Part shown: positions 1 to 64,000 of the stretch, piece by piece
Numbering within the stretch: the first letter of the stretch is position 1
Layout: each line of letters opens with the position of its first letter
The notes under the pieces: model-generated
Seen by the model: the letters and a program-made list of their open reading frames with translations, nothing else
What the model was told of the DNA's origin: nothing
The model's database searches: none
Translations under genes and position numbers: made by a program
Assembly: GCA_017654855.1 (NCBI GenBank)
Contig: CM030332.1
Span: 3,782,001 to 3,846,000 of the forward strand
DNA length: 64,000 nt
DNA from: Podospora anserina
Lineage: Eukaryota
Direction of reading: 5' to 3'

Positions 1-3000
1 GGCTATCGGCTCGTTCAATCCTCTGACGGATGATGACTGGACTGAGATGGCGTATGTTGGTAACACGGCTCGGCTTTGCCAGGCTATCGTTGATGGTGAT
101 GCTGAGCATGTCAAGGACTGGCTTGCTCAGGAAGGAGTTGATCCCAATACTCGGGATTACACTGGTCGCACCCCTCTGCATCTTGCTGTCATGACGTCTA
201 CGCCGGAGATTGTTCGTCTTCTTGTCGATGCGGGTGCTAGGCTTGTCGCGCGTCTCGCTGATGGACGGACGGCTCTTCACCTTGCTGCGTCGCGTGGCAG
301 TGTGGAGATTGTTCAGATTCTCATGAACAAGAGCGTTGCTAATGAGGCGGAGCATGAGGAGAAGGAGGAGAAGCGCAAGAAGGAGCTTGCTGCGAACAAG
401 ACTGAGGAGGATAAGATGGATGTCGATGAGAAGGAAGAGGACGGTAGCGAGAAGGAAGAAGACGAGGAGTCTGATGGTGAGATGATCGATGGCGAGGACT
501 CTGACGATGAGGGCCGGACTACCACCAGTGGATTTGTCAAGGTTGGGAAGGACGCTGCCGCTGCGGATGAGCTGGCTTTGGAAGAGGCTGAAGAGGAGCC
601 TGATTTCTACGATGTTAACGTCATCGCCTGGGACACTCCTTGCTCTGCTCTTCACTTTGCCATCATGGAGGGTCATTGTGAGGTTGTCAAGACTCTGTGC
701 CAGGTATGTCATGCTGGGTCTTGAATGTTGGGAATAGTGCTAACTCTTTTGCAGGAATATGGTGCCGATGTTCTGCTGCCCGTCAAGTTCTTGAATAGCA
801 ACAAGTCCCCATACGGGGCGCTGCTCACTCTTGTCCTTGCGCTGGTTTTACCTGTTCCCAAGGCGAAGGAGATGGCCAAGATCCTCTTGAGTCTTGGGGC
901 CACCTCAGCCCAGGCCGATTTGAACGGCGTTACTGCCTTCCACCGTTATGTCGAGGAGAATGCCGAGTCGTTGCTTGCCACTCTGTGGGAGCACGATGCG
1001 GTAGGGACCAAGACGGCCATCAACCACATCAGCATGCGTGACCAGTATTCGACCGCAGAGACGGCTCTCGGCGTTGCTATCAAGAAAGGAAATCTTTCTT
1101 TGATTCTTCAATTGCTCGACCATGGCGCTGTGCCTCAGATTGACTTTGAGAGCTGGCTGAAGTCGGCGAGACAGTCAGCCGCCATCGAGAGGAACCTGGG
1201 CACTTTGGAGGGCAACAAGAAGATGTGGAACGAGATGACGGAGCAGCCCCTGATTCTCGCCATCAACTCCACCGATCCCTCCTCGGCTCTCGAGCTCCTC
1301 AAGGCTGGCGCCGACCCCAACGTTGTCACGATGGAGTCTCACAAGCAGATGGGCCGTTCGTGGGTCACGGTGGTTAACGGAGAATCTGCCCTCGATCTTG
1401 TGAATACCTACCTCATCCGTCTCAAGGAATTCCTTGACAAGAAGAAGGATGTGCCCAAGGCCCCAGAGCTTCGTGAGGATCTTGACAGCTGGCTCGATCA
1501 GTACGAGAAGTCATCGTACCAGTATGCGATTGCCTCTGCCGAAATTGCCAAACTGAAGGCTGTACACAAGGACCAGATGAGGCAGTATGAGAAAGAGCTT
1601 GCTTCGACTGAGGAACCTGAGGGTACGGCCGAGAAGAGGACGGCAGTCTTGCAAGCGTTTGTCACGTTGGCAAAGGTGAAGGAGGCACTTGTTGAGAAGG
1701 GGGCGAAGACCTTCGGAGAGCTTTTCCCGGCCTACAAGGCCCCTGACCCGTTCCCTGACGTCAACACCCCGTACGCGCAAGCAGGCAAGGTTGTGCAGCC
1801 GATTGTCGACCCGACGAGGCGCCTGTTCCATTTGCAGAATGTCTTTGATGTGACAGACAAGAGACTGCCTGCCTACATCTCTTTGTAAGTTGCTCATCCG
1901 TGGGTTTACCTGCTGAAATAGATGCTGACATTGATTTACACAGGTTCGAAGCCGCTTGGTTGGGCGATCTTGACAAGATCAAGAAGCTCTGCTTGACCTC
2001 GTGGGACGAAGAGCAAACCGAGGCTCCGCTCAAGATTGCCTTGTACGACAACAAGGGCAACTCTCCCTTCTCGCTGGCGTACTTCCGCGGCCATCATGAT
2101 GTCGCCAAGGCGATCCTTGAGATTGCCCAGGCGCAGTACACGCCGAGGGAGAAGCCTGAGGCCGAGTACAAGATGCACGTCAATGACACTTATGAGGATG
2201 ATTGCTCGATGGATGACTCGGACAACGAGTCGGTCTGCAGCGGCGGATCTGGGCCTGACATTTACAGGCACATTGTTGGCGGCGAGTTCACCATTGAAAA
2301 CATAGGAGAGGTTTCGATGAAGGTGAAGAGCCATACCAAGCCTTCTGAGATTCTGCACAGGAACTATCCCAAGCCTGGGGAGAAGGGTCGGCAGTATGGC
2401 CTGCTGTCTCGTAAGTCTTTTGCCTCGTCTGGTATTGGGAGTGATGAAGCTGATTTCGGGTGACAGGTGCTGTCTTTAACAATGACATGCAAGCGCTCAA
2501 GTTTGTTCTCGGTCTCGCTGAGCGGTTTGCTGCTGATGGTGGAGCTGAGGACAAGCAGACCTTTTACCCGTTTCCTGACTCTGTTTTCAAGCTGGCTATC
2601 CAGAAGGGCCACACTGAGCTGCTGGCCGAGATCATCAAGCGCACTGGTGCTGGTTTGCCTCTCGAGAACTTGGTGAAGAACACGGGTGTTGAGATCGCGG
2701 AGAAGCCGACTTACTATCAGGGATTGACCGTGTACGGGAAGAAGAGAAAGGACTGGGCGACTCAGGGCCGCAACTCCGCTCCGGGAGCTCGTGGTCTTGA
2801 GAGCTCCCCTTTGTTGCTTGCTGCTCAGTCTGCTCAGATTGCGAGTGTTGAGTGGTTCCTCAGTGATGCTCCGCTGAGGCACTATCTTTCGTTCTGCAAG
2901 AGCAAGGCGGCTAGGGAGGATGTTCGGATCAAGCACTTGGGACAGCAGAAGGGTGGCTTTGAGGGTGCCATTTCGAAGTGGCTGACTGACAACAGCGACT

Positions 3001-4226
3001 TAGCCATCCACGCTGCTGTGTACACCCGTCCAACACAGAAGTCGATCGACTTGGTGGAATACCTGCTCAAGGTTCGCCCCGAGTCCATCGATTCCAAGGA
3101 CCGCAACGGCGCTACTCCCTTGATGGCAGCTTGCAGGCTTGGTCGTGTCGAAATCGCAAAGCTTCTGGTCGAGGCCGGCGCCGATCAAAAGACCAAGGAC
3201 GCCAACTTTGACAACCTCTTGCACGCCGCGCTGCGCTGGAAGCCCACTCGCGAGCAGCTCAAGCCTCTCCTGGACCTTCTCGGCCGCGACCTCCTCGTCC
3301 GCATGCTCAAGGAGCGCAACAACCTCAAGACAGAAGGCCACACCCCCTTGCACACCTGGCTCCTCCATTTCACCCACTACACCAACCAATACGCCTACAA
3401 GAGCCTCGCCGACGCAGCTGCCGTCTTCAACCTCGTGGCCGACCTCTCCCCGGACGCGACCCGCCAAGCCCTCCGTATGCTCGACGGCGCGGGCAACACG
3501 CCCCTTCACTCCCTCCTGATGGGCGACACAGAGCACGGCCTGATCGGCTTCCTCCTCAACTTTGAGCCCTCCCTTCTCCTCGTCGAAAACGCGGTAGGCC
3601 GGACCCCAGCGGAGCTCATCCACGAGAAATTTGTGTCGAGCAAAGTCAAGGTTGAGAACCAGCCACAACAAAACTACTACTGGTACAACCGCCACGCCAA
3701 CACGGCCGACGCACTTGCCGTACGAAACATTCACACTGCCGACCCGAGAATATTTGTCAACCAGGGCGTCTGCGCCCAGTCGGCGGCTAAACACGCCGAG
3801 ATCAACCTTGCAAAGACTTTCTTCCTCTGCAAGGATTATCTTGCTAGAATGGAGAACCCCAAGCGCAGTCTGGTAAGCTTGCACGCGGCGAATATGGTTT
3901 CGCAGAGGTTGGGCAAGGAGTATGAGAGGGGGAGGTACAAGTATGATCTTGGGGAGGTTGTCAAGGGGGTGGAGGATGTTGCTCTTGTTGCGGGAAGTGA
4001 TGATGAGCAGGAGGAGCAGCAGAAGAAGCAGGAGAGGACGCAGTGGTTGTGGGAGCATGTTGTTTCGCAGGGGTACGAGGACAGCAGCAAGGGGTGGTTG
4101 GAGACGGATGGGAAGGAGGGGGCGGGGAGGGAGTGGGTGGCGCCAAGGTGTGTGAGTTGTCAGAGGTTTCATGGGTGGGGGGAGGCGCTGCAGAGGAGGG
4201 AGTCGGTGGTGCCGGTCATGAACTGA
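1..4226 (+). CDS. Large fungal ankyrin-repeat protein, 5'-truncated by the window edge; exons <1-703, 755-1884, 1944-2410, 2467-4226
   Basis: Frame is open from base 2 (AIGSFNPLTDDDWTEMAYVGNT). Ankyrin motifs GRTPLHLAV, GRTALHLAA, GATPLMAAC, GNTPLHSLL, plus acidic tracts. Four ORF-track segments join in frame via GT-AG introns 704-754, 1885-1943, 2411-2466 with CTAAC/CTGAC-like branch sites. Confidence 0.9.
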
Positions 4227-5079
4227 TTGCGGGGGGTGATGTGAGCGGTGACTTGAGGAGGGATACATGGTGTAATTCACGGTGATTTTTCTTGAGAAAT
4301 GACAATTCTTTATTCATGTGTGTTGGGTGTTGTGGGTCCATGGGTATTGTTTACTTTCCCCTTTTTACCCCTGAATTTTGAGATACGCCAGCTCTGATTT
4401 TTTCTCTAAGACTACACATATTTCACATTGTTGATCTCACAAACCACAAAACATTATCTGACTTTTTGAACCGCTTCTCAATTTTCACCATCTTCATCCA
4501 TCCTCTCAGCTCAAATCCTAATTAATCATATCATACAAAAACAAAAAAAAGCCAACAACAGCAGAAAAAGATATGAGTGAGAAGATGATGATGATATTTG
4601 GCTCATGATAAAACCATTCCAAAAAAAAACTACAATAAAAAAAAACTAAAACTCCTAAAAAAATGAACACTGGGTATGATAATCCTACGGGGTATAACAA
4701 AGAAGTAGAGAGAAAGAGAGAGAGAGAATTCTTGCCCTTGTCCCCTCCAACAAAAAAGCAGGCAAAAAACCCATAACCGGGGGCCAAAATAGAAAAAAAA
4801 AAGAGAAACCGAATTAACCACAATCATAATCCCTTCTCGCTGTTCTTCCCCTCTCACCCTCACCCTCCTGACTCACCCTTAGCAAAACACCCCCACTCCC
4901 CTCTAGTGCTCTCATAACATTGCATCAACAAGATACACAGCCAAAGATAAACTCCATGCTCCCAAAAAGACAGAAAAAGCAATACACGCTTGTCCTTATA
5001 ACCCACCAACCAACACCCCTTACCCCTCCTCAACCCCCCTCCCTCGACCTCGACATCCCAGGCTAGAAGAAGAACGTCT

Positions 5080-8000
5080 CTACCCCCTCCACCTAGGCCT
5101 CGTATCCTTCCTCTCCTGTGAATCCCCGGTCCTATTCCCCATAGCACTCTTGTTCCTACTCCCCAACCCCATCGCAACCCTAGCCCCTTCCACCGCCTGC
5201 GGAGACGCCCTCCCAGTCACCAACCCACTCGTCGACCTCCTAAAGTCACCACCACTCTCCCTCGGCAGTGGCAACAAACTCGACCTCCTCCCATTACTAC
5301 CCCCCATCATCCCAGCCATCGAACTCGCCGGCCTCGCGGCCGCGTCAGGACTCTGCTCCAGCGGCCTCGAAGAAGGCATCATGCTCGCCCTCCGATCCCT
5401 ATTCAACCCAGCCATGGTCGCCGAGCTCGCCAGCCTCGGCCTCTGCGCATACGGCCCCGGGGTAGAAGCCAACCGCTCCCGAAACGAGAGCCTAGAGTGC
5501 GATTTGGGAGTAGTCATCAAATCATCCTCCGGCAGAGGTGACGCACTCGAGGCTCTGCCAAGCGGGCTTCGCAACGTAGGTAGCTTTGAGCTGGACGAAG
5601 AAGGGGTGAGGGCAGAGGTTGACCGGACCGGAGTCGGAGTTTTCTTAGCGTACGGACTTGGGGTTGTCAACGTCAAGGGTTTGAAGTTGTGGCCCGTGTC
5701 GACATCCGACGTGTTGGTTGATGCGTTCCATTTCGGACGGTTGGACAGCGAAGAAGGCGATCGGGAGGTGCGGTTTCCTGTTGGGGTGGCCGACCCTTCC
5801 CTAGAGGGGACCGACAGAGTCGACATGCGTGCCGCGACTGGCTTTCGGGTGATAGAGGAGTGGGAGGGCGTGGGGAGGGAGGACATCCTCCTGCTGCTTG
5901 GTTGCGGCAGTGAGCTCCCGCCGCTGGTGGAGCGGGATTTGGAGATCCGGATGTTGGTCTGGGAGCTGGCCGGCTGGCTGGACATTATCACTGACGACGG
6001 GGGCGAGCTCTCGGGTGTTTCGTGGGCGCTTTGAATCGTAGACCGGCCGTTCGACAGGATACTCGAGACCGAGTCCCGTAGTTGTTGACTCTTCCTCTCC
6101 TGCTGGATCTCTTCCAGCACAAGATCAAGCTCGGCAATCTGCCTCTTCAACCCCTCCCACTTCGCCCTCATCTCGGTATGCAACCGTGAAATCTCCCCAT
6201 TAATAGTAAACCTATCCTTGACCCCCTTATCGATAATCGTCAAAAGCCTCTCGATCGCCTCCCCGTAATGCGTCTTCCTGGCCTCGTAGTTCTCAATCTT
6301 CTTGCTCATCGCCGGCGGGCTCGTCAAATGCAACCCAGACTCAATCGCCTCCCGTAGCCAGGTCGTACTTCTCTCAACAGACTCGTACATCTTTTGCGCC
6401 TGCCGACCAGCATTGCGAAACACCAAAATCCACCTGTCCTCGCCCAGCTCTTTACGGAGCGACTCGGCATCTTTCTCCAGCTTCTTATAGCTGGCATCCA
6501 AATCCGCCCTCCTCATCTCCAACTCCTCACAAGCAGTAGGAAACGTATCCTCGGCCCTCGCCTCAAAAACCGAAAGCCTCATGGGCAAGAAGTCAAGCGA
6601 AGCCCTAAGCGGCTGCATCCTCGCAAAAAGCGCCAACAAGCTCGAATCGTCCTGCGAAATCCCCATCGCCCCAGGACTCGGCGACCCAGGACTCAGAGGG
6701 AACGGAGGCAGACTAAACCGATTGCTCTGCTGCTGCTGCTGCTGCTGCCCCACCGGCAGCCTCAACCCCCCGGGCGTCGTATCCTCAGCAATAGTATCCA
6801 GCTCCCCTCCCTCCTCGGCCCCAAACACGCTCTTGTGCCTCCTCTCCTCCATCTCAAAAACCAACCTGCTCAACTCGTTCAGCTCATTCTCGATATCCCC
6901 CAACACCATGTTCCACAACTCCTCCCACTCCATCGCAATCTCCACCTGCGCCTTGACATTGTGCAGCGTCTTGCGCATCAGCCCCCACTCCTCCAGGATA
7001 GCCTCCATCTGCGCCACCGCCCTCCTGAGATCATCCGCCGACACGGCCGCAATGTCCTCCCTAGCCTGCAGTTCCTCAATCGCGCCGACATAGACCTTAA
7101 TCAACTCCTCGAACCGAATGATGGCGTTTTCCACCTCTTCCACCCCCTCGCGACCCCCGGCGGCGGCCCACTCGACGTCATCTTCGCTTTCCAGACCGCC
7201 AATTACCTCGGACGCTTTGGAGATCCACCCTCGAATTTGTTCCGCCGCGCCGATGAGTGCCCTGGTGGCTACTTGGGCTGTTGGAATGGCCGAGACTTTG
7301 CTAGACAGAGATTCGGCATCTGGGAGTTGCAACGACGTTAGTTGCGCCAACTGGTTGGCAAACGAGGCTCGAGATAACGTGTAAATCGACCCGGGCCGTT
7401 GCAGACCCAGCGGGTTCAATGCAATCGAATCCGGGTTGAAAACGTCTCCAGAAGGCGGGGTGGCTGGACTAAACGTGCGCGACGTTGTTGTCGTTGGAGG
7501 CGTATCCTTTGCCGGCGGCGGAGGTGGAATTTCTGGCGTCTGCGGTGGTGGCGGCGGTCGGGTATCCCTCGCGATATGCTCCTCCCTTGTGTCCAACTGC
7601 GCCTTCACCCCATTGCCATTGGTGTGGTCAGGCAGACGATATTTATTCGTGTCCATTTCCAGCGGTTCTGTGGTAGTAATTTCTGGGAGCAGCTCTGGTT
7701 TTGGGTATGATGATAATTCTTGTTCGATACTCGGGGACGGATAAGCGGGCGACTCGAGGGCCGGTTTGTTGTTGTTGTTGTTGTTGTTGTTGTTGCTGTG
7801 CGACGACTTGTCCGACTTGAGGCTCGATCTCGAGGGGATTCGGATGATGTGACCCTTCCAGGGTCTACCCCTCCGTTCAATGACGGCAGCTGCGGAGTTG
7901 ACCTGGTGTCCCTGGTCTAGTTTCCTAAGTTGCTCCTCTGGAAGACGGCCGATATCTTGCTGGATGGGAGGAGGGGGCGAGGCGGTTTTGCGGGAGGAGC

Positions 8001-8382
8001 CAAAGCCGAGGGCTTTTAATCGCGCTGCTAGGCCTGGAGACGGCTTTCTTGCGCGATGGACTGATGCTGAAGGGCCGGGAGTGGTAGCCCGGGAAGAGGT
8101 TGCAGGGTCGTCTGCCGATAGCTGTTGCTGAGATTGGGCTTGTTTTTGTTGTTGTTGCGGGTTAGTGTTGTTAGTGTTAGTGGTAGTGTTTGGCGGGTCG
8201 CCGTTGTGGCGATCGCTGGTGGTGGTGCTGGTACCGTTACCGACGTGGTGTTGATCCGTCGTCTCGTACGCGCGAAGGGGCAAAAGATCGGGTGACTCGG
8301 ACACGTCCGTCGCCGTGATAATCGGAGCGGTGAGTTCGTGATGGCTACTGCCTGGGGCAGCAGTAGTAGCAAGAGCCGTCAT
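5080..8382 (-). CDS. kar9: Karyogamy/spindle-positioning protein Kar9 (~1100 aa, intronless)
   Basis: Long ORF with a central helical region (QVEIAMEWEELW; SLLALFARMQPLRASLDFLPMRL; LRKELGEDRWILVFRNAGRQA) typical of fungal KAR9, a Ser/Pro/Arg-rich tail with NRPKWN and a terminal RPRWR. First ATG is at 8382 (the track's 8433 start is GTG). Confidence 0.85.
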   Translation of the reverse strand: MTALATTAAPGSSHHELTAPIITATDVSESPDLLPLRAYETTDQHHVGNGTSTTTSDRHNGDPPNTTTNTNNTNPQQQQKQAQSQQQLSADDPATSSRATTPGPSASVHRARKPSPGLAARLKALGFGSSRKTASPPPPIQQDIGRLPEEQLRKLDQGHQVNSAAAVIERRGRPWKGHIIRIPSRSSLKSDKSSHSNNNNNNNNNKPALESPAYPSPSIEQELSSYPKPELLPEITTTEPLEMDTNKYRLPDHTNGNGVKAQLDTREEHIARDTRPPPPPQTPEIPPPPPAKDTPPTTTTSRTFSPATPPSGDVFNPDSIALNPLGLQRPGSIYTLSRASFANQLAQLTSLQLPDAESLSSKVSAIPTAQVATRALIGAAEQIRGWISKASEVIGGLESEDDVEWAAAGGREGVEEVENAIIRFEELIKVYVGAIEELQAREDIAAVSADDLRRAVAQMEAILEEWGLMRKTLHNVKAQVEIAMEWEELWNMVLGDIENELNELSRLVFEMEERRHKSVFGAEEGGELDTIAEDTTPGGLRLPVGQQQQQQQSNRFSLPPFPLSPGSPSPGAMGISQDDSSLLALFARMQPLRASLDFLPMRLSVFEARAEDTFPTACEELEMRRADLDASYKKLEKDAESLRKELGEDRWILVFRNAGRQAQKMYESVERSTTWLREAIESGLHLTSPPAMSKKIENYEARKTHYGEAIERLLTIIDKGVKDRFTINGEISRLHTEMRAKWEGLKRQIAELDLVLEEIQQERKSQQLRDSVSSILSNGRSTIQSAHETPESSPPSSVIMSSQPASSQTNIRISKSRSTSGGSSLPQPSSRRMSSLPTPSHSSITRKPVAARMSTLSVPSREGSATPTGNRTSRSPSSLSNRPKWNASTNTSDVDTGHNFKPLTLTTPSPYAKKTPTPVRSTSALTPSSSSSKLPTLRSPLGRASSASPLPEDDLMTTPKSHSRLSFRERLASTPGPYAQRPRLASSATMAGLNRDRRASMMPSSRPLEQSPDAAARPASSMAGMMGGSNGRRSSLLPLPRESGGDFRRSTSGLVTGRASPQAVEGARVAMGLGSRNKSAMGNRTGDSQERKDTRPRWRG

Positions 8383-8772
8383 TCGGAACACTGGCTCGAC
8401 TGAGCTCCCTCTCTTTTTTTTTTTTGCGGGCACTTGGACGGCAGCCGACAGCGACAGAGCGTTCTAGCTTGGCGGCGTCAGAGGGTGCGTATGCGAGCTG
8501 CGTTCTGCGTCTTTTCCCCATAAAAATCCCCCCCCCCCCCAGGGTCGGCTGTGGTCTGAATTCGCGATGGAACGCAGTTTGCCTTGCGTTAGTGGTTGGA
8601 TAACACGCCGCAGAGGGGAATTCTGCCGGGTTTCAATCGTGGTGTGTGGCAGCAAATGGCAGTGGGCCGATGCAAATGAAGAGACAAGTGACTGGTCGAC
8701 AGCATCCCGTTTTGATCAGCAAGGTAGGTGTGATGTTATGAAGGCTGCTTCCAAAGAGAAATGGTTGGAAAG

Positions 8773-8821
8773 GGCAGAGCAGAGCAGAACAGAGCAGAGC
8801 AGATAGAGCAGAACAGAGCAG
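8773..8821. repeat. Imperfect (GCAGA)n pentanucleotide microsatellite
   Basis: gcagagcagagcagaacagagcagagcagatagagcagaacagagcag, upstream of kar9. Confidence 0.85.
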
Positions 8822-10468
8822 GCCCAAAAGGCCGACAGAAGTGCCAGAGGGGGCCAAGTTATTATTATTAAAAAAGAACAATTCCCAGAGGCCTGTCTCG
8901 CCTCCTCTAGCTTGGGGGGTGTTAATCTTGTGTTGGGTGCCCTTCGGGAACCCGCAGTCACGTTCGATGGGATCGTCCAATGAGCCCGGCGCCTTCCATG
9001 ACTGTTACCTTGCTCTCCAGATATTTACTGTGTAGTCCCCCAGAGCGCTCTTGACGATATCACAAAAAGCGAAGTTACAAGGTCGTAATATTCAGTGTCT
9101 TCCAGAGCACAAGCACTACCCGATGACGGCAGTTCGCCAGCCCGGACGGGCGACGGGTGCTGAAACGCTTGATGGGGGCACAGGGATTCTAGAAGATTAA
9201 ACCTATTTCCGGTATGGTCGGCAAGCCAGGGGCCCCTTTCTAGCGTTGCGTAACCACATGCTCGGGCCAAGGTTGGGCCTCTCTTCTTCTGTCGGCTGAC
9301 GAGACAGAGGGAATATATATCATGAAGAGATGACGATCGGCTTCACTTCTGCGGCCTGTCACTGAAGACACAGCAGCTAGGTCAAGCTCATGCAGCTGTC
9401 TTTTGTTTTGCAAAGATCAGACGCTTCTGCTAATAATTACCTCACATAAGGTAACCATCAAGACGGGCCGCTGATGGCCGCTGCGGAGAGCAAAGAGAAA
9501 TGCTGCAATGCAACCTGGATGGATGCTCCCGAGTCTGCATTGCAGTCAAACAGAACACCAATCATTGGCTTCAGCCGAGGTCAAAGTCGTGAAGAGATAT
9601 TGAGAGATTCAAAAGAGAAAGATGCTCACCAGAGATCCAGACGTCCAGACCACTGCTCAACATCAGATGAAATGGAGACAGACGCCCAGATGTCGTAATG
9701 AAAAGAAGCCAGCCGGGTATGCACGTGGCCTTCTCAACATCTCCTCGCGTTGCCGGGGCGTTGCTCCGTGGCGAGAATGACAGAAAAGCATTACGAGACA
9801 TTCCGCGGCTTCCGCTGTCAAGATCAAAGGGTTTCGTCAGTGATCGCAGGCTTCTCGCCGGTTGCTTTTGTGTCAGGAAACAAAAAATAAAAAAGCTTCG
9901 GCGGGGTTCGAGCTGTGTGAACCGACGCGTTGGCAGTGGACCGTGTCCTCATCTCCCCACCTTCCGTGTCGCAGACCAGGGGGTGGGCCATCGGTCCCCA
10001 ATCCCCACCGGCGCTGCATCAAGCCATCGGACCCCCTGGGCGAGAGCAGGCGAGACAGTCACAGGCAATTCTACCGCATGAAGTTATCTCATTTCTTCTG
10101 CCTGCCCACCCTCGCCCAACCTGCCTGCCCACAGAAATACCACACACAGCAGAATCGCCTGGACCTCGCTTTTTTCCCTTTTGCCTATCCATCCCCCCTC
10201 ACCGGAAAACCCTCCCGAAAAAACCTCCCGAAAAACCCAGACGTTCAGTGTCTGAGACTTGCCTCCCGTTGTGCGTTGAGCCGTCTCTTGTTTACTTTCT
10301 GCCTCAATCAACCACCAACGACAGCCACTCGCCCACTGGGCTCCCTGCCGTGGAACAACACACTTTGCTCTGTTCAAGACGCTGCAGCAGCCTTCGTACC
10401 AGACAGAAAGAAACGACGTCATCGCCGACGATCGCTCTTGGTATACCGAAATAGGCACACTCCGGCCT

Positions 10469-12277
10469 ATGGCCTTTTACCTCTCGTCCTCACTCGATAT
10501 CAAGATGGCAGCTGCTTCTGGTGAGCCCGCCAGCGGACGCTGTGCCTCTCCTCCGCTCGACAAAGCTCCCGGCCCGGCCCTCGGCCCTCGCTCTGACCCG
10601 ACACGCTGCCTTTCGGTGGGCTCGACCGTCTCTCATGGCTCCGCAACTACAGAAGCCTCGAATGTGCGCGAGTCTCTTGGGAGCGACAGCTCGGCCTTCT
10701 CACGCCAGTCCTCAGAGAGCTACCGTCCCTCTCGTGTCTCTGATATCTACACGGGCAATCTTCCACTCAATAATCGGGACTCGATGAACGGCATGGATAT
10801 GCCCTACACGCCAGTGACACCGTCGGGGTCCAGGAGCTCGAGCAGGCGCCGGGGTTACATGCGTCCCCAGGGAACTGACTTCGCTGCCAGCGCCCGCGCT
10901 CGGGAGAGCGTCCTGAGCCTCGGGAGCATCGCACATCTTCAGTACTACTTTGCACGGACCGGTTTGCTGGACGGGAAGGGTGGTCGGCTGGCACGCAAAA
11001 GAGACAGCAAGGCACAAACACTGGATCTTTCTTCGCTCGATTCCGTGTCGTTTTCTAGTCTCAAGGCCCCGGTCAGTGACCATGACTCGAGCTACGCATC
11101 CATGGGAAGCAGCCCGGATCTGGGTGCGCACAGTAGCTTTGTCAGTTTGGCCGGCGGTTCCCTCGTCGAATCGCCCACCGATGAGCAACACCCGGAGGAA
11201 TTCTATTCCGAGGACGAGTACGACGAGGAGGATCTCAACATGCCCCCTCCGACGACCAGCACATACATTCACCGAGAAAAGGCAGTCCCAAAGCCGCCGA
11301 CGGTTGCTGAATTAAGAACCGAGCTCACGAACGCCCTCGATACTGCCAAAAGATCACTGAAGGAAGCAAAAGACGCCAAGGCCCCACCAGACGATTCGCC
11401 CAAGATTTCCATTCATTTGACTGATGACCAGGGAGCCGACTCACGCGCACGTTCGGGGTCTACCAGAAGCACCCGGAGCAATAGGAGCAATATTGGGTGG
11501 TTTGAGATTCAGGGCATGCACATCCTTGATGTCATGACGCTGGCTATCCGGGCGGCCAAGATCTATTACACATCCCACGACCGACCTGACCGCCTGGATG
11601 CCATCAAGTCGGAAAAGGAGATTCGCAGTGCCTTGCTCTCTGTGATGGAGGTGCTCAAGCGCATGGCAACTCGGGGGTTCTCTGGCGGCATGCGTGAGGA
11701 CGAGTTCCACACTATGAATGAATGGATCTCCGGGCTCCACAGCATGCTGGCTGCTGAGGCTGAGATAGAGGCTGCCGAGGCTGCTGAGCGGGAGGGGTGG
11801 ACTTGGTTGCGCGATGAAGGGTGGGAGGGCCGCGAAATTCAGCGCGAGGAAGCCTTCATACAGTCGATGCTGCACGGCATCAAGGACCCCATCGAGAACA
11901 TGCCAACCATTCCCACATGGGTCCCCATTGACCGGACGAAGCCTTTGGGTGAGCAAACGCTCCCCACACCGTTTCTTGCGTCCCTGTCCAACGGCCAGCG
12001 TCTGGTTCACTTGCACAACTGTGCGGTTCGCAAGTCTCGCCGGAGGTTTGGTGCCATCGCCTCGTTCCATGGCGACACCCAGAAGCCATATCGCGCCGCT
12101 GACAACTTGCGCTACTGGCTCAAGGCGGCCGAGCTACGATGGGAGGTGCTGCTCAAGACCGATGCTCTTGGCCTCCAGTACAACACAAGCCCGCAACTCT
12201 GGCTTGACTTTGAGGATGCCATTCTCCAATGGTGCCGAACAGTACGCGGCGAGATTACCGCCGAGCTGGAGGGCTAG
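10469..12277 (+). CDS. Conserved fungal hypothetical protein (~590-602 aa) with a possible C-terminal calponin-homology-like domain
   Basis: Long ORF with coding-like codon use and a conserved-looking block SVLSLGSIAHLQYYFARTGLLDGKG. Start may be 10469 or the next ATG (MAAASGEP). Confidence 0.8.
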   Translation: MAFYLSSSLDIKMAAASGEPASGRCASPPLDKAPGPALGPRSDPTRCLSVGSTVSHGSATTEASNVRESLGSDSSAFSRQSSESYRPSRVSDIYTGNLPLNNRDSMNGMDMPYTPVTPSGSRSSSRRRGYMRPQGTDFAASARARESVLSLGSIAHLQYYFARTGLLDGKGGRLARKRDSKAQTLDLSSLDSVSFSSLKAPVSDHDSSYASMGSSPDLGAHSSFVSLAGGSLVESPTDEQHPEEFYSEDEYDEEDLNMPPPTTSTYIHREKAVPKPPTVAELRTELTNALDTAKRSLKEAKDAKAPPDDSPKISIHLTDDQGADSRARSGSTRSTRSNRSNIGWFEIQGMHILDVMTLAIRAAKIYYTSHDRPDRLDAIKSEKEIRSALLSVMEVLKRMATRGFSGGMREDEFHTMNEWISGLHSMLAAEAEIEAAEAAEREGWTWLRDEGWEGREIQREEAFIQSMLHGIKDPIENMPTIPTWVPIDRTKPLGEQTLPTPFLASLSNGQRLVHLHNCAVRKSRRRFGAIASFHGDTQKPYRAADNLRYWLKAAELRWEVLLKTDALGLQYNTSPQLWLDFEDAILQWCRTVRGEITAELEG

Positions 12278-13410
12278 GTGCCACCGAAAAAAAAAAAACA
12301 TCAACAAACATTATTACCTGCCCAGCGGGAGACGTGGTCAGCAATCAAAGCCAGGTGGGTTCGGCACTGCAGATGCCTCTGGAGGACATACACACCATCT
12401 TATCACAAATCTTCCTGGGGAGAGGGGGAAAAAATTGGGACGGATAGGAGGGGGACAGGCTGGCAGGATATGACGACTGAAAGATGTTACGACCTGATAG
12501 ACGGCTTGGCCCCTCGTCCGCCTTTTTTTTTATAATTTTCTTTTCTTTTTTTTTCTTTTTCGATTCACAAACACTTTTGTCTATTCTTCATACCTTTTTT
12601 CTTATACGGCTGGGGTTGGGCCTCCACACCTGCCCTTTTTGGTTTCAATAACCACATAATCCTGGATCATACCTGGCTTCTTGACAGCTTTTACGATGGA
12701 CTATTCCTTGGCCTTTTGTCCAACTTTTGTCAACACAGGCAGATGTAGGGGGTTTTGTTCATGTTGGGCTTTTTCGTTATATTCTGCCTGTATATACTTT
12801 CAAAATGTTTGTTTGGGAAAGGAGAGACATGCCGAGTTTGGGGGGGTTTTCACACTTTTACGCATACAAAACATTACCTCCTTTTTTTTATTTTACTTCG
12901 TTCGGGTTTGTTGTGGTCCGCCTTGTTACCTTTTTTTTTTTTACTTGGGTTTCTTATCACTACTTCTTCATTTATATACCCCCATTTATCAGCATCATCA
13001 TCATTATCAGCATTAAAAGAAACATTGAAATACCAACACAAAGCTCACACACACACACATTGGGATTTGGGGCGTTTGTAATGGGTTTTGTTTTGGGGGG
13101 AAAGGTTGGAAAGAGAGGGGGACTGGGCGGAGGAAGAGGTGGGAGAGGAAAAGGGGTGTTAATTAGGATGAGGGGAACAGAGAGAGTATATATATATAGA
13201 TGTGTCAATCAAAGGCTGAAGCTTTTCAACCACTGATATGTTGATGTATGTCTGTGGGCTTGTTCTTGACTATGTATGTTAAGTTTCAAGATTAAAATTG
13301 AGGACAGACTGTAATACTATTGTTTTAAGAATGTTACTGTTAGTGAGAAGAGAACAAATAACAAACACTTTCTTTAATCATAAGTCATTATCACCTAGAA
13401 TTAATTCTCT

Positions 13411-13520
13411 CTCACACACACACTCCCACACACACTCCCACACACACTCCCACACACACTCCCACACACACTCCCACACACACTCCCACACACACTCCCA
13501 CACACACTCTCACACACTCT
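13411..13520. repeat. 12-bp minisatellite (CTCCCACACACA) x7 perfect plus degenerate flanking units
   Basis: Perfect units span 13423-13506; degenerate units at 13411 and 13507. Confidence 0.95.
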
Positions 13521-14283
13521 CTTTCATACTTGTATAGGATTATCTATAGTTAGCATAAATTGTTAGCTATCAGCTAGCTATAGATGATTCCAATCGTCTC
13601 CAGCCGCTATACACCGTTACCGGCCGCAAAATTTAGCTCCAAGCTTTAGGGTTTATTACTTTATGCCATAAGTTCTCTCTTTGTCTCTATGATCCGGCTA
13701 CATCCTGGAGAACGTAACGAGTTCTTATTTTTCTTTGAAATCCAACACCTCTCCCATCCTGATCAACCACTCCTTTTTTCCACCCCTCAACTACCCCCAT
13801 ACAAAAAACTCCTAGAGCAAAGCAAATTCGCAATTATCAAATATCCTCCTCCTCTATTGATCTACCCTGTGCGTGAATGAGTATCGTAATGTGATGATAT
13901 GCCTTGAGAAAAACGCTGAAAAGTCTGAGGCATGAAGACGAGGCGATGCTTGCTTGTCTGGTGTGGTGATAGCCCACCCTTTGACCCCCTCTCTGCCTTT
14001 TACCCCCTTTCCCTCTCCCAGCACCACGCAAAGACAAAAAAATGAAACTCCCCTCTTTAATGCACCGTGCCGCCCAATGCTGTGAATGAAATGCAATGCG
14101 CATGTTTGTGACCCCCTTCCCCTGAAAAAAAAACCCTTATGTCGTTATATACAGTATCGTCCGATGCACGTAAGTCGTCATCGAAACAAAGAAAAAAGCT
14201 TCGTGAAACATCGACTGAGATAAAAAAAGTCAATGCTATGAACGCAACCCGCATTCTAGGGGATGGATCCACTATGGCAGATG

Positions 14284-17200
14284 TTAACGAGGCATGGCCG
14301 AAATTCCACCTCCGCCTCCACCCCGAGGGTAAGACGAGCCCTTGCTTCTGCTGCTGCCACCTGCCGATTTGGCTGAAGAACCTCCACGCTTGCTTACACC
14401 TCCTGAATTGCGGCTGTATCCGTTGCTGCCCCGTCCACCTTTCTTCTTGTAGTAGGACCCGCCACCGCTTCTGCTGCCATAGCCAGAACCTTGATGCTGA
14501 GAGTTGGAGGCGGCTTTGGCAAGCCTCTCAGCATCAGCTTCCCTCTGCATTGCTTTAAGCTCTCGATGAAAGGCTGCCACCTCGGGGTTCACATAGGGAG
14601 CGCCAGCGCCATACTGTGATCCACTCGCCATATCTTCCTCGTCGTCAAAGTCACCAAATTCCTCCTCTCCATCACTGATCACAATGACGTCTCGATTCCC
14701 CTTCTTCCTTATATGAGCATTGGGGGCGATTGTGGCAGCGCCAGAATACTGATTTCTGCTGGGATCCTGGTTGCTCATCATCTCCTGGTACTGTTGGTGC
14801 AGCTGTTGAATCAGGGGCACAAAGCGAGAACCCCACTGGTCTACTTTGTCAGGAGTGACGCCGCGGATGGTGTACATCTTGGCCGGAGTCGTTGTCCAAC
14901 GAGCGATCATTTCGCGATACTGTTGATCAGTGAAAAAGGGGCGAATATGGTTTGTCTCGGCCCTAATCTGAATCTCAAGCTGCTTCGCTTCAAAAAGGAA
15001 ATGATCCGTGATACCTTGATGGACCTGGTCCAGTTGAGAGAAATCAAATGGCCTAAGCTCATCCAGGGTCTGCTGGTGCCGTGTAGCGGTGCGATGATGA
15101 CGAGATGGGGCGGCGGCGTCAAAGTCCACTTCCTCCTCGTAGTCCGATACCACGAAATTGTCCTTGGCATAGCCATTGGCATGTCGCGGCCTGTGGTCTT
15201 GGATATCTTCGTCTTCATCACCGGAACCGAGTTCGTCTCCAAAATCTCCTTCGGCCTCATCATCAATTAACTGTCGACCCCGCCGAGGCGCCAGCCGCTT
15301 TCTCGCTGGTGCAGAAACAGGCGACGACACATTGGTAGAGGGCGGTACTCGAACCATTGCTTCGGATTTGACCAGGCACTTGCGGGAGAAAAGATCCTGC
15401 TCGGGCATCAAGATGGTCAGTCTTGTCCCGCTGGACCAGAAGTGTCTGAAATTCTCCTTGGAGACCTAAGACACAGGTGTTGTCAGTACAAAGGCAAAGA
15501 TAAACTCAAGGGTGTTGTTGCTTACGTGGTAGTAAAGATTAAGACCGCCGTTTGCGCTCGTCTCCGCTGTGCTATGAATTATCTTCACCCTCTCCATCTC
15601 GATAATGACAGGATAGATGGCTGTGTTTTTGATGCCGGGTGCTACGCCAAAGCCTGGCAGGTGTTGGTAGTTCTTCTTATCTCGCCCGGCCATAGCGGAA
15701 GCGAGTTTACCGATAGAGCCGCCTTTGGCACCCATGCCGGGAATCAAGTCAATGATAGCCTTGGCCCAGTCAGTGCGGTCCACCTGCTTAAGAGTGACTT
15801 TCTCGCCGAGAAGGCAAAAGTCACACTGCTTGTTGCAGTTGGCAGCATTGAAGTCTTCCCCAAAATACCCCAGCAGCTGCGTCCGACGACAAGAAGTCGT
15901 GTTCAGACAATAAAACGTCATCCTATCCAGCAGCTCCAGCTGCTTGTCCTTCTCAGCCTGTGACCGCACGTGCTTGCCGTCCTTATCAAGCTCATCTTTT
16001 TGCACCATGCGCCTCAGACTGGTCACGTCGCCGTAGGAAAAGTAAAGGATGCAGTCGGCAGGCTTCCCATCACGCCCAGCACGCCCGGTCTCTTGATAGT
16101 ACCCTTCCATGGTTTTTGGAAGAGAGACGTGGATGACAAAACGCACATCTGGCTTGTCAATTCCCATGCCAAAGGCTATCGTGGCAACAATGACGTGAAT
16201 TTCATCATCCTGCCACTTCCGCTGAATCTCCGGCCTGTCGTCCAATCCGGCATGGTACGGCGCTGCCTTGATGCCATACTTCTCCACAAGCTTCCCAGCA
16301 ATGCCCTCACAAGAAGCGCGGGACGTCGTGTAGATGATGCCGGTTTGATTCTTGTATCTGGTGGCGATCAAACTGCCGAGCGGGTCGACATAGGTTGGGG
16401 GTTTGGGAAAGACCTCATAATAGAGATTGGGCCGGTTGAAGCTCTGCGTGAAGAGTTTACAGCCTGTCATTCCAAGCTGATGCTGAACATCTTTCCGAAC
16501 ACTCTCGGTCGCCGAGGCGGTTAAGGCCATCACCGGGACACCTGGGAACTGCTTTCGGAACTCGCCCAAAGCTTTGTAGTCGGGACGAAAATCGTGACCC
16601 CACTGACTGACACAATGGGCTTCATCAATGACCAAACGAGCAAACTTGCCTCTCTGGTGCAGCATCTTAAGTGCGCGCCGGATCTGGGTATTCTCGTTGG
16701 CGAGCATCTCCGGGGTAACGTAGAGCAGCTGGTAGAAATTTTCCGGCGTCTCGTGGTTGAGTTTCCCCAGTATATGTCGTTTGTGAGCTGCCGCCAGGTT
16801 TCCATTGAACGCCACAGCCAGGATATTGATCCTTTCCATGTGCTCAACTTGGTCACTCATCAAACTGAGGAGAGGTGACACCACAATGGTAACACCTTTT
16901 GTTTTTCCACTTTGAACAACCGCGGGAAGTTGATAACACAACGATTTTCCCCCTCCTGTCGGCATCATGACAAAGGCATCCTCTCCGGCAAGAGTGCAAT
17001 TGATGGCTGGGAGCTGGTTATGGCGGAAGTTGACGAGCCGAAAGCGGTCTTTCAGAGCTCGAAGGACATCTGCAGACCAGGGAAACTGCAGGAGCTCAGG
17101 CGGAATGGCAGTCTTCCGTACCACAGGTGGTGCAAGCTTTGCAAGAGCTCGCCTGGGTGGTGCGGGAGCACTATTGCTAGTGGCCTCAGACAACGTAGAG

Positions 17201-19509
17201 CGGGCAGCTGTTCGCACAGCGGCAGTCGCTGAGGGTGCTGACGGGCCTCCTGAAAATTGCTCATATACGCTAAGCAACAAATCGTCCGGGACATCGTCTT
17301 GTCCATACTCGTCTATCTCGGCCGCCTGTGTTTGGGTCCTGTTGTGCGCCCGTGGTGGTGCAAATTGCGAGGCTGCCTCCATAGCAGCAAGTTCGTCCTC
17401 GTCAACATCGAAGTGATTCGAGCTGCTTGGCACAGCTTGATGGTAGGGTGGCTGGACCCGAGATCCCGAGAACTGAGTATGTTGTTGGTTTGGTGGGAAG
17501 TGCGGAACTGGCGGTCGAAATTGAGGAGCAGCAAACTGAGCCGGTGCAGCAAACTGGGATGGGCCTCGCTGAGATTGGCTACCAGAGTATTGCGACGTGG
17601 CGGGGGGCTGACTAGGACCTGTAATTAAAGAAGGGCATTCAGGAATGATGCGTCCCTCACTCGGAGAAGTCCTGGCATCGGCCGCATGGGCCTGTGCCCT
17701 CGGGGAAGAGTCGGCAGGCGCAATGGAGTCGTTTTGGTTCTTAAGAAAATCGAGATCATCGACGCCAGCCTTGATGAGGTGGGCGATGAGTGTTTTCTCT
17801 GCGGTCTCGATTTTTTCATCGAGTTTCAGCAGCTGTTCCTCATCCTCCTCTGTGTCAATGCCATCGCGATACGCCTTCGCAATCTTGTTTACCAGGGCTT
17901 CCTGATCACTGTTCAGCGTTTTGTACGAGGCATGTGACTCCTGGAGAGAAAGCAGTGCTTTCTTCTTATCCTCCAAAGGCTTTTTCGCATTCTTGATGCG
18001 CTCGCGCTCTTGATTACGCTCTTCTTTCAACCCCCTCTGAGTCAAAAATCTCCTAAAAGCTTCTGCGTTCTCCTGGAGCTGGGAGTCCACAAGTTGCAGC
18101 ATCTCATCCAAAACCGAGGGCCGAGAAAGAAACAAGCCCAGGGTATGCTTGTTACGCTCAATCTCAGAGCCGAGAGAAGCCTCCGAGGCTGGGTTTTGCC
18201 CCGAGCTGACAGGCTGAGGCACCGAGGCTTGGGATCCCTGCGTGTTACCGACAGTCGCTCTGCTCCCGTTGCTGACGACATTATCGAGTTCCATAGGCAT
18301 CGGCGCCGGCGCTTTCGAGGGAGTCTCCTGAATGGAAAACTCCATGTCCACATCCATATCTTCAACTCCTGGGGGCGACTGAGCGTCGGGCGATCCGTGG
18401 GAGGCCGGCGTGGTGAATTCATCCTCCGAGTCGTAGACAACATCGGCACGCTTCGCCCGTTTGTTTGACGAGTTGTTGGCTGGGGTACATGAAGCGTCCA
18501 CCTCCTCGTCCAAAAAGTCGTCGCTGTTGAATTCGGCAGTCGCGGGCGACTTTCGCTTGCGAGCGGATGCTGCGACAGTTGGGACGGTTTGAGTGGGTAC
18601 AGCAGAACTACCATGAGCGGCTTCACGGCCCTGGACCGTGGGTTCCTTAAACGCACGGCTTGTTCCGGGCGGGCAAGGGGTAGAGATATGCGTCTTCACA
18701 TCTGAAGGCGCCGTGGCGCTGCGTTTGAGAGCTGAGCGGACGGCTGAGGAGGGCGGGACGATCTCATTGATGTCTGGATACTCTTCGTCAAATTCGTCCA
18801 AAGTCTTGATAACTTTGGTCTGCTGATAGGGGTTCGCTTGGCCACGGCTGGAGACAGGCTCAGGGCGCTCGCCATAGTCCTCTCGCCACAACCTCTTGTC
18901 GTCGCCAAAGCCCACCACAGAGCTGGACCCATCGTTGCGATCTTCTTCGGTGAGATCAATGGGGTCGGAGAGGTCGTCAAACTCGACCTTCACGCGGGCG
19001 CTTGTCTTAACGGGCGGCGGCGGCGAGGAAGAGCTTGCCTGGGGCCGGACAGCAGCATTGGCGGAATAGGCGCGCTGCAAAGCTCCGATCTGTGTACTTC
19101 TAGTAGTAGAGACCGGAGTGGGGAGTTGCTGTTGCTGCTTTGTCGCCAATGTTGGCCGGCGGCTGTTGTAGGCGGACAGCTTTGCCATTCCGCTCGCGTC
19201 GTCGACGTCTACCTCATTGGTGGAAGGGGTGGCAGCGAGATGTGATCCTCGAGTAGAGGCAGTGCCATGAAGAGGGTCCTGGGGGGCAGTGCCAGTCTGT
19301 GATGGAAAGGCACCGGCAGCCGGAGCACTAGGAAATGAAGAATGGTTAGGTCGTGAAGTGCGTGAAGTGCGGGTCACATCGGCAGCAGGAGGTGGAGGGG
19401 TGTTGTCGAAAGGGTCTTGGGCATCGGGTAAAGGTGGTCCCGATGGCCTCAAGCGCGTCGTCTCTCTCAAGAGCCACGACAGATGAGCACTCAGATTGTT
19501 CCGAGTCAT
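14284..19509 (-). CDS. sgs1: RecQ-family DNA helicase (Sgs1/BLM; QDE-3/MusN-like), ~1721 aa; exons 19509-15526 and 15465-14284
   Basis: Helicase motifs MPTGGGKS, VIDEAHCVSQWGHDFRPDY, ALTASAT, ATIAFGMGIDKPDVRFVIH, YYQETGRAGRDG; RQC zinc motif CRR..LGYFGE..CNKQCDFC; N-terminus MTRNNLSAHLSWLL typical of filamentous-fungal Sgs1. 60-nt intron 15525-15466 (GTAAGC...CTGAC...TAG). Confidence 0.95.
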
Positions 19510-19672
19510 GGGATCGTACAGGAACCTTGGGCCCCAACCCGAATGGCTCGCATCGATGTTGAGCACAAGGAGAGGATTGCGAGGAAAGAGGGGGGTGGTG
19601 CTGAGAATCCCTGGAATGGCTCGAATCACTCTGAGTGCTTGTGTGAGGATGGGTGGATAGGGCATTGTGAAA

Positions 19673-19699
19673 ACGCGTTGAGAGCGCTCCCAAACGCGT
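19673..19699. promoter_or_regulatory. Two MCB boxes (ACGCGT) upstream of the RecQ gene
   Basis: ACGCGT at 19673-19678 and 19694-19699, about 165-190 bp before the ATG; MCB elements are typical of MBF-regulated replication/repair genes. Confidence 0.65.
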
Positions 19700-19885
19700 C
19701 GTCATGTGCTCCGCCAAGCCTAGGCGCCCGCTAGCCCGCTAGGGTAAGGTGCGCCAAGATCCAAGTGAACTGAGCTCATCCTGGGTGGCCCAAGCTCACT
19801 CTACGGGGACAGTGAATTGGGACAGTGAACTGAAGTCTACACCGTAACGACACTGGCCTAACGGTGCGACTCTCAAGTCCGACGA

Positions 19886-20559
19886 TCAGGGAATTTGGAC
19901 AGTAAAGTTCCCGCGTATGGGGAAGGGGATTGAGCGATGAAGTGCCTGCGGACTGGGAGTGGGATTGAGAAGAGGATCGGAAAGGGGAAGTGTGAGCAGA
20001 GCTGGCGCAGCAGGGTGCGTGCTTGTGTGAATATCTAGGGTGTCAAGTCGATGCTTACCTCGCGTGCTCGCCCACGTGGTCCATGGTACCCAGGGGTCCT
20101 GGGTGTCCCGAGGAGTGGCTTGAGTGGCCTGGGTTGTAGTCTCGCGCGTGGGCGCGGTGATGGTGGTGTCCTGAGGACAGGAAGGCAGAAGCACTGGTAG
20201 GCGTGGGCGCGAGGATGTCTCGCGCGCGAACTCGAGGGCTGGTTGACTGCCAGATGTTGGTGGTTTAGGAGAAGGTTGGGAGGCTTCGGAGGAATACTGG
20301 AGGTGGTTAAATACCTGGGACTGGGAGCAACTATGGAAGGCGGTGGTCTGGGCTTGCAAACTCACTTGCCGGGAGCTACAAGTTCGGATTTTTCAGATGA
20401 CACTCTTGGGATATCTTGGCAGGTGCTCGCGGCAGGCTCTTTGATTGAAAACGCGTGCGCGTGCCCGTCTGGACTGCTGGCTGGGAATGAGGTCGTCTCC
20501 GCGTTGGAAGACGACGGAATCTTGCTCCCTCGCGCGTCGAAGGAAGGAACACTCGACAT
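19886..20559 (-). CDS. Possible small spliced hypothetical (Ser/Thr/Pro-rich) protein; 3' end uncertain
   Basis: ATG at 20559; donor GTGAGT at 20365 and acceptor CAG at 20247 join ORF 20362-20559 in frame with ORF 19886-20365; a second consensus donor GTAAGC at 20058. No recognisable domain. Confidence 0.3.
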
Positions 20560-22690
20560 GGTGGTGTTGTCGACAAAGTTAGCACATGGAGGTTGATAGA
20601 GGTACGATGGTCATGCCTTGTTTGTTTACACCGAGACACAGAACACATGTCCATACGATAGTACATATAGATGTTTGCCCTCTTAGCTTGAAGCTCTCTG
20701 CCAGACTACAACATCACAGGCACTGGACATTTGTGTGGGTTTGTTTTTTCTAATGCCAATCTTTCTATGCCGTGAGATGTGCAGAGACTATTGGATAATG
20801 TAAGATCTAAAGGGGGCTTGGAGATGCAAGAGAGCATCTTGTCCCAGGAAATATCTCCACAATCAGGGGTGCCGTAGACTTCAGAACAAGCGCAGACCGA
20901 CTACGGGAAAGGCAGGCTGAGTTAAGAGACAGTAAATAAATAGAAGTGAGATAGACTAAGTACGGATGATTCATTAGTATAACGAAAGAAAAAGGTAGTG
21001 TACTACGTGAGCACACAGGTGAATGGTGATTTACACCTGATCTTTGCTCTTGCGCTAGAACACTCTTCTTATCATAAATCAAGTTTATAATCCGCGAGCA
21101 CGCGGAAGGGATCAGAAGGCCAGCGCGTCTACGCGCGTATGAAATCCAAGCATGACCTATTCTTGCACCTGGACACCCTCTTTTTTGCAAACAATATTTA
21201 TGATCTGTGATTACATGTTGGAGATGAAAACATTGAGCGCGTCTGGATCTTGGCTTGGATGATGCTGAGATAGTTTGTGAGCATGAAACCCTGAGGCAAA
21301 TAATAATATGGTTCTGTTGGGAGTAGAAGTTTGAGTAGTGGCACATATATAGTTTTGGTGATGGTTCAGTAGTCTATCCATGGGTTCTTTGTGCCTCGAC
21401 TAAGCTGGAGCATTGTCTTCATGCATACCCTGCGAATAGTTTTGTATTCTGTTTCCTATACCCATTGTCTAGACCCTTTGCGCCCCCCAACCCTTCCCCC
21501 CATTGAAACTACATACTCGTGTTACACTGCAACAGACAGGCGTTGTTTTTTTCTTCGACCATCTCCAATATGACTTTGGGTGCCATATTGGACTGAACAA
21601 CCCCAGCGTCATTATTCTCTTCAACATTTCATCTGAGCTTTGAATTTCATGAGACTACATAAACACGTCTATGGCTCAAGGGGTTGATTCTGAATTGTTC
21701 GAGTGAAATGGGCAAGCGTCGAGTGCGACGCGGAATTGTAAATAGTGCGTTCAGACTCAGAGGCCTACTTCGCCAAACGTCCCAGCTTTGCAAACCCTTT
21801 GTTTCTTTAGAGGATGAGATTCCGCACCCAGAAACTGATTCCTACCAAGCTCCAAGCTCCAAGCTCCAAGCTCTCAACTTGATAGCAGAGAATCAGTTTA
21901 GGACAAACCCATGTCGGGGTAGGTTGAGGCTGGGCATGATGATACTTAGATATTGATCAGTGCTTCATCACACAGTAGCATTCACAATAATATTATACAG
22001 CAGAACTTCTAATGAGTGAGTTAATCCTTCAAGATTTATTCCCCATTGATCCTCTCACCATTGCTTCATTGACACCGGCGATGTCCCATCCAGGGGCTCA
22101 GGGGCAAATGCCAAGACTGCGACCCAGGTTAGGGTTTCTTTCAATCGGGCACTGTACGGAAACGAAAAAAAGTGAAATTGGCACACAGGTCAAAGAGATC
22201 GAACCCGGGGAGAAGACAGGCTTCTTTGACCTTGGGTTGGATTCCAATCGTCCCTTCCCGTCTTTGATCCCAATAACATGGACTTGGGTCGGTTGAGAAC
22301 AATGGCCGATTACCTAAGCACTGTCCATGCTGGATTTAGACACTGTTTCCACGGCACGCCCAGGCACTAACAGCACCGTCGGATCCTGTCAGCTCTAGCG
22401 GTGCTCGGCTTCGTTGGACGCCCCGGGCCCCGGGCTCGAGCTGGTATTATTCTGAACAACACATCCCTTGAACGGGACTGCTCAACACCATCACTCCCGA
22501 TTCTTTGCCACATAATCGATCCATTGTCGAAATCTTCTCGAGTCGTAGCAATCACACCTCGGTTTTCTGGCACGATTAGCATGGAAAACGGGGAGCTGCG
22601 CGAGCCGCAACATCAGGGCCGTATGTAGCCAGCAACCGAGACATCAACGCCCCAAGACATCCCCAGATCCGACCTTCAGTTTACTTCATC

Positions 22691-24337
22691 ATGCCCCCGC
22701 GCAGGTCGCACAAGAAGTCGCGGGCTGGCTGCCGTCGTTGCAAGGCGAGGAAGATCAAGGTGTGTATGCGCCTTTGGATTTTCTATTCGTCAGTTATTGC
22801 TAACACTCAATGCGACCAGTGCGATGAAGTCCACCCACGATGCGGCAACTGCGTAAAGCACGGCGTCGCTTGCGACTTTGAGCACCCCGAAGTCCTCGCC
22901 GACCTCCAAGCCGCCGCCGCAGCAGCAGCTCAAACCCCCTCCACCCCCGCGACGACTGTCAACTTCGGCTCCCCCATCGTCCCCTCCGCCGGCCACCTTT
23001 CCCTCGCATCCGCTCCGCTCGCCCGACCCCTCCCCCCACCTCCCATGTCCACCACCACCGCCCCGGGACATCGACTCCTCGAACTCAAACTCATGCACCA
23101 CTACACAGTCATGACCTGCAAAACATTCACCTTCACCGCACCCGTAACAGAAGACATTTGGAAAATCACCGTCCCCAACCTCGCCTTCTCCGGCTCCCAA
23201 CACCTAGCAGACTCCATCCTCGCCGTCGCCGCCCTCCACCTCCGAAGCATCAACCCCAACGACAAAGAAATCGTCCGCGCCTCCCACGCCTACATGGCCG
23301 CCTCGCTGGAAGAATACTCGGCCACCCTCAACCAAGGAATCAACCACACCAACGCCGAAGCCCTGTTTCTAACCGCAGCCCTCATAGCCTTCCAGTCCAC
23401 CGCCACCCGCGTCTTCATGAAAGACGAAGGCCTAAGCATAAACTCCTCCTCCACCTCCTCCCTCTCCTCCGACCCATCAAAACGCCACCAGCAACCAGGC
23501 TGCTACGCCATCCCCTTCACCTGGTTCCACTCCTTCCAAGGCGTCAAAGCCATCACGGCCGCCTCCTGGCAGTATTTACGAGTTTCACCGGTGGTAACCC
23601 AGGTAATCAACTCCCAAGCCGCCCTCCAACTCGACTTCCGCACCGGCCCAGAGACGTTTTTTGGCCATTTGTTGGAAGGGCTAGAAGAGGAGCTGAGTAA
23701 CCCCCCTTCTAGCTTTGACGCTCGGGTGCCGTTGACGTCGAGACCGTTGCCACCACCAAACAGCCCGGACCATATTTCTGCCACGAGACAAGCCTACCAG
23801 CATGCGGTGGCGGTGCTGAACTGGGCGCACAAGATCCCGCACAAGGGCGCGCCGTTGGCGTTCCCGGCTACGGTGTCCAAAAGATTCATTGAGCTACTTG
23901 AGGAACGGCGGCCTCGGGCACTGGCGATTTTGGCGTGTTTTTTTGCCTTGTTGAAGTCGCTTGATGGGGTTTGGTGGTTGCAGGGGATGGCGAGACGGGA
24001 AGTCCTGGGGGTTGTGTCGTTGTTTAACAGTGATTTTTTCGGGCCGGACGCGTATAGGAAGTGGTGGCCTCATTTGGAGTGGGCAATGAGGATCGCGCTT
24101 TTCGAGCCGGAGAGGGATGGGAATGGGCAACAGGGGGGGATGCCGATACCGCCAGAGGTTTGGGGGAGTGATTGGTTTGCCGAGGAGAGGGCGCTGGAGG
24201 AGCAGGGGAGGGAGCAGGGGGATTACTTTGGGCATATTGAGCTGTTGAGTCAGATGAGCAGTGCGGTGAATAGCATTCCGACTGTGCCGGAGTATGCTGC
24301 TATGATGGCTGGGGCTAGAGGGCAGGGGGGGAGGTGA
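22691..24337 (+). CDS. Zn(II)2Cys6 transcription factor, Upc2/Ecm22-like (~528 aa after splicing intron 22760-22819)
   Basis: RRSHKKSRAGCRRCKARKIK/CDEVHPRCGNCVKHGVAC zinc cluster; LLELKLMHHY...T..T and W...VP.LAF...ILAVAALHL blocks and the P.ALAILA.F C-terminal block typical of the Upc2-like family; intron GTGTGT...GCTAAC...CAG. Confidence 0.9.
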   Translation: MPPRRSHKKSRAGCRRCKARKIKVCMRLWIFYSSVIANTQCDQCDEVHPRCGNCVKHGVACDFEHPEVLADLQAAAAAAAQTPSTPATTVNFGSPIVPSAGHLSLASAPLARPLPPPPMSTTTAPGHRLLELKLMHHYTVMTCKTFTFTAPVTEDIWKITVPNLAFSGSQHLADSILAVAALHLRSINPNDKEIVRASHAYMAASLEEYSATLNQGINHTNAEALFLTAALIAFQSTATRVFMKDEGLSINSSSTSSLSSDPSKRHQQPGCYAIPFTWFHSFQGVKAITAASWQYLRVSPVVTQVINSQAALQLDFRTGPETFFGHLLEGLEEELSNPPSSFDARVPLTSRPLPPPNSPDHISATRQAYQHAVAVLNWAHKIPHKGAPLAFPATVSKRFIELLEERRPRALAILACFFALLKSLDGVWWLQGMARREVLGVVSLFNSDFFGPDAYRKWWPHLEWAMRIALFEPERDGNGQQGGMPIPPEVWGSDWFAEERALEEQGREQGDYFGHIELLSQMSSAVNSIPTVPEYAAMMAGARGQGGR

Positions 24338-24988
24338 CAATCATGGTTTTAGGGGGAGGGGGGGTAGTGGGGGAAAAGAATATTTGCCGTGATGGTGGTT
24401 TGGGCTTACTGGAGGGAAGGATATTGACCTGATGGGTTTGAACCTGGGAGCTACTGGGAGGAAGGATATTGGGATATCAGTCGTATAAGTTTCAGCTGGT
24501 CAGGATTTTTGCCGTCGAGTGGAAAAGAGTCCGATACGGAGACAGAAGAAAGGGATCGACATAGCCACACTAAAGTTGGGCTCATCCCCCAAAGTTGATG
24601 TTTGGCGGGAAAGTTTTGGAAGTATGGAATACTTCCTGGAGGATGTACTATGTTGCAGAAAGAGGAGGAGGAGGATGAAGCCCAACAACGGGCCACTGCC
24701 TGGTCAAACAAACAGGCAACAGGTATTTGGAAACACAGAACATGGATTTGCAATGTAATTTCCCGCATGTAGAACAAAAGGTAGACAGCAACTTTCTTCG
24801 AAGATGGCTGTCGTCTATGAATGAACCACACAAAAAAACATATAATCATTACGCCATTTAGCTCCCGTTCCTTGTGCTATAATATTTTGAAGTTGCCCCC
24901 CAAAAAACAGTCCCACATAACAACACAGCCCAAAAATGTAAACGCCCGCAAAAGGTATATGATGCTCAAAAGAATCACCGCAACAAAC

Positions 24989-26148
24989 TTAGATATCGAC
25001 CTTCTTCTTGCGCTTGGGCGCCTCCTCCACTACCGTCTCCGCCTCGTCAAGGACATCCCGTTCGCGCTTGAGACCTTTCATCTTTCTTGTCTGGAGCTGG
25101 CTGAGATCCAGCTTGCCCATGTGGATTCTGCCGAGCTTGTCACCCATGATGTCGGTGGAGATGTTCTTCTTGGTGCGCTCCTCGTTGGTCTTGGCCTTAC
25201 GCATCGCCTCCTTGAGCATAGCCTCGTCGGGTTCTTGGATTCTACCGATGCGGAAGTCGATACGGGGACCATGTTCCTCCAGCTCGACGCGGGGAAGCTT
25301 TTGGCCGGAGCGCTTGGTCTGGATGGTGTAGACGCGGAGGCGGAGGACAGCCTTGGAGGATGGGTCGTCGGAGTTCTCGGCGGTGGTGGGCTCGTCAGCA
25401 GTGACAACGACAACGAAACGGAGACCCTCGACGTCAATCTTGTCGGATGTCTCGCCGCGGAAGAAGTCGATGAGCATGGACTTGGCCAAGGTGAAGCCAT
25501 TCGGTACAGGAGATTCGCTAGAGAATAGGTTAGCATTCACGCAAAGTAGTTAGATGCCAAGAAGTGAAACATACAAGGCCGTCCCCGCAAAAACCATCAA
25601 CGGCCTGGTTCCCACTGGCACCTTCTGGGTCTTGAACTGCGAAATGCTGCGGAACGACTCGCCATCGAGGCAGAGCTCAAGCATGTCGAGGATCTTGTAG
25701 TCAAAGGTGCGCGCAAAGGTGATGGTGTGTGGGCGCTTCTTGTTGGAGCTGCCAAACAACAAAAGACTACAGTCGTTTTTCTCAGAGAAGAAGGCGAGCG
25801 AGCTGGCGTCTTCGAAAGGATGGATCGCATTCTTCTTCTGGAAGCGCTTGGCATGGACTTGCCTGAGCGCATAGAGATCGCCTAGGGCATCTTGTGTCTG
25901 TTTTGGAACTCCTTCTTAGCATACATTCGTCTCAATTGCATCGTGGGTGGCATCGACATACGATTTGACTGCAGGAGGTACCCCTCAAAAAGAGGGCCTT
26001 CTTGGGGTTCTCGACGGCTTTCGGCGCCCGCTTCTCGAGGGCACGCTTCGAGCGAGCGGTTTTGGGCTTTCTAAATTTCAAAGTAATTAGCCATGTTATG
26101 CGACAGCTTCCCGAGTCGAATTGGAGGTGCTTACACTGTGCGAAGCAT
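24989..26148 (-). CDS. rpf2: Ribosome biogenesis Brix-domain protein Rpf2 (~324 aa); exons 26148-26135, 26070-25962, 25897-25575, 25517-24989
   Basis: Spliced product MLRTVKPKTARSKRALEKRAPKAVENPKKALFLRGT...KKNAIHPFED...GSSNKKRPH...KSMLIDFFRG...PRVELEEHGPRIDF...LQTRKMKGLK; three canonical introns preserve frame. Confidence 0.95.
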
Positions 26149-26203
26149 TTCGATGGCGATGTCGTCAAAAAGTTGATGATGGTGGTGCTAACTTGAATGG
26201 CTG

Positions 26204-26247
26204 CGAAATTATTTTGGCTAAGCTCAACTTTCTTATCAGCTTATCGC
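26204..26247 (-). promoter_or_regulatory. Putative ribosome-biogenesis promoter elements (RRPE-like A/T tract and tandem PAC-like GATAAG)
   Basis: Minus strand reads GCGATAAGCTGATAAG (26232-26247) and AAAATAATTTCG (26204-26215), 55-100 bp upstream of the rpf2 ATG; resembles yeast PAC (GCGATGAG) and RRPE. Functional role inferred. Confidence 0.45.
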
Positions 26248-26308
26248 TACGCTCTTGCGCTTGGTGAATCTGGGTGGGGCCGGCGGAAATGTGGGGCCCA
26301 GGACTTTA

Positions 26309-27602
26309 CTGTGGTTACGTACAAAAGTTTTGCCCCCTTGTCAAGTACCGCCTAGGGCCTTGTTTTTTTGGCTAGGCCAACTTCGGCCAAAATTCTACCG
26401 CAATTTCCTCCAGACCAGTATTTTCCACCTTTCAACACCACTTAGCCAGCCAGCCAGCACCACAATGGCTCCCAATCGCCACCTTACTACTGAAGAGCGT
26501 CAACGAATTCGTACCCTTTATTTCGACGGCCACCTTAGCCAACCCCGAATTCAAGAAACCACTGGTTATACGAAATACCAAATCCGCCATGCGATACGAG
26601 CCCCGGCGGCCGAGGTCGCCCCACGATCTGGCCGACCACGCGTTATTACGGCCGATCAAGAGCTCGAGCTTATTCGGTATGTGTGTGAATCAAAGGCACA
26701 CCGTCGGATGAGCTTCCTGGAGCTTTCTATTGCCCTTTTCAACTCCCTTCTTAACTGGATTACGATTCGCAACGCCCTTTACCGCCACGGATTTCGCCGT
26801 CGAGTTGCTCGGAAGAAGCCTCCTATTTCAGAAGCCAACCAGCAAAAGCGACTGGCCTGGGCTATAGAACATAAAGACTGGACTCTCGAACAATAGCGTA
26901 CAATCCTTTGGAGTAACGAAACCTGGGTAGTTGGTGGTCCTCACCGTAAGCAGTATGTTACACGCCGAATCGACGAGGAATGGGACCCTACTTGTATCGT
27001 TGAAAAGCACTAGAGAAAAGGAGGGTGGATGTTCTGGGGCTGCTTTTACGGCTCAACTAAAGGCCCTGGTATCTTCTGGGAAAAGGAATGGGGATCGATC
27101 AATGAGTATTCTTACCGAAAGAATATCCTTCCTAACGTCCACGAATTTATTGACGATACCTTCGAGCAACACCATTTACAGCTTTCTTTTATGCAGGACG
27201 GCGTACCTGGCCATCGAGCGGCCGGTACGAAGAAGGATCTTGAGAATAGGAAGATTAGAGTAGTTGATTGGCCTCCTTTTTCCCCAGATTTAAACCCTAT
27301 TGAATCCTGTTGGAATTGGATGAAGGATTATATTGAGGATAAATACGGCCTTGAGGAGAAGCCGTCGTACGCGAAGTTGAAGAGGTACGTGGAGGAGGCC
27401 TGGCAAGAGCTTCCGGAATCTTACCTTCAAACGCTGTTGGATTCGATGCCCAGTCGGTGTGAGGCAGTAATTGCAGCGAATGGTATGCATACAAAATACT
27501 AGCTATAGATATGGTGATTATTTTGTAGAATACAATCGTCAGGGTGGACCTTGACTAGCGCGAGTACTTGACAAGAAGGCAAAACTTACCCCTGCACCAC
27601 AG
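26309..27602 (+). mobile_element. Tc1/mariner-superfamily DNA transposon (DD34E), 1294 bp, TA target-site duplication, imperfect ~40-bp TIRs
   Basis: TA at 26307-26308 and 27603-27604; left end CTGTGGTTACGTACAAAAGTTTTGCCCCCTTGTCAAGTAC vs reverse complement of right end CTGTGGTGCAGGGGTAAGTTTTGCCTTCTTGTCAAGTAC; encloses a transposase frame. Confidence 0.93.
26465..27502 (+). pseudogene. Tc1-like transposase (345 codons) with two in-frame stops and a mutated catalytic Asp
   Basis: Single frame from ATG 26465: HTH region, RSGRPR, RRVARKKP, then TAG at 26894 and 27011; WSNE (expected WSDE), QDG..H, WPPFSPDLNPIE with 34 residues between the second D and E. Confidence 0.92.
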
Positions 27603-30298
27603 TAACGTCAACTCCAAGCTTCACATCATGGCATATGAAGGGTACCAGCATCAATGGATGTTACAGCAATACGAGAAGTCGGCGCATTACTATCTTGGAG
27701 ATTCCAGTCAAGTATATTCCAATATTAGTAACATGTACTATGAACGTATGAGCGCAGGTTTGTTGTTGGTGTGGGGGATAATCCATATTCACCACACTAA
27801 TGAGTTGACCAAACACCTCCCGCCACCATGTTTTGGGAGTTTTGGTAGAAGTCCTCAATGCCCAATCTCAAGTTCTGCTTAACACCTGGGACTTTGTGAT
27901 GAGCTGACCACTGGGCCGGCGTATTGGTTTTGAGTGCTCTGTCATCAAGAGAGCCACAGGCATCGTGACTGCGGTGGATGAGATGTTGTTTGGTTACGAG
28001 GTACCGGGAAGCACTTGCTACTGAATGGAAACCTTGAGGTCCATCCTGCGGCAACCATGCCGATGGGTCTGGTCCCGGAAATAGTGCACCAGTTCGTCTG
28101 ATGTGATCCTATCTCATCCCAGTCATTGTGGGCTCTTGGGTAGCGTTTGTGATATATTGAGTTCTACGAGACCCTTTTTTTTTTCTGTTGTCATATTCTT
28201 GGTTCTAAGTTGTGGCCGGAATTTAAAGCTCGTTGTGCAGAAGTCGGTAAGAGGATAGAGTAGAAAATAGGCGAGAAGTCAACTTGGATGGCGCAATATG
28301 ATCTTTCGAGTATTTACCTAAATATGTGATGATTGTAAATATTTATACAAACACAAAGAAGATAGATTGACACTTGAAATAATTTGGCCCGTCTTGAAAA
28401 CATGCTGCTCCATCTGTTTGTATGCCTTGACTGTTGATTTGGGCCGAGAGTATCCTCGGGTACCGCACCCGGGTTTTCAACATTGATATTTTTGGGTGCC
28501 GAACAATGCCTCTTGCCAAAATTTGCCTGCGTATTGCAAATGATTTTTCATGCCGAGGTGTCGCCAGCTGTTGCCCCATCGCACGGTGTTCTTCTGTCCA
28601 TCTCTGTGGCCTTCGCTGGGCTGACACGAGCGCGGCGGGCGAGCCTGCCCAGCAGCATCAGGATGTCTTGCGCTCTCCAGGCCGCGCAACAAGGTTTCTG
28701 TGTCTGGAAAAGTAACATTTGGCAGAGCTACTTCTGGTGATTCTAGCCATATATATTATAGCGTGGGAAACGTCGTGGGTATCGAGATAATGCGGTGTAG
28801 AGACGTCCGGTCCCTCCAAACTGGTGTTCTTGCTAGTCTTTGTCCCTTTTCCGCCCGCGGATTCCGCGCAAATCGAGGCCAACGGTTACGCCAAAATTAC
28901 CGTTGGATTCCTTTCCTTCCGCGCTATCGTTTGATGCAAGATATATGATGGTAGCTGCCATTGCTGTTAAGCAATTCGACGAACAAGACAGCATTCTCGT
29001 CTGCTGTCCTCGCAGCCTCCACTGGGGCGTGGGCTCTCATCCTCATCACATGCTAACCACCCCCCCCACCCCTCCCCACCCAATACTCGGATCTTTTAGC
29101 ACAACACCGAAATACTTTGCGATATTGAGCATTTCAACCAAAACAGACAGCCCGCAACACCTATAATTCCTCTCAGAACTTGATTCCCAGAATCCTCAAC
29201 TCTCGCTCTATCCAGCCATGTTTTCCATTTCACCATAACCCCATCCCATCCCCATCTCCTCCCCGTCCCCCTTCCCCTCCCCTCCCAGAGAAACCCGCGC
29301 TGAGAAAGAAAGTAGATCTTTTGGGGCTGTTGAAGGTGACGCGGCACCGGGAACGAGTCGGGCGGGAACGACGCGATCGCGAGTGTCGAGTAATCCCGAA
29401 GTACCGTCCGAAACTCAAGACGATCAGGGAGGTGCGTTGGGAGGAGTGATTTTGAGTCATGTCTTTCTCTTGTTGGTGGTTTCGGTTGGGTGTCTGTCGT
29501 TTGTTGTGGTGGTTTTGGTAGGTGTCTGTCTTTTGTTGGTGGTATTGGCGATGGAGAAGGAGGCGGCTTTCGTTTTTGAGATGGTTGTTTGGATTGTTTT
29601 CTGACTTGGTTGGCATTCGGTTTTGTTTGGTGGGTTTCTTGGTTGTTTTGCTCTTGTAATTAGCGCTGGCTCTCAGCGTTTGGCTTTCTTGTTTTCTGTT
29701 GGCGTTTTTCTGTTTGTATCTAGATACCTCTCGGCGTTGCTTTTTTTGGCTTTCTCATGGTGGAAGTCCACCCAGTGTCCCCCCAGCACGAGCGACGAAG
29801 CCGGACTCTGCACCTCCTCGTGGTGTCGCTTGGTAACCGGTTGCAAGCGTAGCAGGGCCAATACAGAGACGCATCTGTAGTTGGTGGTAATAAAATCTGC
29901 TGTCCATGAGTTGTTCTAGGATTGACATGGTGTTTTGTGTGGTTGTCGTGCTTCTGTCGTGTTGTCTGATCCAACATCTACCGACTAAGCCCTCCGCTTG
30001 GTGTCCTTCCATCATCGTCGGTCATCGCAGTCAACCAGCATTTTTCCTCCTGTAAAAGATTCAACCACGCGTGTGTTGTTAAAATTGGCGTAATAAGGTT
30101 TCGCTGTTGAAGATGCTGCCTGTCTTTTTGCTGTCGGTTTGGCGGAGGCTGATTTTGACTCACCGTGGCTGCCCATTAAAGTCAAAGTAAGTTCACCTTG
30201 GCCTTTTGACCTGAATCTACCCATTACAAGACTCTCCCAACCAATCCTTGGTAGCACATTCACCACGCATTATCACCAAGCCGACCCCAAAACCCACA

Positions 30299-30796
30299 AT
30301 GGCAACCACGCCAAGACCCCTCTTCGTTTACGGCACCTTGTGTGCTCCAGAGCTGCTTGCCATGCTCCTCCGGGAATCAGACGAGACCGCCCCCGACGTC
30401 GACAAAATACACCCCATGCTGCAACCTGCAACCGTCAAGGGATATGAGCGGCGTTCGTTATACTTCGGCAGTGGTTACGCCCAGCAGCCTGCGGTAATTG
30501 CCTCCAAAGACCCAAATGCCTCGATCCAGGGCTGCCTCCTCACACTAGCGACCACGTCTCAACGTCGGAAACTCGACAACTTCGAAGGTGAAGGAGAGGC
30601 ATACAAGTGCGTTCCCGTCCAGGTTCACATCGCTACCGATCAGTCAGTAGCGGCAGACATGTACCTCTGGAATGGCCCGATGGAGAAGATATCTCCTGAT
30701 CCTTGGGACTTTACCGCCTTTGTCAAAAATGGGCTGCAGGACTTCTTCCTCAATGTTTTTGAAGGAATGGAATTTGGTGGTGAAGAGGACCAGTAA
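30299..30796 (+). CDS. AIG2-like gamma-glutamylcyclotransferase family protein (165 aa)
   Basis: LFVYGTL motif at the N-terminus, PAT(V)KGYER, LDNFEG...Y catalytic-Glu region, A.MYLW and WDF..F C-terminus. Confidence 0.88.
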   Translation: MATTPRPLFVYGTLCAPELLAMLLRESDETAPDVDKIHPMLQPATVKGYERRSLYFGSGYAQQPAVIASKDPNASIQGCLLTLATTSQRRKLDNFEGEGEAYKCVPVQVHIATDQSVAADMYLWNGPMEKISPDPWDFTAFVKNGLQDFFLNVFEGMEFGGEEDQ

Positions 30797-31126
30797 ACTT
30801 GCACAAGAAAATATGGACCACAGCTTGGTCGAAGCAAACACATATAAAATGTAAGTTCCCCTATGTCACCTGCAAGTGAGCTATTTCGTGATGCTGACAG
30901 GTTGACTAGAGCGCTTATGTTCTCAAAAAGGAAAACAGAAAACAATCTTGGCAGATGTCGTTGGATTCAGGGGCTCGCTCAAATATTCTTCCGCTGCGAG
31001 ATATGAAGATGGTGTGGGGAGTGGCGTGGGGGCGACCCGATCTTGGTGTTCTTGGCACGGTCCCCCCTGAGGTTCCATTTTCAACCGCAGACCTTGGACG
31101 ACGCAATCAGCTTCCCCATAAAATGC

Positions 31127-31988
31127 TTATCTGACGACTGTTCCAGCCGCAGGCTCGCAGCCCGCGGAGATGGGAAGAGGGTGTGCTTTCACTGCCGCGC
31201 GCGAGCTCCGAGAGGTTGCTTTGGACCCGGAACACCCTTATCTTCGTCCCCGTCGAGAGCTGCAGGAGCAGAGATAACCCACACAACCCGGTCGCTCCAA
31301 TCACATCTTTACAATTGCAATCGTCAAAGCAGTGAGCAGCGTCGGTTCAAGCCTCATGAAGTCATATCCAATGTGGGCGTCTGTGAGGTTCTTGGCTTTG
31401 TATGATAAGGACGGCAATGGTGTTGAGGTTGTTGGTCCCTCGGGAGGGAGGATTTTGGGTGAGGTTTCGGAACACAACTGCAAGAAAAACTCAAACTCGA
31501 AAAAATCCAAGGAAGAACGGAGAAACAGGAGATGTCATACTGGTTTGTCGACAGTATTCCCGGTGAAGAATAACCCAGACTCCACAAAAGCTTGTATAGC
31601 GGGAACTGTTGAGATATATGGGGATCAGATTACCACCGTAGGGACGGTACTTGCATCTCCGGATTCGAGGCTGGCTTTTCTTGACATGCATATCCGGCCA
31701 CTCAGAGGGCCCGTCGGACCTCTTATCAAGATCTGCGGTGTGGCGCGGCTCCCGTTTGGGGGTTTTCCAAGTTCTAGATCTGGGGAATGCACACCTACCC
31801 GTGGTTTTCAGCGTGCTGAAGGTGCCAAACATGCGTTTCCGGATCGAGTCCGTGGAAACGTCATTGTGTTTGTCGGTAGTGATATGAGTGCGATATGAGA
31901 GAATTCGGGAGTGAGCCAAGAGTCGTGATTGTGTGTGTATGGAAGTTGTATATCCGTCAAGTTTGTGAGGGACGCTCACAGGTATAAG
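31127..31988 (+). promoter_or_regulatory. Nitrate-responsive promoter: GATA (AreA/NIT2) sites and NirA/NIT4-type sites
   Basis: HGATAR at 31127, 31238, 31272, 31403, 31723; CTCCGCGG (NirA consensus CTCCGHGG) on the minus strand at 31162-31169; TCCGTGGA at 31849-31856; TATA-like TATAAG at 31983. Confidence 0.55.
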
Positions 31989-32071
31989 ACCAGACCTTGG
32001 CCTGGCTCATTCAGACTAGTTCCTGGCTAGAGAGCATCAGTTCATCTACAGCAAAAGGGCTAGCTTGAAAC

Positions 32072-33741
32072 ATGGGCCTCAAACTCGCTCACCTTTACGC
32101 TGCCCCTGAGGTTAACCCCGTTAACCGAAAGGCGCGGGCGATACCTTTCTTTAACCCTGTCAATGTTTACGGCCGGGTGTTCTTCTTCTCGTGGTTCGGT
32201 TTCATGATCGCGTTCTGGGGTAAGTTTCTGTCATTCTGCTACTACCTACCTGGCAATTCTGTACTAACTTTCTGTGCTTTAGCTTGGTATACATTCCCAC
32301 CATTGGTATGATGACACCTTCTCATAGCATCAATGAGGTGTAGGAGTCTAACAGATGCCGTCTATAGCTCACACATACTATCAAATATGACCTCAACCTC
32401 TCACCGGCTGAGGTAGCCAACAGCAACATTGTGTCTCTTCTAGCCACCCTCCTCGTCAGGGTCATCGCCGGCCCATTATGCGATCAATTCGGTCCCCGCA
32501 AAGTCTTTGGCGGCCTTCTCCTCATCGGCGCCATTCCCCTCGGCTTGGCCCCTCTAGTGCAAAACATCAACGGGCTCTACGTCTCCCGCTTCTTCATCGG
32601 CATTCTCGGCGGCTCTTTTGTCCCCTGCCAAGTCTGGTCAACCGGCTTTTTCGACAAGAACGTCGTCGGCACGGCCAACGCCCTGACCGGCGGCTTCGGC
32701 AACGCGGGAGGCGGCATCACCTACTTCATCATGCCCGCCGTCTACGACGCCTTTGTCGCCAGCGGCCGCTCCCCGGGGCAATCCTGGCGGCTGACGTTCA
32801 TCATCCCTCTTGTCATGGTCATCGCAACGGGGACTGCCCTCCTTCTCCTCTGCCCCGACACCCCCACCGGCAAGTGGGCCGACCGTCACCTCCAAGCAAA
32901 GGAGAACCTTCACGCCCACGGCATCGATGAGACGATCGTCGACATCCCCGGCGCCATCACCGACCGGTTGCCTTCCACCCCACCAGAGAGCAACCACGAG
33001 AAGGTTGACCTGAAGATTGAACGGAAGACTTCAGCCGCATTTGACCACGAGGCGCAGCTTTCAAAGACGGAGATGATCCAGACTGCCCAGGGGGAGATTG
33101 TCCAGAAGCCGACACTGAAGGAGGCCCTCCAGGTCGCGCGCTCCCCGCAGACGATTTTTCACATCTTGACGTACTCGTGCTCTTTTGGGTCGGAGCTGGC
33201 GATCAATGCCATCCTGGCGTCTTATTACGTCAAGAATTTTCCTTCGCTCGGGCAGACGGCTGCGTCGAACTATGCTGCCATTTTTGGGTTTCTCAATTTT
33301 GTTACGCGCCCTCTTGGGGGTATTGTGTCTGATATTTTGTACAATTATTTTGGACGCTCGCTGTGGTTGAAAAAGATGTGGATCGTGGTTTGTGGTGCTG
33401 TCACTGGGGTGTTGTTGATCGTGATTGGGGTTTTGGACCCGAGGGATCAGGGGGTGATGTTTGGATTGGTCGCGGTGATGGCGGTTTTTTTGGAGGCGGG
33501 GAATGGTGCGAATTTCAGCTTGGTGCCGCACGTGCATCCGTTTGCGAATGGGATTTTGTCGGGGTTGACGGGGGCGGGTGGGAACTTGGGCGGGGTGGTG
33601 TTTGCGGTTGTGTTTAGGTTTATGGATGGGGGGAAGGGGTATGCGAGGGGGTTTTGGGTGATTGGGGTTGTTAATCTTGGGATCGCTTTGGGGGTGAGTT
33701 GGATTAGGCCGCTGCCGAGGGGGCAGGTTGGGGGGCATTAG
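32072..33741 (+). CDS. crnA: High-affinity nitrate transporter, NRT2/NNP family of MFS (CrnA/NrtA-like), ~514 aa; exons 32072-32219, 32283-32305, 32368-33741
   Basis: N-terminus [28 protein letters not shown]; nitrate signatures GGFGNAGGG and GAGGNLGG; conserved Arg in LLVRVIAG and [19 protein letters not shown]. Assignment to crnA rather than a paralogue is not certain. Confidence 0.93.
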
Positions 33742-35344
33742 ATGGGAAGATGGGTCGTGAATTGGTTTACGGATGGGGACTCTCTTTTAGCGTGGTGTTT
33801 TGGTGTTCTGGGTTGGGTAAACAAACATGGCGGGTTACGGGGCTGGGATCTGGAATTAAAAGACCATATCGAGTTTACATTGCTCTTTACGAACGATATC
33901 AATGTGTTGTGGCACCATTTGCCAAAGACTCCATTGCAACGCGATGAACATCAGAGCATGAATGACGTTCAGCTGTGTCTTGATCAAACCTGGTCGAGAG
34001 CTACGAAGTGCAACTGATTCTGAAGATGACTTACACTGACTGTCTGTTCCAGGCCCTGTCCCGGACACACAGATCTTGGCAGGTAGGTAGGTATCTATCC
34101 TTGGAACAACACATCCGTCAAACACTCGGAACTTGTGGTCGAACAACCAACCCCAGGAACAACAGTCACCGCCAGACAACTGACAACCAACCAACCGCCA
34201 GTCCTCCGCCAAGTTTACCGGTGTGTTGCCCCCCAGCATCTCACGATATTACCCCAACCGGGGCGGTGTCGGATATCGCACCCGGCGGTCACTTGCACGA
34301 AACAACCTTCCGTACTCTCCTCAACCGGCGGCAACCATCGGAAGAAAACACCCACCCCTTATTTGACCCTTCCACACCGAAAATCTGCACAACAAACTCC
34401 CTTGGCAACATGCGTAGGTGGTCACGATGTTACATATACGCACAGTCTTTGTCCTTTTTGACACACAACCTCGCCCCTTTACATAACCAACCCGAACCCT
34501 AACTCTCCGACCGGCCCGGCTATCGGCACCGACAGCCGCTCCGGCTTCGAAGGCCCACTACCTCCCGAGAACCGCCCCACTTTTGCCGTGCCGGGAATGA
34601 AAGTTGTGGGGAACGGACTGGTCCGTAGCGCAAATGTGTGATACGTCACGCTAAGGCAGACCCGCAACCATCGAGTTCGAGTCAAGGAAGGAACCGAGCG
34701 GTCGGGAAATGCCATGACGGAATTGGGATGGGATTTTTTGGGTGGTCACATGTGGCGGTTTACGCTTGGGGGGAAAGGGGGGGGGAAGTCGGGGGTTAGT
34801 CGGAGGTTTGAGTCGGGGGTTTCATCACACAGGATAGCACATATTGTATCGTTAGACGGTAAGATAGTCGAGAGCTATCGCAAGTGATGTTGAAGGTCGG
34901 TTTGGAAAAAGTCTGGAACACCCCTTGTGGAGAGATAGGGAAAGAGACGAACCGGATCGGTTGTCGGCGGTGGAGTTTTGCGGGAACGGCACATGGCGGA
35001 CTACACTATGGAGAGGGGACCCGCACCGATGGAAAAGTGTAACCCTTCCCGAAGCAGCGGCGGGTGGAAAATTCAGGGAAGGAGTCACTGGTTCTTTTCT
35101 TCTCCAGATCGGGGGGATCGGTGGACGGGTTGGGGGATGTAGATAAGTAGAAGGGGATCTCCTGTTTTGTTCATCTTTGTGAGATACAGACCTCGAGACC
35201 AGGGAATCTTGAACATACCATTGAAGACATCTCGATCTTGCATGAAGGAGTAAAATTGGATGTTATACAATGACAACAATGCCTTGCTCTTTACCTTGCG
35301 TACCGCATATTGTTGGGCCGGATAGAGGGTCGAATAACGAGATT

Positions 35345-36388
35345 ATGGAAGCTCAGGATCATCAACCCCCACCGCCATCACGACCTACAGAGACGATGAT
35401 GGATCCTCAAAGACAACAAGAACCTATCTCGTCTTCATCCTCCACCACCGAGGCCGAAGTCGAAACACCCACCAACAACCCCCCACCACCACCATCACCA
35501 AAAACCCTCCTCACGGCTTCCAAAATATGGAACTATCTCAACCAAGACATCAAACCCACCACCTTTGCCGAGATCCAACTTACGCTTTTAACATTCTGCA
35601 TCGGTTTACAAGGTTAGTTTTCCCTGGTCTTCGCTAGGTCACCTTGCCCACATCATATATCTCCCCTTACCCATCCCCCTCACCTATCCTCCTCCCACCC
35701 CCTTGCTAACTCTGTTTCCCTACTAGACGCAGTCTCCTTCCCCGACTTCCACTGCTTCGCCTCCAACCAAACAGGCAACACCGTCTTCCTCGTCCTAGCC
35801 ATCATCCTCCCCGAGATGGACGGCGAAATGTTTGTCACCTCCAACATCGCCGTCGCCCTGGGCTTCTTCCTCGCGGCCGCCTATCTCACCGGCCAGCTTG
35901 GGCACATCATCGGCCCCCGCCGCCGCTTGTACATCATAATCTGCAACCTCATCCAGACCTGCCTCGTCTTTGCGACTGCTGTCCTGCAGTACAAGAAGGG
36001 GGTCGAGCCCCAGGGTACACGAACCCTCCTGGCGATTGGGTTTCTTGCCACTGCTGCGGGATCGCAGGTTGTGGTGAGTAGGAGTTTGAAGATGACCGAG
36101 ATTAGCACGGCGATGGCGACGGCGGCGTGGTTGGATTTGGTGATTGATCCTGATTTGATGAGGGTGAAAAATAGGGGGAGGAATAGGAGGTTGATGTTTT
36201 TGGGGAGTTTGATTTTGGGGACGTTGGTGGGGGCGGTGATTTTCAAGAGGGTGGGGAGTGCGGTTGCGTTGTTTGTTAGTGCTGGGGGGAAAGGGGTGGT
36301 GACGGGGATGTGGTTTGGTGTTGAGGGGGAGGAAAGTAGGAAGAGGGAGGGGCGGGAAGAGAAGGGGGAGATGGGGGTGATGGTTTAA
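35345..36388 (+). CDS. DUF1275 (YoaK-like) membrane protein, ~309 aa; intron 35613-35726
   Basis: Spliced junction gives TFCIGLQDAVSF...CFASNQTGNTVFL, the DUF1275 D...F....TGN motif; AAGSQ...SR.L...EISTAMAT; RNRR..F; multiple hydrophobic helices. Start ATG uncertain. Confidence 0.85.
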
Positions 36389-37266
36389 GGGGAAGGGGGA
36401 AGTGATGATGATGATGATGGCATTAGCGTGGAGTTTTGGGATCTGGGATACCTGGGTTTTTGCTTTAGATGACTAGAAGACAAAAGCTGGGTTTAGATAT
36501 GATGTATGAGGAGAAATTTAGAGTACCCTAGAATGTGTTGTGATGGTCAGCTTCCAAACCTTTAATCCTGTTTTCTATTGCCGCGCTTCCCATAATGGCA
36601 AGATAGTGTACCTAAGAATCTTTGCGTCCGATGAGCTAGAGCCCTATGAGCAGGAGTTAAACGTCTCTTTCCCCATATGCATTAGCTCGCAGAATCTGAA
36701 GTGCGCCGATGTGACGAAACGGGAAGACGGCATGCCTCCACAAGTACACAAGTACTATCAAAAGTCTCGGGCCGCGACCTCGGATCAGCAGGAATGCGAT
36801 ACGTAAAGCTCGGGAGGATTAGCCAATCTCGGGACATTCTTGCAATGAAGAGGTTGGCGAGAGGAGCGGTGGCACAATAGCTTTGATGTAGTCGCAGACA
36901 AGACCCTATTTCTTTCATCATGTGGTCAGCCACCTAGCTCATGTCTATACAATGGTCTTGTCGATTGGTAACTGTTGAAGTTGTACTTTGGTGACTGGTG
37001 GTGTGGCAAGAGGTTTGAGCGGCAAGGTCGGTCAGGCACATAGTAACTGCGCCTTTGTGGTCTTTAGACTTTCGGTGTGTATCTAGATGATAAGTCTAAG
37101 ACCTGATTAGCAAGCAATTTGGAATAATATAGGGAATTCTGGAAGAGATGGCAGAGTCGCAGTGTGAATGATAAGCAAGAGATTATGCAGTTACTTGCAT
37201 AAGAGTGGCCCGTGCGCTCTTCAGTCAGTAAAAGATTGCCCCTCCATCCCCAGGTTTTCGGGTGCA

Positions 37267-37404
37267 GTGGCATCATCATCCGATCCGACCAGAAGCGCGG
37301 TAGAAGACGGCTTGCTGCGGTGCGGACCCTTTGGTTTCCGCCATGAAAGGCAGGGAGATATCCACGTCCTCCATAAGCGTCACTCAATGGCGCGATTTCA
37401 CGTG
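37267..37404 (+). promoter_or_regulatory. Putative sulfur-regulon sites (near-consensus CYS3/MetR ATGRYRYCAT and a TCACGTG box)
   Basis: GTGGCATCAT (37267-37276) and ATGGCGCGAT (37387-37396) each one mismatch from ATGRYRYCAT; TCACGTG at 37398-37404; 350-490 bp upstream of cystathionine gamma-lyase. Confidence 0.4.
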
Positions 37405-37758
37405 GTCAGCCCTTTGTTTAGCCTGTCTTTGCGTCTTCTCGACTATTTCTTTCAAGGAAGCTCGAAGGAACCACTCCTTCGAGATCTGCCAAGATCTCCA
37501 CTGTCTTGGCTTGGCAACAGGAGGGGCACCTCTTTTTCGCTGATTTCAAAGCGAGCCCTCCAACAAGCATCAGCTGGAGCAAGGTGTGCCAGGTCGGCTC
37601 AGTTTCGGAATCCCACAGTGTTTTTTATTTTAAGCCCGCAGGGTCGATGTCGCGATTTTTATAAAAATCACCCAACGCCTCTACTATTAAACGTGCCCCC
37701 ACGCTTCCCCTACATCACCACCAGAGGCTCACACTCCCCAACCAACAAAACGTACAGG

Positions 37759-39064
37759 ATGACTATCACGACACCACCAAGGGCCTCTTCCCCCTCGTCG
37801 GGCTTTGGCACCAGAGCCGTCCACGCCGGCTCTGAGCACGATCCCAGCACGTATGTGTCCCCCCCCTTCTTCTTCTTCTTCTTCTCCTCCCCAATCCTCC
37901 AACTAATAGTGTGCTCACAGCGGTGCCGTGATCCCCGCCATCTCCCTCTCGACGACCTTTGCGCAAACGGCCGTCGGCCAACCGGTTGGCGAGTATGAGT
38001 ACTCTAGGTCCTCCAACCCTAATCGCAAAAACTTTGAGGACATGGTGGCGGCCCTCGAGAACGCCAAGCACGCCCTCGCCTTCTCTTCCGGTAGCGCCAC
38101 CACTGCCGTGATCCTCCAGTCGCTTGCCTCTGGCTCGCACGTCATCTCTGTCTCCGACGTCTATGGCGGCACCCACCGTTACTTCACCCAGGTCGCCAAG
38201 GCCCACGGTGTGAAGGTCACCTTCACCCCCGAGATCGAGGTTGACATCCGCGAGCACATCACCCCTGCCACCAAGCTGGTATGGATCGAGACTCCCAGCA
38301 ACCCTACCCTCCGTCTCGTCGACATCCGCGCCGTCGCGACTGCTGCCCACGAGCACGGCATCATGGTTGTTGTCGACAACACCTTCCTGAGCCCTTACAT
38401 CCAGAACCCTCTTGATCACGGCGCCGATATTGTGGTGCACAGTGTCACCAAGTACATCAACGGCCACAGCGACGTCGTCATGGGTGTCGCCGCCTTCAAC
38501 AGCGAGGAGCTCTTCAAGAGGCTCTCGTTCCTGCAGAACGCCATCGGCGCCATCCCCTCGGCGTTTGACGCGTGGCTTGCCCACCGTGGAGCTAAGACTC
38601 TGCACCTGCGTGCCCGCGAGGCCACGACCAATGCGACGGCTGTCGGCCACGCCCTGGAGGCCAGCCCCCACGTCATCGCGGTCAACTACCCCGGTCTCGA
38701 CTCTCACCCGCATCGCGCCATCGCCAAGAAGCAGCACCGCAACGGCATGGGTGGCGGCATGCTGTCATTCCGCATCCGTGGGGGTCACGCCGCGGCCGAG
38801 CGTTTCTGCCAGCTGACCAGAATCTTTACACTTGCCGAGTCCCTAGGCGGTGTCGAAAGCTTGTGCGAGGTGCCAAGCAGCATGACCCACGCTGGTATTC
38901 CTAAGGAGCAGCGTGAGGCTGTTGGTGTCTTTGACGACCTTGTCCGTCTCAGCTGCGGTGTTGAGGATGCCGAGGACCTCAAGAACGATGTTCTCCAGGC
39001 TCTTGAGCGTGCTGTTGCCGAGACTTCCAACGGCAACGGTACCAATGGTGTCAACGGTCACTAA
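37759..39064 (+). CDS. CYS3: Cystathionine gamma-lyase (PLP-dependent transsulfuration; yeast CYS3 / Aspergillus mecB ortholog), ~411 aa; intron 37851-37920
   Basis: GFGTRAVHAG, YEYSRSSNPNR, DVYGGT, WIETPSNP, VVDNTF, DIVVHSVTKYINGHSDV (PLP lysine), LAESLGGVESL, PSSMTH, LVRLSCGVE. Confidence 0.96.
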
Positions 39065-40776
39065 ACAGGAATAAAAAGTAAAAGATAGAAAAGTGGGAAA
39101 ATTGAAAAACGAGCGGAAAGGGGGACACGGGATATGGCTTCGGGGGACATAGAGGGGCATAGGCGTATTTCGGATAGGAGTTTGGCTTTGGGGCATTAGC
39201 ATTTCACGATAGACATTAGCGCTTTCTTGGTATTGCTTGCTATCTTGATTTTTTCAAGGCAAATTCTTTTTCAATATCAAAGCTGTGATGGGGCTGCGGC
39301 TTCTGGCGTTGTTGGGCACTTTTGTTGGGTATACATGATGTGATGGGGTTATATGGACAATGTTCATTGTTCTGATAAGCAGGTCTTCATGTGGTTCATA
39401 TTGGCGGTAGTTTGAGGACGGACTGCGTCGTTTCTTTCTATCTCTTGCTATAATCGGTGGGTTCTTGGAAGGTTTTTTTTTTTTTTTTTTTTTGCGAATA
39501 ACAAATACTACTCTGAGGTTATGGTTTAAGGCTATCAGCAGACACTCAAGGTGGTTTTTAAGTAATGTGTGTTATGTATTTGTTTCACACACTCCAGAGC
39601 TGCCATGTCTCACTTTGGTTGTACGAAGTATTTCCTAAGCCGAGCTTACTATCATGCCATACCGAGGAATAGCATCTCTGTGTACTAACACCAAACTGTG
39701 TAGATGTTGTTGCTTCAAGACTTTTAATAAGAGTTATTATTATGCTTTCAGCTCAGAATTGGATTGCCAGTGGGGAAATATGATAAGAACAGTTCGAGTG
39801 CCTATATCTATCCTAACAGTTTTGTAGCACAAGCTGCCAGCGTGAGGGTTCTTTGTTTCGGTGAGTACTTGGTGTTATGAGGGTACCTAGTTAGTTGTTT
39901 AATCAAAATCTCAAAGGATATCGCGATGCGGAACGCAACGGGTCGATGTATTTCTTCGACTCTCGAAGTGCAGGTCCGGTGTGGCTGTGCCTGTATAAGG
40001 TAAGGTAGACTCTATTGTGGTCCAGTCAGTATTGCTGAAGTCGAATTCTGGGCCAGGGGGTTTATGGTAAAGGCAACCACAGCAGCTTTTTGAAGTCTGA
40101 CTGGAGCTTTCGACTTTAAGTCTTGATGATGGATGTCAAAAGTCGCATTATTCAGGCAGGGGAATCAACTGCTCATGACCAAGGTCTTGAGGGTAAGAGC
40201 AAAATTGCAAAAAGGATATGGAAGTAAGCAAGGCTGGAAGAAAAGCAAAAATCTCACCGGCCAAACCCACCCAGACCGGTGTCTGGGAGAGGTGGCCGGC
40301 TACAAAAACCCCGGTGGTTTTACTTCGGATCGAACTCGGGAGCTATCGGTTGCAAACTCCCCCGGTGGGGGGCGGTAACAGCAGCTCCCTCCACCTTGAC
40401 CATTTGTTCTGACCACGGAGTGGCACTCTGGTCAAGATATCAGGGCTGCTGTTGGAAGGTAGGTGAGGAAGGTGGTATATACACGGTGGTTGTGGTCGTA
40501 GGGAAGGATGCGATTCGGTTCCAGTCCCAACCATGTAAGTACAGTAATTGCGGCTTGCCTGTCGACTTCTCGTTGCCATTTGTTAGTCTCATCATTTGAC
40601 ATTATTATTATTAACTATACGACTTGCCCTACAGCTCGACCTCATCTTACTGACCAACCCATTTCATTGAACACACATCAACTATCCATCATATTTTCAT
40701 CCAGGGTTTGCCCCCTGGACCATTTCAATCCCCTCCAACACATTACCCATCCACCTTCCTACTTCACCACCCTTCA

Positions 40777-41343
40777 TCACTCATCCACCACCGCCTCCTC
40801 CACAAAAACCATCCTCCCCCTCTTCAACTCCTCCTCCCCCTTCCCATCATCCACCATCTCCCCAACAGGCAAGCTAACCGCATCATCCAACCTCACAACT
40901 CCATACCTCCGCCCTCCTCCTCCTCCTCCTCCACCACTGTGAGCATCCCTATTACCACCACCCTTATTCTTCCTAACAGCATTTCCAGAAACTGGCCCCA
41001 GCGGCCTCGTCACAGCCACCCCCTGCCCCCTCGCCTTCCCCATCATTTCGAGAAGCCCCATCCCCGCCATCCCGTTCCTTTTGTCGTGATGATGGTCATG
41101 AACAACCCGGCCGGGAAAAGGCGTGTACGTATCCCGGGAGTGGTGCCTCTGGGGATGTGTACGATGGGGGGGTTTGTTGTAAGTAGTGTAATCCCACGAC
41201 GCCGTCGTGTGGGTTGCCGTCCAGGAGATTATGCAGATGACCAAGAGAAGATAAAAAGCCGGGAGGGAGAAGGGGTTTCCTCTCCGGCTTCGGGGGCGGG
41301 GGAGGGGGAGGGGGAGGGTGTGTGGGAAGCGGCCTGGTGGCAT
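40777..41343 (-). CDS. Possible orphan protein with an N-terminal hydrophobic segment (~188 aa)
   Basis: ATG at 41343 preceded by AAG; FYLLLVICIISWTATHTTA hydrophobic stretch, His-rich segment, DKR site, poly-Gly. Low complexity, no homology recognised. Confidence 0.25.
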   Translation of the reverse strand: MPPGRFPHTLPLPLPRPRSRRGNPFSLPAFYLLLVICIISWTATHTTASWDYTTYNKPPHRTHPQRHHSRDTYTPFPGRVVHDHHHDKRNGMAGMGLLEMMGKARGQGVAVTRPLGPVSGNAVRKNKGGGNRDAHSGGGGGGGGRRYGVVRLDDAVSLPVGEMVDDGKGEEELKRGRMVFVEEAVVDE

Positions 41344-41631
41344 CTTGCTTCTTACTCTTGGAGAAATAACAACAACAAAGTGTGGGAAATAAAATAAGAA
41401 TGATTTCAGGCCTGGAAAGGAAAAAAAATGAACCCTGACGAAAAGGTAAAAAGAAATCGGTTGCTTTGCCTCCCACCCCCCCACCCCCCAAGTCTAGAAT
41501 ATATGTACAAGATGAAAAAGAAAATAAACACCACCGTGAAGAGGAAAACAATGGGACCAAATACCCTTCCGTCGCTGCGAACACACAACAGCTGTGATGA
41601 GCAAAACTCTCAGACCGACCGCACAGGAGTT

Positions 41632-41665
41632 GCTCTCTGCTCTGCTCTGCTCTGCTCTGCTCTGC
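41632..41665. repeat. (CTCTG)n microsatellite
   Basis: gctctctgctctgctctgctctgctctgctctgc. Confidence 0.9.
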
Positions 41666-41951
41666 TTACGCTCAACAAATCATCCGTCCGTCCGTCCGTC
41701 CCTGCGGCCATCTCCATGCCATGCCAGGACGACGGACGAACTGGCCAAAAAAAAAAAAATTCAAGACGACCTAGCGCTGTCAATGCTTTCCTCTCATGTA
41801 CGTCGACATCAGAAACCCGTCGAGTTCCCCTGACAGCAGCATAGTCTGAACTCAAGCTGCGTTATGCATCTACAGCCAGCCCAGCCCAGCCACTCAACCA
41901 CCCCCATTCCCCGACCCACCTTCCGAAAAGGGAAGGAATCTACTCCCCGAC

Positions 41952-41953
<2 letters not shown>

Positions 41954-41984
<31 letters not shown>
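41954..41984. repeat. (AC)n microsatellite, ~15 units
   Basis: Uninterrupted AC run. Confidence 0.95.
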
Positions 41985-41985
<1 letters not shown>

Positions 41986-42331
41986 CACGACCTCACGTCA
42001 CGTCACGTCCAAGTTTTGCAGCTTCTGTCACAATCACGTTCAGCAACCATATGTTTTGATTTCTTCCAAATTCCCAAACAATATCCACACAATCCTCCCA
42101 TAACCGATATTCATACTACCGCATTATCAACAACAATGGCCTGAAAGCCCCCCCCCCTCCAAGCGTTTTCCCTCTCTCCCTCACAGCACGCAAGAAAAAA
42201 AGACAGAAAATCAAACACCGACTTGTATCTTGGTGGGTATCAAACCATCCAACTCAGCAACACAACCAAACAAAAAACACCCACGCAAACAAAAAAAAAA
42301 CAATCTTTTCCCACATGTGCACGCTCAAAAT

Positions 42332-42423
42332 ATGTGTGCGTATGTGTGTATGTGTGTGTATGTGAGTGTGTGTATGTCTGTGTGTGTGTGTGTGTATGTG
42401 TGTGTATGTCTGTGTGTGTATGT
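42332..42423. repeat. Compound (TG)n/(TATG) microsatellite
   Basis: About 90 bp of tgtgtgcgtatgtgtgtatgtgtgtgtatgtgagtgtg... Confidence 0.95.
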
Positions 42424-43058
42424 TGAAACCTTCATTAAGCAATACAATTCGCCAGTCCCAAGTTGAGGACCAGAAACAAAACAAAAAAAGCGTAGGCCTT
42501 CTTCCCCTCCATCTAATAATAAAACATAAAATCCAAATCCTACAGACCCTTCCATGAAAAATTAAACAGCCGAATTTATATTCCCCCCTTTGCCCCAGCA
42601 GCCCCTTCCAAAAACGCCCAAACAATGTATAGCTTATAAATAATGTGTAAAAGAATCAAATGCTGGTACGAATGCCCAAAACCCCCTGGCCCCAAAAACG
42701 AGGCTTTATATACGTTGAAATATCTGTGCCCCAAAAAAAACCAGAAAAAACTTTTGCGGCTTGATAATGAAACAAAAAATGCTCAAGAAAAGAAGAACAA
42801 AAGTCGCTAAATGCTGATATGGAACAAGAAAAAAAAAGAACATCTCTCGAAAATGTGTGCTGTGTATGCACGTATGTGTTTGTATAGATGGTGGTGGTGG
42901 TGGTGGTGGAAATGGCGTGAATGATCGGAAGAACGTCATGTTATGGTGTGGTATTGTAGAACGGTTCAAAAAGCGGTTCAGTGCCTCGAGCCGCAATCAG
43001 TCGGATGCCGGTACAAAGCTGCCCATCTCCAGTCGCCAGACTTGTGCGGACGAGGCGA

Positions 43059-46000
43059 CTAACCCCGCTGCCGCATCCCAAGTCCATCGACCCCAAGAAT
43101 AGGAATCTCAACCTCGGCCAACCCGAGCACGCCCTCGTCCCGGCGGCGGTCCACAAAGCTGTTGCATTCGTTGATGACGATCGCCCACTCGGCGAGGGCT
43201 CGGCCTGTGTACACAGCCCCTGAGGCATAAGGGCCGAAGGGCTTCTCGGCACGAATTGCTGGCGCGGGCGGCCGAGCCATCCTGATCATGTCAACCGAAG
43301 GACCACGTTCGTAGCCGTCAAAGCTCATGTGACGAAGAGGAGACGGCCTGTTGTATCTCTCATCCTCACTGTCCGAGGCAACCGCCGTGACGTTGATGCT
43401 GAGGGAGTACCGGCGTTTGGAGCTCTCCATCGACTTTCGTGGTGTATCCTCCACTATGGACAATGGCCGAGCATTGCGAGCCTCACTGATAAGACCGGTT
43501 TGCAAAGCACCGCTCACACGCCTAGTGTCGGGTGGCAGGCCGGGAGAAACGGGAGGCGGGCTGTCGCTGCGATAGACAAGGCTGCCGTTCTGAAAGTTAC
43601 CCACGTCGTTGATCGCCGCCGAGCGAGCGCTGACTCTCGCCTGAGCAGGCGCAGGGAGTCGAGGGCGGGTCAGAATCCGGTCTCTTGTAGGACCGAGTGG
43701 CATTGGCTGCCCCCCCGGTCCAGTTTGCCATGTGAGCGCAAAGCGAAAGACATAGGTGGTGGCCTCGTAAACGGGCGCAGAACCTGTAGTAGATATGGAG
43801 TCGGTAGACAAGGTGGCATGGTGGCCAGGTCTCTTTGGCGGCGGCGGAGGTCCCTGGCGAGGTCCCATCCGCGCAGCAGCTGTCTCGCGGCGAGCTTGTT
43901 CCAGCTCCTCGTCCCAAGCGCGCTTGGGATCCACGGCCCGGCCATTTTGCGAGCTGAATGGCAGTACCTTGCCCAACATTGACAGCCGCTTCTTGAAGGA
44001 TGACACATCCCCATCATCCTTGATGCCACCAACGGTATCTCCGCCGTTGATCCCGAACGTACCAGCATAATCCACGAGCTGGTCTGACCCTGGGAAGGAG
44101 CTGGAAAACGAGTCGAAGCCGAGCTTCATGGACGGCTGTGGCGGCTGCACCTCGGTTCGAATGATCAAGAACCGCTTGCCAGGCGTGGGATGAGCAGGGG
44201 CCGTAGAAGGCTGGACCTTGCCCCTCATGTCGGCATCAGCCTTGAGCCAAAGGTAATGAGCCCAAAGAGTCTTGAGCCGCTGCGACACAGTCAGGAATAT
44301 TTTGCTGCAGAGTCCCGTTAGTCACCTGTTGCAACGCTTGGATGGCTATCGTCTTACCTGTTGACCTCACTGGCGCTGCCCGAGTCCCTGCAGATCCGCC
44401 AGCAGAGCAGGCGCATGTAGTAAGCACGAACCATGGGGCACCAATGGTTGAAGAATTTGGCAAAGAACTCCTCCGTCAACAGCCACTCCGTGCACAAGGC
44501 CTCCTTGCGCGCCGGATCAGAAGTGATGGCGTCCCACACCGAGTAGAGGAAAGAGAGGACCCTAATCTCAGACATGGTGTTATTGGACTCGGCCATCATC
44601 TTGCCCACCTCGAGCCAGAAAGGCCAGTCAATGTAGTTGACAAAGGGGGCGGTGCTGCCAAATTCCAGGTACCGCGGCTGGCCAATTTCTTCGGCCGGGG
44701 ATCCTGCAGGGCTGCCGTTCACCGTGTTCTGGAATGTATCCAGCGTGACCAGCATCTCCTCCAGAAAATCGCACAGCATGAAACACGAAGCTTGGTCGAA
44801 TCGTGGTGTCCTCTTCGCTGCCGCCTTCGAGATGGCAGCAAAAGCCTCGGCAAAGGTATGCTTAATCTCGTGATTCACTCCAACAGAGCCTTCTGAGAGC
44901 ACATCCTTGAGCAGGACAATGAGCCGGTTTTCATCCATCCCTTTCAGAACATTGCTGGGCACAGAGATGCCGGTCAAAGTAGCATCCGCGCCGTGAATGC
45001 TGTCAGAAATCGGAGGGCCCAGCATGGCATCGATCGAGGCCTGTCGGTGAATGGTGCTATCCAACACCGACAAGATTTGAGCGTGGACCAGGACAAAGGC
45101 AGGTGACCGCGCCTTTTCGACCAGCGGGAGTCCCTCAAAAACAAACTGCTCAGAAAGCACGTGGAAGTACTTGCAAAAGATGAAAAACAGATCCGTCTCA
45201 CCACCACGCCATCTCGACACCCAAGGGCCGTGCCAGGGGATCTTGGCTGGCATCAGTGGCAGCTTAGCCGCAAGCCGCAGCTTGTCGCCCAGTGTCTTGA
45301 CAGACGACCATCCCAGCTTGTGCAGATGCTCGGGGTAGAGCGCGACAATATCCTCGCTCTCGCCCTTGCTCCGCCTCGGCAGACCAAACTCATCGGCGAC
45401 TCTTCGCAAAATGTCGGCATTCAAACCCCAAAGCCGCACCAGAACATCAGCGACACCGGGCACGAAGAAGAACGCATAAGCACACGCCTTGCCGCACCAG
45501 TTGACTAAGCTCAGAGGGGCGTGCCGGAGCGACATTTTCTCCACCACCAGCGCCATCTGTGTCGTCAAGTTGTTGACAAACATGGTCCGCACATTGTGCT
45601 CGGCCGGCTCGGTCAACAGCGAGTCCACATCGCTGCCAACGGTGGACGATGTGTTTGACCTCGCTCGGACCTTCTCTTCGGGAGACCGCTCAGCCAAAGG
45701 CTGAAACTGGCTGGTACACGTCCTCCACTCTGGCCGCATCATGATCATGGTGGCCGCCTCGAGCAGAGTTGGCCTGTCGACACCAGCAACCGGCTGCAAT
45801 ACTGGAAACTGGACGCCAAGCGCAGCGATGCCTGGAGCAAGCCCGTATCCTCCCGCCAACAGCCTCGAATGCCCGGCATCCAGCATCGACAAGAGGCCAT
45901 TCCACCACTTGTTCAAAACTGTGGCTCGCCGGTCAAAATCCTCGGAACTCAACACCGATCTGCTCGAATTGGAAGGGTGGTGCGAGGTACTTTTCAAGAA

Positions 46001-47440
46001 TGGCATCAGCACACCTCGCACAACGTCCATTCGCGTCGAGGTGGTAGGCCTCGCCGCGAACCGGGCAAACTCGCCATCTAGCGTTCGGAAGGTGCCCCAA
46101 AGAGGGTCGCGGGATGTCGGATGTGGCATGGTGATGTTGGTGTCTGCTGTGCCCTGGGAAGCAATTTCGGAAGAGGCGCTGGTTGTCGCAGTGGTTTCCG
46201 TGTCCAGATCCGACTCTAGTGACGAAGTCCGGTGGGAAGAGCTGCGAGATGGTGCTGCTTCGACATGGGCAAAAGCATTGTTGGTGGCAAGAGCAGCAGA
46301 TCTGGGGAGGTTCGACGGGGCAAGGGTGGTTTGGGCCGGGACAGGCTTGACGCTGTGCGCGGCTGTCGCAGCACTGGCGGAATCAGAGTCACTTGATTCG
46401 GAACTCTTGACAGAAGATGGCGCGGGAAGCGAGAGTGGGGACGATGTTCTAGAAAACACACTTTGAGGTTTTTGTTTTATCCTCGTCAGATACACACTGG
46501 CACGGCTGAAGACGCGGCTTGTACTGTTGCTGCTGCTGCTGCTGCTGCTCTGTGGCTCGGCGGAAGCGTCCTGAGAAAAATCACAATCCGAACGTGCGCG
46601 GGTTCGCAGCGTCAACCTAGACTTGACAGGCGATTTTTTCCTTTCTGTGGAAGGCTCGCGGGTCTCATGTCGAAGCCGTTCTGGGGTCGTTGGCGGTGAA
46701 GGTGATCGTGACTTTGTCATCCAAGACTTTTTCGCAAAATCGGCAAAGGACTCGACCGTCCTCGACCTTTCAAGCTGGCTGTCCTCCACCAGATTGTCGG
46801 TCGACACAGTCACATTGTTCTTGGTCACCCGTTGGGACAGCTCATGGGTTGCCGGCACGTTGGGGGCCGACTTTGAGCTCGGCAGCCACGACAGCGGCCG
46901 GTCAATCATTGATTTGCTCCGGCTACGGCCGTGCTTCTCGGCACGCGGAGCAGCAGCCACGGTGGGCGCGGTGCTGGTGCTGTTACGGTGATAGGTGGCG
47001 GTGTCGATGTTTTTGGACGAGGTTCGGGGTGGTATTGGCTGCTTGGTGGGTTCGGCGCGAGCTTCAGTGGATGCGATGGGCAATAGCCTCGTCTCGGGAG
47101 CGGTAACGACAGTGGCGGTGGGCTTCACGGGGCGGATGGACAACGCTTCGATCTTGTCGCTGCAGAAACTGAAGGATCTCTTGAACTCGGGTGAAAATTC
47201 AAAATCGAACGAGGGAATGTCAAACGAGGGATCGGGCATGGGCAGGCTCGGAAGTTCCTTGTTGGTGTTGGCAGGCGGGCGCGAGGTAGCATCGGGCCTG
47301 GCGAGCTTGAGCGGGGTTTGTTCTTTGCTGCTACTCCTAGCAGGTGGTGGTGGTGTAGAATGTGAGTGTTGTGAACCTTGTGAGCGCTGTGAGCGGTGAA
47401 AAGGCAATGGCGTGCTGGTGTCCACAGCGGGCGCCGTCAT
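43059..47440 (-). CDS. DUF1765 domain protein (UPF0592/Ahk1-like), ~1442 aa; intron 44357-44305
   Basis: Ser/Pro-rich N-terminus, then LNKWWNGLL, GKACAYAFFFVPGVADVLVRLW, IDWPFWL, FFNHWCPMVRAYYMRLLCWR and C-terminal YTGRALAEWAIVINECNSFVDRRRDEGV blocks, which I recognise from this fungal family; intron GTAAGA...CTAAC...CAG keeps frame. Confidence 0.88.
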
Positions 47441-50400
47441 GGTCAGTGTCGGACCAACCATTGCTCTGTCTCAAAACAAGCCGTCGACTCTGTGGATTGC
47501 AGTGGTTCGTCAACAGGGGTGGTGTGCCGTGTATGCCGGAGAAACCTGCTGGCAGCCCTCGCAGTCAGGGAATACTGCGACTCTGCTGCCTTCGATCTGC
47601 CCCAATCCCCTTCAAAACATGGTCCTTCTTCCAATCTTCCTCAGAGCTGATCAACGGTAACGGGGTGATGACGACGCTATGCGATTTTCGAGTGTCTCTC
47701 GGTCGGACAAAGAGCAGCGACGGCGATGTGTAGATGACGGGAATCCGAGCCTTGGCGGGTCGGGGCGAGCAGCTTGGACGTAACGAGAGACGTAAACGTA
47801 AAGTCGTGGTGCAGGTGCAGGCGATTGTACAACAGCAGAAAGAAGAGAGTGAAAAATAAAATGGAAAAAAATAAAAATCACAGGCTGAGGATCGGCTGCG
47901 AGCGAGTGCGGGCAGGCCCCGGGCGGACAGGCGAGATCAGGGCAGACGCGATTTAATATCGAAGCTGCATTTGAACAAGCCGGGCTCAGCTTGACTCGCG
48001 ACTCCACGACCTCCACGGTCCAGTGGAGATTGTCAGTCGCGCGCTCAACCCGGACGGGAACTTGGCAGCTTGACAGGAGAGTGATGCAAATTGGGACGAG
48101 CAATGGGCCAGTGCGGCCAGCCTGGCGCCCACTATACCGTACTCGGGTGGCAGGCTGTTGACGTCGTCGATCTTGCAAGTTAGGAGAAGTACGTGCAGAT
48201 GCGGCGGGATGGCCCCGGTACACCTCGTACGGGTAGTGTACTGAACCATTGACTTCCATTGTTGGTTGATGCTACCTCACTTCAAGATGTTCTCTCAAAC
48301 AGCAAACTTGATCCAGAAACATTCAGCGGGAACACTGTGCCTGCGCTCGGATGGTTCAAGAAACACTCGAGACGAACAGGCGGTTTGAGTGAAGAAGAAG
48401 ATAAGACGGAGACGAGGCGGCCACACCGAGGCTACGGATACGGGTGTGCTGTTTGCTAACGACGCCCCCGTGGCCCCCCGAAGAGGGGATGTTCCTGGAG
48501 GCTGCACTAAGGAGGCTGGGCGACCGATCCGTTGCAGGAGACCGATGGACCTGAGCTCCAGTCGTTCGCTGAGCGCTCACCATTTCTACAAAGTCAATTC
48601 GAGGTCACCGGTTGTGTTGTTTTATCACCCAATTATTCAGACTCCGGAATCCAGAAGCATCTTTTTTCCCCAGAGCCGAGGCGGGGAACAAGGCTACCAT
48701 GTACGGGCAGGTATGACAGTTTATGCCAAGGCATAAAGACCTCAGCGATGCCGGTCCAGCTGAACGAGTCGAGATGTTTGCTACCCCACCCCGAGCATAA
48801 ACATCAGTCTGACACCACCACGCCTTACCACAATCGACGACCTTTATAATGCGCGGTGAAGAGTCTGTGAGAATTGTGTCGTTGAGGGCTGATAATCACA
48901 AGGTCACATCGATGCCACCGCCGAGAACCCGGCAGCTTTAATTGAGCGATGACGAAAGGCAGGATCGGGGGCCGATCAAACAAAATCCGACAGCATGGGT
49001 CGGAAACAGATATGAACACCACGTCGTAGCCCGAATTGATGATTGATATTCCATCTTCAACCAACATTCAACAGGATTCTCAACCGCCACGTGTGGAATC
49101 AGGGAAAACAAGCTCTTGCTAAAAGCCCAAAAACGGCCTCTAGAAACCCGGTCAAGAAGTTGACGATATAAAAAGCTGAATATCCAGCACGGCAGCTCCC
49201 GCAACCACCGAGAAGCTTCCAAATTCTGAGACCTACATATGTATCACCAAGACTAAGACTCTTTTGTAGGCAAGCAATTAAACGCGCGACGCGTCTGTAA
49301 AGTGCCTTGCACCTCTTTTTTGCTGCAAGAGATGCATCGACGTCACGCACCACCCGCCACCTTTAGGTGTTTGACTGGCAGAGACTGGCTCCCAACCCTA
49401 CATGAAAGTCTCTGGTGGCAGCTCAGCCTAGAAGCACGATGTGCTGGCCGACGGCCACGGTACTGGGTAGCTGAAAGTCATGCACCAGAGGTTACAGCGC
49501 GTCCAGTGTGTGCAGTGCAGAAGCGGTTGTGGTCATCCGTATATCGACCGCATCGCTCGACTTCGGTTTTTGAAACCGCCTTTGCGCCGTGTTCTGGAGA
49601 TTCGGGAGCTGTTGTTGACAATTAGCCATTTTAGTGTGGCCTTGTCGGGTGGAAAAAGGGGGCCAAGAAAGGGGTCTCGCGTCTCCAAAAGTCTCACCAC
49701 AAGACAATTGAACTGCACACTCCCATCCTGAAGGTGTCTTCCTGACACGCTAACCTTTTTACCAAGAGATGTCCAGATGTTGACATCCACATTCGGGTAG
49801 CGCGCTCCTGCATTAACCCTGCACATGCCACGCCGGCGGCAAAAAAAGAGGAGAAGAGAAAAAAAAGGAAAATCTCTTGGGGGTGTGCCCAGAAAAAGAA
49901 GCGAAGAGAAAAGAAACCAACAACACACCGCCGCCCTACCATTCACGATGGACCCTCACGATAGCGCCAAAGCCACAACCAGATCCTCGGGGTCATCTTT
50001 CCGCCCGTCCGCCTGATCATGACAGACCCCCCTAGCTCGATTATCGATACGATTACCGAAAAATGTTACCTTGACATCTGGTCACCCATCACGGGCAAGT
50101 GAAAAAGAACTTGAGGCATAACGTCCTCATCTCGCTGGACACCGCATGAGCTGTAAGCGTAGAGTCCACGCCATCCTCAAAAAACTCCTCATGCAGGTTT
50201 CGGCTTGGGACTGCATCTCGTATACCCGACAACTTACCGCTCCTTTCATATTGTGTTCCCGGGCCGTGCGTTCGGGCAACCAGCCCATCTTTCGTGGGGG
50301 GGGAGGTGGTAGGTAGGTAGGTAGGTAGACCTATGTGCGCCCACATACCTACCTACCTAGCTAATGTGAACACTCCAGGTGAGACAACCTGAAGCCAAAA

Positions 50401-51374
50401 GAAAAGAAAAAAAAGCCATCATCATCAACATGAGACTGAAGATACGCGCGGCCGATCATCACAATAAACAATAAAACCGGTAACGTCCAACGGAAACTCG
50501 GAAGAAAACTTCACGAAAAGCAGCCATGTCTCAGGGTTTATTTTTCCTGGCTGAGGTAACGGACTCCAACGATGAGGCGTCGTTTCACTTTGATATTACT
50601 CTCAGTCACTTTCCGTCGGGTCGTTCTTCACAAGGCTGTGTTAGACATTTCTCTTCAACTTTGTGTAGCAGGGAATTTCTCCGAGGTCTGGAGGAGGTAC
50701 GGAGACACTTCACACCTCGCCTAAACCTGAAAAAAACGAATGGCTATGCCCTCATCCCGTTGTAGACAACTGCCCCTAACCGTCGACCAAGGGTGGTTTA
50801 TCGGTCGTGCCGTTGTTGAGTGAGATAAAAACGGGGGGCAACTGACTTTGTTAGAAGTAAGTACCCGGTTCTCGCCACTGCCAGGAGGCTAGAAAGCCGT
50901 TGGGGAACAGCGGGCTACTATCAACGGACGAAAACGCTTTGACAGCCATGACATTAGAAGAGCGCCAGAAGAAGACGGTGCCGGGAGCTAAAGTGGTAGT
51001 GGCACTCCGTGAAATAATTTTGATGGGTCGACAAGTTCGTCTGATAATGTAAAGGGAGTTACTTTATGCCGTGGTTTGGAGCAGCAAAAAGACGCGGGTG
51101 ACAGCGACATGCATGAAGGCTTCATGTGTGACATACAGAACATAATCATCTGTCTGAGAACATCCCTTCTTACACCGCGCTATGAAGAGATAAGAAACGT
51201 GGATAACGCAACTCAAAAGTCTCAAGAACTTGCATTGATGTAAAAGAAAAAAAGAGAGAAGAAAAGAACTTTCCAAATTCTATACAAACAAACACCACCT
51301 CTATCAAAGTAAAACGCCCATCCATCTCTGCCCAACCCTCTCACAACCCACAACCCCCAAGTCCGTCCAGTTTC

Positions 51375-54300
51375 TCAACCAAAAACATCACTAACATACC
51401 TCTCCTCCTTCATCTTCCCAAGCCACTCCTCCGCCCCCTCCCTCCCCCTATCAGGAAACTCATCCTCATAAATCCTCAAACAAACCTCCGCCGTGCTCCT
51501 CCCCAACCTCCCCGCGCTCCCACACACAAGTATCTTGGCCCCCTGCTTAATCAACCCCTTCAACTCCTCCCTATCCTCCCAAATCAGCTCATCCACATGC
51601 CCCGTCCTCCCTCCCTCGCCCGCCCTCCTCGAAAAGGCCGCCCGTACTCTAACAACCCCCTCCTTCTCCCATTGACCCAACTCCTCTTTGTATAGGTAAT
51701 CCTCCTCAAAATCCCTACACCCATAGTACAGCATAGCAGGACCAAGACCTGACTTGTGATACCCCCCCCTAGCACCCGCAACAGCAGCCCGTTCCTGCAG
51801 AAAAGCCCTCATCGGCGCAACCCCCGTCCCAGCAGCAACCATCACCACCGGCGTAGCCGGGTCACTCGGCAGCCGAAACGGCGCATTCGTCTTTCTCACA
51901 AAACACCGCAGTCTCGAGCCGGGCTGTAACGAGGCGAGGTAGGAAGAACTGACGCCGTTGAAGGACTTCGTCTCAGGATGCGACATCAAAGGGGAGTTGT
52001 ACACATCATACGTCAACGTAGCCGTCAAGCTCGCCTTCTCCAGATCAACCCCCTCCTCGCTCGACCACCCAGACCCCTGATCAGGCAGCGGTTTCTGCGC
52101 GAGCGGGGAACTGGAAATGCTATACTGCCTAGGAGACAGCGGACTCAGCATGTCAAGATACGAAGCAAAGCTCAGCTTGCAAGAGGGAAAATCCTCCAGC
52201 AGGTCCAAGACAGAAAACCTCTTTGCCAGGACAGAGGTAGGGTACTCCTCATCCGAGGCCAAAACACGAAGTTTATCTGCCTCCAGACCGGACGAGAGAG
52301 AAGCCAAGTGAGCCACCTGGCGCTGGGAAGCAGGGTTGGCGAGTTCGACTCTTGTGCCGATGAGTTCAAACACCGAAATTGGCCCCCCAGACTCAGACTT
52401 GAGGTGTTCTTTGGTGGTCCCCGAGACGGTGATGAGATCGTCGGGGTGGAGGCCGAAGCGGCTGAGCACGCGGCGGATCGAGTCCCGGGGGTTAAAGGGT
52501 TGGATGGCCAAGTAATCCCCGCTGCGGTATTGCACACCAGGAGGGAGCAGAATGTCGATTTGGCGTTTTTCCGGACCGAGGCCTTTCTTGGCGAGGACTT
52601 TGTTGACCAAGACGAGACCTTGAGATAACTGCTCGCCTGCTAGCTTGGACGGCGCGGTCGGTTGGGTGATTTCCACTCGGAGCTCCTCCGTCTTGACGGC
52701 TGCCGTCACACCGACTGCTTCGCGGAGGGCGGGGAAGAGGGTCAGTTTCCACTCTTCAAGGGGACCGACAATATCCTGGCTGACGTCGACAAAACCGGTA
52801 GCGACGAGACGTGCGGCGCCGAGTTTCTCGAGGAGCTCATCAACCAACTTGGGGATGCGGTGGTAGGTCGAGGCCCAGTCTTTATTGCCAGCGCCAAAGA
52901 CGGCGTACGAGACGCCCTTGAGAAGCTCGCTGTTGCTGGGGTCCTTGGCACGGGTCTCGAGCCAGGCGACAAAGTTGCGGGCGTTGTCGGGGGGGAGGCC
53001 TTCGTAAGAGGAGGTGACGATGACGAGGGGGTGATCCTTTGGCAGGTTTTCCACGGCATCATCCAGGCTCTGAACCTTAGCTGGAACGGACAGACCGTGG
53101 TTCGCCGCGTTGGTCTCGAGATCCTCGGCAAAAGACTTGCAAGTTCCCGAGTTGCCACCATAAAAGACGGAAAACGGCTTCAAGTTGGAGTTGGCAGAAG
53201 CTCCGTTGGCTGTCTTGCTAGAAGGTGCTGGGGCAGGAGCGGCACCAGCGCTGAAGTTGAAGAGGTGGTCCTTTCCAGGGCGTCTGCGAGCCTTGATGTA
53301 GAACTCATCAGGCTTGATGGTAAGTGTAGACTTGATCTCTGGGATGTGTGTCAGCAACATTTTTCAAGTGCAAAAAGGTGACGACAACGTACTGAGCTCA
53401 TAATCAGGATCAGCCATCTCAATCACGAACCGCTGCAACACCATAGCCATGGTGATAAGAACCTCCTGCTCAGCCAAATACCGACCAATACACGAGCGAA
53501 CACCAGTCCCGAAAGGCTTCCAAGAGTTGGGTGGCAGCCTTTCCCAACCACCATTGAGGAACCTTTCTGGCCTGAACTCGGCAGCGTCAGAGCCCCAAAC
53601 AGCAGGGTCGTTGTGAAGACCCTTGAGATTGAACACCAGACTCTCGTTGGGAGTGATCTTGTACTTGCCGCCAATGATGGTGGTCTCCTTCGCCTGTCTC
53701 ATGAAAGCCGGAATAGGACCACAGAAACGAAGAGCCTCCTTCATGGCAGCATCAATGTACTTGAGTTTGGGAATGTCCTCCAACTGCAGCTCCCTGTCTC
53801 CGAGCACAGCATCGACCTCGGCATAGCACTTCTGCAGGGCCTCGGGATGCTTGAGAAGGTTGTAGAACAAAAACATCATGGTACCAGCCGAAGTGTCGTG
53901 TCCTGCTACCAGGAAGGTAGCCATCTGGTATCGGATATTCTCATCGGTGAACCCCTTTCCAGTGACAGGGTCTTTGGCGTTGAGCATGACATTGAGAGTG
54001 TCGTCGATATCGGGGCGGGGATTGGCCTTGCGCTCTGCGACAATATCGTCGCAGACCTTCCACATGGAATGAATATTCTCCATCATCTGCCTCTTGCTGA
54101 GGAAGGCCAGAGTGTTCTGGATCTCGGGACGACTGGTCCGCTTGCCAGTCTCGATGAGAACATCACCCAGCTGCTTGGCGAACGGGATTAGCTCCTCGGA
54201 GTAGAAGGCATTGAAGCGGTAGTTGAAGGCACAGAGACCGATAACGTCAAAGGCCAGACGAGTGAAATCGTCATGGGTTGAGATGCGGTAGTCTGGGCCG

Positions 54301-54864
54301 AAGCGATCCCAGCGGAGGATCATCTGAGAGAGGATATCCGTCATCTTGGGGAACATGGTGCGGACATGTAGCGGGCCAAAGGCCGGTAGAAGAGTTCTGT
54401 GGGCGATTCCCCATTCCTGCCAAAAGGGTTAGCTAATGTTGACACGATCTCTGAAGTTGAAAATGGCTGACTTCTTCCTCGTTGTATGATGTGAATAGAC
54501 CGTTTTTGACAAACACCCTGATGGCCTCCTGGGCACCGGCAACTTTCTTCTCGAATCGCTTCTCGTCGCACACCTCGTTTATCAGAGCATGGCTGGACAG
54601 GACGACAATCTTTCTCTTGACGAGGTTGAGTGTGAAGATGGGACCGTAGACATCAGCAAGTCTCCATAGGGATCCCATAGAGAACTCGGGGTTGATCTCT
54701 CCCAGGTTGCCGGTAAGCCATCTCTCGGGTGGTTGAGGGATTGGCTCTCCTTCTCCGATCTCTTCCAGCGCAGGTGTTGCTGGCTTGGGTGTTGACTCTG
54801 AACGTGCTGAATGTGATGAACCCGGTGGCTTGGCAGCCCCTTCAACGTGGAAGGGACAAGACAT
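51375..54864 (-). CDS. cyp505: Self-sufficient cytochrome P450 / NADPH-P450 reductase fusion (CYP505, P450foxy/BM3-like), ~1126 aa; exons 54864-54472, 54416-53393, 53338-51375
   Basis: P450 motifs GLFTS...EWGIAHR, AGHDTS, KEALR, FRPERF, PFGTGVRSCIG; flavodoxin YGGNSGTCK and TSSYEG.PPDNA; FNR motifs RQYSISSS, AGTGVAPMRAF, YYGCR, terminal RYVSDVFG; two canonical introns. Confidence 0.97.
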
Positions 54865-56386
54865 GGTGAGTGTTGTGATCAGTCGATCCAATGTTGAGAG
54901 GCAAGGTAGGTATGTTGAAGTCGAATGTGGTCAAAGCTTCAGATGACGACACTTGCGTAATGATATCAAATTACCACCCAGCATCAGAACTCTGAAGAGG
55001 GGGCATTAACTGTATATAAATACCCCTAATCCATCTGAATCCTTCGCCTTTGTCCAGTACCATCTTGATACGAAGCTCTTGGGCCGAGGCCAAATCCGGA
55101 GGTCGCCATGAAGTCGCACCGATTGGTCATTACTTAAGTAACATTGCTGGCATGCTGCCGCACTGGTGAAGATACAGAGTACAAGGCATGACGCCTGGGC
55201 AGCCAGGGTCGGTGTGGAGTTGTGGAACTTCTCACCCGTCACAGATCAGGAAGGGTGGAAGGCTGTGAGTGGAAGCATGAGGTGGGTGGTGGGCTGAGTA
55301 AGGGGCTGTCTCATCCCTTTAATTGAACCCGTCGTCACTGCTGCAACGCCAGCGAAACCGACAGGCCGAACGCCAGCGGGATTCACGTGCAACCATCCGT
55401 CGTCGGGATGGAACCGAGGAGGAAGGCGAGCGGTGCTCGTAATAAGGGCAAACAAGTTGTGAGAATGCCTCCAGTTTGCTGTCACTCTTGCTTCATGAGG
55501 TTGCGTTGGCAGTTGATCTGGGGTGGAGAGTGGCTCCGCTCTTGGTGCCGTTCAACCGTCCGTTTCTCTCTTGACGGCTATCAACTGAACTCGTCACCCT
55601 TTCTAGAACTTCGACTTCATCAGATCTCCATCCAGCTTTTTTTCGATTGTGCCATGGAACACTAGAGTTCGATACGACCGCGCCAGCGATTGCCCCCGTC
55701 GCACAGCGGCAGATACCGGCAGATCAACAGAACCGCAACGGTCAGCCAAGCCCAGGAGACGGAGCTCGATTTCTTTCCGGATCCCGAACGCCGTTTGCTC
55801 ACACACTCACGCCTCGGCATTTGCGAGCGGTCATATCGGCGATGAGATCACAAAGACCATGCCCTATGCCTCTTTCTTATTATTGACGCTGCGTTCCGTG
55901 TTCTGTTCAAATCTTCGAAAAACACGAAACATTCCAGTCAAATCACTCTCTTCAGACCCTGAACACACTGCCAAGTCCCCGAGCTGTCCAGAAACGGCAA
56001 CGGTACGGTCTGTCATCGGAATGTCACTACCCTCGTCTGATTGGTTGCGCAAAAGACAGAGAGAATGTCACTGCCTCAAAATGATTGGTTCAATGGCTTC
56101 GGCAGTTGTGCGTTAAGGCTGAGAACCTTGATAAACTCGATGTCAAATGGCAGCCAAGAAGAGACCATTGATATTCAGACTTTTTTTTCTTCTTTTTTTT
56201 TTGGGACTTGGGAAACTTCTTCTTGAGTCTCTTGTCATCAAGAGAAAAAAACACCAATTGTTGTGAAAACACCACTCAGTTGTTCAGCTTCTTTTGCATC
56301 TCCGCCACAACAATCGTCCTTCTGTTATCTCTCCACCGGCACTTACACCTCTCATCTCAACTCCGCTCAGGAGAAAGTAAACAACA

Positions 56387-57621
56387 ATGCCCACCACAAA
56401 CCCTAACCCAGCTCCCTATCAACCCCCCGACATCACCGAAAAGCCCACCACCACCACCACCACCATCATCAGCAATGACCCCGAGAAGCAAACCCTTCCT
56501 CCCCCCCTCCCACCATGCGCCGAACCAAAATCCACTTTCCAAGCCCTATCCTTCCTCGACCGCTTCCTAGCCCTCTGGATCTTCCTCGCCATGCTCATCG
56601 GCGTCCTCCTCGGTAACTTTGTCCCCAACACCGGCCCCGCCCTCCATCGCGGCACCTTTTTCGACGTTTCCGTCCCAATAGCAGTTGGACTCCTGGTAAT
56701 GATGTACCCCATCCTCTGCAAAGTCAAGTACGAGTCCCTGCACAAAGTCTTTCAAGAAAGACAAGTCTGGGTGCAACTTGCCTTCAGCATTGTGGTGAAC
56801 TGGGTGGTAGCACCGCTGTTCATGCTCGCCTTGTCGTGGGCGTTCTTGCCGGATGAGGAAGGGTTAAGGCAGGGGTTGATTCTGGTTGGTGTGGCGAGGT
56901 GTATTGCTATGGTTTTGATCTGGAATAATCTTGTAATTATCCCCTCCCGTCTGAGATCCCACACAGTGATGCTGACGATAAACAGGCCAACGGCAGCAAC
57001 GACTACTGCGCCATCCTCGTGGCGGTCAACTCCCTCCTTCAAATCGTCCTTTTTGCACCGCTGTCGTTGTTGTTCATACGAGTCTTTGACCCCAACAGCA
57101 CCACCGCCATCAGCATCTCCTACTCCACCGTCGCGACCTCTGTCGGCATCTTCCTCGGCATCCCCCTCGCTGCCGCGATCATGACCCGCTTTGCCCTCCT
57201 CTTTCTCACCTCCCCGGACTTTTACAACAAGAAGTTTATTCCAGTCATCTCCCCCCTCTCCCTCATCGGCTTGTTGTACACCATCCTCGTGCTCTTCGCG
57301 TCTCAGGGAAAGCAGGTGGTCCACCAGATTGTCTCCGTCGTGAGGGTGTCCGCGCCGTTGATTGTTTATTTCACCGTTATCTTCTTTGCTACCTTGTTCG
57401 CGTGCAGGAGGTTGGGGTATAGATACGAGTTTGGTGTTACCCAGAGTTTTACCGCGGCGAGCAACAACTTTGAGCTGGCGATTGCCGTTGCGGTGGCGGC
57501 GTTTGGGGCGGAGAGTGATCAGGCTCTTGCGGCGACGGTTGGGCCGTTGATTGAGGTGCCGGTTTTGTTGGGGTTGGTTTATGGGGTTAGGTGGGTGGTT
57601 AAGAGACGGGGGTGGGAGTGA
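56387..57621 (+). CDS. acr3: Arsenite/antimonite efflux transporter Acr3 (~393 aa); intron 56933-56985
   Basis: LSFLDRFLALWI, GLLVMMYPILCKV, NWVVAP, GVARCIAMVLIWN, AVNSLLQI, SNNFELAIAVAV, GPLIEVPVLL. Confidence 0.96.
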
Positions 57622-58791
57622 TCATCTGTGGTGGTGGATGGTCTGGAGAAGTGAGAGGTTCGGTTGGTGTTGTTGTTGTTGTTGTTGTTTGATGGAGTAA
57701 TATTTGTGAGAAGAAGAGATGTATAAAGGTTATAACCAAGAGATAGATACCGTAATCAACAGGGCAAGAGAATGATGATGTCAAGTCGCAAAAAACTTGT
57801 TGAAATTATCTTGACTGAGTGACGTTCAGGCTGGCCGAATGACTGTGCGAGGTACCGACGACGATCATAACATGAATATCCCAGTCATGAAAACAACGGG
57901 ATCACAGGATTTACCCCTAGCTAGAATAAAACCCCATAAAACCCCATCTACTACTACTTTAACATCTCTCCCTCCTAACCGCACTGCTACCCATCATCTC
58001 CACCGACTACTGCATTGCTCCTTCCCTACAGGTGACGGGAACGACCACCCACCACGTTGCTTCTTCCCTACAAGTGCACCATGATTTATGTATTAGGTCC
58101 CTTTTACTCCTTCCAACAGCAGCTCCAACATCTTACCAGGGCGCCCTTGTGGTATGTCTTTGTAGAATCGACTTACTAACCAGCCTTTCCACCCCCTTCC
58201 CAACAACAAGAGCAACTTGCCTGGTAGTCAATAGTATGACAATCCAACCACAGCAGGAGAGCTATAGCGAATATGATCAAAGCTGTTGTGTCTAGAATGT
58301 TATGAGCTCGAATCTCACCACAGCAGTTCTCATTGTTTGCACCCAGGGGGTTGTTGTTTTTTCGCCAACTTTTGCTAACCAAGGCCTGCGAAAACCACAA
58401 GTTTCGGTCACAAACAAAACAATCAAATCAAGTCAACTAAGAATAAGTATTCCCATTCAGCTAAAAACCAGAAGCCATCGTCAAGAGCAACCATCATCTT
58501 TCAAGGTCAACAGCCGCCTCAACCTGATAACTTCCATCCGCTATCCCTCCACCATCATGCCAACTCCTCAAAAAAAGAGCAGCTAAAAAAAGGTGAGCAG
58601 TCATTGTTACCCAACAAGCCCAAAAAAGAAGATTAAGTTTCATAAGCCATTACATGATCCCCCCCCCTCTCCACCCAAAAAAAAAAGACATTAATCTTCA
58701 GTACTAATCCCTCACACGTTTTCGCACACTTCCTCAAATTTTGGTCATTAAAATCTTCCCAGGGAGTCCATCTGAGGGTTTCCCGTCATCA

Positions 58792-59923
58792 TCAAAACTG
58801 CACCGGAATGATGCTGTTCAAACCAGGGAGGACACTTCCGACAGTGCCGAGGATGCTCTGGAGCAGACCGCTGATGGGGCTGTTGAAGATGAGACCGCCG
58901 ACGGTCCCGCCGATCCCGGTGCCGCCAATCACCTCGTTGAGGAGACCGCCGCCACCAATGAACCCGCCGAGACCGCCGCCGCCGACCGGGCCACTAGACA
59001 GAAGACTGGTGAGGAGGTCAGTGACCAGCTTCAGGATGCCAGAGACGATTCCAATGGGGCCGCCGGGCCCACCACCGAGGACTCCGGTGGTGGCTTGACC
59101 GACGAAGGGGAGACCATTCAAACCGGAAACACCGGGGAGGACGAGACGAGAAACACCGACCTTGAGATCCGCGTCGAGCTGCTCGAGGGGGGCGCGGACG
59201 GCCTCGGCCTTCTCCTCGGGCGTCTTGTCGGCAGCCTCAGCCATGGCGTGCTCTGGAAGAATCGGGAGGTTAGTCATGTTGCAGACAGTACAAAGAGAAA
59301 GAAGGGAGCTGCTTACTGATCTTCTCGAGGTTGTCCTGGAAGTCGGTCAACAGTTGGGTGAGAGCCTCCTGGTTGATCTGGCTGTTGAGGGCAGCGTAGT
59401 AGTTGGCCACGCTCTGGGCATAGGCGGCGCTGCGCTTTTGGATGGCAGCGGCGGCGTCCTGGGAAGTAGCCTGGACAGTGGGGAAAGAAGCCCCAGCGGG
59501 AGCGGGGGTGGAAGAGAGAGGGAGGGGGAGGGGGAGAGCGGCACCGCCGCCACCACCACCGACGAGACCGCCGACGATGGGGACACCGCCGGCACCACCA
59601 CCGCCGCCGCCGAGGCCGCCGAGAAGACCGCCAACAAGGGGAAGACCCTGGAGGAGGGGTCTGAGAATGGGGAGACCACCGAGGAGAGGACCAAGGATGG
59701 GAAGACCACCACCGCCGCCACCGCCGGTAAGACCACCGAGAAGGCCGCTAAGGAGGGGTCCGAGGATCGGGATGCCGTCAAGGAGCTGGGCCTCGAGGGC
59801 GGCCTTGATCTGAGCCAACTGCTGAGCCTGCTGCATCTGCTGGGCCTGCTGGGCCTGCTCCTCTGGAACAGGGACAGCGATGGCAGTGCCAGCGAGGACG
59901 AGGAGAGGGAGAGTGGCCTTCAT
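58792..59923 (-). CDS. Secreted Gly/Leu-rich repeat protein (~355 aa), function unknown; intron 59316-59253
   Basis: Signal peptide MKATLPLLVLAGTAIA-VP; repeated (G)LPILGPLL/GLPLVGGLL units separated by poly-Gly; intron GTAAGC...CTAAC...CAG joins ORFs 59270-60121 and 58792-59277 in frame; strong C-ending codon bias. Confidence 0.85.
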
Positions 59924-60673
59924 GATGAAAGATGAAGTTGCTTCTGTGTGGTCGCGGTCTGAAAGAGACGGCCTGGAGTTGGAAGTGAGTGGTGTGTTTG
60001 TGTGTGAAGGGCCGGATGGTGAGGAACAAAAGAGGTTTCGGGATCGTTCAGGTCCTGCCGTACTTATACAAAAATCGAGAGTGGTTCTCGGTCCGCAGAA
60101 ACCACCTCCATCATTGCACAATCTGCTGTGATCGGTCCAACTCTCGGCGCGGTCTAGAGTGAGATGGTATGCTCGTTGTTGAAGATGTGCTGCAGGAACG
60201 CGGGAATCAGGGGCTGTCTCAAACTTCCTTGGTCAAAAAGGGGGGCCTGGAATGCTGACGGGATCGTGACCCCAGAGTCAACACAACAAAAAGTAGGGTC
60301 ATACCGTGCCCAACCTTCTTCGCGGCACTCTCCGCGGATATCTGAAGAAAATATCATCAACTGTTGAAACCTAAAGCCGTTCAAGGGTTCGGTTTGGGTG
60401 AGATGGGGGGCGGGAACAGTTCCAGGTGACCAGGTTGGAAGAATGCGGGTATTGCGGGATTCGTCCCGTTCCGAGATGATCAGTCGGGTCAAAGATGGCA
60501 AGATCAACTCTGGACCGCCGTGGAAGAGGAAGGTGTGCCTGGTCTGTCGTGCTGTACTTGATCTTGCACCTGTCTCTGTGAGGAGTTGGATTTTCCTCCA
60601 ACAACCAACTCATCCTCGCCCTCACCTCAAGATCACCGCCCACCGGTCTTCAACATACCTCGATCAACGAGCC

Positions 60674-61519
60674 ATGACAGTCGAGCCAGAAGCTCCGTCA
60701 ACGACAGACGCAATAGACTCGAGGCGATGGAGGAACATGCCCGGATCGTACCCATCACCGACTCAATCGCGGCCAGACTCTCCCATGCCAACGTCCAACA
60801 CCCCGGCCAGCGATAGCCCCTAGAAAGGTACTCCCGATGCCACAACCGACAGCAGACAATCCATCACCTTCTCGCCCCTCTCCCAAAATCCCAGCAGTTC
60901 GCCGGCCTCGATTGCCTACTTCTCACGAGCTCGCAGTGCTGCCTCGTCCCATGCCCAACTCGGGGAACCTTCAATAGCATCCAGCTCATGCTCTGCTGCC
61001 TTTCGGCCAGCCCTCTCATGGACCACACATCAGGGCACCCCGTTCAGTTTCTTCAGCGCTACCAAGTCACCAGACCATTTCATTGTCGACTTTTCGGACC
61101 GAGCCCTCTCCTCGTTGGCAACCCCTTCGCCACCTGCACGGTCAACCGCCCCCCCGTCAGGGACAGAAAAGACTACGCCATCACCACCACCACCACCCAA
61201 GCATTCCATCAAGGGTAGGGCGAAGCGGCGGAAGAGCAGGGCCCTCAGTTTCTTGGACCCAGACCTGAGATTTGCGCTTTGTCTCATCTGTGTATGGGCC
61301 TGTCTCTTCTTTTCGTTTTGCAGTCTCTTCTTGGTTGGATCTTGCTGGGGATGGTGGGGAGGTCGCAAGAACAACCCCTGGTCACCCGATCGTTCATGTA
61401 TCAAGCACAAATCTCTCATGAAGCAATACGAGGACCAACGCGAGCTGAGGCAGTACGGTGTACGACAGCCAGTCATACACGCAAATGGCCATGGCGGACC
61501 TTCTGGGCCTCGTGGCTGA
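60674..61519 (+). other. 281-codon reading frame interrupted by one in-frame TAG (60821-60823): candidate A-to-I-corrected gene or pseudogene; Ser/Pro-rich with one C-terminal transmembrane segment
   Basis: ORF-track entries 60398-60823 and 61115-61519 share a frame, and manual translation shows 60824-61114 has no stop. Contains MPGSYPSP, basic GRAKRRKSR and hydrophobic FALCLICVWACLFFSFCSLFLVG. Confidence 0.5.
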
Positions 61520-61604
61520 TGGGATGGAGAACATGTGCCTTGAAAGCAGCGCTAGAAAAGCATACATCAGTAGTAAGATTGATAGTACGTACGAGAGCTT
61601 GACT

Positions 61605-62421
61605 CTACTCGGATTGCTCATCTTTCAGTGCCATGGCAATACAACTAAACCTCAAGTCTTGCCCACCAGACTCGTGTTCCAACTTGATTATCCTACCCAG
61701 ACCTAACTCCAACGCCTTGGGGCTTAGGACGTCTTCGTCATCCCCTAGCTCACCCCTGTCCAACGGACCCTCTCTGCTCCCTTCCAACTCCCAGAGCCGT
61801 CCGTTTGCTTTGACGTAACCGACGAAATGTTGGCCTAGCCCTACGGACCTGTCTCTTGGCTCGGCGGTATCGCCCATTGCCGCTACGGATTGGTGGGCCT
61901 CTTCAAATGCCTTGTTGTCGTACAATAATTCTGCACGTTCTTCTCTTGGCAACGGGGCTGCGTCCTTGCGAATTTGATCGAGGGTGCTGCCGGGATGGAT
62001 GAGGGAGGCGGCGGGGCCGTTGATAGAGCAGTGGAGGAGGGCGTAGGAGCCGCAGGCGTCGCCGATGGTTTGTTGGAACCATATTATGGGGGCTGAGGAG
62101 GAGGGGTTGCTGTTGCCGTGGTAGTAGGTTTTGGGGTCGCCGAGACGGGCGTCTTCGGATTGGCGGTCGAGGGCCCAGGAGGGGGTGAGGGGAATGATGG
62201 CTATGAGGGCGAGGCAGGGGCGGGGGATGTGGGCGAGGGCTGGGGGGGAGAAGGAGTAGATGTCGTGGAAGGTGATGGAAGGGGGGAGGCCGAGGGTGTG
62301 AGCGAGGGTGGTGAAGACTTCGGGGTGGTTTTCTGGAAGAGGTTAGTGATGAATGTTCGGGGAATAGGGAGAATATGAGGTGTGTACCGAGCATGGTGAA
62401 GTATTTCTTCTCGGTGGCCAT
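61605..62421 (-). CDS. Ubiquitin C-terminal hydrolase, peptidase C12 family (UCH-L3/Yuh1-like), ~253 aa; intron 62387-62333
   Basis: Spliced product MATEKKYFTMLENHPEVF...FHDIYS...WFQQTIGDACGSYALLH...FEEAH...HFVGYVK..GRLWELEGSREGP...LRFSCIAM. Confidence 0.92.
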
Positions 62422-64000
62422 TTTTGCTGGTTCATTCGGTTCCACTATGAAGTCTTCAATTGCACACTTATGAAACACGCTGAGGTTGCAGATTTGGTAG
62501 AAAACGAGCGATGAATTAATTGACTGCTGTTACAAGAAGTAGGGCAGGAGCGGTGTGAGCACGTCAGTCAAGACAGGAAGGAGTACGCAGGCGTCGCTGC
62601 CTGGGAAGCTCTGAAGCTCGCCCACCTATCAGTCCACCCGGCCAGCTCTCCCCCGCAGCTTCATTGCAATTTCCCTTCTCGTATAGGACTCTTCTGCCTT
62701 GTCATTAGTTTGCTTCTTGTGTGCTTGGCATCCTTTCAAATCTGGCGGACATTTATCACGGCCATAGGTTCTAGGATATGGGGAATGGAGGCATGGAAAA
62801 TGGAAAAGTGACTACACCCTCATGTTTGATGTTGACAAGATATCTCACATGGAGCTTGAGGGCCAAATCAAGTTTAGCGCACGATCTCTGGGCAAGCTCG
62901 GCAAGCTCCACCCCCGCATTTTCGGTGGACCCTGGACCCTGGCCATTTGCCCCACATCAACGTCGATCAACGACGACGACAACGATCCATATGACATCCC
63001 AAACATCCCATCAAGAGACGATGAAGGTCACGATAAGTGATATGATGTAGGCTTTAGCAGTCTCAAGTCGCCCATGTCGACGTACTGTTGACAAGCTAGA
63101 GCAGCCTTTTCGTCATTGACGGTTGAGGCTGGATGAAATCTAACGATTCAATGTAGCTCAGTTACTTGGCACATTCTGTCGCCTCAGGTGCACGATTCGG
63201 CATGTCCGAGATCTCAGTCCAACTCGGCCTCCAGATCGCACCTCCCATGATCGTGCTTTGTAAGGCGCATCCAGCACGGCCATATTTATCTGATGGAAAC
63301 ACGCCGCACAGCACCTACCGGCGCCGAAGACAAAGAAACTGCTGACCGGTGGTTGGTTATCCATCCATTCGCAATCCGTGGTCCTCAATTCAAGCCCCAG
63401 AGCTTTGCTTTAGGTAACCAAGTTGGAAACAGGGCGGGGTCAGACCTTCCTATGCATGTACACAACCGTTTCCATGTACATGCATCAAAGCCCTGCTTAT
63501 CACCACCACCCAAGGTAACACTTGACAAACGATGACATGACCTCCCGGACCCTGGGAAGCTCCGTTCTACCTCTCCCAGTTCCCACACTAGTAGGCCACT
63601 GCCCCGGACAATTATTTGAAAACAAAAAAAGAACGTTGCTGCTGGCTTGCATGACACCCACCCCTTCAGGGTCCAGAAAAGCGTCAAGTCCATTGATGAG
63701 ATCATCATGATTAGCTCACCCCCGGTCCCAATCGCAAGGTTCCAGCCCATGATCCATGATCTGAGGTAGGTAGGTAGCTTAGCTTTCCACCTCCGCTGAG
63801 AGACCGTCAGGAGTGGGCAGATGATAATGCAGTCGCACGCACCCCTTCTTTCTTCTTAAACCCCGCTCCTGCCCACAAATCTTTCCAAACCTTTCTTCTG
63901 TTCCCCTCCAAGCTCAACTCGAATACAAACACATCGTGAACACAAACCAGGGCTTTTCAACGGAGAGCTCTCTCAGGATCCACCTTTGTCGATAGTGTAA

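Follow-up and report, generated by a model that had tools for sequence, protein, structure and literature searches.

The locus analyzed here raises the question of whether a plus-strand reading frame interrupted by a single genomic TAG, located within a 64,000-nucleotide stretch of Podospora anserina DNA (the window, to which all positions refer), belongs to a protein-coding gene whose stop codon is corrected in the mRNA. The frame opens with the ATG at 60674, runs for 49 codons to a TAG at 60821–60823 (context CCC TAG AAA) and then stays open for another 231 codons up to the TGA at 61517–61519; the next in-frame ATG downstream of the premature TAG is found at 61418. These coordinates were exactly those given in a preliminary description of the window, in which a hidden gene dependent on A-to-I editing of the UAG had been proposed. 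The candidate gene is single-copy in the 35.96-Mb genome, and one reading frame split by an in-frame genomic TAG is the arrangement expected of genes of the premature-stop-correction (PSC) type. On the sequence evidence presented below, we consider it very likely that the frame belongs to a genuine but unannotated PSC-type gene of Podosporaceae, present in one copy and gated by editing, with the contigs that read Trp at this codon presumably derived from RNA and the editing presumably taking place in the sexual stage.

Taken by itself, the frame pattern is only modestly unusual and constitutes weak evidence. When the 1.67-kb interval was resampled 3000 times at matched composition, a stop-free run of at least 231 codons arose in 127 cases (a chance of approximately 4%), and the arrangement of an ATG-initiated ORF, a stop and at least 200 further codons without an early Met was observed three times in the 64-kb window. 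The other two cases, at 43221 (plus strand, TGA) and 3002 (minus strand, TAA), are both overlapped by longer opposite-strand ORFs and are probably antisense shadows. The case for more than chance rests on a form with Trp at the TAG in public data and on a conserved ortholog.

The bases around A60822 had also been put forward in the preliminary description in favor of editing. The favored bases were indeed present (U at −1, G at +1 and A at +3), but their weight had been overrated: U at −1 and G at +1 are found in any UAG, so that only the A at +3 is informative and the discriminating power of the context is low. Further, a small RNA hairpin was predicted at 60819–60828 (+), in which the A at 60822 would be the first base of a 4-nt loop (unpaired probability of 1.0 with flanks of 15–30 nt and of 0.74 with 50 nt). 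An A in a hairpin loop is described as a favored editing site in F. graminearum in the accessible text of PMC9600606; the predicted loop position is common to 281 of the 903 TAG triplets in the window (31%) and is therefore weak evidence as well.

The coding potential of the frame was assessed with a Markov model for which 13 long ORFs of the window served as training set. Before as well as after the stop, the candidate frame outscored the other five, with respective scores of +4.0 and +1.7 at order 3 and of +4.9 and −1.5 at order 4; the non-coding control of this model lay within the training set and was consequently biased. In the 5′ part of the gene (60674–60823, +), which comprises the 49 codons and the premature TAG, ATG 60674 is the likely start, with 60737 and 60785 as alternatives. 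An in-frame extension of 77 codons from ATG 60443 (60443–60673, +) is probably a 5′ leader, since two related proteins (P0131 and P0133, see below) end within it at codon 60587, although a coding role is possible given that the model still ranks the frame best there. This extension, together with an antisense minus-strand transcript over the gene, had been missed in the preliminary description. No consensus intron signals (donor, branch site) were present around the premature TAG. A minus-strand ORF of 173 codons at 61030–61551 scored as non-coding, had no conserved match and was rejected.

A form with Trp at the premature TAG was recovered from public contigs. A short-protein search returned one match among 92 candidates, namely P0130, a 141-aa protein that ends exactly at the premature TAG and whose cluster holds four Logan-derived members (P0130, P0131, P0132 and P0133). 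P0132, with 358 aa, runs from ATG 60443 to the TGA and is identical to the frame of the window at 357 of 358 residues. The sole difference is a W at the premature TAG, so that it reads DSP-W-KG, the very product that had been anticipated for an A>G change at this site. Because TGG is the only codon for Trp, the change in P0132 is exactly A60822G. P0132 was present on three contigs, the longest of 3,344 nt, and the stop-ended P0130 on 10, of which the longest measured 13,634 nt; P0131 (nine contigs, up to 13,633 nt) and P0133 (one contig of 11,903 nt) both end after 48 aa at codon 60587. This codon (60587–60589) is TGG in the window, and P0132 is likewise open there; loss of one G at 60587 would create a TGA and may account for the one-base length difference. 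Position 60587 represents an indel/stop polymorphism in the upstream frame, and a second editable TAG there is also conceivable.

The occurrence of the stop form on long contigs and of the W form on short ones fits assemblies of DNA and of transcripts, respectively, and is strongly suggestive of an RNA origin of the W contigs. Exact look-ups of nine other ORF variants in the protein collection retrieved none of them, and no homologs of the W-read protein were found among 1251 candidates of 154–492 aa or among 1.84 billion cluster representatives. P0132 was missed in the latter search because its cluster is represented by the 141-aa form.

Conservation of the frame downstream of the TAG, another expectation of the preliminary description, was observed in a second genus. 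A metagenome scan was anchored on the convergent neighboring gene, which encodes a ubiquitin C-terminal hydrolase (UCH; Pa_1_10850 ortholog; 61605–62421, −, with an intron at 62333–62387), and covered 80 loci, many of them distant or short. The candidate motif was detected in one of the 80 (L002), in which the UCH sequence matches a protein labelled Cladorrhinum samala at 100% identity; the UCH proteins of the two genera are 68% identical. The L002 gene is convergent with UCH as in the window and matches residues 217–266 of the candidate (tblastn E-value of 9e-6 unfiltered and of 0.003 with SEG), and a reciprocal search against the genome of the window gave the candidate locus as sole match (E-value of 3e-4). 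It contains a 79-nt intron with donor, branch site and acceptor on the candidate's strand. The exons match the candidate in register: three segments aligned without gaps share 17 identical codons out of 50, and identity over the second exon is 41%. The sequence 3′ of the stop is conserved as protein in a relative, as expected of a PSC gene, on the basis of this single ortholog; the L002 contig ends before the 5′ half of the gene, and the comparison covers the post-stop part only. Differences by codon position (26/19/29) were saturated and yielded no dN/dS estimate.

The L002 gene also carries an in-frame TAG of its own (TTT TAG AAG), which aligns with the AAA codon for Lys246 of the candidate (61409–61411, +) and is followed by 75 open codons (chance of about 0.015), with 4 of 16 residues identical in register after the TAG (shuffle p of 4.5e-4). 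This TAG lies outside a predicted loop and rests on one contig; alternatively, translation may truly end there, the similarity beyond it being residual. At four Chaetomiaceae-like loci (L003, L004, L009 and L010), UCH lies 0.8–1.4 kb from the upstream gene and the candidate is absent; the gene therefore looks restricted to Podosporaceae or has moved. Matches to the Ser/Pro-rich part obtained by tblastn (L014, L010 and others) were of low complexity, vanished with SEG and were discarded, and none of the 142 pattern matches from a metagenome scan with the downstream ORF was confirmed.

Translation of the unedited mRNA would end after 49 aa, short of any membrane segment. The edited product would comprise 281 aa and would owe 232 of these, among them the sole membrane segment, to editing. 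The first 190 residues consist of Ser, Pro and Thr to 46% and are predicted to be disordered. The 3′ part of the gene (60824–61519, +; 231 codons), conserved in L002, encodes a Ser/Pro/Thr-rich disordered region, a basic cluster, one transmembrane helix and a conserved tail. The basic cluster and the Cys-rich helix named in the preliminary description were both recovered. The former was located at residues 176–189 (61199–61240, +), with nine Lys or Arg in the 25 residues preceding the helix, and might be a positive-inside signal or a nuclear localization signal. The latter was predicted at residues 200–222 (61271–61339, +) by hydropathy, with a best 19-residue Kyte–Doolittle mean of 2.56, and by single-sequence AlphaFold modeling, in which a helix spanned residues 196–231 (block pLDDT of 82–96, overall mean of 51). 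The helix is more likely to be a signal anchor with N-in, C-out topology, because no signal peptide is evident from the sequence and the basic residues flanking the helix number nine versus five. The post-membrane motif G-x-C-x-G-x-W-G-G...N-P-W-x-P-x-R-x-C, followed by a helix ending in R-x-Y-G (residues 222–262; 61337–61459, +), is 41% identical to the L002 ortholog. A Pfam search of the candidate protein gave no match, and a PsiB match for L002 (E-value of 0.11) was rejected.

With regard to the editing machinery, three DUF726 genes were found in the genome. One of them (L084; G000:C4:2292641-2293714) has MV in the column where its paralogs (L085, L086/L087) have KN and DR, and the MV substitution has been reported to enable mRNA editing by Ame1 (bioRxiv 2023.10.18.562923, accessible text). 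L084 is likely the Ame1 ortholog by sequence; its MV-to-serine spacing is 30 versus 31 in the numbering of that preprint. Judged on its DUF726 genes, the host carries the Ame1-type MV gene expected for PSC. Podospora ADAT genes have been described as developmentally regulated, with no edited sites given in the accessible text (bioRxiv 2024.12.09.627484), and editing is confirmed for Neurospora alone in that of PMC8092558; PMC6660238 contained no RNA-editing passage. Searches for Podospora editing and for the locus tags, mostly among openly available papers, yielded no description of the gene or of the proposed site.

RNA contigs from four of 24 listed runs (X10, X11, X13 and X14) were examined. 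All four showed A only at 60822, and none contained a splice joint across the premature TAG, with the neighboring genes spliced in every one. Use of the TAG as a splice acceptor with a weak donor at 60748, named in the preliminary description as an outcome that would speak against editing, was not observed in any of them. The A at 60822 speaks against editing within the limits of these contigs, which keep the majority allele only and carry neither strand nor stage; gaps in RNA cover at the locus were not counted as evidence. Moreover, the A-only cover at 60822 may stem from an antisense leader. The published annotation presents the region as 5′ UTR of the minus-strand gene Pa_1_10840 (59924–61488, −; Table S1 of PMC9801653), a stretch antisense to most of the candidate gene, if not to all of it. 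RNA of such a minus-strand leader could not reveal an edit at A60822.

The accessible text of this re-annotation, based on a stranded dataset, gives 5′ UTRs of 1,200 and 1,565 nt for Pa_1_10840 (PMC9801653), whose starts were mapped near 61123 and 61488 by the distance from the ATG to the UCH stop (within 2 bp). The longer leader (start at about 61488) abuts the UCH 3′ end, and the leader would hold 18–25 upstream ATGs. A GT-AG intron with donor, branch site and acceptor was spliced at 60190–60304 (−) in the long 5′ leader, with a joint in run X14, and indicates that the minus-strand transcript extends beyond 60305 towards the candidate gene. The long leader may arise by read-through from UCH, or it may belong to a long isoform that is rich in upstream ATGs and is not translated. 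The published end of the UCH transcript was 6 nt from the longest published start of Pa_1_10840 (59924–61494, −).

As for the neighborhood, the Pa_1_10840-type gene (58700–59923, −; ATG 59923) encodes a secreted Gly/Ala/Gln-rich protein with a signal-peptide-like start, Gln/Gly/Ala/Leu-rich repeats and no Pfam match; its introns at 59253–59316 and 59006–59160 were spliced in the RNA runs, and its homologs come next after UCH in L003, L004, L009 and L010. The last 240 residues of UCH are identical to PODANS_1_10850 and match those of sister species at 238–240 of 240 positions, which places the window in the P. anserina species complex. An ACR3/SBF-type transporter gene (PF01758; 56387–57621, +, with a 53-nt intron at 56933–56985) is syntenic with UCH in L004 and L010. 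A loose end in X10 at 61146 joins another contig (G000:C5:2823346-2823375) and was treated as a probable chimeric join. At 63620–64000, X10 contig depth was very high, with loose ends near 63913–63935, which probably marks the 5′ end of a strongly expressed, spliced gene that continues past the window.

In the model that we propose, the UAG at codon 50 would allow DNA and unedited mRNA to specify only the 49-aa fragment without a membrane anchor. During sexual development, the Tad2–Tad3–Ame1 deaminase would convert A60822 to inosine, and the resulting UIG (60821–60823, +) would be read as Trp50, as the W in P0132 suggests, giving a 281-aa single-pass membrane protein. This protein would expose a Ser/Pro/Thr-rich disordered N-terminus and the basic cluster to the cytosol; the helix would cross the membrane, leaving a short tail with conserved Cys, Trp and Gly on the opposite side. 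In vegetatively growing cells, the minus-strand leader over the gene may serve as a second lock. Judging from the PSC genes of F. graminearum, a tentative guess would be that the protein helps to form asci or ascospores as a scaffold or structural component anchored in the membrane. A further reading, to which we give somewhat less than even credence, is that editing control of this Podosporaceae-specific gene arose on two independent occasions, once in Podospora (codon 50) and once in the Cladorrhinum-like fungus (the codon aligned with Lys246); the gene would lie hidden in the published 5′ UTR of another gene and, in Podospora, would also be overlaid by antisense RNA in vegetative growth.

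Several other explanations of the locus were weighed. TGG to TAG is a single RIP-type transition, and genomic polymorphism, with TGG and an intact gene in some strains, a nonsense allele in the genome of the window and no editing, would fit both this and the A-only cover in the four examined runs. We nevertheless regard it as improbable. The W contigs measure up to 3.3 kb versus 11.9–13.6 kb for the three other cluster members, and if other haplotypes had a genomic TGG, the 281-aa protein should have been called; no such W form from long contigs or other haplotypes is on record. As P0132 shares the open codon at 60587, a genomic TGG would further need a reversion on the haplotype of the window. 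The gene is also single-copy with a TpA/ApT ratio of 0.41 and no RIP signature, and the L002 ortholog carries a TAG too. Removal of the TAG by an intron, or its use as acceptor, is barely credible: the weak GT at 60748 and the TAG could formally form an intron, but consensus donor and branch sites near the TAG and joints in the four examined runs were missing, and P0132 is colinear through the site, which refutes this explanation for the P0132 form. Nor does it seem at all probable that the plus strand holds no gene and that the frame is open by chance within the long minus-strand leader. The published 5′ UTR of 1.2–1.57 kb (PMC9801653, accessible text), the spliced minus-strand intron and the roughly 4% chance of an equally long open run speak for that account. 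However, it leaves unexplained the amino-acid conservation with L002 across an intron on the candidate's strand, it turns the W change into a U to C on minus-strand RNA, which is not an A-to-I product, and it requires a leader with 18–25 upstream ATGs; the L002 ortholog already largely refutes it.

The two remaining explanations accept editing and concern the full-length protein. Editing may be real but incidental, affecting a decaying or dispensable gene under a harm-permitting or error model (PMC13684035), with no selected role for the product. This is compatible with the editing claim and differs on function only; it is unlikely but has a real chance of being correct. Absence of the gene from the syntenic interval of the four Chaetomiaceae-like loci is in its favor, whereas the frame remains open for 231 codons after the stop and, although the gene evolves fast elsewhere, its downstream motif has been kept between genera that share 68% identity in UCH. 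Alternatively, the edited product could be a poison acting in meiotic drive or programmed death in asci and hence locked off vegetatively, like Neurospora rfk-1, which is toxic only after UAG-to-UIG editing according to the accessible text of bioRxiv 2020.12.30.424869. The apparent presence of two locks (stop and antisense) and the stops at different codons in the orthologs would suit such a poison, but the gene is single-copy with stable synteny between two genera, and no linked resistance gene or paralogs were seen, so that we hold this to be very improbable.

If the preferred reading of a PSC-type gene is right, a missed gene is added to a well-annotated model fungus, and A60822 offers a defined position at which restorative editing in Podospora can be tested at low cost. 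The mechanism is already known; the gene is unannotated and without a database homolog, and its support is unusually direct. If the TAG of L002 is edited as well, the gene pair would provide a natural test of the adaptive versus harm-permitting views (PMC10776026 vs. PMC13684035). Convergent gating at different codons, if true, would argue for selection that excludes the full-length protein from vegetative cells, and would amount to sequence-level evidence of restorative editing in Podospora. More generally, the case illustrates that annotated UTRs can conceal genes of the PSC class, which public contigs make it possible to recover.

KASH-like and inner-nuclear-membrane anchors are single-pass proteins with a long disordered N-terminus, a basic cluster and one C-proximal helix, and KASH domains have a short luminal tail ending in a proline-rich (PPP-type) motif. 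The candidate resembles them in architecture only: its tail is about 59 aa long (about 100 in L002) and has neither a terminal PPP-type motif nor a Pfam match. Stop-loss editing, as described for F. graminearum DBF2 (PMC13123824, accessible text) and criticized in PMC13684035, shares the change from UAG to UGG at a stop, and the late TAG of L002 could fit it; in the candidate, however, conservation is found beyond the stop, as is characteristic of a functional pseudogene and not of a C-terminal extension. Neurospora rfk-1, the Sk-2 killer, likewise has an early UAG that is edited for a longer active protein, but there editing lengthens the protein by 28 residues, from 102 to 130 aa, and the product acts as a poison in drive (bioRxiv 2020.12.30.424869, accessible text), whereas the candidate would gain 232 of 281 and shows no sign of drive.

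The comparison with the F. graminearum PSC pseudogenes was drawn from the accessible text of PMC10776026. The candidate differs in belonging to Sordariales and in having no sequence relation that was found (Table S1 of that paper contains no sequences, and its accessible tables gave no match for Podospora, Chaetomium or transmembrane), and the TAG at different codons in its orthologs departs from the repeated same-site origins reported there. In F. graminearum, PSC sites are often edited above 50%, as a majority-allele contig would require; this editing appears after day 5, and 18 of the genes act in germ tissue (PMC10776026). Further, about 71% of the PSC genes (50 of 71) are disordered or contain disordered regions. 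In line with PUK1/PSC03, AMD1/PSC04, FgAMA1/PSC33 and 43 hypothetical-protein PSCs of that set (PMC10776026), the candidate combines an in-frame genomic TAG and a probable full-length Trp product with a mostly disordered, lineage-restricted hypothetical protein in an Ame1-type host.
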